Part shown: in pieces, positions 1 to 64,000 of the stretch
Layout: each line of letters begins with the position of its first letter
Numbering within the stretch: the stretch's first letter is position 1
NCBI RefSeq assembly: GCF_964213995.1
Contig: NC_135818.1
Location: 67,456,001 to 67,520,000 of the forward strand
Source of the DNA: Mustelus asterias
Lineage: Eukaryota
DNA: 64,000 nt
Direction: 5' to 3'
Notes under the pieces: model-generated
Database searches by the model: none
Seen by the model: the letters and a program-made list of their open reading frames with translations, nothing else
What the model was told of the DNA's origin: nothing
Program-made: the position numbers and the translations under genes

Positions 1-21
1 GGTGTTGGACTGGGGTGGGCG

Positions 22-194
22 CAGTAAGAAGTCTCACAACACCAGGTTAAAGTCCAACAGGTTTATTTGAAATCACAAGCTTTCGGAGCGCTGCTCCTTC
101 CACTGCTCATCTGATGAAGGAGCAGCACTCCAAAAGCTCATGATTCCAAATAAACCTGTTGGACTTTAACCTGGTGTTGTGAAACTTCTTACTG
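22..194. mobile_element. Penelope-like (PLE) inverted pseudo-LTR palindrome with degenerate hammerhead ribozyme core
   Basis: Arms 22-100 and 116-194 are imperfect reverse complements. CTGATGA-AGGAGCAGCACTCC-AAAAG starts at 111. The same sequence family recurs at ~50210-50265 and ~55503-55540. Confidence 0.75.
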
Positions 195-626
195 AGCTAA
201 AAGACAAGTTTTGGATTTGGAAAGTTCACTAGAAACTTTCAATGTCATCATTTGACTCAGGCAACTTGACAGACTATTTAAAAAAATTGTGAATGCTATA
301 TTTGGGTTGGTTTTCTAATATCATCACTTTCCAAGGTGTCACTTGTCAGCAACTGTAAATTTGCATTGAATTTAGGACAGTATTGTGCTTTTGGCACATT
401 TCTAAAACAAAAATAAAGCAGTTGGAATTCATTTCATGTATGGCTTTCTAACATTTCTGATAGCAGAAAGCATTCTTTTCTGTCTGTTTCAGTTCATCAA
501 AACAACATCCCAGAGATCAAAGGATTTGTGCTCCATGTGAAAGTGATTTTTGGCAAATGAGACATTTTTCACCGGGGCTGGAGCTGGATGAAGTGGTCTG
601 GTTTGGAGCTTCTTATAGGATACAAT

Positions 627-975
627 GGGCGGCATGGTAGCACAGTGGTTAGCACTGCTGCTTCACAGCTCCAGGACCTGGGTTCGATTCCCGGCTTGGG
701 TCACTGTCTGTGTGGAGTTTGCACGTTCTCCTCGTGTCTGTGTGGGTTTCCTCCGGTGCTCCGGTTTCCTCCCACAGTCCAAAGATGTGCAGGTTAGGTT
801 GATTGGCCATGCTAAAATAAATTGCACCTTAGTGTCCTGAGATGCGTAGGTTAGAGGGATTAGCGGGTAAATGTGTAGGGATATGGGGGTAGGGTCTGGG
901 TGGGATGTGGTCGGTGCAGACTTGATGGGCTAAATGGCCTCTTTCTGCACTGTAGGGTTTCTATGATTTCTATGA
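627..975 (+). mobile_element. HE1-like tRNA-derived SINE (CR1-type tail)
   Basis: A box TAGCACAGTGG, B box GGTTCGATTCC, body GTGGGTTTCCTCCGG..CCCACAGTCCAAAGATGTG, tail ending in TTCTATGA repeats. Confidence 0.9.
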
Positions 976-1201
976 ATGGATGGTTCACCGCACAGAAAGA
1001 GGTCACTTGACCCACTGTGTCTGGGCCAATGAAAGGACAAACCAGCCAGCCTAGTCCATTTTCCAGCATTTGCCCTGAAGGTTATGGACACTTGAAGTGG
1101 CATATCCCAACATCTTCGAATTGAGTTGAGGGTTGCTGCCTCTGCTTCCCTTTATCATTTATTACAAGTCATCTCTCATTTATGGAAGTTGGAGAGGACG
1201 A

Positions 1202-1550
1202 GGGACGGAATCTTCCTGCCGTTCACGCTGACAGGGTTTTTTGGTCCCACTGCAGTAACCAAAGATTTGGCTCAGCGCCAAATTCACCGTCCTCGCTCAC
1301 AGCGGCAGCGGGACATGAACGGTCATTAAGATCATACACAAGATGTCTTTGTTTTGGAAGGTGCATGTTAGCTTAAATCAAGTACAGCTTTAAGGGCGGG
1401 AGCCCTACCCCCCCCCCCCCCCCCCCCCCCCCCCGCCCCCCAATGGCTTGTTTTCTGGCAGTGGAGGCATCTTGCCATTGGCCGCCAGTGGGATCTTCTT
1501 TTCCCGCTGATGTCCATGGCGTTTTGCATGGCTCGTCCATCCCACTACTG
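1202..1550. mobile_element. Degenerate PIF/Harbinger-type MITE fragments with poly-C tract (~1407-1441)
   Basis: Ends resemble GGGCGGAAT(T)...AATTCCGCCC. Similar to 5620-5755, 34587-34829, 54830-54960 and 59910-60040. Confidence 0.45.
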
Positions 1551-2229
1551 GTAACTATAGTTACCTAATACTTGATATGGTTTTAACTCTTCTAATTTAT
1601 TGGGTAATAATTCTGGTAAGAGAGTGGGAACCATCCAAAGTCTCCGATTTAAATTGGAATATCAGATGGTTCCCAGTGCAGGGCCATTGCCCAACGGATG
1701 TTTGAATTTCCCAGGCAATTCCTGTGCAGTCCTTGCCTGGGAAGTTCTAAGGGGTCCCCAGTGTATCTTCTGGGTACAAAACCCAGGTGTTTGAAAGTTG
1801 TGGACCATTAACTTGGGCCTCAGTTGTGTAGATATAAGTGATTTTTTAATAAGCTTATGGAATGCTGTGAAGCGATGTTACTGTTAATCTTGCCTGGAAA
1901 ATAATGTCAAGATGTGATTGTTAAATAATGTGGTTAAGTAAGCCGTGATAATGACAAAACGAGTTAAACATTTGACAAACTTAAACAGAATCTGCCTGAT
2001 ACCTTGAAATAGCAGTTACATTGCATTGTGGTTTAGAACATGTGTCGAAGTTTAATGAACATGTTGTCATGTTGAGAAGCTAATTAATGGTCTAACTATA
2101 TGTATCAATGTCTTGGAAAAGCAAACATGGTTACATACTTTGTCAAACGTTTAGAATTTGTTGGACAAGGAATTGCTTTGAAACATCGCAAATTGTGACC
2201 TTTGGAATCTTTAACAAGGACTCTTGTAA

Positions 2230-2775
2230 GTGTCTGAACTGTAAGTCAAAGAGATTTTAACATCAGGCTAAATCAATCGTGTTAGCTTCATTAGTGTAAT
2301 TTAACTCACGGGCGGCACGGTAGCACAGTGGTTAGCACTGCTGCTTCACAGCTCCAGGGACCTGGGTTCGATTCCCGGCCTGGGTCACTGTCTGTGTGGA
2401 GTTTGCACATTCTCCTCGTGTCTGCGTGGGTTTCCTCCGGGTGCTCCGGTTTCCTCCCACAGTCCAAAGATGTGCAGGTTAGAGGGATTAGTGGGTAAAA
2501 TATGTAGGGATATGGGGGTAGGGCCTGGGGGGGATTGTGGTCGGTGCAGACTCGATGGGCCGAATGGCCTCTTTCTGTACTGTAGGGATTCTATGATTCT
2601 ATGATTCTATGAACTCAATCATGTTAGATCACTGAACGATCATATGGTCTTGGGGGAACAACAATGTAACTCTAATCAATCATGTTAGTGTGACAAAGCA
2701 CCAGCACCCTGAGAAGAATAAAAGTGAGACACCTTGCAACACTGGTGTACAGCAACAGAGGAAGAACCAAAAACC
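2230..2775. repeat. Unclassified dispersed repeat, copy 1 (interrupted by a SINE); inverted copy at ~4450-4685
   Basis: GGTGTACAGCAACAGAGGAAGAACCAAA matches the reverse complement of TTTGATTCTTCTGTTGCTGTACACC. About 240 bp align in inverted orientation. Confidence 0.75.
2309..2611 (+). mobile_element. HE1-like SINE with AACTCA target-site duplication
   Basis: Full head with (ATTCTATG)3 tail. AACTCA at 2303-2308 and 2612-2617; the empty site in the inverted copy has a single AACTCA. Confidence 0.92.
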
Positions 2776-4152
2776 ACTGGTCAATAGTGATGATATATGT
2801 GCCACAGTCAATTGGAACCCATGGACTGATGTTCAAACTGAACAAACTTTGTTACTTTGCTATACTGCCTTTGTTCAGTATCATGCTTTGTACTTATCAT
2901 GAAATGACTTAATAAATCTGTTGGGCTTGTTTCAACTCACCTGTACCCAGGTCTGTGGTTAGTCATGAATTTAGTCTGGATTTAGCCAGAAACTTACAAT
3001 TGAAGCATGTGGAATAGGAACCCCGTCAACTTTAGGTGAGCAGCTTAGCCACTGTTCAGCATTGGAAACAATGCGAGCCTTTCTAATGGTTAGGATACTT
3101 CAGACATTTTAACTTCTGATCTGCCCTGTTTCCTTGAGGCAGTTAATTGCCCAAAAGAAACCAAAACTGTAATTCCAGCAAACTATTTTCATTGTTAGGC
3201 AGCAGCAACACTAACGATATGCCAGAAAGTGGACCAAGACAGAAGGTGGACAAAAATCTGATCTTGTGAGCCTTCTGGGGTATCTTTATAGATCCATCAG
3301 AGTTCAGAGAACCTGGTTTGAAATCTGACCCTTCAGAAGTAGGTGTTCACTCATGTTCAAAGAATATAAAGTCATTACAAACAAAATGCTGTTGGGAGGA
3401 TGGAATTTTAAATATATTTAATATGTTAGTCTGTGAAGAAGGCTCTGTGTGTGTGTGTGTGTGTATGTGCGTAAATGATGTAATTAAGCTGGAGAAAGCT
3501 TACTGGAGATAAGTTGGCTGGGAGAGCTGAGAGATAACAGGGAAAAAGGTGCCAAATGTGTACATTTTTAATAAGAGGCCATGGTGAAGTGGATTTATAA
3601 GTAAATAGTTTGGGTTTAGTAATTTGCATTAGGAGATAGATAAGGACTTGGCTTTTCAACTGTTGCATTTCAAAGGGATTAGGGGCTTTTACAACTTACA
3701 AAGGTTTTATTAGTAAACAAGGGAGAGTTATTATATATTTTTTTGAAGACCCGAAAGGGGAGACAATTGGAAGACTTGAATTTTTTTTGGAAGAGCTGAG
3801 TTCAAAGAGATGCTGAGGATAATGAAATAAAAGAGGAAAAAGATATTTAAGGAAAGATGTTGAGCTGAGTTGTGTTGGTTGTCTGGGGAGGAGGAGGAGC
3901 CCTGAGACCAGCTCTGTGCATGGAGAAGATGCGAAATCTGAAGCAGCCATCAGGAAACCAGGAAAGTCTTTGTTTTGGAAAACAGTCTTGTTTCTGAATT
4001 CTCCTACATTTCCGTAATGGATTGGGAAGTTGTTTGGTATACCTTTACTAAAGTGACAGCAGTTTTACCCTGGGTAATGTTACTGGATTTTTAGAGTTGA
4101 AAATCTTTAAGTGTATTCTCGAAGATGTACACTAACTAAATGGGTTATTTTA

Positions 4153-4425
4153 GAATCATAGAACCATGGAATCTCTACAATGCAGGAAGAATCCATTTGG
4201 CCCATCAAGTTTGCACTGACTTTCCAAAAGAGCATCTCACCCAGGGCCCTCCCCTCCACCCTATCTCCATAACCCCGGCACACTTACCATGGCCAATCCA
4301 CCTAACTAACACATATTTGGACACCAAGGAGCTATTTAACATGGTCAATCCATCTAACCTACACAGTTTTGGAGTGTGGGAGGAAACCGGAGCACCCAGA
4401 AGAAATCACGCAGACACGGGGAGAT
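4153..4425 (-). mobile_element. HE1-like SINE, 5'-truncated and diverged
   Basis: Reverse-complement similarity to the SINE body and tail. Confidence 0.75.
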
Positions 4426-4449
4426 TCTATTACCCTATTGAATGATAAT

Positions 4450-4685
4450 CTTTGATTCTTCTGTTGCTGTACACCAATGCCTCAAAGTGTCTCATTTTTA
4501 TTCTTCCAGGGTGCAGGTGCCTTGTCAAACTAACATGATTAGATTAGAATTACATGGTTGTTCCCCCCGACAATATGATGGTTCAGTGAGCTAACATGAT
4601 TGAGTTAAATTACATTAATCAAGCTAACATGATGGATTTAGCTTGATGTTAAAATTACTTTACCTTTCAGTCCACAAACCCTGAC
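4450..4685. repeat. Unclassified dispersed repeat, copy 2 (inverted relative to 2230-2775)
   Basis: Direct reverse-complement alignment. Confidence 0.75.
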
Positions 4686-5026
4686 CAGTTTTCTTCTTAA
4701 TAGGTCTTTCATTTTAAAAAGAAATCCTCAAATATTATTGGAATTCTATGTTTCGAGGATCAATAGGTTTTCCCTCTTTTTCAAAATACAAAAAAAAAAG
4801 TTATGATCAGTGAGATGAGTTTCCCTCTGGGATTTGATTTGCTCAGCAAAGAATATCTGCTATGGTCATTAACACTGTTTTCATTTTCCCATTTTACTAC
4901 TAAAAACATGTTATATCATTTTCAAGAACTAAGTTATGCAGTACACTTTACATAGAATCAAGAGCCTATATTTAAATGAGATGATTTGTTGCATATCTCC
5001 AGGTGATTAACTTGTATATTGATCAC

Positions 5027-5332
5027 GGGGGTGGCATAGTGGTTAGCACTGCTGCTTCATCACACCAGGGATCCGGGTTCGATTCCCGGCTTGGGTCACT
5101 GTCTGTGAGGAGTCTACGTTCTCCCCGTGTCTGCGTGGGTTTCCTCTGGGTGCTCCGGTTTCCTCCCACAGTCTGAAAGACGTGCTGGTTAGATGCATCG
5201 GCCATGCTAAATTTTCCCTCAGTGTTACCCGAACAGACGCCGGAGTGTGGCGACTCGGGATTTTCACAGTAACTTCACTGCAGTGTTAATGTGAGCCGAC
5301 TTGTGACACTAATAAATAAACTTTAAACTTTA
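5027..5332 (+). mobile_element. HE1-headed SINE, type B tail
   Basis: HE1 head and body followed by GGAGTGTGGCGAC..GGATTTTCACAGTAACTTCA.TGCAGTGTTAATGT..CTTGTGACACTAATAAATAAAC. Confidence 0.85.
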
Positions 5333-6332
5333 AGATGCAGCTCAGCCACTGAAGCTGAATCCAGTTGTAGCTTATCAACATTAGAAATATAAAATGATTG
5401 TCACGGTTTACTGACACTTTTTGTGAAAGGCTGTATTGCATTTTATTGCTTGGGACCAGTGCATGGGCCTAATAAGATGCCAGTTTGAGGAAAATCAGAT
5501 TCCTACGAGCTGTTCCTAAACATTAACTCTTCCATTGGCTCTGGTGGATTCTCGGGGGCTGTCCAATAATTCCACAGAACCATTCATCATCTGCTTCTTG
5601 GAAAAGGCCAAAAGACATTGTGGGGGTTTCTCCGGCCTTTCACGCCAATGGGATTCTATGGTCCTGCTGCGGTAATTGGAGATTTGGCTGAGCACCAAAT
5701 TCTGCGTCCTCGCTAACAGCGGTGGTGGGGCGTGAACGGCGGAGAATTCCGGCTGTTAAACGTAAAATTAGCACATTCATTAAGAACTTCTGTAATAATA
5801 TTAGTTATATGTAATTCACAGCACTGATGGTGCTTATCCACAGCAGTCTAAATATTGCTAATAAACTTCCTTTGTGCATTGTCAGTGGACAAATGGCTAA
5901 CAGGACTTGTCAGTCCCTTCAATAATACTGCGTGGTTGGTGTATTTCTCAATCCAATGCTATGCAGTAATATAGGATGTGGTGAACAGATGCTCTTCATC
6001 TGAGTAATAGAGAGATAAAGAATAAATGTATTCAAGCTGTTTTCAATTAGCAGTAAAAACAAATGATCTGATTCAATTTCTGCTTGGATTTCCTTATAAG
6101 TTCCAGCACAAGAAAAACATGCATAATTTTACTGAAAACCTTAGACATATTCCATCCAAAGAAGACAGACAACCTTGCACGAGTACCCCCTTCAGTTTAC
6201 ATCAGAACATAGATTCAAATTGGAAGAACTAATTTTTACGTTGTGTCTTTAAATGTAGAAAATATTCCAAGTAACATTTGATGGGGGGGGAATAGGTTCT
6301 GTCCACTCACTATGATTTTCTAAATGGCCTGT

Positions 6333-6525
6333 TATTTGATTTGATTTATTAGTGTCACATGGATTAGTATGCATTGAAAAGTATTGTTTCTTGTGTGCTA
6401 TACAAAGCTATATCATACATAGACAAGGAAATGAGAGAGTGCAGGATGTAGTGTTACAGTCATAGCTAGGGTGTGGAGAAAGATCAACTTAATGCGAGGT
6501 GGGCCCATTCGAAGGTCTGATGGTT
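6333..6525 (-). mobile_element. Rex1/Babar-like LINE 3' UTR fragment
   Basis: (TTTGA)n tail and similarity to 6958-7170. Confidence 0.7.
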
Positions 6526-6957
6526 ATCAGATCCCTAATAAGTGATTCTAGCATTTTCCTGACCACTGTTGCCAGGGTAACTCCTCTACATGTGGTACAG
6601 AATCATTTGCATGGCCATTCAATTCAGTCTTGGGGGCAGAGGCCTGATTTTTAAATGGGAATTGGATTGGAGCATGGTGAACCTAGAGAGTGGAGGCCTT
6701 AATTGAATTCATTTTTTTCAGTGACTCACTCAAACCAGTTGGAGGAGTAGGAGTTCAGGGCAGAAAGACAGAGCTGGGGTAATGGTGCCCAGTGGTCAAC
6801 TGAAGAGGCTGTTTGCAGGTGATTTAGGAGGGGGTGGTGAGGGGGGGAGCCAGAGGAAAGAGGCAGTCAATGTTTTCTGGTGCCCAAGAGGAAAGCTCCT
6901 GCTCTTCTTAGCCCAAGTGGGAACTGTTGGGTCCATTCATTCCTTTGAACAGACAAT

Positions 6958-7626
6958 TTTGATTTGATTTGATTTGATTTGATTTATTATTGTCACATGT
7001 ATCCACATACAGTGAAAAGTATTGTTTCTTGCGCGCTATACAGACAAAGCATATCGTTCATAGAGAAGGAAACGAGAGAGTGCAGAATGTAGTGTTATAG
7101 TCATAGCTAGGGTGTAGAGAAAGATCAACTTACTGCAAGGTAAGTCCACTCAAAAGTCTGACAGCAGCAGGGAAAAAGCTGTTCTTGAGTTGGTTGGTAC
7201 GTTACCTCAGACTTTTGTATCTTTTTCTCGAAGGAAGAAGGTGGAAGAGAGAATGTCTGGGGTGCGTGGGGTCCTTAATTATGCTGGCTGCTTTGCTGAG
7301 GCAGTGGGAAGTGTAGACAGAGTCAATGGATGGGAGGCTGGTTTGCATGATGAATTGGACCATATTCACAATATTTTGTAGTTTCTTGTGGTCTTGGGCA
7401 GAGTAGGAGCCATACCAAGTTGTGATACAACCAGAAAGAATGCTTTCTATGGTGCATCTGTAAAAGTTGGTGAGAGTCGTAGCTGACATGCCAAATTTCC
7501 TTAGTCTTCTGAGAAAGTAGAGACGTTGGTGAGCTTTCTTAACTATAGTGTTGGCATGGGAGGGACCAGGACAGATTGTTGGTGATCTGGACACCTAAAA
7601 ACTCGAAGCTCTCGACCCTTTCCACT
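6958..7626 (-). mobile_element. Rex1/Babar-like LINE, 5'-truncated (ORF C-terminus and 3' UTR)
   Basis: ORF 7202-7594 IVKKAHQRLYFLRRLRKFGMS..FYRCTIESILSGCITTWYG; (ATCAA)n tail. Confidence 0.85.
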
Positions 7627-8399
7627 GGTATGGGGCTTTAATATGTATTTCTTTTATTGAACAGAACTTAAGAAATTTAAGCATGACAGAAGCGAAAAGA
7701 AAAAGCAGAGCGAACTTGGAAATTGGCTTCTCCTGCCAGTCTGTATAGTGAACACCCTGAACTGGATCTTGAAAACAAACTGAAAACTGAACACACAGTT
7801 CCAAACTATATTTCAATTCTTATCTCATTATTGGAAATGTTTTTCGCAAGCTGTCTCTGTCTGGGAAAACAAATCTTGCAGCTGTTTTTATGAAAAACTT
7901 GTTTTGCCTGCATTGTGCACCCTTTAGGAATGCAGTCAATCTTTAGCTAACCCAGCATGCCTTCTGAGTTTTAAAATGTAGTCAATAATCGATTTTTTAA
8001 GCTGAGCAGAGTTAGTTGCGTAGGCAAAAAGTATCTTAAAATTAAGTCTTTGCATAGATGAAGTCTTTGCATAGACTGAAGCAAACAGAGCTAAGCATAC
8101 ATAGGATCTCTCAAAATCTAAAGTTCAAACTCACCAATAGGGCCCGCCTGGCCAACAATCCGCATCCCGTTGGGAAACCCCTGATGTCCCATCTGCTAGT
8201 ATCACAGTCAGCTCCTGTTAATGTCATTGTAACCCTTCCTGCATATTGTAACCCAATCTGCTCCAAACATCAATTTGAGTTCAGGACACACTGGAGAGGC
8301 GGTGGGCTGGGGGGTAGGGGTGGTGGGTAAGTGACTGTGCTGGTTTAATACTGTTTATTCTCCCCTCCTCTGCCAGGTAGTTTCTGCCAGGTAGGGCAA

Positions 8400-8662
8400 T
8401 TAAAATTCGCATTGAACCAATCCATGAGTTGTTAGCACTTGGCCTTGGAGCTGAGTGTGTTTGGGCTGAGGAGAAAAGGTTCTGATGAGGTTATTCGATG
8501 TGAAGAGAAGGGGCTTTGGGGCTGTTCTTGCTTGGATCTGCGGTCCATGACATTCAGGGAGCAAAAGGGGAAACACCAATAATTCAGTGGCAATGTGATC
8601 AAGGGCTGAAGTGAAGGAGCGATGGAGCATATCAACAGATAGCTGCACAGGTGGATGCAGAG
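8400..8662 (-). mobile_element. Old L2-like LINE ORF2 relic, the target of the Gypsy insertion (probably continuing at ~13385-13500)
   Basis: Degenerate translation VDMLHRSFTSALDHIA resembles the L2 linker region. Confidence 0.4.
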
Positions 8663-8957
8663 TGTGGTGAACCATCGTTGGTTCACCACTGGGGGTTGTT
8701 ACTATGTTACTGTTGGGCTAGGGTGTTGTTACTGTGGGGGTTGTACAATGTTGTTGGGTTAGGGTGTTTACCTGTTATAAGAGTTATCATGGCACATTCC
8801 AGTGGGGTCCCGCCTCCGGTGGCGAGGTATAAGACCCCCTGCTCCGGCAGGACCCCTTCAGTCTGAACTGGTGTATTCGTGTTAGTAGTTCCATTGTTAC
8901 TCTATTAAAGCCTTCAATACCGAAGCCTTGGTTCCACGTGCTTATTGTCGCGCATCA
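8663..8957 (+). repeat. 5' LTR (295 bp)
   Basis: Identical to 13085-13379 except T8803 versus C13225. Confidence 0.98.
8828..8862 (+). promoter_or_regulatory. Putative LTR core promoter: TATAAG plus TCAGT initiator
   Basis: TATAAG at 8828-8833 and TCAGT at 8858-8862, about 30 nt apart. Confidence 0.55.
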
Positions 8958-8958
8958 A

Positions 8959-8971
8959 TTTAATAGAGTAA
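8959..8971 (+). other. Non-tRNA PBS-position element, complementary to LTR 8897-8909
   Basis: TTTAATAGAGTAA is the exact reverse complement of TTACTCTATTAAA. It lies 1 nt after the LTR end and there is no TGG. Confidence 0.75.
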
Positions 8972-9019
8972 ACAGAAAACTCACAGCTGTACAACAAGAA
9001 GAAAAAAAAAACAGAGAGT

Positions 9020-12000
9020 ATGGAACAGATTCTAAAACCGGATCGTCTGACACTGGACCCACATGCGGTCGGTGCAGCTAACACATTCGACCATTGGTGG
9101 AAGTGCTTTGAGGACTACCTGGCAGCCTCGGTAGCTATCACTACAGACAGTGATAAACTCCAGGTCCTCCACGCAAGGGTAAGCGACATGATTTACCTAG
9201 CCATTCGTGCAGCTCCCACTTACCTGGGTGCCGTTGAGCTCCTAAAAAAAAGATACACTATGCCACCCAACGAGATACACGCTCGTTACCTCCTCGCTAC
9301 ACGACGTCGGCAGTCGGGCGAAACCATGGAGGACAATGCCAATGAGCTCCTGCAGCTTGCCAGGGGTTGCGATTGTAAGGACGTATCAGCCGAACAGTAT
9401 ATGTACGACCTCGCCCGAGACGCGTTCGTAGCAGGGGTAGGGTCCTCGTACATCAGGCTTAAATTGCTGGAAAAGGGGAAACTCGACTTGACCCAAGCAA
9501 TGGAGATGGCCGTGATGCTGGAGGCGGCGTCGAAGAGCTTGGCGCTGTACCCCGAGGACCACGTGCAGTCAACGTGGTTGGAGCAAGCTCAGCTCCCTCC
9601 TCGCCCCGCTAACCCACGCTCCCAGATCGATTCGACGACGGCGGCAGCTCCAGGTGGCCAGCGATGCTATTTTTGTGGTGGGGCCAAGCATCCACGGCAA
9701 CAGTGTCCGGCAAGAACGGCAATCTGCAGCCAGTGCGGTAAAAAAGGCCACTACGGCAAAGTCTGCAGGTCCAAACCTAAAAACGGCAGTGCAGCTTGTA
9801 ACCCTCCAGAACGGAGACAATCTCCTTCGGCGTCGCAGTACCCACGAGGTCCGACCACGTGCGATCCCAGGATGGCGCCATCGTGGCTGACAGAGGAGGA
9901 GGAAGACCACCAGGAGTCGCTGCGCTTGGCGCCCTCGCCCACGTGCGATTCATGGCCATCATGGTCCACGACGACTAGGAGCGACCAGCAGGGGTCCTCA
10001 GCATCCACATCGGCAGCATGCAGTGACGCCCAGGGGCCAACGGTGGCGTCGATCTCCCTGGATCAGACCAGGCACTACAGACTTGAACATTCTATGATGG
10101 ATATAAAGGTTAGTGGTAGAACTGTGAATTGTCTGTTTGACAGTGGAAGCACCGAAAGTTTCATACACCCTGAAACTGCTAAAAGGTGTGGACTCCGGGT
10201 TCTCCCTGCCAAGCAGACAATTTCCATGGCATCACGGTCCCGGTCTGTACCGATCCAAGGACGATGTATGGTAACTCTTGAGGTACAGGGCACAATTTAC
10301 GAGCAATACAGGCTCCTTGTGTTACCTCACCTTTGCGCGCCAATTCTCCTCGGACTAAACTTTATGGTCCACATGAAGAGTGTGATCCTACAGTACGGTG
10401 GGCCACTCCCTTCACTGGCAGTAGGGAATCAGCCGCAGCCTCCAAATTGCCCAAAGCGCCCCGCATGCAATCTATCCACCCTGAAAATCACTACACCATC
10501 CCTTTTTAAAAATCTGGTACCTGGCTGCAAGCCCATCGCTACTAAAAGTAGGCGTTACAGCGCTGAGGACCGGATCTTTATTAGATCTGAGGTTCAGCGG
10601 CTCCTCAAGGAAGGGATCATACAGGCCAGTGCTAGTCCGTGGAGAGCGCAGGTCGTGGTAGTCAAAAGCGGGAACAAACCTCGGATGGTCATCGACTATA
10701 GTCAGACCATTAATCGTTATACACAGCTGGATGCGTATCCTCTCCCGCGCATTTCTGATATGGTCAATCAGATTGCGCAGTACCGAGTGTTTTCTACCAT
10801 AGACCTTAAGTCCGCCTACCATCAACTCCCCATCCGCCCAGAGGACCGACAATATACGGCTTTTGAGGCGGATGGTCGTCTATACCAATTCCTCAGGGTT
10901 CCATTTGGTGTCACCAATGGGGTCTCGGTCTTCCAGCGTGCTATGGACCGAATGGTGGACCAGAACGGGTTGCGGGCTACCTTTCCGTACCTGGATAACA
11001 TCACCATCTGCGGCCATGACCAGCAGGACCACGACACGAATCTCCAACACTTTCTACGCACTGCATCTCGCCTGAATCTGACCTATAACAGGGAGAAGTG
11101 CGTATTCCGTACGCGTAGGTTAGCCATCCTCGGATACGTGGTGGAAAACGGGGTCATTGGCCCTGATCCAGACCGTATGCGCCCACTCACTGAACTTCCC
11201 TTGCCCGCTAGCACGAAAGCACTGAGGAGATGCCTCGGGTTCTTTTCGTATTATGCACAGTGGGTCCCCAACTACGCGGACAAAGCTCGTCCGCTCATTA
11301 AGTCCACGACCTTCCCACTTACGCCGGAGGCCCAATTGGCCTTCAAGGTTTTGAAGAGCGACATATCGAAAGCCACGATGCACGCGGTGGATGAATCCAT
11401 TCCTTTCCAGGTGGAGAGTGATGCATCTGACTTCGCCCTAGCCGCCACACTAAACCAGGCAGGCAGGCCCGTCGCGTTCTTTTCCCGCACCCTTCAAGGC
11501 CCAGAAATTCGGCACTCAGCGGTGGAGAAGGAGGCTCAGGCCATTGTGGAGGCAGTCAGACACTGGCGCCATTACCTGGCAGGGAAGCGGTTCACCCTGA
11601 TCACGGATCAACGATCCGTGGCGTTTATGTTCAGTAACACGCAGAGGGGCAAGATCAAGAACGATAAGATCTTGCGGTGGAGAATTGAGCTCTCCACCTA
11701 TAATTACGATATTATGTATCGTCCAGGGAAGCTCAATGAGCCCTCGGATGTCCTCTCGCGCGGAACATGCGCCATCATGCAGGAGGACCGCTTGAAGGCT
11801 CTCCACAATGATCTGTGTCATCCTGGAGTCACCAGACTCTACCACTTCGTCAAAGCCCGCAACCTGCCTTACTCGGTGGGGGATGTCAGGTCAGTGACTA
11901 GAAGCTGTCGGATTTGCGCAGAATGCAAACCACACTTTTATCGACCAGACCGGGCACAATTGGTCAAGGCCACTCGCCCTTTTGAGAGGCTGAGTGTGGA

Positions 12001-13009
12001 TTTTAAGGGCCCCCTTCCCTCAACGGACCGGAATGTCTATCTCCTCAACATAATAGACGAGTATTCCCGGTTTCCGTTTGTTGTCCCCTGTGCGGACACG
12101 TCGACTGCCACCGTCATCAAGGTTTTCAGTGAACTTTTTACCCTGTTCGGGTACCCCTGCTACATTCATAGCGACAGGGGCTCGTCGTTCATGAGCAACG
12201 ACTTGAGGCAATTCCTGCTCTCATTCGGGATTGCCTCTAGTAGAACCACGAGCTACAACCCTAGGGGTAACGGACAGGTGGAAAGGGAGAATGCTACAGT
12301 CTGGAAGGCTGTCCTACTGGCACTGAAATCCAGGGGCCTTCCAGTCTCCCGTTGGCAGGAGGTCCTTCCAAATGCGCTCCATTCTATCCGCTCCCTCCTG
12401 TGTACGGCAACCAATGCTACTCCCCACGAGAGGATGTTCTCATTCCCTCGGAAGTCGTCCTTGGGAACCTCATTGCCAGCCTGGTTGACGTACCCAGGAC
12501 CCGTCCTTCTGCGGCGACATGTGAGGGCTCGCAAGTCCGACCCCTTGGTCGAACCGGTCCAACTCCTCCACGCCAACCCTCAGTATGCCTATGTGGCATA
12601 TCCTGACGGGCGAGAGGACACTGTCTCCATTAGAGACCTGGCGCCCGCAGGGGACGTAGCAACTCCTGTCGCTCCTATTCCCCCAGTCACGAATCCACTA
12701 CTCCTCATTACTTCCCCAGACGTGGCGCGGTCAGCACCGGGACCAGTGCATAACACTTTTACTCCCATGTACAGCTTGCCTGAGACTCGGAGATCGGCGC
12801 CACCATCATCACCACCACCACTACCACCAAACGTTCCAGGATCCCCTGCACCATCGCCTCACCAGGGCCGGCCGGCCCGGGAGTCCTTGAGGGGACAGCC
12901 AGACGTTGCTTTGGAAAGAGCGCCACCACAAGCACCTGCTCCGGTTTCGCAACCGGTGTTGAGGAGATTGCAGCGTCGGTGCGGTCCTCCAGACCGTCTG
13001 GACTTGTGA
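9020..13009 (+). CDS. gag-pol: Gag-Pol polyprotein (1329 aa): gag with two zinc knuckles, aspartic protease, RT, RNase H, integrase
   Basis: Zinc knuckles CYFCGGAKHPRQQC and CSQCGKKGHYGKVC; protease LFDSGS; RT IDLKSAYHQ, PFG and YLDN; RNase H SDASD, EKEA and TDQ; integrase HHCC zinc finger with D(VDFKGP)-D(SDRGSSF)-E(GQVER). No stops or frameshifts. Confidence 0.97.
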   Translation: MEQILKPDRLTLDPHAVGAANTFDHWWKCFEDYLAASVAITTDSDKLQVLHARVSDMIYLAIRAAPTYLGAVELLKKRYTMPPNEIHARYLLATRRRQSGETMEDNANELLQLARGCDCKDVSAEQYMYDLARDAFVAGVGSSYIRLKLLEKGKLDLTQAMEMAVMLEAASKSLALYPEDHVQSTWLEQAQLPPRPANPRSQIDSTTAAAPGGQRCYFCGGAKHPRQQCPARTAICSQCGKKGHYGKVCRSKPKNGSAACNPPERRQSPSASQYPRGPTTCDPRMAPSWLTEEEEDHQESLRLAPSPTCDSWPSWSTTTRSDQQGSSASTSAACSDAQGPTVASISLDQTRHYRLEHSMMDIKVSGRTVNCLFDSGSTESFIHPETAKRCGLRVLPAKQTISMASRSRSVPIQGRCMVTLEVQGTIYEQYRLLVLPHLCAPILLGLNFMVHMKSVILQYGGPLPSLAVGNQPQPPNCPKRPACNLSTLKITTPSLFKNLVPGCKPIATKSRRYSAEDRIFIRSEVQRLLKEGIIQASASPWRAQVVVVKSGNKPRMVIDYSQTINRYTQLDAYPLPRISDMVNQIAQYRVFSTIDLKSAYHQLPIRPEDRQYTAFEADGRLYQFLRVPFGVTNGVSVFQRAMDRMVDQNGLRATFPYLDNITICGHDQQDHDTNLQHFLRTASRLNLTYNREKCVFRTRRLAILGYVVENGVIGPDPDRMRPLTELPLPASTKALRRCLGFFSYYAQWVPNYADKARPLIKSTTFPLTPEAQLAFKVLKSDISKATMHAVDESIPFQVESDASDFALAATLNQAGRPVAFFSRTLQGPEIRHSAVEKEAQAIVEAVRHWRHYLAGKRFTLITDQRSVAFMFSNTQRGKIKNDKILRWRIELSTYNYDIMYRPGKLNEPSDVLSRGTCAIMQEDRLKALHNDLCHPGVTRLYHFVKARNLPYSVGDVRSVTRSCRICAECKPHFYRPDRAQLVKATRPFERLSVDFKGPLPSTDRNVYLLNIIDEYSRFPFVVPCADTSTATVIKVFSELFTLFGYPCYIHSDRGSSFMSNDLRQFLLSFGIASSRTTSYNPRGNGQVERENATVWKAVLLALKSRGLPVSRWQEVLPNALHSIRSLLCTATNATPHERMFSFPRKSSLGTSLPAWLTYPGPVLLRRHVRARKSDPLVEPVQLLHANPQYAYVAYPDGREDTVSIRDLAPAGDVATPVAPIPPVTNPLLLITSPDVARSAPGPVHNTFTPMYSLPETRRSAPPSSPPPLPPNVPGSPAPSPHQGRPARESLRGQPDVALERAPPQAPAPVSQPVLRRLQRRCGPPDRLDL

Positions 13010-13070
13010 ATCCTGTGATTTGTCTGTTTATATGACCTGTTTTTCGTGCACCCCGCCACCTTTTGTTCTT

Positions 13071-13084
13071 AAAGGAGGGGTGAA
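13071..13084 (+). other. Polypurine tract
   Basis: AAAGGAGGGGTGAA directly before the 3' LTR. Confidence 0.85.
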
Positions 13085-13379
13085 TGTGGTGAACCATCGT
13101 TGGTTCACCACTGGGGGTTGTTACTATGTTACTGTTGGGCTAGGGTGTTGTTACTGTGGGGGTTGTACAATGTTGTTGGGTTAGGGTGTTTACCTGTTAT
13201 AAGAGTTATCATGGCACATTCCAGCGGGGTCCCGCCTCCGGTGGCGAGGTATAAGACCCCCTGCTCCGGCAGGACCCCTTCAGTCTGAACTGGTGTATTC
13301 GTGTTAGTAGTTCCATTGTTACTCTATTAAAGCCTTCAATACCGAAGCCTTGGTTCCACGTGCTTATTGTCGCGCATCA
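13085..13379 (+). repeat. 3' LTR (295 bp), ATTAAA poly(A) signal at 13326-13331
   Basis: Direct repeat of the 5' LTR. Confidence 0.98.
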
Positions 13380-13519
13380 CAGAGCCTGAGGAGAAAGTGC
13401 CGGAGTGTGTATTGGAAGAGAGGGAGTTTCTGAAGTGGATGTTGCTGTCGGGAACACAACTATCCCTGAGGCTTTTGTTTCCTCATAATATGCAGACATT
13501 GGAGACCCTAATAATCACA

Positions 13520-14311
13520 GAGTCATAGAATCCTACAGTGCAGAAGGAGGCCATTCAGCTCATCGAGTCTGCACCAACCACAATCCCACCCAGGCCCTAT
13601 CCCCATAACCCCATACATTTACCTTAATTGATCCCCCTGACAGGAAGGGGCAATTTAGCATAGCCAATCCACCTAACTCGCACATCTTTGGACTGTGGGA
13701 GGAAACCGGAGCACCCGGAGGAAACTCACGCAGACATGGGGAGAACGTGCAAACACCACACAGTCACCCAAGGCCAGAATCGAACCTGGGTCCCTGGTGC
13801 TGTGAGGCAGCAGTGCTAACCACTGTGCCATTGTGCTGCTCAAAGTGGCCATTTGGCCCATCGAGTCTGCACCGACCACAAACCCACCCAAGTCCTATCC
13901 CCATAACCCCATGCATTTATCCTAACTAGTCTCTCTGACATTAAGGGGCAATTTAGCATGGCCAATGCACCTAACCCACACATCTTTGGACTGTGGGAGG
14001 AAACCAGAGCACCCGAGGAAAGTTTATGAAGTTTATTTATTTATTAATCATAAGTAAGGCTTACATTAACGCTGCAATGAAGTTACTGTGAAATTCCCCT
14101 AGTCGCCACACTCCAGCGCCTGTTCGGGTCAATGTACCTAACCAGCATGTCTTCCAGAATGTGGGGGAAACCAGAGCACCCAGAGGAAACCCATGCAGAC
14201 ATGGGGAGAATGTGCAAACTCCACACAGACAGTGGCCCAAGCCGGGTATCGAACCCGGGTCCCCAGCGCTGTGAGGCAGCAGTGCTAACCACTGTGCCAC
14301 CATGCCGCCCC
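13520..14311 (-). mobile_element. Cluster of three SINEs: HE1-like (13520-13832), partial HE1-like (13846-14020), type B (14024-14311)
   Basis: Reverse-complement matches to the SINE heads and tails. Confidence 0.85.
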
Positions 14312-14714
14312 AAAACATAATCCAAAACATATATCCTTCTTGCAGCTGTTCTTGTCCCACAGGTATTTCTTAAGACACGATCTTCATTAACACTGTTTGC
14401 AATTTGTAACAGTTAACCATAGCTTGCGGCACAGAAGACCAGGGGTCTGCTAACTTTAAATTGAATGTGGATCAATGCCATCCAGCAAATGTCTTCTAAA
14501 TGGAACTTCACCTGTTCCTTTTTAAAGAGATGTTTTCTTATTTCCCATTCCCCACCCAGCCTGTTTTCCAGGTTTCAATGCCACCACCTGCTAAACTAAA
14601 CATATCTGCTGAGCCCAGCACACTGAATTCCAGCTTATCTGAGTGATCAGCGCTATTACAACCAGGGAAACTAAAAATGAAAATGCACAACTTGGTGTGT
14701 TTTGTAAGTATTTT

Positions 14715-15105
14715 TTTTATTCATTCGTGGGACTTGGTCATCGCAGTCTGGCCAGCATTTATTACCCATCCCTAGTTGCCCTTGAGATGGTGGTGATGAG
14801 CTACCTTCTTGAACAACTAAGTGGCTTGCTAGGACATTTCAGAGGGCAGTTGAGAGTCAACCGCATTGCTGTGGCTCTGGAGTCACATGTAAGCCTGACC
14901 AGGTAAGGACGGCAGATTCCCTTCCCTAAAGACATTAGCGAACCACATGGATTCCTCCGACAATCGTTAGATTCTTAATTGCAGATATTTTTTATTGAAT
15001 TCAAATTCTACCATCTGCCATGGCGGGATTTGAACCCAGATCCCCAGAACATTGGCTGAGTGTCTGGATTAATAGTCCAGCGATAATACCACTAGTCCAT
15101 CGCCT
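14715..15105 (-). mobile_element. Second tRNA-derived SINE family (type C)
   Basis: tRNA-like head and core GGTTCACTAATGTCCTTTAGGGAAGGAAATCTGCC. Other copies at ~44272-44410, 48535-48855, 53510-54210 and 62320-62965. Confidence 0.75.
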
Positions 15106-15634
15106 AGTGGTATTAGCTCACTTATCAGCACTTATCTTATTACCAGAAGCAATTGAAATACCCACCAGAAGGCAAATCCAGGTACATCTGAATAAACTGA
15201 TTCCAAATAACGTTATGACCAGTCCCCAGGGGAGTTTGCTCAGATTTGTTAATCTGACGCAATCCTTCAATTTGCAACTGTCCGGCTGGGAGGAAAAGCC
15301 CCAAATTGATATCCCCGGGTGAGGAGAGATGAATTGGCTGCCTTTCTTTATTCAACCCCCCTCTGCTGGTTGCAACAAAATTAATCTAAAAAGATTCCAC
15401 CCTTCACAGATCTTTCCCCAGTCCCAATATTTAATTTTAAAAAGGGCCAATTTAACCAGGCCTTTTTGAGTTAAAGATAGAGTGGGTTTATTCAGTACAA
15501 AAGTCAAGAAAATGGTAAAACACATGCATATAGATTCATACAGATTAGAAGTGTGAACTGAGTAAGTAAGTAAAAATAAGGTATGTGAAACAGCCTTGGC
15601 TTGTGAGTAGTGTTGTGGCCATTGCGATTTGAGA

Positions 15635-16010
15635 TAATATATATTGGCATGCATTGAGAATTTGTTCGCAGGCAGGAAACTGAGAGTAGGAATAAATAGG
15701 TCATTTTTGAAGTGGCAGGCAGTGGCGAGTGGGGTTCTGCAGGGATTTGTGCTTGGTCCCAGCTTTTCACAATATACATCAATGATATAAATGAGGGAAT
15801 CAAATGTAGTATTCACAAGTTTGCTGATGACACGAAACATGGTGGGAATGTAAGTGGTGAGGAGGATGTTGAGAGGCTTCAAGGTGATTTAGACAAGTTG
15901 ACTCAGTGGACAGATACATGGCAGAAGCAATATAACATGGACAAAGCTATCCATGTCGGATGGAAAAACAGAATGGTAGAGTATTATTTAAATGGTGAGA
16001 GGTTGGAAGA
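15635..16010 (+). mobile_element. CR1 LINE RT fragment (degenerate)
   Basis: LFTIYINDINEGIKCSIHKFADDTK..LQGDLDKL. Confidence 0.85.
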
Positions 16011-17165
16011 TCTGCAAATGGATCATAAGAATTACTGCAGCACTGTGCCTGGGACAAAGTGGCAGGAACTGGCCCGAAGGTAAGTGGCAGGGGTCCCAGG
16101 GAGGGAGGGTAGGGGATGCCCTCACGGATTGCAAGAGGGGGTGGGGCAAATAGGTTATTAGGGCATAGACTAGGGTGGGTTTGGGAGGTCCGGAGCTCAC
16201 CAGTCCCTGAAGGGTGGATATGCCCAGTTGGAACTGGCCTTCCGATAGAGGTGCCCCCCCCCCACCCCCCCACCCTTCCACCACCCCCCTTCCTGCCTGA
16301 TACCGAGGTTCTTAACTTTTGCTGTTTCCCACCCTGAGATATCCCGTGCCTGCCAAGTTGAAATTTGAGGCTGGTGGGAAAATGGCCATTAAGTGTCCAT
16401 GAAGTGGCCCCAATATAGTCAAGGGTGAGCTTCCTGTCTGAGGTCCTGTCCACCCCAGCCTAACATCCCTTCGGGACCAAGGCTGGTGACATCCCATGAG
16501 GAATCCCGTCTATGCAATTTCACTCTCCCTATGACTTCAAACCCCGCCAGGGTGGGGGAGTGTAAAATCCAGGCCATGGAATGGTGATTTTGCTTCACAT
16601 TGCGAGAGCAGAGCAATATAAAAAAAACCTGCATGAGATGAGATTATCACGGACGAAATTACTTTATTCAATTTTGCTCATGACATTCTAAGATCTACAG
16701 AGTTTCTTCAAATTTTATTATGAATGTAATCCTACTGGTTCTTTGAAAATATTTGATTGAATTTCAGATGAAGCCCAACCACCATTATTTACAATAAGCT
16801 GTCCACTTTTCCACCGGAAGTTTCCGACCTTCTGTCTTGAAGCACCATGCCTCATGAAACACTAAGTCGAGCATCTTCATTTCCTCCATCACTGCTCCTT
16901 TGGTAGAAGGAGCGAGAACCAGAGAACATTGCATCAACTAGCCTAATCAAACAGTGCTTGCTGTTATTATCGAGTGAGTAATGAACCAAGAGCTAAAATG
17001 CTGCTGTATAGTCAATGAGAACACTGCATAGTAATAAAGCAGGTGTCACCACTCTATAATAAGTTGGCAATAAGTTCTGTGAAAAAATCCAAAGAACTAG
17101 TAGAATTACATTCATAATAAAATTTGAAGAAACTTTATCGATCTTCGAATGTCATGAGCAAAAAT

Positions 17166-17476
17166 GGGGCGACACAATGGCACAGTGGTTAGCACTGCTG
17201 TCTCACAGAGCCAGGGACCCGGGTTCAATTCCTGGCTTGGGTCACTGTCTGTGCACAATCTGCATGTTCTCCCCATGTCTGCGTGGGTTTCCCCAAATCA
17301 TCCGCTTTCCTCCCACAGTCTGAAAGATGTGCTGGTTAGGTTGCATTGGCCATGCTAAATTCTCCTTCAGTGTACCCGAACAGGCACCAGAGTGTGGCGA
17401 CTAGGGGATTTTCACAGTAACTTCATTGCAGTGTTAATGTAAGCCTACTTATGACACTAATAAATAAACTTTAAAT
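17166..17476 (+). mobile_element. HE1-headed SINE, type B tail
   Basis: Same structure as 5027-5332. Confidence 0.85.
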
Positions 17477-18466
17477 ACCGGTATCGATGGTAAACTCATG
17501 CTGACAGGAAACTTTGCAATGAGAAGTGGCTTTGTAATGTTCCTATAAGACATCTATTTTGGAAACCACAATTCAAGTGAAGGTCAACAAAGTGACACAA
17601 CCTTCCACTTTCTTATTCAGGACAGAACTTCCTTCAGGAAAGCAGACCGTTTGTAATTTCTGAGAAAGCTTTTAAATGTCTCGCTGATGTTTTATATTTT
17701 TCAATGCAATGATTATCCAGAATAAATCTCGCCACCAAAGCTTGATGCTATGTCTCTCAGAGATCCAAGTCTGTGTGAATATGCACTATTTGGAATAATG
17801 GGATGAAATCCATTGTGTATGCTTCAGCAATTTTTATACAAATAATTTTATTTTCCAGTTTTAAAATTACATGTCAAGGTGAACTTCAGGCAGTTAAGAA
17901 AAGCAATATATTTTCGGCTAAACATTAAACCTCATTTAAAAAGCAGATAATTAACATTCTAACACAGAGATATTAGAGCAAAGTCAATCTATTCCTTTGC
18001 AGTATTCTTGATTGACCATGTGAAATTTATGCAATTCTTTATCTAATGTGCTTCAATTTTTTTTTCTGAAATAAATTTTGAACTCCATGGTTAATCAAAT
18101 CCCAGTTCAGTGATAATAAAATTAAAAACTGTTTTGCCACATCTCATCCTCAAAATGAATCACTGGTTTTCATATTAATAATCTTAAAGGTGGACCATGA
18201 AAAAATGCCACACTATAAAGCCTGAGACTTGCATCAGAAACATGTGGTGTGCAATACCTCGTGGTTAAAGTATCAAACTGACAAATGAAAGCGCAAAAAT
18301 ATATCCTGCCTAATTAAATATGTCCTGCAGCTGTTGGAAGCAATGGGCCAGATTACACAAGTAATGGTGTGTCTAATGGCATCCACTGCCATTCATATGC
18401 AAAAGCTACAGCAACTTCAGGCAACAAGCTGATGGGTAAAGTCAGCCAAAAGCTGCCGTCCAACTT

Positions 18467-19362
18467 AGAGTCATAGAGATTTACAGCATGGAAACAGGCC
18501 GTTCGGCCCAACTTGTTCATGCCACTCCTTTTTTTAACCCACAAAGCTAGTCCCAATTGCCCGCGTTTGGCCCATATCCCTCTATACCCAGCATATCCAT
18601 GTAACTGTCTAAACACTTTTTAAAAGACAAAATTGTACCCGCCTCTACTACTACCTCTGACAACTTGTTCCAGACCTTCACCACCTTCTGTGTGAAAAAA
18701 TTGCCCCGCTGAACTCTTTTGCATCTCTCCCCTCTCACCTTAAACCTATGTCTTCTAGTTTTAAACTCCCCTAACTTTGGAAAAAGATATTGACTATCTA
18801 GCTGATCTGTGCCCCTCATTATTTTATAGATCTCTATAAGATCACCCCTAAGCCTCTTACGCTCCAGAGAAAAAAGTCCCAGTCTATCCAGCCTCTCCTT
18901 ATCACTCAAACCATCAAGTCCTGGTAGCATCCTAGTAAAACTATTCTGCACTCTTTCTAGTTTAATAATATCCTTTCTGTAATAGGGTGACCAGAACTGT
19001 ACACAGTATTCCAAGTGTGGCCATACCAACGTCTTGTACAACTTCAACAAAACGACCCAACTCCTTTATTCAATGCTCTGGCCAATGGAACCAAGCATGC
19101 CGAATGCCTTCTTCACCACTCTGTCCACCTGTGACTCCACTTTCAAGGAGCTATGAACCTTTACCCCTAGATCTCTTTGTTCTATAGCTCTCCCCAATGC
19201 CCTACCATTAACTGAGTAAGTCCTGCCCTGGTTCGATCGACCAAAATGCATCACCTCGCATTTATCTAAAGTAAACTCCATTTGCCACTCGTCAGCCCAC
19301 TGGCCCAATTGATCAAGTTCCCTTTGCAATCCTAGATAACCTTCTTCACTGTCCACTATGCT
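18467..19362 (-). mobile_element. CR1 LINE 3' fragment
   Basis: YKTLVWPHLEYCVQFWSPYYRKDIIKLERVQ..LRGDLIE; close relative of 39878-40808. Confidence 0.92.
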
Positions 19363-19494
19363 GTTCCACATCAGCTTTATGAAACATTTCGTTTTCTGCC
19401 TCACTATGGACTTATCTTTGGTTTGAAACACAGATTTCATTAAGATTAAAGGACATTATGGCAGCTCTCAAATTTTGTTTTCCAGTGTCTTTTC

Positions 19495-21112
19495 ATTTGA
19501 TTTGATTTCATTTGATTTATTATTGTCACGTGTTGGGATACAGTGAGAAGTATTGTTTCTTGTGTGCTATATAGAAAAAGCATACTGTTCATAAAGTACA
19601 TAGGGGAGAAGGAAAGGAGAGGGTGCAGAATATAGTGTTACAGTCATAGATAGGATGTAGAGAAAGATCAACTGAATATTTGGTAGGTCCATTCAAAAAT
19701 CTGATGGCAGCAGGAAAGAAACTGTTTGTGAGTCGGTTGGTACGTGACCTCAGACTTCTGTATCTTTTTTCCGACGGAAGATGAAAGAGAGAATGTCCAG
19801 GCTGCGTGGGGTGCTTGATTATGCTGGCTGCTTTGCCGAGGCAGTGGGAAATGTAGACAGAGTCAATGGATGGGATGCCGGTTTGTGGAATGGACTGGGC
19901 TACGTTCACAACCTTTGTAGTTTCATGCAGTCTTGGTCAGAGCAGGAGCCATACCAAGCTGTGATACATCTGGAAAGGATGCTTTCCATGGTGCATCTGT
20001 AAAAATTGGTGAAAGTCGTAGTGGACATGCCGAATTTCCTCAGCCTCCTGAGGTGGTGGGCTTTCTTCACTATAGCATCGGCATGGAGGGACCAGGACAG
20101 GTTGTTGGTGATCTGGACACCTAGAAACCTGAAGCTCTCGACCCTTTCCACTTGATCCCCGTTGATGTAGACAGGGGCATGTCCTCCACCACACTTCCTG
20201 AAGTCAAATACTATCTCCTTCATTTTTACCGACATTGAGGGAGAGATTATTATTGTCGCACCAGTTCACCAGATTCTCTATCTCTTTCCTGTACTCCGTC
20301 TCATCATTCTTTGACATCCGACCCACTACGGTGGTGTCATCAGCAAACTTGAAATTTGAGTTGGAACAGAATTTGGCCACACAGTCGTAAGCATATAGGT
20401 ATAGTACAAGACTGGGGACACAGCCTTGCGGGGCACTGGTATTGAGGATAATCATGGAGGAGGTGTCATTGCCTATCCTTACTGATTACAGTCTGTGGGT
20501 TAGGAAGTCTAGGATCCAGTAACAGAGAAAGGAGTAGAGCCCTAGGGCATGGAGTTTGGAGATGATTTTTGTAGGAATAATGGTGTTGAAGGTTGAGCTG
20601 TAGTCAATAAATAGCAATCTGACGTAAGTGTCTTTGTTATCCAGGGTTGAGTGTAGGGCCAGGGAGATGAGTCTGCTGTGGACCTGTTGTGGCGAAAGGC
20701 AATCTGTAATGGCTCCAGGCAGTCTGGGAGGCCAGACTTGATTCATGCCATGACTAACCTTTGGAAGCACTTCATAATGATGTATGTCAGAGCCACTGGG
20801 CGGTAGTCATTAAGGCACGCCGCATGGCCTTTCTTTGGTACAGGGATGATGACCATCTTCGTGAAGCAGGTAGGGACCTCAGATTGGTGTAAGAAGAGGT
20901 TAAAGAATACCCCTGCCAGCTGGTCCACACAGGATCTGAATGCTTGTTCGGGTACCCCATCCGGGCCAGTCTCTTTTCATGGGTTGACTTTCAAGAAGGC
21001 TGATCTGGCGTCTGCAATGGTGACTTTGGATACTGGTCTGGCCAAGGTTTCCAGGGCGGAAGGCATCTTGCTGACCTCTCAAAAAGCTCGCGTCTCTGGG
21101 TGGGCGATGAGT
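19495..21112 (-). mobile_element. Rex1/Babar-like LINE, 5'-truncated, frameshifted RT
   Basis: [42 protein letters not shown]; (TTTGA)n tail. Confidence 0.9.
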
Positions 21113-21399
21113 TGATCATTCGATTAACTCCAGTAAAGTCAAACCCCCTCTCTCTTTTGGTTCAGAAACAAAACATTGGCATGCAATTGATTTCAGCACT
21201 GTTCAGTAAGATCTGCTGCATCCTCCATATCCGGAAAATGGGATTAGAATATTTGTGCGGTTTGTCTTTGACCGGCGCAGACGCGATGGGCAGCAATAAG
21301 GAATCTTCTCTCCTCTCTGTAAACCTGATTCCACCTCCTCAGTTCAGCTGTTAAGCAGGCCCTGGAAGTTCAACAGTGGAAACCATCACAGCTGCAGAG

Positions 21400-21755
21400 T
21401 TGTAGAGTCACGGACACATACAGCACAGAGAAAGGCTCTTCAGCCCATTGCGTCTGCACTGGTCAAAGACAAACCACACAACTATTCTAATCCCATTTTG
21501 CAGCACTTGGCCCATAGCCTTGGCATCACAAGTGCATATTTAAATACTTCTTCAACGTTATGAGCATCTCTGTGTCCACCACCCTTTTGGGCAGTAAGTT
21601 CCAAGCTCCCAGCACCCTTTGGGTTAATTGTTTTCCCCTCATATCCCCACTAAACCTCCTGCCCCTTACCTGAAACTTATGCCCCCTAGTCATTGATCCC
21701 TCCACCAAGGGGAAACGTTTCTTCCTGTCTACTCTATCGATGCCCTTCATCATTT
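21400..21755 (-). mobile_element. CR1 3' end fragment
   Basis: MKGIDRVDRKKRFPLVEGSMTRGHK..WNLLP. Confidence 0.8.
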
Positions 21756-22148
21756 TATTTCTGCAACTTCAAAACCTTCACTTCAGGCAATGCAACATTT
21801 CAACTTCAAAAATATAATTCCTGCACCAAACGCAGACTAAACAGATCCAGTTTTTATAATTATTATGGTATCTTAATTTCCAACTAAACTTTGTATGTGT
21901 ATGCGTTAAAAACTTTAGCCTTGCTTAAGTAACATACAGAGCAATAGAGTGAAAGAAAAACTAAACTTTTGTTTTTTAAGTAAAAAGCCTTTGCTGTTGG
22001 GTTATTTTTATGTGAATTTCTCACTCCTCGGGTAAGAAAATAAACACACACACATCATTGTTCACTGGCAACTTTGGAGGAAATATTTTCAAATATCCGT
22101 GACTTCTACAGTGTAGCGTGATCTCAGGTGATTGGTGCTGACTATTTC

Positions 22149-22449
22149 ACAGAATCCCAACAGTTCAGAAGGAGGCCACTCAGCCCATCGAGCTTGCAGT
22201 GACAACAATCCCACCTACGCCCTATCCCCCAAACCCCATGTATTTACCCTGTTAATCCCCCTGACACTAAGGGGCAATTTAGCATGGCCAATCCACCCAA
22301 CTCGCACATCTTTGGACTGTGGGAGAAATCCATGCAGACACGGGGAGAACATGCAGACTCTGTACAGACAGTCACCCGAGCCAGAATTGAACATGGGTCC
22401 CTGGCGCTGTGAGGCAGCAGTGCTAACCACTGTGCCACCGTGCTGCCCC
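22149..22449 (-). mobile_element. HE1-like SINE
   Basis: Reverse-complement match to SINE consensus. Confidence 0.85.
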
Positions 22450-23599
22450 ATGACTATCCGACTACCGAGAATGGGTTGGTTGTCACAAATTTTGCCAGTA
22501 AATCACGTGTGAAACCAGGGACTAAAATTGCTTTTTTTTCTGTGCTACATATTACATATAATTTACTTTACATAAAGCCATGTGTATATTTTAGATATTT
22601 GTGTGCCAATCCCAGATGGCCATGAAACAGATGGAAGGATTTTTGGCTTGCAGCTTAATTTTAAGAATTCATTAATCATTGTTTATCAGTGGCAGTATTT
22701 ACCAAATACAGTCAAGGGCTTGTCGAAAATAATTTCTGTTTCTTCTTGCAAACCTGCTGCACAAACCCCGTCGATCTTTCAAACTGAAACAGTGCAATGT
22801 GATACGAAACAGTATCTTGTAGCCAACGTGATAACACAGTTCAATGTTAGGTTTCAGCCCGACAGTAATTGAATGAAGCCTTATTTATTCGTGAAATTGC
22901 ATTACGGAAAAAAAGCTAGCGTAATGAAACTTGAGGGTGCAACCTCGAATTCTGTACTTGGAGGTCATACTAGTGTAGCTGCTGTCTGTTCCAGTTATGG
23001 GAATTCATTCCGAGGGCAATTGGAATCTACTTTAATCAAGATTTTTATGTGTGACTTCTTTTCTTTTTGCCACTGATGTCATTGCCTAAAAATAGAATAT
23101 TTTCCAACTTTAGAACCGCATCAGCTTTCTGCGCTCTCACATTTTGGCTTTATGATGGCCCTCGCCTTGCTTCATTAGTGTTTCTTCTTTGGGTCTAGAT
23201 AATTGGATTGAATGGTTCACTGCCTGCTCGAGTGTTAATCCACACAGCAACAATTCACAACACCAATCCTTAACTATTATGACATGTGGTCGAATAGTGA
23301 CCAAATTCCATTTTGTTTTACCTGTGCCAGTTCTAATGTTACAAAGTTCAATACAGGATCTTTCTTGTAACTGCTACATTCATAACCCCATTTCTCTGAA
23401 GTTGTTCACAATTGCTTAACCAGTACTGCGACATTGTATCTTTCCAGAGAACCTTACAAAATGGGTGAAATAACTCCTCAGAGGACAGTGTCCCCTCGCC
23501 AGATTCACTTTATTTACAAACTTACCTCCACTCCTAAGAGTGCTTCAGGTACTAAGTCAGAGTCTGGAGTGTCAGCAGTCCTGACGCTCCTAATATTTA

Positions 23600-24030
23600 T
23601 TTGGAGAGGGTACAGAAGAGGTTTACCAGGATGTTGCCTGGTCTGGTGGGTATTAGCTATGAGGAGAGGTTGGATAAATGCAGTTTGTTCTCACTGGAAC
23701 GACGGAAGTTGAGGGGTGACCTCCCAGAGGTTTACAAGATTATGAGTGGCATGGACAGAGTGGATAGTCAGATGCTCTTTCCTAGGGCAGAAAAGTCAAG
23801 TACTAGTGGAGAGTGGTGAATGCCTGGAACGCGCTGCCCGGGAGGTGGTGGGAGCAGGTATGATAGCGGCATTTAAGGGGCAACTAGACGAATACATGAA
23901 TAGGATGGGAATGGAAGGATGCGGACTCCGTAAGTGCATACGGTTTTAGTTTAGGCAGGCATCATGATCGGCGTAGGCTTGGGGGGCCGAAGGGCCTGTT
24001 CCTGTGCTGTACTTTTCTTTGTTCTTTGTT
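23600..24030 (+). mobile_element. CR1 3' end fragment with internal deletion
   Basis: ERVQKRFTRMLPGL..SYEERL..LRGDL. Confidence 0.85.
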
Positions 24031-25169
24031 CTTTATACAGATGAGACTTCTTGACTGGGCAAACAAACATTAACTCAATCAGGGAGCTCATACTCCAAGA
24101 GGCCAACCTCATGGGCCTCGCTGAGGTCATTACAATGGGTGAATTTGGTGCAGGTGGAAGGTCTGAAACAGGGACCCAACACATCTTGAATCTGCCTGCA
24201 TCCAGTTTTAATGGAGCCTAGACAAGAGGATTGGCTCGCCAACGGCCAGTTAAATAATTTAGTGAGGCTTCATGTTAGGTGATTCTATTTTTTCAACCAC
24301 AGCCCTGTAAGGTGAAAGGAGGTGAGAAGGTTTGGATCCATCAGTAAATGCCTTACGGCACTGCTTGTGGGCCAGGAGAAACAGGAATGTTCCTTCCATG
24401 CCCAACATGTTTAACCCTATAAACCTTTGCTCGATCCTCCCTCATTCACATGAATTATCCACTTTTCCCTCTTCCACTCCAGCTAACACTATTTTGCCGC
24501 TTTGTTGAAATTCCAGGGCATTTGGGCTAACACCCACTTCCAGGTTTCCTGACCATTATTCTTACCCCACTACCCCTTTCCAGAATTGCTTCAAGATTGT
24601 GAATCATTAAATATCGCGGCCTTTGCTGCTGCCAGGCTCAGCAAGTTGTCAGAGATCCTCTCAGCCCAACATGTCTCTGTCTCTGAATTGAACCTATAGT
24701 GATGCCACTGAACGTGAATGTCGAGAAGTCAGAACCTTCATAAAACTGCACATCAATTGATCTGTTGTTTCAATGGACCAGTTCTCTTATCTAGAATTTG
24801 AAGTTCTACGACCCTAGCTTGTAAGACATGGATGAAAATGTTCCACCTACTATTTTTGCTGTTAGAAGTGTGGAAAATGTACAGCAAAATCAGGATTGAC
24901 TCTGATGCTTAGGAGAAAAAAAGCCTTTTCATGTCCAACTAATCTGCATAAGTGCTTCTAATCAAAAATGACAACTGACTCTCGGGCACACAGCTCGCTT
25001 TCTCCAGGGTGACTGTCAAGCGAATTGCTGGTGCTCTGCATTCTGGTCCAGTTTCTCCATTTCACATATAAGAATTCACAGTGCAATGTAAATTCCCATT
25101 ATTTCCCAATATTTCCCTGGTCTGCCTGGAACCTGTTTAGCAAGGGTCACGCTCACTGTGGTAGTTCAA

Positions 25170-25690
25170 AGCCTACCATTCAACAGATGGGGCTTGTCAC
25201 AAGGAGCTTGTTAGAATGCTTCTCATTTCTTGATCCAAGGGAAGTCCGCTGGGAGATCTTGCTCAGGAAGGATGCACTGTATGGGGCATGGAGATGGGAG
25301 GTGGGCAGCAGATGGGTTGAGCAGGTCATCACAGAGTGGGTAAGTGAGGTGTAGCATGGATGGTTTCAACCAGCTTGTGGGCATTCGTCAGTAGGTGAAT
25401 GTCTGGGGGAAAGTCAAGGGAGCTGAGTGTTCTGGTTATGATGTGCGTTGTTGTATTCAATTGCGTGTCAACATGATGTATATGTGCGATAGCCAGACAA
25501 GTGCACATCTCTGTGCTGCAGAATGTGATAGGGAAAGTACTGAATCTGGAGTGTGGTGACAGCAACACTGTACACAGATCCAGCACATCTGGTTATTAGG
25601 TTGTTTCTCATTTTGACCTCTGCTTTTGTTTTCTTCAGATGTTCCCAGAACAACAGAATCCTTTCAAGAGTTACTCCAAAGGTGAATATG
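25170..25690 (-). mobile_element. Vingi-like LINE relic
   Basis: FGVTLERILLFWEHLKKTKAEVKMRNNLI..AG and STEMC..AHIHHVDTQLNTTTHIIT resemble the Vingi post-RT region. Confidence 0.6.
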
Positions 25691-25789
25691 GCTTTGTATC
25701 TTTCATACAATCCTTGCAGTACAGAAGGAGGCCATTCGGTCCATCGAGTCTGTACCAACCACAATCCCACCCAGGCCCTACTCCCATAA

Positions 25790-28035
25790 GAGGAGAAAGT
25801 TTGGTCCCAAACCAGTGTCCTCTGTTTGAACAGAGGGAAATATGATAGGATGAGGGATGAATTGGCTAAGGTAGACTGGGAGAGCAGGCTGGCAGGTAGG
25901 ATAGCTGAGGAACAGTGGAGGATTTTTAAGGAGATCCTTTTCAGTTCTCAGCAAAAATATATTCCAGCAAAAAACAAGGATTGTAAGAAAAGGGAGAACC
26001 AGCCGTGGATAACGAAGGAAATAAAGGAGAGTATTAAAATAAAAACAGCTGCGTACAGAGTGGCCAAAAATAGTGGAGAAACAAGTGATTGGGAAAAATT
26101 TAAGAAACAACAAAGAGAGACTAAGAAAGCGATAAAGAAAGGAAGGATAGACTATGAAGCTAGGCTAGCAATTAATATAAAAATGATAGTAAAAGTTTTT
26201 ATAAATATATAAAAAGGAATAGAGTGGCTAGAGTGAATGTTGGACCCTTGGAGGACGAGAGGGGGGAGTTAATAGTGGGAAATGAGGATATGGCTGAGTC
26301 TTTAAATAAGTTTTTTGTGTCGGTCTTCACGGTGGAGGACACAAATAGTTTGCCAAATATTAACGATAGAGGGTTGGCAGCAGGAGAAATACTTAATACG
26401 ATTAATGTTACCAGAGAGGCAGTGCTGGGTAGACTAATGGGACTGAAGGTGGACAAGTCCCCGGGTCCGGATGGAATGCATCCCAGGGTATTGAAAGAAA
26501 TGTCAGAGGTAATAGTGGATGCGTTAGTGATTATTTATCAAAACTCGTTGCATTCTGGGGTAGTGCCGGTTGATTGGAAAACGGCTAATGTTACGCCGCT
26601 GTTTAAAAAAGGAAGGAGACAAAAGGCGGGTAACTATAGGCCGGTCAGCTTAACGTCTGTAGTAGGGAAAATGCTGGAATCCATTATTAAAGAGGAGATA
26701 GCAGGGCATCTGGATAGAAATGGTTCGATCAATCAGACGCAGCATGGATTCATGAGGGGAAAGTCATGCTTGACGAACATGTTGGATTTTTATGAAGATG
26801 TGACTAGGGTGGTTGATGGAGGAGAACCGGTGGATGCGGTGTTTTTGGATTTCCAAAAGGCATTTGATAAGGTGCCCCATAAAAGGCTGCTGAAGAAGAT
26901 TAGGGCACACGGAGTTGGGGGTAGTGTGTTAAAGTGGATTGGGGACTGGCTATCCAACAGGAAGCAAAGAGTCGGAATAAATGGGTGTTTTTCCGGTTGG
27001 AGGAAGGTAACTAGTGGCGTGCCGCAGGGATCGGTACTCGGGCCGCAACTGTTTACCATTTATATAGATGATCTGGAGGAGGGGACGGAGTGTAGGGTAA
27101 CGAAGTTTGCAGACGACACAAAAATAAGTGGAAAAGTGAATCGTGTGGAGGACGGAGAAGATCTGCAGAGAGATTTGGACAGGCTGAGTGAGTGGGCGAG
27201 GATATGGCAAATGGAGTATAACGTTGATAAATGCGAGGTTATACACTTTGGAGGAAATAATAACAAATGGGATTACTATCTCAATGGAAACAAATTAAAA
27301 CATGCCACCGTGCAAAGGGACCTGGGGGTCCTTGTGCATGAGACGCAAAAGCCCAGTCTGCAGGTACAACAGGTGATCAAGAAGGCAAATGGGATGTTGG
27401 CCTATATCGCGAGGGGGATAGAATATAAAAGCAGGGATGTCTTGATGCACCTGTACAGGGCATTGGTGAGGCCGCAGCTGGAATACTGTGTGCAGTATTG
27501 GTCCCCTTATATGAGGAAGGATATATTGGCATTGGAGGGAGTGCAGAGAAGGTTCACCAGGTTGATACCGGAGATGAGGGGTTTGGATTATGAGGAGAGG
27601 CTGAGGAGATTGGGTTTGTACTCGTTGGAGTTTAGAAGGATGAGGGGGGATCTTATGGAGACTTATAAGATAATGCGGGGGCTGGATAGGGTGGAGGCGG
27701 AGAGATTCTTTCCACTTAGTAAGGAAGTTAAAACTAGAGGACACAGCCTCAAAATAAAGGGGGGTCAGTTTAAGACAGAGTTGAGGAGGAACTTCTTCTC
27801 CCAGAGGGTGGTGAATCTCTGGAATTCTCTGCCCACTGAGGTGGTGGAGGCTACCTCGCTGAATATGTTTAAAGCGCGGATGGATGGATTCCTGATCGGT
27901 GAGGGAATTAAGGGTTATGGGGATCAGGCGGGTAAGTGGTACTGATCCACGTCAGATCAGCCATGATCTTATTGAATGGCGGGGCAGGCTCGAGGGGCTA
28001 GATGGCCTACTCCTGCTCCTATTTCTTATGTTCTT
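25790..28035 (+). mobile_element. Young 5'-truncated CR1 LINE (2.25 kb)
   Basis: ORF2 remnant, 3' UTR and TTCTTATGTTCTT tail; ATAA TSD. Confidence 0.95.
26224..27945 (+). pseudogene. CR1 ORF2 reverse transcriptase domain (open for 573 aa; lacks endonuclease; one upstream frameshift at ~26180)
   Basis: KSPGPDGMHPRVLKE, NYRPVSLTS, FLDFQKAFDKVPH, GVPQGSVLGP, KFADDTK. Confidence 0.92.
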
Positions 28036-29459
28036 ATAACCCCACATATTTACCCTGCTAATCTCCCTGACACTCAGGTCAATTTAGAATGGCCAATCAA
28101 CCTAATCCGCACATCTTTGGAGCGTGGGAGGAAACCGGAACACCCAGAGGAAACCCATGCAGACATGGGGAGAATGTGCAACCTCCAAATAGACAATGAC
28201 CCGAGGCCGGAATTGAACCTGGGTCCCTGGTGCTGTGAGGCAGCAGTGCTAACCACTGTGCGCATATGTGGAGGTATGCAATTCTTTTGTGGAGTTGGAA
28301 TACAGTAGATATGGCTTCAGAGGGATTAAGGATGGGAAACCATTTGCTGCAATAGTCTGTTAACTTTGGAATGTCTTTGTTAAGGATCTGGTTCAGAATG
28401 CAGAAGAATGTGCCACAACATTGATGGACAGATGTCCATCAGCGTGGAGGAATTTGTGGAGTGTGGTTGCTGGGAGGTCATTTGTACACGTGTTGAATAG
28501 GATTGAGGCTAGCACTGAGGCCTTTGGTTGTCCTGACTTCTCCATATACTTCCCCCTTCCCCAAGATGGACGCTAAAATGTTTGTCGTGAAGGAGCGTTT
28601 CAACAGTTATCCCAACGCAGGTTGGAATCATTCTGGACAGCTTTATGAATAAAAATATGAAATATGAATAAAAACTTATCAACTTGCACTTTTTCCAATT
28701 CCTTATTTACTCCTGCAAATCCCTTGTAAACTAGAAATTGCCTTATCCAAGACGCCCACGCTTGTGCCTGGTTTAGCTATTTCCTTATCCAAAATGCATC
28801 GAGCTCTGCTAATTTTCTGTCCATGGCTCTTTTCTTTTCTGGTTGTTACAGGGTTAAATGTCATTGCCTCTTTAAGGTTATCAGTGCAGTAACCGTTTTC
28901 CTTTCCCAATCAGGCTGTCCGCAGCCTGTCGCTTTCAGTCTCTGTGATTTTCCGATGCTTTTTCAGGATCCCTGCAATCGTGGGCGATTCTTTACCTTTT
29001 AAAAAAAACACTGCAGCAATGTCTCCTCGGAAAATCGATTTCAAGGGAATCATTATTGTTTACTCCACAGATGTTATTTTCTCTGTCTTGCACTTTGCTG
29101 ATTTTGGTGAGCTCTCTGGCAATTGGCCGCTCCAGTTTTTTAAAGAAGACTCTTGAACGTTTGGAACTTTGCCTTTAAACTCTGCAAAAAAAGGCTTCCC
29201 TTTCTCTTAAACTCTGTAGACTTTTTTCTATTTTCTTACTGTGCTCTGTAGCTTTCCCTCTTTAATTATGAAGTTTTTCTCCTTTGTCAACTTTCCTTAT
29301 TTGAAGTTTAGTGCAGCACGGCCACCACTGTTGCCATTTGCTGAGTCCCTGGGATTGCCATCTGTTCTGCGATGTAAGAACAGCTTCCTTTTTTTAACTT
29401 TGCTCACTGTCTTGTGACCTGACCAGGTTCTTTGACGCTGCATCTCTCAGGATCTTGCA

Positions 29460-30328
29460 CAGAATCACAGAATGCCTCAGTGCAGAAGAGGCCCTCATGC
29501 CCATCGAGTTTGCACCAATGCCCTGACCTGCCCACCTAATCCCACTTGCCAGCACTTGGCCCATAGCTTTGAATGTTATGGCGTGCTAAGTACTCATCCA
29601 GGTACTTTTTAAACAATGTGAGGCATCCCGCATCCACCACCATCTCAAGCAATGCATTCCAGACCGTCATCACCCTCTGGATAAAAATGTTTTTACTCAA
29701 ATCCCCCCTAAACCTCCCACCCCTCACTTTTAACTTGTGTCCCCTCATAACTGACCCTTCAACTAAGGGGAACAGCTGCTCCCTCTCCACCCTGTCCATG
29801 CCCCTCATAATCTTGAACACCTCAATCAGGTCGCCCCCTCAGTCTTCTCTGCTCCAGAGAAAACAACCCAAGCCTATCCAACCTCTCTTTACAACTTAAA
29901 TGTTCCATCCCAGGCAGCATCCTGGTAAATCTCCTCTGCACCCCCTCCAGTGCATTCATGTCCTTCCTATAATATGGCGACCAGAACTGCACACAGTACT
30001 CCAGCTGTGGCCTCACCAAAGTTCGAGACAACTCCATCATGACCTCTCTGCTTTTGTAATCTATACCCCGATTGATAAAGGTGAGTGTGCCATATGCCTT
30101 TTTCACCACCCTATTTACCTGTCTTTCCGCCTCCAGAGATCTATGACAAACACACCAAGGTCCCTTTGTTCTTCGGAATTTCCCAGTGTCAGACCTTTCA
30201 TAGTATACTTCCTTGTCAAATTAATCCTTCCAAAGTGCATCACCTCACACTTTTCAGGGTTAAATTCCATCTGCCACTTATCCGCCCATTTGACCATCTC
30301 GTCTATATCTTCCTGTAACCCAAGACAC
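29460..30328 (-). mobile_element. CR1 LINE 3' fragment
   Basis: WADKWQMEFNPEKCEVMHFG, VRPQLEYCVQFWSP. Confidence 0.9.
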
Positions 30329-30739
30329 TCAGCAGTTTTTGTACTTTTGCGAATCCATCTTTATGATCGAACCAGTTTTTTACTCTGAATCACTCAGGGT
30401 CTTAGCTTCTGCTTTTTCCGAAGTTTGGTCACCATTTTGTTTGCCGCCTTTCACATCACTGCTAGTCACCATGCTGTGTTATGGTGTCACCACTGAGTTA
30501 TGGGTACGGCTGTGAGATTTTGAGACTTGTATGTTTAAATATAAACCATTTATTGGGTCATCTTTAACCATGTAGAGATCCCAGTTAATGCCATGCACAG
30601 AGATGTTGGGTGAGATTCTCCGGCCTCCGAGCCACGTGTTTCCCGCCAGTGGGAGGTGGCGCGTTGATTGTTAGCGGCAGGGGTGCACTGCCGGCAGGAC
30701 CAGACCGGCCATTGTCTCCATGTAGGCTACTTTTATTAC

Positions 30740-31030
30740 TGAATCCCTGCACTGCAGAAGGAGTCCATTCAGCCCATCGAATCTGCACCCACCACAATCC
30801 CACCCAGGCCCTATTCCCTTAACCCCACATATTTACCCTGCTAATCCCCTGACATTAGGGTCAATTTAGCAATGCCAATCCACCTGACCCGCACATCTTT
30901 GGAATGTGGGAGGGAACCGGAGACACGGGAGAATGTGCAAGCTCCACACAGACAGTGACCCAAGACTGGAATTGAACCCGGGTGCCTGGCGCTGTGAGGC
31001 AGCAGTGCTAACCACTGTGCCACCATGCAG
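30740..31030 (-). mobile_element. HE1-like SINE
   Basis: Reverse-complement match to SINE consensus. Confidence 0.85.
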
Positions 31031-32049
31031 CCCATAGAGTGCACTATGAGCCTATGTGACTCTGTACATCATACCGTGAGCAGTGCTATTCTGCAGTCAC
31101 ATGTTAACCCTTGCTCTGTCGAGCATCTTCACATCACAATTACAGAGGTGACAGAGTTGAGGTATGCCTCCCACCCTGCCTAATGACATGCCCTTCCTGA
31201 CTCCAAGCTCGTCACCAGTGAGAGCAGAAGAACCTGTCCTTCACCTTTAATGCTGCTCTGTTCAGTTTAACTAAAATGTACCGACATTTCTGCGACCTCT
31301 TCTACATTGTTAGAAACATAGTAAAGTATATGCATCTTTGAGGCATTTGATGTCTTGTACTAAGAGAAAGGTTTCAACAGTGGTTCTGCCTCCAGTTGCA
31401 GCTGCTGTTTTGAAGTCTTTACTTTCTCTAACTCTTTCTAAAAAATTCTCTACTAGGTATTGCCGCTGAACAAACCACCTGCTGTTCACTGGACTCAGAC
31501 ATGCTGTCACCCTACTGGCCGAAAGGCTTCACTAACAGATGCAATGAGTCAGAGTGAAGTGATGTGAAATGGATGGGATTGGAGAAAACATTTTTCTTAC
31601 AAATTTGAACTGACCTATTTAAAATGGACTCCGGGGCGAAAGTGAATGAATTTTTGAGTGACACTAAAACTTATATCCCATGATGAAGCTGTTGCATTGA
31701 CAAAAATGAAATAGTTCCTTCTCTGTGAGAAATGAAGTCCAACCTTCAAATTGCTTAATTTGGCTCCGGAGTAATTCTCTCAAGTATCAAACTCACACAC
31801 CTCGTACAGCCCAGATAATTCTGATGAACTAATGTTCCCATCTCTATCACGTACTCTATGCAGCAAACAAAAGCACAACATTCAGTCTGCTCCATCCTGA
31901 CCAAGCTCCTGAATGAAACACCAAAAGATGTGAATGAGCGGGAGAAGTAATCATCTTCTATTTGGGTCATCCTGACATTTCCCCAGCCCCCGCCATGACG
32001 GCCTTTCCCTGTTGCTGCAATACAACTGGACTGCAAAAGGGGACTTGTT

Positions 32050-32352
32050 TTTACAGAGAAGTCCAGGACTAGGTTGAGGGTAAGACCTTTTAGGACTGAG
32101 GTGAGGAGAAATGTTTTCACCCAGAAGGTGGTGAATGTGCGGAATTCACTATCACAGAAAGTGGTTGAGGCCAAAATTGTCCGATTTCAAGAAGAAATTA
32201 GATATAGCTCTTGGGGCTAAAGGGATTAATGGATATGGGAGGAAAGGGGGATCAGGATATTGAATTCGATTATCAGCCATGATCATAATGAATGGCGGAG
32301 CAGGCTCGAAGGGCAGAATGGCCTTCTCCTGCTTCTAGTTTCTATTTTTCTA
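32050..32352 (+). mobile_element. CR1 3' end fragment
   Basis: RTEVRRNVFTQKVVNVRNSL plus a 3' UTR like 27950-28035. Confidence 0.8.
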
Positions 32353-32433
32353 TTAATCTGAGAGGACAAAAAAAGTATTTGGCAAAATTCAAAGCATTTT
32401 TCTGTCGCTGTAAAACAATTTATGTGGACTTCC

Positions 32434-32735
32434 ATAGAATCCTACAGTGCAGAAGGAGGCCATTCAGCCCATTAAGTCTGCGCCAACCACAATCCCGCCC
32501 AGGCCCTATCCCTGTCACCCCACATATTTACCTTGGTTAGTGCCCTGACACTATTGGGCAATTTTGTATGGCCAGTCCACCTAACCCGCACATTGTTGGA
32601 CTGTGGGAGGTAACCGGAGCACCCAGAGGAAACCCACACAGAATGTGCAGACTCCACACAGACAGTGACCTGAGCTGGGAATTGAACCTGGGTCCCTGGC
32701 GCTGTGAGGCAGCAGTGCTATCCACTGTGCCACCC
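32434..32735 (-). mobile_element. HE1-like SINE
   Basis: Reverse-complement match to SINE consensus. Confidence 0.85.
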
Positions 32736-32914
32736 TTTTGAGGAAGTTTCATTTTGTTTCTCTTTAGTCTTTGTTGCATATTGCTGTCATCAGCTGTAAT
32801 GTATAGCAGAGGCTGCTTTAATATGACAATCTATATTGGTTGCATCAATACACTTGTGTTTTATTACTTTTTATAGGATATAAACTTTTTCAATAAATAT
32901 TATTTCCAAACTGA

Positions 32915-32988
32915 TGGGGGGGGGGGGGGGGGGGAGAGGCGGTGGGGGCGGGGCGGTTGCGTGGGGGGATGGGGGGGGGAGTGGGGGA
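32915..32988 (+). repeat. Poly-G / G-run tract (G-quadruplex potential)
   Basis: G-run of about 20 followed by multiple G3-G8 runs. Confidence 0.7.
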
Positions 32989-33730
32989 ACAAACAGTGCC
33001 TCATTTGTGAGCTGCCAAAAGTGAGTTGGTGTAACACCCATCAGTTTATCTCTCCCTCATCGTTTTTGCTATGCCATTATTGTTTAGCTGATTCCGGTTA
33101 AACTAGTTATGTAAAAGGAATGGCATGATGTAACTCTATTGGCCCTTAATGTTGTTTTATTCAGTGCAATACATTTTGTGCTTTACTTGAGTTCCAATGG
33201 TTCCAAGTAACCCTGTCACCTCCACTTTCCAACAGATACAACAGCATTGTGAAAGCATATAAATGTGTCCCACAAATGAAGGGGGAAAATGGGTTCCTGC
33301 CATTTTTAAAAAGTTTTTTTTGGTCTAATACAATCATTTGCATTGTAAACATTGCTTTATTTTTACAGTATTAAAAAATCTATTGAACATGACTTTACTG
33401 TTTTTTTTTCGAGTAGTTTAGCACAAGGAATATTTTTCATACCATCTAGTGGGCTCCTGTCATGTGGCTCAGTCTATAATTTGGTGAGAGTTGGGATTGC
33501 AAACCCCAGGCTAAAACTGCCCTCTGATTATTTTTCCATGCCATGAGGGAACTTCCACTGGTGTCATGCTAATTAGCTACTGTTTAACCCAGCCTGCATT
33601 CATATCAAGTGAGAAGGGTGTGAGGAGCAGTTATAAGCTAAATTTAGTGCTATTTAAGAAAATATTCATGTAATTTGCATGTTCACCATCCTTACAATTT
33701 AACATAATGCTGTCACTTTGTCTTTTGTAG

Positions 33731-33741
33731 CTCCCCAGAAG
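33731..33741 (+). other. Candidate microexon (11 nt CTCCCCAGAAG, or 3 nt AAG)
   Basis: TGTCTTTTGTAG|CTCCCCAG-AAG|GTAAAA with flanking TGCATG motifs in repeat-free DNA. Confidence 0.35.
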
Positions 33742-34457
33742 GTAAAATGCATTATTTATTAGCTGCATGATGTATTTTTCTTCACTAAAAGCATGATTTC
33801 CATGTGCTTAAAACAGTTTTTTTTCCCGCATACTAGCAATGCAAGTTATAGAGTGTTGGTATAATTTATTTGTTCCAAAAGATAAACATGTTTTTCCATG
33901 AGATTAGTAATAAATGCTTGCATCGCTAAAATTTAGGCTTGCTTCGTGAATTGTGACATTGGGAGAATTGTTTAAATGCAGAAGGAAATGCATTACTGGC
34001 AAATAATAAATGTACATTAAACTTTAATTCCATTGGCCTTGTCTGCCAAAATGAGACATCGCCTCGCTGTGAAACATGTTTAAATTTATGAGGACTGCAA
34101 TGGCAGAAAGAAAATACCAAAATCATCATTGATACTCCCAAACATTTTTATCCAACATTCAAGCTGAGGGAACTTTTATTCACAATGAGTATGGCCGGCT
34201 GAACTCCTGTTGCGGCTCCACTTATTCAAGCATTGCAGGCTGTGATATCCAAGTAGATAGCCCAGGTTATTCATTGTATGCCAGGTGGTGGGCATTAACT
34301 GGGGATTCACGTGTCCTCACATCAATGTGAACAGATTAAAATTGGGATTGTTGGATTAGGAAGGCTATGTTTATAACACGCATCACTGTAAACAAACACT
34401 TATGGAACCGTGCAAATATTGGCTCCAGTTGTATCCTTCAGCACCTGTTTTTCTTCT

Positions 34458-34990
34458 TGATTTGATTTATTATTGTCTCATGTACTGGGATACAATGAAA
34501 AGTATTGTTTCTCGTGCGCTATACAGGCAAAGCACACTGTTCATAAAGTACATGGGGGAGAAGGAAAGGATAGGGTGCAGAATATAGGCCGGAATATGTT
34601 TGCGAGTGGCAGGATTCGCCAGTCCCGCTGGCAGTGCAGCCCTGCCCATGGGATTTTCCAGTCCCGCCGGAGGCACACCCCCATCCGCGGGTTTCCCACC
34701 AGCGCGGGATGACGTCGATGGGAATTCCCATTGACAGCAGCGGGACCAGAGAATCCCGCCACTCGCAACCAACGCGCCACATTCCATTGGTGGGAAACAT
34801 GTGGCTGGGAGGCTGGAGAATCTCGTCCATAATGTTGCAGGTACAGGTAGGGTGAAGAAAAAGATCAGCTTAAAAATGATAGGACCATTCAAAAGTCTGA
34901 TGACAACAGGGAAGAAGCTGTTCTCGAGTCTGTTGGTATGCGTTTTCAGACTTTTGTATCTTTTTCCCGACGGAAGAAGGCGGAACAGAG
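34458..34990 (-). mobile_element. Rex1/Babar 3' fragment interrupted by a Harbinger-type MITE (34587-34829)
   Basis: LINE 3' UTR resumes after the insert. ATA is duplicated at the junctions and the TIRs are degenerate GGCCGGAAT/AATCTCGTCC. Confidence 0.7.
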
Positions 34991-35269
34991 TATATGCAGT
35001 CTAACGCAGAATGGGGGCACTCAGTAGTTCCTGACTACCAATTTGTCAGCCACGCTCCTGGAACAGCTTGGGTACAGACATCGATCACAGAAATTAGTGT
35101 GTTTGACTGTTTTAGTAGCCAGAAGTGAAGCACTGGTTAGGACCACTTTCTCTCCCATAATGTTGGTTTGGAATTCTATACTCCTGGACTGCATTTTCTT
35201 TGCTATCAGGAAATTATTCATGTCGAAAGAGTGAGATGCCTTCACCTAACAGTTTCTCTGCAAAAGCCA

Positions 35270-35445
35270 AGCCAGTTCAGACAGTACACTGGGTTTACGA
35301 TGAGGTGTTGACTGAGCCAATTCAGACAGAACACTGGGCTTACGATGAGGTGTTGACTGAGCCAATTCAGACAGTACACTGGGCTTGCGATGAGGTGTTG
35401 ACTGAGCCAATTCAGACAGTACACTGGGCTTACGATGAGGTGTTG
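35270..35445. repeat. 45-bp minisatellite, about 3.9 copies
   Basis: Unit AGCCAATTCAGACAGTACACTGGGCTTACGATGAGGTGTTGACTG starts at 35270, 35315, 35360 and 35405. Confidence 0.95.
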
Positions 35446-36631
35446 GCAGCTAATTGTCGATTATAATAGAACCAAAAATCAAGCTTGCATCATTATAAGG
35501 TCAATGATGCTCTCCCTGCCTACAAAAGATCCCTTGAGCTTTTGAATATGAAGGGGAGGAAAGACTGGAAACAATACTAGAAGCATGTGGAAAAGGTGAG
35601 CAAGTGGAGTAAATGTTAAATTGCAAATAGCCGGGATTGCAGATGTTCAATAGAACAAAAAATTCTTCACATGTCGTAACAGCAAGAGCACAGTCGGGGA
35701 ATAGCTGATGCTAGTGGGTTTGACACTGAGGATGAGTGGCATGTCGTTAACGAGTACATCACTAGAGAGTACCTTGTATCGATTAATTAATTAATTAATC
35801 CGAGCAATTAATCCCATGCAGATTTATAGACTTTGACATCAGTAACGTTGAGGTTGTAGATGTAATTAAAGGGCTCAAAGAATAATTTGCTAGAGGCAAG
35901 TAGTATCGATCCTATAATAATCAGGGCAACCAGGGGTGAGAAAATCAAGTATTTTTCTGGAGGTCCATAACTGGTGCAACCAATAGGCAAACAAGACAGT
36001 CGCCAAAAGTGGCAAAATTTGGTTGGGGGCGGGGAGGGGCCAGCAAAAAACCGAATGAACGATTCATGAAACTTTGTAAGTAACAAACAAGTTTCAGCAG
36101 TGTATTTGCCGATATACATCCACATATACTGATGTTTCTATATATAGATTTCGATGTATTTACAGTGCAGTCTTTCCCCAAATCTCATGCTATATTGCTC
36201 AAGACAGTTTTACAAATTTATCCATCTATGTGACTATTCCAAAACCGCGAACCAGTAAATAATATCAACTAACCCACTCTATCGTCATGATTACTGATGG
36301 TCTAAATTGCCCATCAACCCATTTGCAGGGAAATATTATGACATTACGTGAGCCATATTACACAATATAGTGTGCATTTCTTCCAGTATTTAGCCTGTCG
36401 GAAAGCGTAGAACAATGAGAATGTACAATCAAAGTCATAACATCCTCCTTTTCCGTGTGAAATAAATCTAATCAGAAATGCAGAGATTTTTATTCGTACA
36501 TTCACTCGTGAAGGTTAATTGTGGGGGAGCAGAAATCTGAAGATTCACCTCCCGCTCCTAATATTCTTGCATTGGTTCTGGGGAGGGTCCTGTTGGCTTG
36601 GGAGAAAATGCTGATATAGTGCCCATATAAA

Positions 36632-36762
36632 ATTCCGATGAAAGATCACTGACCTGAAATATTAAGAGTTTGGGCTTCATCCGTGGAGACAGAAAGCATT
36701 GTGTGTTTTCAGCATTTTCTGTTTTATTTAAGGCCTCCAGCATCTATATTATTTTGCTTTCC
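36632..36762 (+). mobile_element. Degenerate Penelope-like pseudo-LTR with hammerhead relic
   Basis: CCGATGAAAGATCACTGACCTGAAAT..CAGCATTTTCTGTTTTATTT. Confidence 0.5.
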
Positions 36763-37149
36763 TTTACGTATGTTGTCGAACTCATTTTGTAATTTCCAAG
36801 ATTCTTTTGGGAGATGTTACTGGAAAGCTTTTCAGCCATCACCGTAACCATGGTGATTCCATTTACAATTACTTTATAAGTCTTTCGTTGCTCTGAACTG
36901 TGGACACTGACCTCCATTTATCAATCTCCTGTATTGACACCACTGAACTGGTCTTGTCTCAGTGTGAGCTTGCCTGAGGCTGGTTCAGCAAGGTTGGCCT
37001 ATATCTCTCCCTCTTTCCATGTCCCCTCTGTTTTTTTTCTGTTGCTAGCTTCCTAAATTTCCATTGCCCTTGTGGTTTCTCTCCTACATTTTTGTTACTC
37101 CCCGGAATCCCTTACTCTTCATGTCCTCAATTTTCTTTGTTCCGATAAT

Positions 37150-37480
37150 CATAGAAACCCTACAGTGCAGAAGGGGGCCATTCGGCCCATCGAGTCTGCA
37201 CCAGCAACAATCCCACCGAGGTCTTATCCCGGTAACCCCATGTATTTACGCCGCCAATCCCTCTAACCTAGGCATCCCAGGACACTAAGGGGCAATTTAG
37301 CAAGGCCAAAGCACCAAACTCGCACGTCTTTGGACTGTGGGAGGAAACTGGAGCACCCGGAGGAAACCCATGCAGACACAGGGCGAATGTGCAAACTCCA
37401 CACAGACAGTGACCCAAGCCGGGAATCAAACCCAGGTCCCTGGAGCTGTGAGGCAGCAGTGCTAACCACTGTGCCACTGT
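37150..37480 (-). mobile_element. HE1-like SINE
   Basis: Reverse-complement match to SINE consensus. Confidence 0.88.
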
Positions 37481-38512
37481 ACCGCCCCCTCACTGCCCCT
37501 GTTACTGTGTTTTTCCAGTCATCATTTCCAACTGTATCCTTTCTTTCCCTCAAGTGAGTGATCTCCAGCTGCTGCCTACTTTTCCATCCTCCTACTAAGA
37601 GACTCCTCCACTCCCTTGAACAGCTAATCAGTACGCTGTATAAAACGCTCCTCTAGGACTCTACACACATGATCAATGCACAATTAGAAACTTATGAAGA
37701 TGAAAGAGTTGAGTCGGAGATTATGTGGTTAGGGTGTGGGGTCCCCTGGGGTCAGGATTTGCTGCAGCCATAGGATTCACAGGTGGGTGATTCCACCTCA
37801 GAGGCTGTGTTTGCAGCCACTATACTGCTTCATTCTGGAATCTTCCCTCACTGCTCCCTCCCCTCCATCTTACTGCCTGTCTCCCTGCTTTAAAGCTTCT
37901 GCTTAAAAGTGTTTCCCCTTGGCTAAGTTCAGAGAGACCACAGAGAGGAATCTTGTGTCCTCCCCTGTGGCAAGTTTGGTGGTGGAGGGGCATTTAATTG
38001 GGCGGGTGGTAGCAGGTAGGGACCTACCCTCCCTGCTGCCAGCTGGGGTGCCACCGATTAATGCCCACTTATGGGCCTCATCCTGCCACCAGTGTTATTA
38101 TCACGATAGTAGGCAGGGGTGAGTCACATGTGGGGAGCATGACAAGCAAACACAAGCAAACAAACTTGTGGGATCCCGGGGCTGGTGGAGATCCCTTGTT
38201 CCATGTGCCTGATGGAGGGAACCAGTGCTCTGGCCTTGCTGCCAAACCATCTTCCCCCCCCCCTGTTCCCTTTCCTGGCATCAATCACTGATGCCTGGAT
38301 TCCTCCTTGATCCTGGCCTTGGGTGGTTTGTTGGACTGACAGCGGCCATTGCCTTCCAGTGGTGCTGCTCAGTATAGAAGGGCTGCAGGCCTCTATTTGA
38401 CTGGCAGCTCTCGTCAGATGGGGACTTCCACCCTGGGGGTCTGTAATCCTGGGGGAAGGCCTTTGCTGGCCAGTTGCCTGAGTGAAACAAGATGATGCAG
38501 TACCATGGAACC

Positions 38513-38833
38513 ATAGAATCCCTACAGTGCAGAAGGAGGCCATTCAGCCCACCGAGTCTGCACCGACAACAATCCCACCCAGGCCCTATCCCCATATCCT
38601 ATGTGGTTACCCTGCTAATCCCCCTGATGCTAATGGTCAATTTAGCATAGCCAATCAACCCAACCCGCACATGTTTGGAGTGTGGGAGGAAATAGGAGCA
38701 CCCGGAGGAAACCCATGCAGACAGGGGGAGAACATGCAAACTCCACACAGACAGTGACCCGAGGTCAGATTTGAACCCGGGTTACTGGCGCTGTGAGGCT
38801 GCAGTGCAAACCACTGTGCCAACGTGTCACCCG
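38513..38833 (-). mobile_element. HE1-like SINE nested in a Harbinger-like repeat (~37940-38925)
   Basis: SINE consensus match; the flank ends in AAAATCCTGCCC. Confidence 0.8.
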
Positions 38834-38984
38834 TGCTATAGTAAGCCTCCCCAAAGTGGAGGTATTGCCCCCTTTCCAGCTGACAGCTTTTAGACCCCCC
38901 ATCACCTCCACAAAATCCTGCCCATTCTTTCTACTTTCCCCTTCTGTTTTCTGAACCCCTTTTCCTTTCTAGCCTGTGACAAGA

Positions 38985-39670
38985 CATGACTTTGCCCCAC
39001 CTCAGCTCATACGCTGCTGCAACCCTCATCCATGCCTCTGTTAACCTTTAAGTCTGACTATTTCAATGATCTCCTGGCCAGTTTCCTATCTTGTAGCCAA
39101 AAGAGAAAATGCTGGAAAATCTCAGCAGGTCTGGCAGCACCTATAAGTAGAGAAAAGAGCTGATGTTTCGAGTCCAGATGCTGAGATTTTCCAGCATTTT
39201 CTCTTTCGGTTTCAGATTCCAGCATCCGCAGTAATTTGCTTTTATTCGTATCTTGTAGGCTTTATAAATTTGAACTCAACCAAAACGCTCATCAAGCCCC
39301 AGTCATCCATCTTTTCTCCCAGTCTGTAATTTAAAAACTCTCATCCTTGCTTTCAAATCCTTCCATAGCCTCACTCCCCCCTCTAACCTCCTTCAGCCCC
39401 ACAAACCTTCAGGATCCCTGCACTTGTGTTTCACTGGTTTTAATCGCTCCAGTATTGGCATCCATGCCATCAGTTCCCGAGGCTCCAAGGTTTGGAATGC
39501 TTCTCCTAAAACTCTGTCTCATCTTTTTAAAGACAATCTTCACTCTCCAAACATTTGATCATCTGTCCTAATGTCTCCCTTCCTAATGCGGCTTGGTGTC
39601 AAACCTTTGTCTAATCTCTCATGTGAGGTGTCCTGAGATGTTTCATTATATTGAAGGCTCTGTATAAATG
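38985..39670 (+). mobile_element. L2 LINE 3' relic
   Basis: LSSYAAATLIHASV..DYFNDLLA resembles the L2 motif AAETLIHAFVTSRLDYSNALLAG. Confidence 0.65.
39097..39248. mobile_element. Penelope-like inverted pseudo-LTR insert with a 10-bp TSD
   Basis: Perfect 28-bp inverted repeat 39100-39127 / 39179-39206. TATCTTGTAG at 39087-39096 and 39249-39258. Confidence 0.8.
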
Positions 39671-39877
39671 TTTGTGGTCTTTGTAAAACACTGAAACTGT
39701 GTCTTTCTGGGTGTGGGGAGTGACATATGAATGCCAGCTACTTTGTAAAAAGCCATGTAGCGTGGCAGTTTGTACGACAGGACACTTACAAATCTGAATG
39801 AAGACACTTGCGCTCCACATTCCTGCCAGTATTTAGTAATATAGCCAAAATTGTCCTATGTTACTGAATATAGAGTC

Positions 39878-40808
39878 TTCGGCCCAACTTGTCGATGCTG
39901 CTCTTTTTTTAACCCACAAAGCTAGTCTCAATTGCCCGTATTTGGCCCATGACCCTCTACACCCATCTTACCCATGTAACTGTCTGAATGCTTTTTAAAA
40001 GACAAATTGTACCCGCCTCTACTACTACCTCTGGCAGCTTGTTCCAAACACTCACCACCCTCTGTGTGAAAGAATTGCCCCTCTGGACCCTTTGGTATCT
40101 CTTCCATCTCACCTTAAGCCTCTGTCTGCTAGTTTTAGTCTCCCCTACCTTTGGGAAAAGATGTTGACTATCTATCTGATCTATGCCCCTCATTATTTTA
40201 CAGACCTTTATAAGATTACCCCTAAGCTTCCTGCGCTCCAGGGAAAAAAGTCCCAGTCTATCAAGCCTCTTCTTATAACTCAAACCATCAAGTCCCAGTA
40301 ATTTCCGAGTAAGTCTTTTCTGCACTTTTTCTAGTTTAATAATATCCTTTCTATAATAGGGTGACAGGAACTGTACACAGTATTCCAAGTGTGGCCTTGC
40401 CAATGTCTTATACAACTTCAACAAAACGTCCTAACTCCTGTATTCAATGTTCTGACCAATGAAACCAAGCATGCCGAATGCTTTCTTCACCACTCTGTCC
40501 ACCTGTGACTCCACTTTCAAGGAGCTATGAACCTGTACTCCTAGATGCCTACAACTCTCCCCAACGCCCTACCATTAATTGAGTAAATCCTGCCCTGATT
40601 TGATCTATGAAAATGCATCACCTCACATTTACCTAAATTAAACTCCATCTGCCATTCGTCAGCCCACTGGCCCAATTGATCAAGATCCTGTTGCAATCCT
40701 ACATAACCTTCTTCACTGTCCACTATGTCACCAATCTTGGTGTCATCTGCAAACTTACTTACCATGCCTCCTAAATTCTCATCCAAATCATTAATATAAA
40801 TGACAAAT
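39878..40808 (-). mobile_element. CR1 LINE 3' fragment
   Basis: IYINDLDENLGGMVSKFADDTKIG; RPHLEYCVQF. Confidence 0.92.
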
Positions 40809-40992
40809 ATATTCTGATCAGAAAATTTAAAAAGAATAATAGACCTTGAATGAAAGGCTAAAGTTGCATAAAGATTCAGTGTTGCGGTTGGATAACTCAT
40901 GCAAGATAAAATCCCAATAAAGTCAGAAACTGCACGCTACAAAGGAAGCAAATGTGACATAAGGGAGCTGCCACTAAGGATCCCACTACTAA

Positions 40993-41320
40993 GGGGTGAC
41001 ACGGTGGCACAGTGGTTAGTCCTGCTGCCTCACAGCCCCAGGAACCCAGGTTCGATTCTGACCTTGGGTGACTGTGTGGAGTTTGCACCTTCTCCCCATG
41101 TCTGCATGGGTTTCCTCCGGGTGCTCCAGTTTCCGCCCACACTCTAAAGATGTGCAGGTTATGTTGATTGGCCATGCTAAAAAAAAATTGCCCTTTCGTG
41201 TTGGGCGGGGGTATCAGGGTAAATACGTAAATACAAGGATAGGGCCTGGGTGGGATTGTTGTCGGTGCAGGCTTGGTGGGCTGAATGGCCTCCTTCTGTA
41301 CTGTAGGGATTCTATGATCC
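40993..41320 (+). mobile_element. HE1-like SINE
   Basis: Match to SINE consensus. Confidence 0.88.
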
Positions 41321-42589
41321 CTCACATTTCTATTTCTCAGAACTTTTGGGGCTTCAAGTGAAGATTGGACGAAGTGAAACTCTCTGACTCTATTTCATTC
41401 TAATGCTGCCTATTGCCTTCTTTCATTCCTCTTTCTTTGTCCTCACTCCTTTAGATCTCAGCGTTAAAGGCTCAGAGCGCTGGCCCCATTGTGTCCCAAA
41501 CCACATTGACCTCAGTTTTTCACAATGTGTACAGTAAACCTGAGTGGTGAGGGCAGGGGGGGTGGGGGGTGAAAAATCTTACCATCGAGCGCACACTGCG
41601 ATCGTTGTTCAAAAGGTTTCCAAATCAAATTTAAAGGCAGCAATTTTCTCATCACAAGTAATCATGGATTGCTGCTGAAGACAAGTATAACATTCAGGAA
41701 TGTGACTTTGGCATCACACAGCAAGCGGAGAATTGCTTCAATTAGCTGCAGCTGTCATTTATAAAGTGATTGCTTTGCATGGGAACAGTGTGGTTCCCTG
41801 CCTTCCCAGTGTAGCTTTTCTATTCTGGCCTTCAAATGGAAACACTAGTTGAGCTGCTTTGAGTGTGCTGAGTTTTAGCTACAAAATTAGCTATCTCTCA
41901 GCATTGAAGTGTGGCTACATTCAATGGCTCCAGATTTTGTGCTCAACAGCAATGGCCGGGAACGCCTTATGGATCTTTTAGCCTGGTGTTTTCCATTAAT
42001 ATTATGCAGATGAAATTTGTGTTATTCTGCGCAATAAAACACACTGAAGATAGATAGAGGGTGGCATTTAATCCTTGGCAACTGGGGCCTTGTTCGCCAG
42101 TTAGAGAATATATGGGAGCCCTGCTTCAGTTACATTGGGGAGGACCTTCCTGCGATTCAGGACCTCGGGGTGGAATTCATGTCTGCCAAGTGCTGCCAGC
42201 CAGTCAGAGTCCTCTGCTGGCAATGCCACTGGGAGCAGCAGCTGCAGCTGGGTGAAGAAGGGGGTCAGAAGAAAAGGCTAGAGGATGGCTTATGGCAACC
42301 CTCCTGTTAGCAACCCTAGCCCTCCCACACCATCCCAAAGTCAGGTCCCTTGATCCTTGAACAAAGAACCCCTCTGGCAAGTTGCAAGCAACCTCCCCCG
42401 CGTGGTGAGTCCCCTGCCAGCTGCTGGTTGATTACCTACGGCAATAGGGTGAGGCTTTTTAAGTGGGTATTAATTGCCACTCTTGTTAACCAAAGGTCTC
42501 AGTGTTGCCCAAATGTTTCTGTTCAGAAGGACCTTTCCCCCACCCTATCCCCGTAACTCCACACATTTAACTTGGCTAATCTATCTAAG

Positions 42590-42903
42590 GGGGTGGCACG
42601 GTGGCACAGTGGTTAGCATTGCTGCCTCACAGTGCCAGGGACGCGGGTTCAATTCTGGCCTCGGGTCACTGTCTGCGTGAAGCTGCATGTTCTCCCCGTG
42701 TCTGCGTGGGTTTCCTCCAGGTGCTCCAGCTTCCTCCCACACTCCTAAGTTAGGTTGATCGACCATGCTAAATTGTCCTGTAGTGTCAGGGGGATTAGTA
42801 GGGTAAATGTGTAGGGTTATGGGGATAGTGCCTGGGTGGGATTGTTCTCGGTACAGGCTCGATGGGCCGAATGGCCTCCTTCTGGATTGTAGGGATTCGA
42901 TGA
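42590..42903 (+). mobile_element. HE1-like SINE
   Basis: Match to SINE consensus. Confidence 0.88.
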
Positions 42904-43473
42904 CACAGCTGGATTGGCCTCCCTATGGACACATCCCTGCTTTCCATAATAATGGAGAAGGTGTAAGAACAGTGTGTATAGTTGGATTCCAGTGTGGCTT
43001 CAAGGGCAAAGACAGCACACATCTATTTACAGTGGACCATTAGCTGATTGGTACAGTGTGCATCTGTTACCTTTAGTGCTATGGCTGAGGGCAATGAGTT
43101 CTGCAGGAACTTTTGGCACAAGTTCCTGTTGGCAAGATCAACACAGAAGCCAATGTAAATTTTGACCTATTTTCTACATAAATGGGATTAATGAAATCTA
43201 AGTCAAGGTTTCTGATTTACATAAAACAATTTGTGAAATGTATAAAAAGGTTAATGCAGCCTATTAAGAGAACTAAGCAATTCATATCACAAGCCACAAT
43301 TTTGGGTCACATCCAATGATGTAATTGCCATAACATAGGTCAACATGGCCATAGCTAATTTAAATTCATATAATAGGTATTTAGTTATATAATTATATAG
43401 CACATTTCCTCCCTCACTGTATGTGGGTAAACAGCACTGCCTCAAGTTTGTGTGCTGAAGAACCATTGTGATG

Positions 43474-43970
43474 CACGGTGGCACAGTGCTTCGCACTGCT
43501 GCCTCACAGCGCCAGGGACCTGGATTCAATTCCTGGCTGGGGTCACTGTCTGTGTGGAGTTTGCACATTCTCCCGTGGGTTTCCTCCGGTTGCTCCAGTT
43601 TCCTCCCACAGTCTGAGAGATGTGCTGGTTAGGTGCATTGGCCATGCTAAATTCTCCTTTGGTGTACCTGAACAGGCGCCGGAGTGTGGCGACTAGGGGA
43701 TTTTCACAGTAATTTCATTGCAATGTTAATGTAAGCTGCCATCTCGCTTTTGAGTGGGCTTACCTCGCATTAAGTTGATCCTTCTGTACATCATAGCTAT
43801 AACTGGATCACTACATTCTCCATTCTCTCCTTTCCTTCTCTATGAACAGTATGCTTTGTCTGTATGGTGCTCAAGAAACAATACTTTTAATTGTATACTA
43901 ATACATGTGACAATAATAAATCAAATCAAATCAAATTAAATCAAAATTGTGACACCAGTAAATAAACTTC
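43474..43970 (+). mobile_element. Type B SINE with a Rex1/Babar 3' fragment (~43736-43945) inserted in its tail
   Basis: The tail GTAAGC|...|TTGTGACACCAGTAAATAAAC is split by a LINE 3' UTR ending in (AAATC)n. Confidence 0.8.
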
Positions 43971-44935
43971 GAAATGTAAAGTTATATGTATATTTAATTA
44001 ATTACATAGAATAGTTTCTGAGTTGGTTAAGTCACTATTTGTACCTAAAGTAAATACATACCATACTATCAGAATTTATCTATTAAATTTAATCTCTAAT
44101 ACTTAGTTTTTCAGGCTCATCAAGCTCTGTGGGTCTATGAATTAGGAAACAAGTATCTGACTGGAAATAGAATCCAGACCATGGTGATCGGCAGCCTTTA
44201 CTGTGAGGTGAATAAAATGATATTGCTCATAATTGCATCAATTTTGTCATTAACTTTGAACCACTTGTCTGGGGAGGAGATGGCCTGGTGGTAATGTCAC
44301 TGGACTAGTAATCCAGAGGCCCAAGTTAATGATTTGGGGTCACGGCTTCAAAACCCCAGCACGGCAGCCGGTGAAACGTAAAGTCAATGAATGCATCTAG
44401 AATTAAATGAGGCATTCCAGCCAAAACTCCATTCACTTTCACCAGAGAATCTCAGCCATCATCAAGGATGGAAGATTTCAGCCAATGGGTGAAAATTGGG
44501 TGGAGTGAATTACATGCGTAAGGCACTTGCTCCCGAGTTTCCGTGATCTTTTACATTGGATACATGTTTCATGTCACGATGGTAAGATTCTCTGAGGGAA
44601 AATACCCCGCTCACTCTCCAATTAGATTATTTTAAAAGTAGCATTATGGATGTGGTCATTCTTCAATGTTTTGTGACAATTGCAAACACATTTGTCAATT
44701 CTGAGTTTTTATCTGTATCCATGCTATTTGGCTGGCAATACTTTCCGTTATGGCAGAGATTGCCCCTGCCAATGATGTAGAAGGCTCAGGTTTAACATCC
44801 TGATTTAGAGGGAGATTACGTTCAGATATAAAGAGTTGTTGCCTCAGGAATGAGGGCAGGTGAAAATACTTTGTGTGGCGACCTAAATGATTGGGCAAGA
44901 TAGATGATGGATGTTTATTCACTCATTTCTTTCAG

Positions 44936-44971
44936 ACTTCATGAGGGAAAGTTTCGACCGTTGGAATCAAG
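44936..44971 (+). other. Candidate 36-nt exon of an unidentified host gene
   Basis: Acceptor TTTATTCACTCATTTCTTTCAG| and donor AAG|GTAAGT; frame-preserving; two open frames. Confidence 0.4.
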
Positions 44972-46569
44972 GTAAGTGTGGAGTTCTTCCTTGAAGTCAG
45001 GCTAATCCCTTTCTTTATTGCTGTTTTAGAGTGTCGATGTTTTATTCACTGTAGCCTTTAGAAGAATAAATCAATATGGATGCCAATATGAGGGTGGAAA
45101 TGGAGGCAGGCAGGTGGAATTTCCCAACACCAGCCGGTGTTCAGGTTGCCCACCACAGTCCTGACCCCGACCACATTCCTAAGGAATAGTTACTTGCCTG
45201 CAAGTGGCAGGTAGCTTGTTATAATTGATTAAAAGGATAATCAAGGCCATTGATCAGAAGATGACTGGAATTTTTCAGTCAGGGCAATGCCAGGGCATTG
45301 GGAGCTTGGCAGAGGCCTGGAGATAGTTTCCCAGTTGCAGACAGGTGGACCAACTCTCCAGGATAACTTTATGGTCTCCCCTCCGACTTGATTACAATTG
45401 CAGCCGCAGGCCACCCTGTAGAAGGCTACTCCCCGTACAATGGTGATCCAGCAGTTGTGGCCATATTTTATTTCCAATGTCTCAAAAAGGTTGACAAGGC
45501 GCCTCGAGATGGGAGGCACCTTCCCTCTCTCCCTCAGCTGTAATGGCAAGTTGCAGTTTCTTCGACACCAAAGGGCTTCGAATGGACCTCCAGCTTCAAG
45601 AGCCAATCTTAATTGGCCAACCATGCAAAGAAATGCAGTCTGGTTGCTGCTCCTTCTATGACACGGGATCAGGACCGATATTTGATGTCCACATCAGGGC
45701 CTGAATGCAAACGGAAATTCCTGCCCATGGAGTAACTTAATTTAGTAACTGTTAGAGCGGCACAAAATAAGCTTGCCCAATGAGAGATGTGTGGCAGCAG
45801 ATTAAAGCCCGCATTTACAGTCTGGACAGGGGTTATGTAGGTCCAGAAGACAGGCCTCGATTTGTTGTCATCCATGGATGCGGCCTATCCTTTGCTGTAA
45901 TAAAGCAATACCAGTGGACTGGCCTTGGAGAGGTTATTGAAGTAACATAGGACAAGGGGTAAGGAATCTGTTAAATAGAACATAATTGCACCAGATACTG
46001 TTAGCTTGGCAAATAAATCTTTCTCCAATCTGCTCAAAACAATGTGTTGCTATGGTAACAGTTACCTTGTGTGTAGAATCCATTCACCTAGATGTGTGCT
46101 TAAAAATGTTTTCCGATTGTCAGTGAGGCTGTGTAGTTCGAAGATATAGTAGAATATCACGATTTCAGTAATGAAATCAGACAGAAGGAACCATTTCTGG
46201 TCTCAGCCCAGTTCTCAGGATTTCAGGTGCCAAACTGTGTAGATTTTCTGCTTGAAGACATTTTCACCCATTCCCCTGCACCAGGGAATCTCCCTGGTTT
46301 AGTGTAAGAGTCACTGCTGTAATTACGTTCTTATGAATTTAAAAGGGTGTCCCATTTCAGACTGGGAAACACAGAGGGTGAAGAAGGCTGAGTGATCTTG
46401 CATAAACCTTCCTCTCCCCAAATCTACTGCAATGGCACATGTTCTTGCTTGGGGATGGGGGGCAGGGGATGCAGGGAGAGAAGAGCAATATATCTTTGCC
46501 AGAGTCCCATTACTATATTACATAAAGACCATAAGAAAAGGACAACTTTTCATTGATCCGTTCGCAGTA

Positions 46570-47000
46570 TCTGGGCATCACTGGTTAGGCCAGTATTTAT
46601 TGTCCATTCCTAGGACAGGTGATGGTGAGCTGCCTTCTTGAATCTGTAGTCCATGTGGTGTAGGTACATCCACACTGCTGTTAGGGAAGGAGTTCCAGGA
46701 TTTTGACCCAGTGACAGTGAAGGAACAGCAATATGGTTCCAAGTCAGGATGGTGGGTGGCTTGGAGGGGAATTTGCCGGTGGTGTTCCCATCATCTACTG
46801 CCCTTGTCCTTCTAGGTGGTAGAGGTGCTGCCAAAGGAGCCTTGAGTTGCTACAGTGCATCTTGTAGAGATGCCACTGTGCGTCAGTGATGGAAGAAGTG
46901 AATGGTTAAGATAATGAAGGGGGTGCTGATCAAGTGGGCTCCTTTGTCTGGATGACCTTTCCTCACATGAACCGTGTGTGGAGCCTTCATACTGCACAGA
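46570..47000 (-). mobile_element. CR1-clade LINE 3' relic of a second lineage (tail shared with type C SINE)
   Basis: Translates to ..RFKKAAHHHL; 3' end resembles GGATGGGCAATAAATGCTGGCC. Confidence 0.6.
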
Positions 47001-48534
47001 CAGAAATTTTGGAGACTGAGGGCTGTGGGAACTGCACTTAATTTTGCCCCACTGGTGCGTTCCCAGTGCTGAGTCATTTTAGAAAAGATTGATCTGGTGT
47101 TGGGGGGGAGGGAGGGGGGGGGGGGCGGTGAGTGGCTAGCTACTCACGAACAGTGGGTAGCCAATTGAGGGGCCTGTTGAGGCTCTAATTCCACATGAAC
47201 TGGAATTGGTCTCATGCAGAAGCCAAAACAGGGCGAGTTAAACAAGAAGGATGTGGGGGTGGGGAGCTGTGCTTCATTTCACAATTATCCCTCAGTGTAC
47301 CCGAAGAGGGCCAGAGTGTGACGACTAGGGGATTTTCACAGTAATTTCCTTGCAGTGTTAATGTAAGCCTGCTTGTGACACTAATAAATAAAATAAATGT
47401 GCCATCCTTGGAGACCAACCAGTCACGGGAACCATCCTGCCTCCTTGACTGGAGGGCAAGAGTGCCATTTGGCCACTGATTGGTCAATCCTACAAAAACC
47501 GGTGTCGGGTGACTGTTCCCAGAACAGTGTGTGATTGCAACCCCAATTTGATCCAAACATCGGGGTCCTGATCCAAAAGAAAATTCCTGTCCCACCGCAT
47601 GTGCTTCCCTATATTTTTGAACATGAGCTGTAAAAGATAAACAGTTTACAGTGGTTTTTAATTGATGGGTTGATGTATATATCGCAGGGAACAATGTACA
47701 ATGTTGGGTCTATTTCTTTTTACCATTTTTCTTTAAACTCTTTCTTGCCATTGCCGATGGGAAGAGCAGGCAGGAAGTCTCTTCACTCGGTTAATGAGGC
47801 AGTGAGAGCTCCGGGGATTGGGAAAATGATCTTGCCCTTTAATTATTTTCCCTCACCTTCCTCTCGTGAAGGACCTTATCTGCATTCAGCCGCATCCCAG
47901 TGAGCCAGCAGAGACTTGGGCCTTGTCCTATTGTTCTGTGTTACATAATGAGACAGTGTATAAAAATACTTTTTTCCTTGGAACATCTGATATCCACCAT
48001 TGACAATTGAAGATTTGAATGCCTGCAAAGATGGGAGTCAAAAATAATAACCTCTGATGATGAGTGCAATCTTTGGAGCCAAAAGTCTGTTCAATGTGCA
48101 ATCAATTGAAAGGATATATTGAGGGTTCAATTCTCCTGGGATATCTTTTGTAAATCGAACAATACCGCTCTCTGTCTCATTCATCAGCTTTTTGGAGTTC
48201 CTAATAGATATGTATGAGAACAGTATGCAAATCTGTAAAACGTACATATAGTAAAATTCCTTTGAGTCGAATCCTAGACGATCGCCAACAAATTTATGTT
48301 AAGCGGAACTTTGTGATTGTCAAGGAGGCTCCCATTCCACATGAATGCATCTCTGTGTGACATGATATATATGCCGACAAGCGCAGTCTATGTCAAAACC
48401 AACAGGTTCAAATTCCAGTGAAAACACACTAAATGTGTGAAAAAGTTCACACCTTACAATGGCTTGAATTGGTTAAAAAGCCGGAGTTTTGTATGGAAAA
48501 ATGTCAGGAATTAGTTCCAGAGAAATTATTAAAC

Positions 48535-48860
48535 TATTAATCCAGACAACTCAGCTAATGGATCCAGGTTTAAATCCTGCTGTGGCAGATGGTGGAATTT
48601 AAATTCAGTAAAAAGAAAACTGGAATTAAGAATCTATTGATGTCCATGAAACCATTGCCGATTGTTGGAAAAATCCATCTGGTTCACTATTGTCCTTTAG
48701 AGAAGGAAATCTGCTGTCCTTACCTGGTCTGGCCTACCTGTGACTCCAGAGCCACAGCAATGTGGTTGACTCTCAACTGCCCTCGGGCAACTAGGGATGG
48801 GCAATAAATGCTGACCAGTCATCGATATCCATGTCCCACGAATGAATTAAAAAATGCATT
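48535..48860 (+). mobile_element. Type C SINE
   Basis: Match to 14715-15105. Confidence 0.75.
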
Positions 48861-49232
48861 AAAAAAAAAGAAAACCCTGAAATCTTTGACTGCTCAGGCA
48901 AGCGGGCAGACATGTATCAGAATCCCCAGCTATCGGCCTTCTCAACTCCTCGGTTGAAGAACATATTGCATCCACGATTGCATCATTCGTCAGTTCCGTC
49001 GTGCAGCGTTCTGCATTGTCCATTTCTATCTACGTTTCCATTGTTGTCTTTGCTGGAATTTCCATGCCAACCTCCCTACAGGAAAATGAAAAATAACTCA
49101 TCATTGGATTGGTCGGCCTCACCTGGCTCCTCCTTGTTTTTGACATTGAGTGCAGTCATGACCTGTTTAAGGCCAATCTCCTCCGATCGACAACACTTCT
49201 AACTTCCTCACAGGAGTCACCATACTCACAGG

Positions 49233-51600
49233 CTGAGAATCACAGAAAGCTTACAGCATGGAAAGAGTCAATTGGTCCATCGTGTCCATACCAGCCAAGA
49301 AAACAAGGCACACAGCCTGATCCCACTTTCCAGCATTCGCTCTGTATCCCTGTACGTCACGGCACTCGAGGTGCAAATCCACACACCTTTTAAATGAGCT
49401 GCGGGTTTTGTCCCTACTGTCCTTTCACGCAGCGAGTTCCAAACCCCTACAACCCTTTTGGCGAAAAATATCTTTCCTCATTCCCCTTCCAAACTTTCGA
49501 TCAATCACTTTAAATCCATGCCCCCTGGTCACTGACCTCTGCTAAAGTAAGTAGGCCCTTCCCATCCACCTTACCCGGGCCATTCACAATTTTTCTCATC
49601 TCAATCAAATCTTCCCTCAGCTTATCCAATCTTTCCTCATAGCTGCAATTATCCGGTCCTGGCAACATCCTCATAAATCTCTTTTATACTCTTTCTAATG
49701 CATTGAAATCCTTTCAGTAATTTGGTGACCAGAACCGCACACAGTATTCGAGCTATGGCCTAACTAGTGTTTTATATAGTTCCAGCATAACCTTCCTGCT
49801 CTTATATTCTATACCTTGGCTAATAAATAAAAGGATTCAAGATGCCTTCTTAACCACCTTATTGACTTGTCCTGCTACTTCAGAGATCTGTGGACAATCA
49901 TGCCAAGGTCCCTCACTTCCTCTATTCCTCTTGGTATTGTCCGACTAATTGTATAATCTTTTGCCTTGTTTGACCTCACCAAATGCATCACTTCACACTT
50001 GTCTGGGTTGAATGTGATGTGCCACTTTTCTGCCCACCGACCAGCCTATTGATATCTCCCTTTAGCTGTCCTCGCTATCTACCACACGGCCAATTTTTGT
50101 GTCATCTAAACATTTCTTGATCATTCCCTTTATATTTACATCCAAATCATTAATATAAACGACAAAAAAAAACGGAATCTAGTCTGAGCCCTGTGGAACC
50201 CCAGAGATTTGCTACCAAATAAACCTGTTGGACTTTAACCTGGTGTTGTTAAAACTCTTACTGTGTTAACCCCAGTGGAAACAGCCTTCCATCAACTGGG
50301 TGCTCCAGTTTCCTCCCGCAGTCTGAAAGACGTGCTGGTTGGGCGCATTGGCCGTGTTAAATTCTCCATCAGTGTACCCAAACAGGTGCTGGAGTGTGGC
50401 AACTAGGGGATTTTCACAGTAACTTCATTGCAGTGTTAATGTAAGCTCACTTGTGACAATAATTAATTTTAAAAATGTAAATGAATGTTAAAAAGACTAT
50501 AGGCAAAATGCAAAGAACAGAATTTGACCAGAAATATTGGTGAAATTCTGTTAATTGTGGTATTATGGGTGGCATGGTGGCACAGTGGTTAGCACTGCAG
50601 CCTTACAGCGCCAGGGATCCGGGTTCGATTCCTGGCTTGGGTCACTGTCTGTGCGGAGTGTGCACGTTCTCCCCATATCTGCGTGGGGATGCTCCAGTTC
50701 TTCCCACAGTCCAAAGATGTGCGGGTTAGGTTGATTGGCCATGCTAAATTGCCCCTTGGTGTCAGGGGGATTAGCTGAGTAAATATGCGAGGTTATGGGG
50801 ATAGGGCCTGGGTGGGATTGTGGTCAGTACAGACTCGATGGGCCGAATGGCCTCCCTCTGCACTATAAGATTCTATGAACACTTATACTTGTTCCTGCCA
50901 CTGAACCAATTTTGTAGCCAATTTGCTGCATTGCCCTGGATCCCATGTACTGTACATTTTTAACCAGTCTGCCATGTGGGATCACGTCAAAGGACTTGCT
51001 AAGATCCATATAAACCACATCAACTGCACTACCCTTAGCAATCCTCCTTGTTACCTCCTCAATAACTTCAATCAAATGAGTCAATTACAACCTTCCTCTA
51101 ACAAATCTATGCTTACTGTTTTGATTAATCCGTGCCTTTCTAAGTGACAGCTTACCTGTCTCTCAGAATTGATTCCAATAATTTGCCCACTATTGAGGTC
51201 AGACTGACTGGCCAGTAATTATTCGGACTATCACTCGCTCCCTTTTTAAACAAAGGTACAATGTTAGCAATTCTCCATCCCCCGGCACCGCACCTGCATC
51301 CAGTGAGGACTGGAAAATGATGGTCAGACTCTCTGCTATTTCCTCCCTGACTTCTTTGAACAGCCTGGGGGTATATTTCATCCGGCCCTGGTGGTTTGAC
51401 CATTTTCGAGGATGATAATCCCCAAAATTCCTCTCACCCTCTGTTCATCACATCCAACACTATCCCTTTCTTTTGTCATGATAGGCACCAAGTATTCATT
51501 AAGAGCTACCCACATCCCTCGCCTCCACATAAAGGATTTTTTTTGGTCTTTTATGGACCCTACTCTTTCCTTAGTTATTTGCACCTTCTTTCACATGGAG
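49233..51600 (-). mobile_element. Old CR1 LINE with nested PLE fragment (~50210-50265), type B SINE piece (~50297-50470) and HE1 SINE (50568-50880)
   Basis: PGPDEIYP, NYWPVSLTSIVGKLLESI, VDVVYMDLSKSFD; the GVPQGS region is interrupted by the inserts. Confidence 0.8.
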
Positions 51601-51769
51601 ATCTCAGTATCAAATAATGGTTTGTCCAAGACTCCATGATTCACACTGTTGTGTGTTCTAACTCCAATTTGGTGTTGTCATCTGACAAGCATCGACCAGT
51701 TCAATTAATATGGAGTTACCTGTATGGAATTTTGGCTACTCATGGGAATTCATCTCATGGGCATTGTCA

Positions 51770-52490
51770 CCAACTTCAGGAAGCCTAGTGGAGAACATGC
51801 CCCTGTCTACATCAATGGGGACGAAGTAGAAACTGTCAAGAGCTTCAGGTTTTTAGGTGTCCAGATCACCAACAACCTGTCCTGGTCCCCCCATGCCGAC
51901 ACTATAGTTAAGAAAGTCCACCAACGCCTCTACTTTCTCAGAAGACTAAGGAAATTTGGCATGTCAGCTACGACTCTCACCAACAATGGTACAGATGCAC
52001 CATAGAAAGCATTCTTTCTGGTTGTGTCACAGCTTGGTATGGCTCCTACTCTGTCCAAGACTGCAAGAAACAACAAAAGGTCATGAATGTAGTCCAATCC
52101 ATCACGTAAACCAGCCTCCCATCCATTGACTCTGTCTACACTTCCCACTGCCTCGAAGAAGCAGCCAGCAAAATTAAGGACCTCACCCACCCCGGACATT
52201 CTCTCTTCCACCTTCTTCCATCGGGAAAAAGATACAAAAGTCTGAGGTCACGTACCAACCGACTCAAGAACAGCTTCTTCCCTGCTGCCACCAGACTTTT
52301 GAATGGACCTACCTTACACGAAGTTGATCTTTCTCTATACCCTTGCTATAACTGTAACACTATATTCCGCACTCTCTCCTTTCCTTCTCTATGAACGATA
52401 TGCTTTGTCTGTCTTGTATGCAAGAAACAATACTTTTCACTGTATGTTAATACATGTGACAATAATAAATCAAATCAAATCAAATCAAAA
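51770..52490 (+). mobile_element. Rex1/Babar-like LINE 3' fragment
   Basis: VETVKSFRFLGVQITNNLSWS..RLYFLRRLRKF; (AAATC)n tail. Confidence 0.88.
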
Positions 52491-53509
52491 TGATCTCTGG
52501 GATTCTGATGGCAGGAATGGTTGACGATTTCAACATAACCCCAATTTTGTGTCAACCCAGTTTGACTCATTACGTTTTCACAATATTTAGTAGCATAGTT
52601 AATCTTGGGAATTCTGGATCATTAGTGATAAAGAGAGACTTCCGTTTTACTTAATCGCACAAGCAGGTAAGGTATAATTTTCTCTAAATGGCTAATTGCA
52701 AAGCATGATTAATCTTCCAGCACTTGTATTTAGCATTTGATCGTATCAATGACTTAAAGAGCTTTACACAATGATTTACCTTTGAAAGCCATTGATTGTA
52801 TTGATGTAGATTAGGTTATGATGAAGTGCTACCACTGAACACTTAGTAGTAGACTGAGGACAGGGAACAAGCTCTTACTATCTGAGAGCCTTAATATCAG
52901 AGTGGCATAAATGTGCCAGAAAATGATGGCGTCTCACAACTGTTGGCATAACCCATACACCATTGGTTCCAGGAACTGTTAATATCTCAAATAATGCTAC
53001 ATGCTATTGATGCGTTGGTATGATAGCACTGTACCCCAGCAAATTCAGGCCTACCAGTTTAAAGCTCAGTTCTTGGCAGACTTTCTGCTCAGATTTTTGC
53101 CATGATGGACAGCCTCTCCACAATGGCAAAAATAGCAGACAGGCCTGAAAATCACCAGTCCCGCCTCCGAACACGGCACTTCCCATCTTCCTGGGGACAG
53201 GGCACGTTTTGCAGAGGCAGCCGGCCACTTAAACCAACAGCTGCCTCCACTCTCATCTGATTTTGGTATCCTAGGACTGTGCATAATGACGTGTGCAAAG
53301 TAGACCCGGTAAGAGCAGACATGAACTTGGGTGTATTTTTATGGATAGTCTGGTGATCGCTTTAGAGAGGTAAGGTACTCCGGTGCAATTTGCCAGAAAA
53401 TTCCATTCACAGCCCAGAAGTGGCACAAAACAAATTCCAACTGTCTTTCCTCCACCCAAGCAAGGAGGCATCGCAGGGAGACTATCTTTGCCCTTATTGA
53501 CTTTTTAAA

Positions 53510-54210
53510 AATTCATTTAAGGGATGTGGGCATCGCTGGCTGTGCCAGCATTTATTGCCCGTCCCTAACTGCCCTCTATTTCAGAGGTCAACTGAGAGTC
53601 AGCCACATTGCTGGGGATCTGGAGACACATGTAGGCCAGATCGGGCAAGGATGGCAGATTTCCTTCCCTAAAGGACATTAGTGAACCAGATTGGTTTTAA
53701 CGATAATCGACAATGGCTTCCTGGTCATCATTGGACTTTTAATCCCATCCATTGACTCTGTCTACATTTCCCGCTGCCTCGGCAAAGCAGCCAGCATAAT
53801 TAAGGACCCCACGCACCCCGGACATTCTCTCTTCCACCTTCTTCCGTCGGGAAAAAGATACAAAAGTCTGAGGTCACGTACCAACCGACTCAAGAACAGC
53901 TTCTTCCCTGCTGCTGTCAGACTTTTGAATGGACTTACCTTGCATTAAGTTGACCTTTCTCTACACCCTAGCTATGACTGTAACACTACATTCTGCACTC
54001 TCTCGTTTCCTTCTTTATGAACAGTATGTTTTGTCTGTATAGCACGCAAGAAACAATACTTTTCACTGTATGTTAATACATGTGACAATAATAAATCAAA
54101 TCAAATTTCACCATCTGCTATGGTGGGATTTGAACCCTGGTCTCCAGATCATGTTGTAGCTCTCTGGATTACAATTACAGTGACAATACCACGACACCAT
54201 TGCCTCCCCT
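53510..54210 (-). mobile_element. Type C SINE split by a + strand Rex1/Babar 3' fragment (~53742-54105)
   Basis: SINE halves flank the LINE piece KDPTHPGHSLFHLLPSGKRY. Confidence 0.8.
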
Positions 54211-55129
54211 CATGCATCCACATGCCAGGAAGAAGTTCTTGTTGAAGAAGGGCGCATCATGCTTTGTGTTAAGGAACATGGAGAATGGGCATGACATTCT
54301 TACCCATAGCGACCATAGAAGCCAGGCACCCTGAGAAGCCAGAGGTCAGAGGGAGGACAGAAGATCAGGACAGAGAGAGACAGGGAAGAGGAGAGACAGG
54401 ACAACCAGATACTACCCTGTGGGAAGGCTGTACAGAACCAGGACATTCGACCTCAACATGTCGGTGAACTAATATCAGAGGTGTCTGAGGCCAAGCCGTG
54501 AGAATGTGACAGACATTTGTCCAGCAACAACTAGGGCCCCAATCCATCGAGCCCCATGCCCAGCCAGTGGCTGTGACAGTAACTATCACCCTTAACTTCT
54601 ATTCTTCTGGGATCAGCGGGTGACCTGCCTGATATATCACAATGCAGCTGTATTAATGCTATAATGGCCTGTTTGTTCATGTAAGGAATCACATTCACTC
54701 TTGAAGGGACACATGGCCTACTCCTGCTTTTATGTTTCTATGTTTTTTTCTATTTGCGTATAGATTTGACATCTCAGACACAGAGAACCACAGCCTTTGC
54801 CCAATTAGCAGATTTCCCTCAGGCACAGGGGATGGGATTTTATGGCTTCGCTCGTCCCGAAGCCGCAAAATCCCGCCCAAGGCCAACAGACATTCCCATT
54901 GTTCGCCCCTTGCCCACTCCGATTCCCATGGTGGGCGGGATGGTAAAATTCTGACCAGGGTGTTATTGATTGCATCCATGTTGCCATAAAAGCCCCAACG
55001 CAACATGCCTTTGTCAACCAGCAATCTTTCCACTCAATCAATGCATAGGTGGTCTGTGACTACCACAAGGTCCTCCTTCATATGTGTGAAAGGTTAGCTA
55101 GCTGGTAACTGCCATCACACCTTCATAGT

Positions 55130-55500
55130 AAGAAGTTCTGAACTTCCTCATCTATTTTAGCCACCAACACGGATCCATTGTTGGCTTTGAGGAGACAAGA
55201 ACTTGGGTAATAACCCCCCGTTTCGGAGCTCACAAACAGAAGCAGAGCACAACTACAAGAGCAGGAGTACCATCGCACAGGCACTTGGGATCTCGGTCGA
55301 TCAAGTGGAATGCTGGAATAGGCCTGAACAAGAGTATCAAGGATAGCAATGGTGTGCTGTATGTTAGACAACATTGACTGGGTGGAGGTACCCAGAAATT
55401 GCTGATAATGGGGCCATGGGCAGATCGAACCTCTGAGGAGGAGGAAGAAGTCTGTGCCCATTTGGAAGGTTCTGAACGGATGTGGATGGGGAGGTTGTCA
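55130..55500 (+). mobile_element. PIF/Harbinger transposase relic
   Basis: SRSTIAQALGI and RVSRIAMVCCMLDN resemble the HARBI1-family C-terminus (TRxxIEQxxGILK..RVSRIVVVCCALHN). Confidence 0.55.
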
Positions 55501-56143
55501 ATAGTAAGAAGTCTCACAACACCAGGTTAAAGTCCAACATTGTTGTCAATGGCAGAGCAATGGAGAGACATGGCTATCTCCATGGCTGTGTTACATGAAT
55601 CCACTCCATGCTTTCTGTGACTCAGTGCACTTTGACTGGGCAGCAACAATGACAATTCTTCCACAGGGAAAGCCCATTCCAGACTCAGCTAACAGTTGGA
55701 CAACATTTACAGCTTAGACACTCAAATGACAAAGGAGTGGCATCTCCTCTGAGGCACAAGGGCTTCACTACTGGTGATCTACTGCTCAGATGGGCCTTTC
55801 TGCATTCTATCTGCACCCGTGCTGGCCAACGCACACCAGGCCTGCTTCTGACTATTACCTGCAGGGGTTGCCTGCCCCATCTCCTATTCCAGCCCATTCA
55901 CAAGGCCAAGAATTGGAAGTTTGGGCAGACATTTTTCAGGTCGGGTTCACACAGCTGGGAATTCGCCTGTCTGTCTCTGGACAACCGGCCTGGGAGCGAA
56001 ACTTTTTGATTAATATCACACATGTTTTCTCAGAAATAATAAACTTTAAAAGGTCATTGCAAATCATAATTAAAAATTGAATTATTGGTAAGGATTGAGT
56101 ACTAATTGTAATGGAGAGGCTAACAGATCTAATAGCAACTTCT

Positions 56144-56447
56144 GGGTGGCATGGTGGCACAGTGGTCAGCACTGCTGCCTCACAGCACTAGACACCCGGG
56201 TTCGATTCCCAGCTTGGGTCACTGTCTGTGCGGAATCTGCATGTTGTCTCCGTGGGTTTCCTCCGGGTGCTCCGGTTTCCTCCCACAGTCCGAAAGACAT
56301 GCTGGTTAGGTGCATTGGCCGTGCTAAATTCTCCCTCAGTGTACCTGGACAGGCGCCAGAGTGTGGCGACTAGGGGGATTTTCACAGTAACTTCAATGCG
56401 GTGTTAACGTAAGTCTACCTGTGACACTAATAATTAAACTTTAAACA
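56144..56447 (+). mobile_element. HE1-headed SINE, type B tail
   Basis: Same structure as 5027-5332. Confidence 0.88.
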
Positions 56448-57256
56448 TCGTCCCATGCAGAGTTAAACATTGAAATTCAGAGCTTGCTGTGTGAGATACC
56501 CTGCCCCTCCACATGGTGCGCTGTTGCAGTCATTGCAAATGGACTCAGCATTGAAATGACTGTAGCGGTTTGTGGAGGTAATGCTTACCCCTTGACTCTG
56601 CGCCAAAGGTGGGATGATGATTTCAGCACAGGTGCATTATGGAATAAATTTTTAATCTTGCAATCAGTTACTGAACAGCCGCAATAACTGAAAAATCAAT
56701 GTTATCACTGGACCTCATTTTCTCGAGGAAGTTAACATCACGGATCTTGAAAAAATGTTTTTTTTTTAGTTTTTCAGTTAACTATTTCATTTTTAACCCC
56801 ACTTATGTCCCAATCTTTACTTTGCTCCCTGTACAGTGATTTTTAATGTTACTTATTTGCTTTGTTTAATTTCCTGGTTTTCAGCCTGTGGGTGGGATTT
56901 TCTGGTCCTGCTGACGGTCAGCCCCTGCCCCCAACTCCCCCGCTATGTGTTGTCTTGTCATTTTCCTTCATCACTAAGAAGTGACCAATGTCCTTGTATT
57001 GCCCTGGAGCCATTATCTGTTGACGTGTGTCAACTGGAAACACTAATTCTTTTTAACCACTAGTGAAAAGATTTATTAGCTCAGTGACATTTCCACCTAC
57101 ACTTGAATGTACATTTTTATTCTAGATACTCCATCAAAAGCACCAAATTAATAAATGATAAGATGTTATTACATTTCAAACTTGGTATTGTTAGTGTATC
57201 AATTTTTGATTAAATTTATTGAGTTGAATTTATTAATTAAACCGTTAGCATTTAAA

Positions 57257-57528
57257 TTATTATTAGAGTTTGATTTGATTTATTATTATTAGAGTTTGAT
57301 TTGATTTATTATTATTAGAGTTTGATTCGATTTATCATTGTCACACATGTTGGCATACAGTGAAAAGCATTGTTTCTTGCACGATATACAGATAAAGCAT
57401 ACCGTTCATAGAGAAGGAAAGGAGAGGGTGCAGAATGTAGTGTTACAGTCAGAGCTAGGATGTAGAGAAAGATCAACTTAATATAAGATAGACCCATTCA
57501 AAAGTCTGATGGCAGCAGGGAAGAAAAA
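57257..57528 (-). mobile_element. Rex1/Babar 3' fragment with a triplicated 26-bp tail/target junction
   Basis: AGAG at 57265, 57291 and 57317 gives period 26. Confidence 0.8.
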
Positions 57529-58339
57529 AATTAGAGCTTTAAAAGCACAGAATGAGAGTAAAAGATAGAATGAGAGGGTACGCTGGGCACAGCTTACAAG
57601 AAGTCACCGCGCTCCAGCGCCATCTTGGAATTTAAAAAAAGTTAAAAATAAAGTGCCCTGTTAACTCAATGTTAAGGCCCCATCTTCTCAACATTGCCCC
57701 TCGCCTAAGGTGATCCTCAGGTTAAATCACTACCCATCAGCTCTCTCCCTCAAAGCGGAGAGCAGCCTATGATCATCTGGGACTATGGGGACTTTACCCA
57801 TTTGCAATATACCTAATGCACCCCCTTCAGAAATAACCAAAACACTGTGGATTAGAGGTCATGCTCTTTATTCAATCGCAGAATGGTTACAGCACAGGTG
57901 GAGGCTATTCAGTCAGGTGTGTCCATACCAGGCCTCTGCAACAACACCTCAGTTAGTCCCGCACCCTGTCCTTTCCCGTAACCCATGCACATTTTTTCTC
58001 TTCAGATAATTATTTGACTTCCTTTTGAAAGTCTGCCTCGACCAATCTTTCATGAAGCAGCCCGAACCCTGATCGCTTGCTGCTTGAAATGTTTCCTCAC
58101 GTCGCATCTGTTTCTTTTGCCTTTCACCTTAAATCAATGTCCTCTGGTTCTCACCCCTCCAGCAACTAGATTAATCCTGTTAAAATACTCAACCATACAA
58201 CTGGAATATCAAACAGTTTATTATCCCATTTAGTCTTTGACAATGGTATAATACAGCCTCCATTTGACAAAAGAAAATTTGTTTGAAAAGTTAAATAGTG
58301 AAACTTCTCAATCGCAAACGTAATGGTGTCTGTTCAAAT

Positions 58340-59805
58340 TAAAGCAAAATCCCGCGGGCGCTGGAATTCTGAAATAAAAACAGAAAATGCCGGCTAAACT
58401 CACCTGGCAGCATCTGTGGAGAGGGAAGTGAGAGTTAATGTTTCCAGTCCTCACGACCCTACTACAGAACTGAAAAGGGTTAGAAATGCGATGAAGTATC
58501 TCCTTGGAGGCACGCGATGGCACGGTGGCACAATGGTTAGCACTGCTGCCTCAGAGCGCCAGGGACCGAGGTTCAATTCCCAGCTTGGGTCACTGTCTGT
58601 GTGGAATCTGGGTGGATTTTCTCTGGATCCTCCGGTTTCCTCCCACACACCAAAGATGTGCAGGTTAAGCGGATTGGCCATGCTAAATTGCCCCTTAGTA
58701 TCAGGGGGGTTAGCTCGGGTAAATGCATGGCGTTTTGGGAATAGGGCCTGGGTGGGTTTGTGGTTGGTGCAAACCCGATGGGCCGAATGGCCTCTTTCTG
58801 CACTGTAGGATTCTATGAGAGGGGGATAGGCAGAATAGAAAGTCAGTGAAAGGTCAGAGCTTAGGAAAGATTGACAACGATGTCACGGACAGAAGACAAA
58901 GTGGCTGTTAATGTTGCTGCTGAACACAGACCTCTGTTTCTCTGATTAACTCATTCTGCTATCCTACCTTTACCGCTATTGACATGATTCAGTCCCTAAT
59001 GGCATCATTAACCCTCTGTCTAAGCATCAAGGTGGAGAAGAAAGTTCACAGTCTGAAGCTGTCGAGCTCAGTGTTGTATCCAGAAGGCTGTAAAGTGGCT
59101 AATGGAAAGATGAGGTGCTTCAATTTGCACTGGGCTTCACTGGAGCACTGCATGGACATGTGGGCCTGAGGGCAAGATGATCAGTTGAAATGGCATGTGG
59201 CAGAAAGTTTGGGCTGTGGTTGCTGACTGAACTGAAGATGTTCCGTAAAGTGGTCACCCAATCTGTGTTTGGTCTCCCCAACTTAAAGGAAACCTCTTTG
59301 GGGGAAGTGAGTACAATAAACCAAACTGATGGGGGTGCAAGTCAAATTCTGCTTCACCTGAAAGGAGTGTCTGGGGCCTTGAACGGTGACGAGGTAAATG
59401 AGCAGGTGTTGTACCTTCTGCGAATGCGGAAGGTGTCGTGGGCAGAGAGTGAGGATTTGGGGGTGATGCAGGGGACCAGGGTGTCATGGAGGGAGTAGCC
59501 CAGGCAGAATGCTGATGGGGTCGGGGGTCGTGTTGAGGGAAATTTGCATTTTATGGCAGCACCATGCTGGAGTTGGTTGAATAGGCGGGGATGATCCTTT
59601 GAATGCGGAGGCTGGTGGGGTGAAAAGTGAGGACAAGCAGGACCCTATCATGATTCTGCGAGGGAGGGGAAGGAGTGAGGGCAGAGGTACAGGAGATGTT
59701 GATTGCCTTGTCAATCACAGGCTGGGAGGGTGGTGGGGGGGGGAGACACGGTTCAGGAAATATGCAGACACATCAGAAGCGATGATTTGGAAGGTGGGCA
59801 ACTTC
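58340..59805 (-). mobile_element. Penelope-like element relic: pseudo-LTR plus RT-linker/GIY-YIG endonuclease C-terminus; HE1 SINE nested at 58517-58818
   Basis: Minus strand reads NHDRVLLVLTFHPTSLRIQRII, LTCTPISLVYC..GETKHRLGDHFTEHL and QCSSEAQCKL..HLIFPLATLQPSGYNTE (stop at 59046-59048). Confidence 0.8.
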
Positions 59806-60249
59806 TGAATATTTGCCTGCCTAAAGTTGTCCCATTAATATATAAATGACAGTGAGCCTCACCATTGTTTAGACCGAAAAATCTGACCGCATAATTTGGA
59901 ACACAAAGGGCAGGCGGAATTCTCTGGATGCGCTGTCTAAAAGCCGAAAATTCCCGTCTGACCGTCAATGGCATTTCACATTCTCCGCAATCCGGCCGCT
60001 AAAATTCCAGTGGCGGGCAGGATGGGAGATTTCCAGCCAAAATGTCTAACGCATTGACCAGAATTTTAACAGTCCCTTGACTGTCAGTCAAGAAGGCTGG
60101 CCAAATGGCACAAGAAGACATTGATTCGGGGGGAGCAGGAGGGGAGGGAGAGGTTGGGGGTGGGGGGTTTGGTGGGGTGGGGTGTGGTTGGATGCTTGGT
60201 GTCTGCCTGCCATCATGCCACTATGTTAGTGGGTTGCAAGGCTGGTAGA

Positions 60250-61118
60250 TATAAGAGCATAAGAACATAAGAACTAGGAGTAGGCCATCTGGTCCCTCGA
60301 GCCTGCTCCGCCATTCAATGAAATCATGGCTGATCTTTTTGTGGACTCAGCTCCACTTACCCGCCTGCTCACCGTAACCCTTAATTCCTTTACTGTTCAA
60401 AAATTTATCTATCCTTGCCTTAAAAACATTCGATGAGGTAGCCTTAACTGCTTCACTGGGCAGGGAATTCCACAGATTCACAACCCTTTGTGTGAAGAAG
60501 TTCCTCCTCAACTCAGTCCTAAATCTGCTTCCCCTTATTTTGAGGCTATGCCCCCTCGTTCTAGTTTCACCCGCCAGTGGAAACAACTTCCCTGATTCTA
60601 TCTTATGTATTCCCTTCATAATCTTATATGTTTCTATAAGATCTCCCCTCATTCTTCTGAATTCCAATGAGTATAGCCCCAGTCTACTCAGTCTCTCCTC
60701 ATTAGCCAACCCTCTCAACTCCGGAATCAACCTAGTGAATCTCCTCTGCACCCCCTCCAGTGCCAGTATATACTTTCTCAAGTAAGGAGACCAAAACTGT
60801 ACACAGTACTCCAGGTGTGGCCTCACCAGCATCTTATACAGCCGCAACATAATCTTGTTGTTTTTAAACTCCATTCCTCTAGCAATGAAGGACAAAATTC
60901 CATTTGCCTTCTTAATTACCTGCTGCACCTGCAAACCAACTCCTTGAGATTCCTGCACAAGGACACCCAGGTCCCTCTGCACAGCAGCATGCTGCAATTT
61001 TTTACCATTTAAATAATAGTCCATTTTGCTGTTATTCCTACCAAAATGGATGACCTCACATTTACCAACATTGTACTCCATCTGCCAGACCATCGCCCAC
61101 TCACTTAGACTATCTATA
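60250..61118 (-). mobile_element. Young CR1 3' fragment (open 248-aa ORF2 C-terminus) nested in a Harbinger-like repeat (~60055-61505)
   Basis: WQMEYNVGKCEVIHFG..RPHLEYCVQFWSP..WNSLP; (CATAAGAA)n tail. Confidence 0.92.
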
Positions 61119-61909
61119 TGCTGCTCGGTGGAAGATTAATTGAGTCACTTAAGGGCACCTTGGCCATTGACATACCCTCTCCGCGGGTTCATCCCTAGGA
61201 AAGGCCACCCCACGTCCGATTGGGCTAGCAGCTCTTGTGGGGTGGGGCAGGCCGCCATACTTAGTATGGACAGCGGTGTGGGCGGTGGCCACTCCACTGA
61301 TCCCCATCGGGAATTTGCCTCCTCGGATCCCACCGCAGCCTGAAGCAGGATTGCCTCCTGCTTTTGGCCCCGGTGGATCTGAGGGGGGTGTGAGGGGAAG
61401 GCGGGAGAGGAGGTGGGGAGGAAATGAGCATGTTTGGGGGTGGGAAGGGGTATGAGTGTGTTTGGCATGAAGGGGGGCCTCAGCCAGCCTGGTAAAATTC
61501 AGCCCATTGTAACAGAATGCGACCGGGGAGCACGGGTTTAAACTCTTCACCTTGTAAAGAATTTTTCAAGGGTCTTTAACTCCTAAATCCTAGATGTTGG
61601 AGCTTGTTATGGTGGATAAGACAAGAAACGTCCCAATGTGGAAAACCTTAGCGTGACAAAGGGAAGTAAAAATTCTGATTGAGAATGATGACATGTAATT
61701 TTACTGAGAAGATTTTATTTTATGGCTCTATAAATGGGTCACTTGGGAATAATAACCAGTTTGTTTGGAATCATAGACAGCTAGTGAAAGCTGGCAAAAC
61801 TAAAATAGGTTTGGATACCTTCCAGAATCACAGAATTTCAATAGTCACTTGCAGAGGACATAAAACCTGGTTAAATGTGTACAGGATGCAGAATAATTCT
61901 AATGTAAGC

Positions 61910-62245
61910 AGCACGGTGGCACAAAGGGGTGGCACAGTGGTTAGTACTGCTGCTTCACAGTGCCAGGGACCCAGGTTCAATTCCGGCCTCGCTCACTGTC
62001 AGTGTGGAATTTGCACGTTCTCCCCGTGTCTGCGTGGGTTTCCTTCGGGTGCTCCGCTTTCCTCCCACATTCCAAAGGTGTGCTGTTTAGGTTGATTGGC
62101 CAGGCTAAATTGACCCTAGTGTCAGGGGGATTAGCAGGGTAAATGTGTGGGGTTACAGGAATAGGGCCTGGCTGGGATTGTGGTTGGTACAGACTCGTTG
62201 GGCCGAATGGCCTGCTTCTGTACTGTAGAGATTCTATAAGATTCT
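61910..62245 (+). mobile_element. HE1-like SINE
   Basis: Match to SINE consensus; partially duplicated head. Confidence 0.88.
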
Positions 62246-62319
62246 ATTCTTTTGTTGTGTTATTCCATTTAATATGCATTTAATATCTAGTGGGGAGGGT
62301 CGAGAGTGCAGGAATGAGA

Positions 62320-62965
62320 GACAGTGGTGTAGTGGTGACGTCACTGGATTGGTAATCAAGGACCAGATTAATATTCTGGACATGGGTTCAAATCCCATGA
62401 CAGCTAGTAGAATTTAAATTCAATTAATATTCTGGAATTGAAAAGCTAGTCTCAATAATAGCAACCATATCAACACATCTTGTTCGTAGAATCCCTACAG
62501 TGCAGAAGGAGACCATTCGGCCCATCAAGTTTGCACCGACTCTCTGAAAAATCATCTTACCCCAGGCCTTCCCCTGCACCCTATCTCCAAAGCCCTGCCC
62601 GTTTACCATGGCTAATCTGCCTAACCAGCACATCTTTGGACTTTGGGAGGAAATCGGAGCATCCAGAGGAAACCCACGCAGACACCAGGAGAATGTGCAA
62701 ACTCCACACAGACAGTCACCTGAGGCCAGAATCAAACCTGGGTCTCTTGAGCTGTGAGGCAACAATGCTAACCATTGCGCCACCATGCATTCCATTCATG
62801 CCCTTTAGGAAAGAAAATCTGCCATCCTTACCCAGCCTGGCCTACATGTGATTCCAGATCCACAGCAATGTAGTTGACTCTTAAATGCCCTCTGAAATGG
62901 CCCAGCAAGCCACTCAGTTGAAGGGCAATTAGGGAAGGGCATCAATTGCTGGACTTGCCAGCATT
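62320..62965 (+). mobile_element. Type C SINE split by a minus-strand HE1-like SINE (62487-62790)
   Basis: The halves rejoin into the type C consensus. Confidence 0.75.
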
Positions 62966-63887
62966 TACAAAGGTGCAAGCTATGTACAGTGATTGAACAC
63001 CCGTGCCACTATTGTTTATTCATAATTTCTTTAGTTTCCTAACTCTACCACTATAGCTTGGTGCAACCCTGATATCTGCAGCAGAAGTGCAGGCAGTCTG
63101 CTGACCGCTAGGCCCTGTTGTCCAAGATGACTTTGGTGGGTGTACTCTGGCCCGAGGCCTGGAGGGCCCCAGCCTGCAAAGGGTTTCCTGCTCGGGGACA
63201 GGTACGCCCACCTCAGCCTGACCAGCTGGAGTTGGTGGGGTGAGGTTCAGAGGGGTTTTTGAGTGGCTGGACACCCTGGTGGATGCTCCGGGTTTGCCTG
63301 GCTGACGCTCCTCCTCCCTTTGGGTGGCCAAGGGCCAATCCCTGACTCCTTTTGGAGAAAGGGCTCCTGGAAGGAGGTCAAGGTTCAAAGTTCACCTCTT
63401 GCCTAGCCACTACAGGAACGCAGTGATGGAACGCAGGACCGAGCATTGTTCCAGCAGTAACAATGCAATCTGCTGGGCCTGGGTCTCCAAGGCGCTGCCA
63501 CTCTTTCAATGGCGACTTCAATGCGCTGTCATGTCAGAGCCATGACAGACTCCCCCCGCTCCATCCTTCGGTGCAGTCTGTGGAAGGCCTGTGACAGCTC
63601 TGCCTGAGGTCCCCCTGCCTCTCTTTGCACCACCAACATTTGTGCTAGGGCTGATTACAGGGGGTGATCATCAGACTGGGCCTGTGCAGAGGCCTGGTCT
63701 CCAGCAGCCCTTCATGTGTTGGAGACTTCACCTGTCATTGCCCCCGCCGGCTGTGGAGATGTGTCAGTATCCCTGGAGTACAGAAGGATCCTACTTTAAA
63801 ATTTACAAATGTCCCACTTTTTAATGCAACTATTTGGTAGATGAAAACATTCTACCTTTTTGTTTCTCATCCATTGATGTGCTTGAA

Positions 63888-64000
63888 ATCATAGAATCCC
63901 TACAGTACAGAAGGAGGCCATTCAGCCCATCAAGTCTGTACTGACCACAATCCCACCCAGGCCCTCTTCCTGTAACCCCACGCATTTACCCTGCTAATCC
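63888..64000 (-). mobile_element. HE1-like SINE 3' part (runs off the window)
   Basis: Match to SINE tail. Confidence 0.85.

Follow-up and report, generated by a model that had tools for sequence, protein, structure and literature searches.

A Gypsy retrotransposon of Mustelus asterias that probably primes reverse transcription with its own RNA, and the genomic fossils of fold-back at its primer-binding site

Results

An intact young Gypsy element

The window analysed here is a stretch of 64,000 nucleotides of Mustelus asterias (contig NC_135818.1), within which lies an intact young Gypsy retrotransposon:

8658..8662 and 13380..13384, + strand: 5-bp target-site duplication (TSD), CAGAG, the same five bases on both sides
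8663..8957, + strand: 5' LTR, 295 bp, with TG...CA ends
9020..13009, + strand: gag-pol as a single ORF of 1329 aa (Gag with two CCHC knuckles, protease, reverse transcriptase, RNase H, integrase)
13071..13084, + strand: polypurine tract (PPT) and 4-base spacer before the 3' LTR, similar in relatives
13085..13379, + strand: 3' LTR

The LTRs (8663-8957 and 13085-13379) are 99% alike, and the order protease, reverse transcriptase (RT), RNase H and integrase, the TG...CA LTR ends, the PPT and the short TSD are all those of Ty3/Gypsy elements; the RT of Ty3 is the best solved-structure match. The family is young: the best 150 Gag matches in the same genome are 96-100% identical, and one junction pattern alone has 359 matching places there. 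Named protein relatives come from a ray, a catshark, a woodlouse, a mantis shrimp and Trichinella, and no relative was found among the viral contigs searched.

In a quick RT/RNase H tree of 78 rows, with unnamed outgroups and no named Tf1, sushi, Mag or Cigr-1 sequence, 68 rows fall into one clade (SH-aLRT 100) on a long stem. This clade stands apart from the rows with chromodomain or Tf2-type SH3 domains and from the K02A2.6-like (mosquito protein) rows, the sister relation of the latter to the element clade being weakly supported. Both Chromo and SH3_Tf2-1 were found in outgroup P0052; the domain search of the element's ORF gave no match to either. That the element is not a chromovirus, as originally predicted, agrees with both the domain search and the tree; its 'Mag-like' label stays unproven, as the elements form a separate clade in a tree that holds no Mag reference.

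The very start of the LTR (8664-8689) carries a 26-bp inverted repeat that is 92% complementary, and an A-rich leader tract (8990-9012) varies in length among young copies, the distance from the primer-binding site (PBS) to the ATG being 49-64 nt. Around the element lie tRNA-derived SINE-like repeats and LINE-like RT fragments (621-763, 2304-2447, 13527-13841, 26176-27945 and 60347-61135).

Self-complementarity at the primer-binding position

The features that concern priming lie within and just after the 5' LTR, with one counterpart in the 3' LTR:

8897..8909, + strand: LTR arm, the inferred primer end, with an ATTAAA hexamer at 8904-8909 and an inferred cut at 8909/8910
8910..8957, + strand: U5-side stretch from arm to LTR end; GCC follows the arm in 127 of 133 copies, and the loop is 47-57 nt
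8958, + strand: one-base spacer between LTR end and PBS, A in 131 of 133 copies
8959..8971, + strand: self-complementary PBS, from sequence comparison
13319..13331, + strand: 3' copy of arm and poly(A) hexamer, an alternative primer candidate

As the original prediction had it, 8959-8971 is the exact reverse complement of 8897-8909 (13 bp) and starts one base past the 5' LTR end, no TGG of a tRNA-type PBS follows the LTR, and the ATTAAA hexamer closes the arm, its last base pairing with 8959. The extension by further pairs across one bulge, also predicted, does exist in the window copy, but it is a derived state: the bulge is a one-base insertion of this sub-lineage that breaks pairs 14-15, and the majority of copies form a clean 15-bp helix without it. 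As the insertion has been inherited uncorrected, any corrected core is at most 13 nt long. When the LTR was base-shuffled 5000 times, no shuffle offered the post-LTR position a complement longer than 10 bp, against the 13 observed. A 96-nt segment folds with z = -3.24, none of 200 shuffles being as stable; longer segments are no more stable than their shuffles (131 nt, z -0.80; 171 nt, z -0.09).

The PBS begins with TTT in 131 of 133 copies and with TGG in none. When the twelve common PBS 12-mers were compared with 26 distinct host tRNA sequences, a partial set of Lys, Thr, Pro, Tyr and Val types only, the best complement was 4-6 nt, in line with the predicted lack of a tRNA match, and no Rfam family matched within 8600-9100. 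Contig C16 of the same genome (L311-L340) holds tandem arrays of tRNA-Lys/Thr genes at a spacing of ~1.8 kb.

The pairing is kept while its letters change

Two sets of relatives were compared. Of 80 metagenome loci, 21 had a candidate LTR pair, and 20 remained once L100, whose candidate was a neighbour's repeat, had been left out. A helix of 11-19 bp lies at or beside the same register in 18 of these 20; of the exceptions, L129 has no helix, and in L093 only the 3' arm gives full pairing. Eleven metagenome loci without an LTR pair show merely 3-10 bp of complement. The own-genome set comprised 140 stretches (20 picked for interesting variants, 60 young and 60 older) plus the window, 141 in all, of which a 9-of-15 match rule retained 133 junction copies and dropped eight. 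A perfect run of at least 12 occurs in 109 of the 133. Among 71 older copies, positions 1-12 are paired in 63-71, position 16 in 12, and the three positions inward in only 0-2. Over positions 8-12 of 26 representatives, the own arm pairs in 124 of 130 cells, against 1508 of 3250 with the arms of other families. The covariation that the original prediction called for among homologues is thus present, pairing being kept with different letters in 18/20 metagenome and 133/141 own-genome elements, and by this comparison the arm:PBS pairing is clade-wide and conserved through changing letters.

In the young family (89 copies by 12 positions), 70 cells carry paired changes, three a PBS-only change and one an arm-only change. 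The paired changes represent four distinct events: 8903/8965, then 8901/8967, then 8906/8962, which follow one another along L215, L214, L209 and L216, and 8902/8966 in L247. The stepwise copies are just 31-40 substitutions apart in 4.4 kb, and since neighbours in the series differ by ~0.7%, chance double hits are very unlikely: either templated copying or strong selection is needed. The direction of any such copying is less simple. L203 and L231 carry the PBS change of L247 with unchanged arms, which counts against a simple arm-to-PBS direction, and L249 has another PBS change. Where the two LTR arms of an old copy are unlike, the PBS follows the 5' arm in L172, L293 and L310, and the 3' arm in L179, L185 and L285. 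With respect to the linkage of arm type to U3/U5 markers, the young family is a simple stepwise series, and the older one is blurred by age and recombination. A single T/G arm site in the older family (L179, L180, L185, L282 and L355) shifts between haplotype backgrounds and between both LTRs, which suggests frequent recombination or conversion at that site.

A predicted transcription start upstream of the arm

Whether the arm is the beginning of the transcript or lies within it depends on the promoter, for which the following features were predicted:

8828..8834, + strand: TATA box (predicted), spaced 31-34 nt from the initiator in most own-genome families
8858..8862, + strand: initiator (Inr) motif TCAGT, with a predicted start at 8860, from the motif only
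8888..8894, + strand: R segment complementary to the gag start (9020-9026), a predicted second helix of 7 bp

Among own-genome families the distance from Inr to arm end varies from 47 to 74 nt while the TATA-Inr spacing is kept, and there is no TATA ~30 nt before the arm. The R sequence upstream of the arm complements the gag AUG and the next codons (in the window, L286, L271 and L181). One compensated change separates young from older families at the third base of codon 2: the pair is A:T in all 62 young copies, whereas of the 69 older ones 53 have G:C and nine have G facing T. Against shuffles, the mean for this R:AUG helix is 5.8 vs 4.1 in own-genome families, above chance, and 4.3 vs 4.2, not above chance, in metagenome families. 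Such pairing recalls the U5:AUG switch of retroviruses. Taken together, the kept TATA/Inr spacing and the upstream R:gag pairing suggest that the arm is internal to the transcript, with a start ~50 nt before the arm end; the originally predicted primer downstream of the start is therefore backed by a conserved, if motif-based, TATA/Inr pair across own-genome families.

Masking of the poly(A) signal

The same helix had been proposed to hide the poly(A) signal of the 5' LTR while leaving the 3' copy free. Folding of own-genome representatives, of which ten could be scored and an eleventh could not, predicts this in all ten, the hexamer being 0-5% unpaired in the 5' copy vs 16-99% in the 3' copy; for the window element the predicted values are 5% and about half. 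The 5' arm:PBS helix itself is predicted in cis with a probability of 0.91-0.99. The proposal does not extend to the whole clade. All 13 own-genome representatives have the hexamer at the end of the arm, yet only seven of the 13 from metagenomes do, the other six having hexamer-less arms (two of them with a hexamer 11 and 32 nt downstream). With these six arms, masking cannot be the reason for the helix, and we regard it as probably lineage-limited.

Fold-back fossils

Four pattern searches for extensions of the PBS yielded 31 loci, in 27 of which, from five families, the PBS continues as the reverse complement of the LTR; we refer to these as fold-back fossils. Four of the seven matches of the loosest pattern (L371, L372, L375 and L376) were dropped as ordinary elements. 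In L234 the PBS runs on as LTR complement for 21 nt and then rejoins the leader. Five of the 27 (L342, L348, L353, L365 and L370) are full palindromes in which an LTR, a single A and an inverted LTR, extending from the arm end to LTR base 1, lie inside a direct 5-bp TSD. Other fossils include eight that are truncated, five that are complex (two with TSDs) and three with short extensions returning to leader or gag. L363 carries the same fold-back junction after a 3' LTR, a place with no PBS in the genome, and in L352 (extended as L357) the fold-back passes the PPT and enters the internal region: in L357, U5 is joined to arm, U3, PPT and 2.7 kb of internal sequence, all in reverse complement, and the short side begins 3 nt away from the predicted start. 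The extended PBS of L355 is unlike the element's own LTR arm. For the young family the rate is 3 fossils vs 359 junction matches, and an LTR-circle-type junction had 0 matches there.

As insertions, the palindromes are ~400-540 bp long and have persisted, their arms now 0-10 substitutions apart. Four rearranged elements, L359 (= L351), L360 (= L350), L361 (= L356) and L362, contain a fold-back junction as well as internal parts that are inverted or deleted; the TSD of L351 encloses one U5 end and one U3 end, and in L356 the LTR and the PBS belong to different variant types.

The TSD and the two U3 ends of a palindrome imply that integrase acted on a cDNA whose plus strand had ended inside the PBS and folded onto the arm. 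As the primer copy in plus strong-stop DNA is here complementary to the LTR, the primer has the sequence of the arm. In this way the fossils mark the post-LTR site as the working primer site, though plus-strand fold-back also explains them whichever arm primed. We rejected an assembly artefact as the source of the palindromes, given the same junction in four families, the direct 5-bp TSDs and arms that have diverged by 0-10 substitutions. When L342 was compared with three sequencing runs (contigs, of unrecorded kind), the junction of flank and LTR was spanned in one, and the inner junction was bridged by no listed piece. Template switching by host replication at an integrated LTR was likewise rejected for the five, as it would leave internal sequence and create no new TSD.

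A second class of product, counted among the 27 fossils, speaks to the position of the cut. L364, L366, L367 and L369 are single LTRs with a 24-nt insert exactly between arm and GCC, consisting of a T and the final 23 nt of U5 in reverse complement, and mostly matching each copy's own U5 variant; the TSDs are perfect in L364 and L369 and have one mismatch in L366. On the simplest reading, minus strong-stop DNA would have stopped at GCC, then folded onto the R-U5 hairpin and carried synthesis on into its primer; a double template switch by the plus strand is an alternative source. Among one-armed remnants the breakpoints are scattered, with L354 breaking exactly at GCC and the others 5-89 nt into the stem or inside the loop. 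The inserts and L354 favour, without proving, a cut in the 5' copy at 8909/8910, and they name no enzyme.

Discussion

The element pairs a 12-15 bp arm of its LTR with its PBS in a fixed register, the pairing is conserved while its letters change, and fold-back products are joined at that same register. We consider it most likely, with a probability of roughly two in three, that reverse transcription is primed by the element's own RNA after a cut where the arm ends on its 3' side (8909/8910). The originally predicted self-priming by an LTR segment thus gains strong support, at the level of sequence, from covariation across and within families and from the fold-back fossils.

We posit the following course of events. 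The transcript would start near 8860, ~50 nt before the cut; the arm would pair with the PBS, and the RNA would be cut after the arm, by RT/RNase H on the analogy of Tf1. The capped 5' fragment could then prime a minus strong-stop DNA of 49 nt ending at the cut, which would jump to the 3' end of the RNA by means of the sequence that separates the poly(A) hexamer from the poly(A) site. Since such a transfer window is needed, the cut would have to lie upstream of the poly(A) site, and perhaps this need is the reason that arm and hexamer coincide. Plus strong-stop DNA would read on into the primer, and as this primer copy and the arm of its own LTR are complementary, we propose that it sometimes folds back, giving rise to palindromic insertions and, now and then, to a PBS rewritten from the LTR. 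That the PBS can be rewritten by the LTR is evident from the short extensions. Such rewriting explains the tight compensation and, by the same token, means that compensation alone is no proof of selection: where templated correction occurs, covariation need not reflect selection. Such correction is not automatic here, as the PBS of Ty3 and Ty1 is, according to PMC5371799, not perpetuated by primer copying. Hiding the 5' poly(A) hexamer would be a likely side benefit wherever the hexamer is in the arm.

How do other explanations fare? The strongest of them, although we consider it unlikely, is self-priming from the arm's 3' copy (13319-13331) or from a different RNA molecule, the RNA 3' end being cut or trimmed to the arm and the minus strand running through an uncut 5' R to the cap. 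The 3' arm is identical and less paired in folding, the PBS of some old copies follows it, the extended PBS of L355 differs from its own arm, and the junction of L357 passes through U3, PPT and 2.7 kb of internal sequence. This last could, however, also result from fold-back at the right end of a finished cDNA. The breakpoints at GCC make priming from the 3' copy, which the original prediction had also entertained, less probable than cutting of the 5' copy: L364, L366, L367, L369 and L354 stop at the base after the arm, as if the 5' template ended there. It would further require the loss of the poly(A) tail and about 20 nt, against a 5' helix for which folding in cis gives such high probabilities. 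Less probable again is a helix that is only regulatory, hiding the 5' poly(A) signal and, together with the R:AUG helix, acting as a switch for translation or packaging, whilst some other RNA primes and the complementarity is maintained by selection or by fold-back repair at the DNA level. The difference in hexamer exposure between the two LTR copies of the ten folded representatives, the hexamer in every own-genome arm examined and a second helix over the gag AUG would suit this reading. On the other hand, the six metagenome arms without a hexamer (including the two with it downstream) still have the helix in its usual register, masking gives no reason for a start exactly one base past the LTR end, TSD-bounded palindromes require plus strands that ended inside the PBS site, and there is no other primer site beside the LTR.

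Ordinary Tf1-type self-priming, in which the true start would be at the arm (~8895-8899) and the TATA/Inr a second or unused promoter, fits a corrected core of only 12-13 nt, which is near the 11-nt primer of Tf1 (PMC7175516). It seems improbable all the same, considering a TATA-Inr spacing that is kept while the distance to the arm ranges over 47-74 nt, the lack of a TATA ~30 nt before the arm, and the compensated pairing with the gag start of sequence lying upstream of the arm. Most remote of all is a host tRNA, tRNA half or other small RNA as primer, with the LTR match incidental. Half-tRNA primers exist in Copia lineages (PMC6317226), but this genome alone contains at least 12 distinct PBS 12-mers, almost all of which match the LTR of their own element, and the comparisons with the 26 tRNA sequences and with Rfam point the same way.

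Returning to self-priming by an RNA cut in its 5' copy, a broader proposal can be put forward tentatively, as one that we would rate slightly below an even chance: that a widespread, separately evolved clade of animal Gypsy elements primes with a capped leader of ~50-75 nt, cut from its own transcript at the poly(A) signal, so that one helix provides the primer, fixes the strand-transfer window and shuts off the 5' poly(A) site, whilst fold-back of plus strong-stop DNA rewrites the PBS and leaves fossils that map the cut to one base. Self-priming has been treated as a mark of the Tf1/sushi chromoviruses, plus a predicted case in plant Copia. Is tRNA-free priming ancestral, or was it invented repeatedly, a question raised in PMC3601003? 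If the proposal is true, a second and abundant animal Gypsy clade with an internal primer bears on this origin, or these origins, and its members would presumably escape control by tRNA fragments. A self-complementary PBS also explains why PBS finders miss these elements. Moreover, TSD-bounded palindromes and strong-stop inserts make intermediates of reverse transcription readable from genome sequence alone, and the fossils give exact positions for tests of RNA ends.

Comparison with known systems

The window element resembles Cigr-1 and Mag in being animal, non-chromoviral and of a single ORF, a likeness by description, no reference sequence having been compared. We also take it to be similar to Cigr-1 in size and in its Gag. 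Cigr-1 is placed under Mag in a reference table of PMC6238403, the main text of which does not mention a PBS. Self-priming is tied in the accessible parts of the literature to Tf1/sushi, Tcn1 and a plant Copia lineage (PMC3601003, PMC6238403, PMC2582038, PMC6317226, PMC7175516, PMC5445492, PMC4600332, PMC10085805, PMC5371799), and our search, with older subscription papers, Repbase and GyDB outside its scope, found no description of the present clade as self-priming.

In the fungal GalEa Copia elements a conserved hairpin site replaces the PBS (PMC5445492), and they share with the window element an inverted repeat at the PBS position without a tRNA PBS; GalEa is, however, a Copia lineage whose two arms both lie after the LTR, and its authors found no complement in the LTR. 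Self-priming has been predicted from sequence for Tcn1 (a plant Gypsy element) and for TAR, Houba and Osr-1 (Copia) (PMC6317226), as it is here, which places the trait outside Tf1/sushi at least in Copia, but those elements belong to plants and other lineages, and no link to a poly(A) signal is described for them in the part of the source at hand. For Ty3, plus strong-stop DNA is described as copying 12 nt of the primer and then being displaced as a free strand (PMC5371799); a displaced plus strand with a primer copy of ~12 nt would supply just the substrate for fold-back, although Ty3 is primed by tRNAi-Met, and the copy of that primer does not complement the Ty3 LTR.

The closest parallel is with Tf1, whose RNA is cut to give a self-primer of 11 nt (PMC7175516), and with Tf2, Tj1 and the Tf1/sushi group at large: the PBS lies right after the 5' LTR, is complementary to RNA of the element's own LTR and offers no tRNA site, and the core pairing is 11-15 nt (PMC7175516, PMC4600332, PMC10085805). 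In contrast to that group, the window clade is without a chromodomain and has a separate RT clade, and in many of its families the arm ends at the poly(A) hexamer. As primer, an arm ~50 nt inside the transcript is predicted rather than the first 11 nt, and no three-duplex 'pretzel' of the Tf1 kind is predicted, pairing between the region downstream of the PBS and the loop being 0.0 in all ten scored representatives. The element thus appears to work like Tf1, yet by chromodomain, tree or predicted pretzel it is not a Tf1/sushi member. What is new here are the 27 genomic fold-back fossils and what would be an internal-primer version of Tf1-type self-priming.
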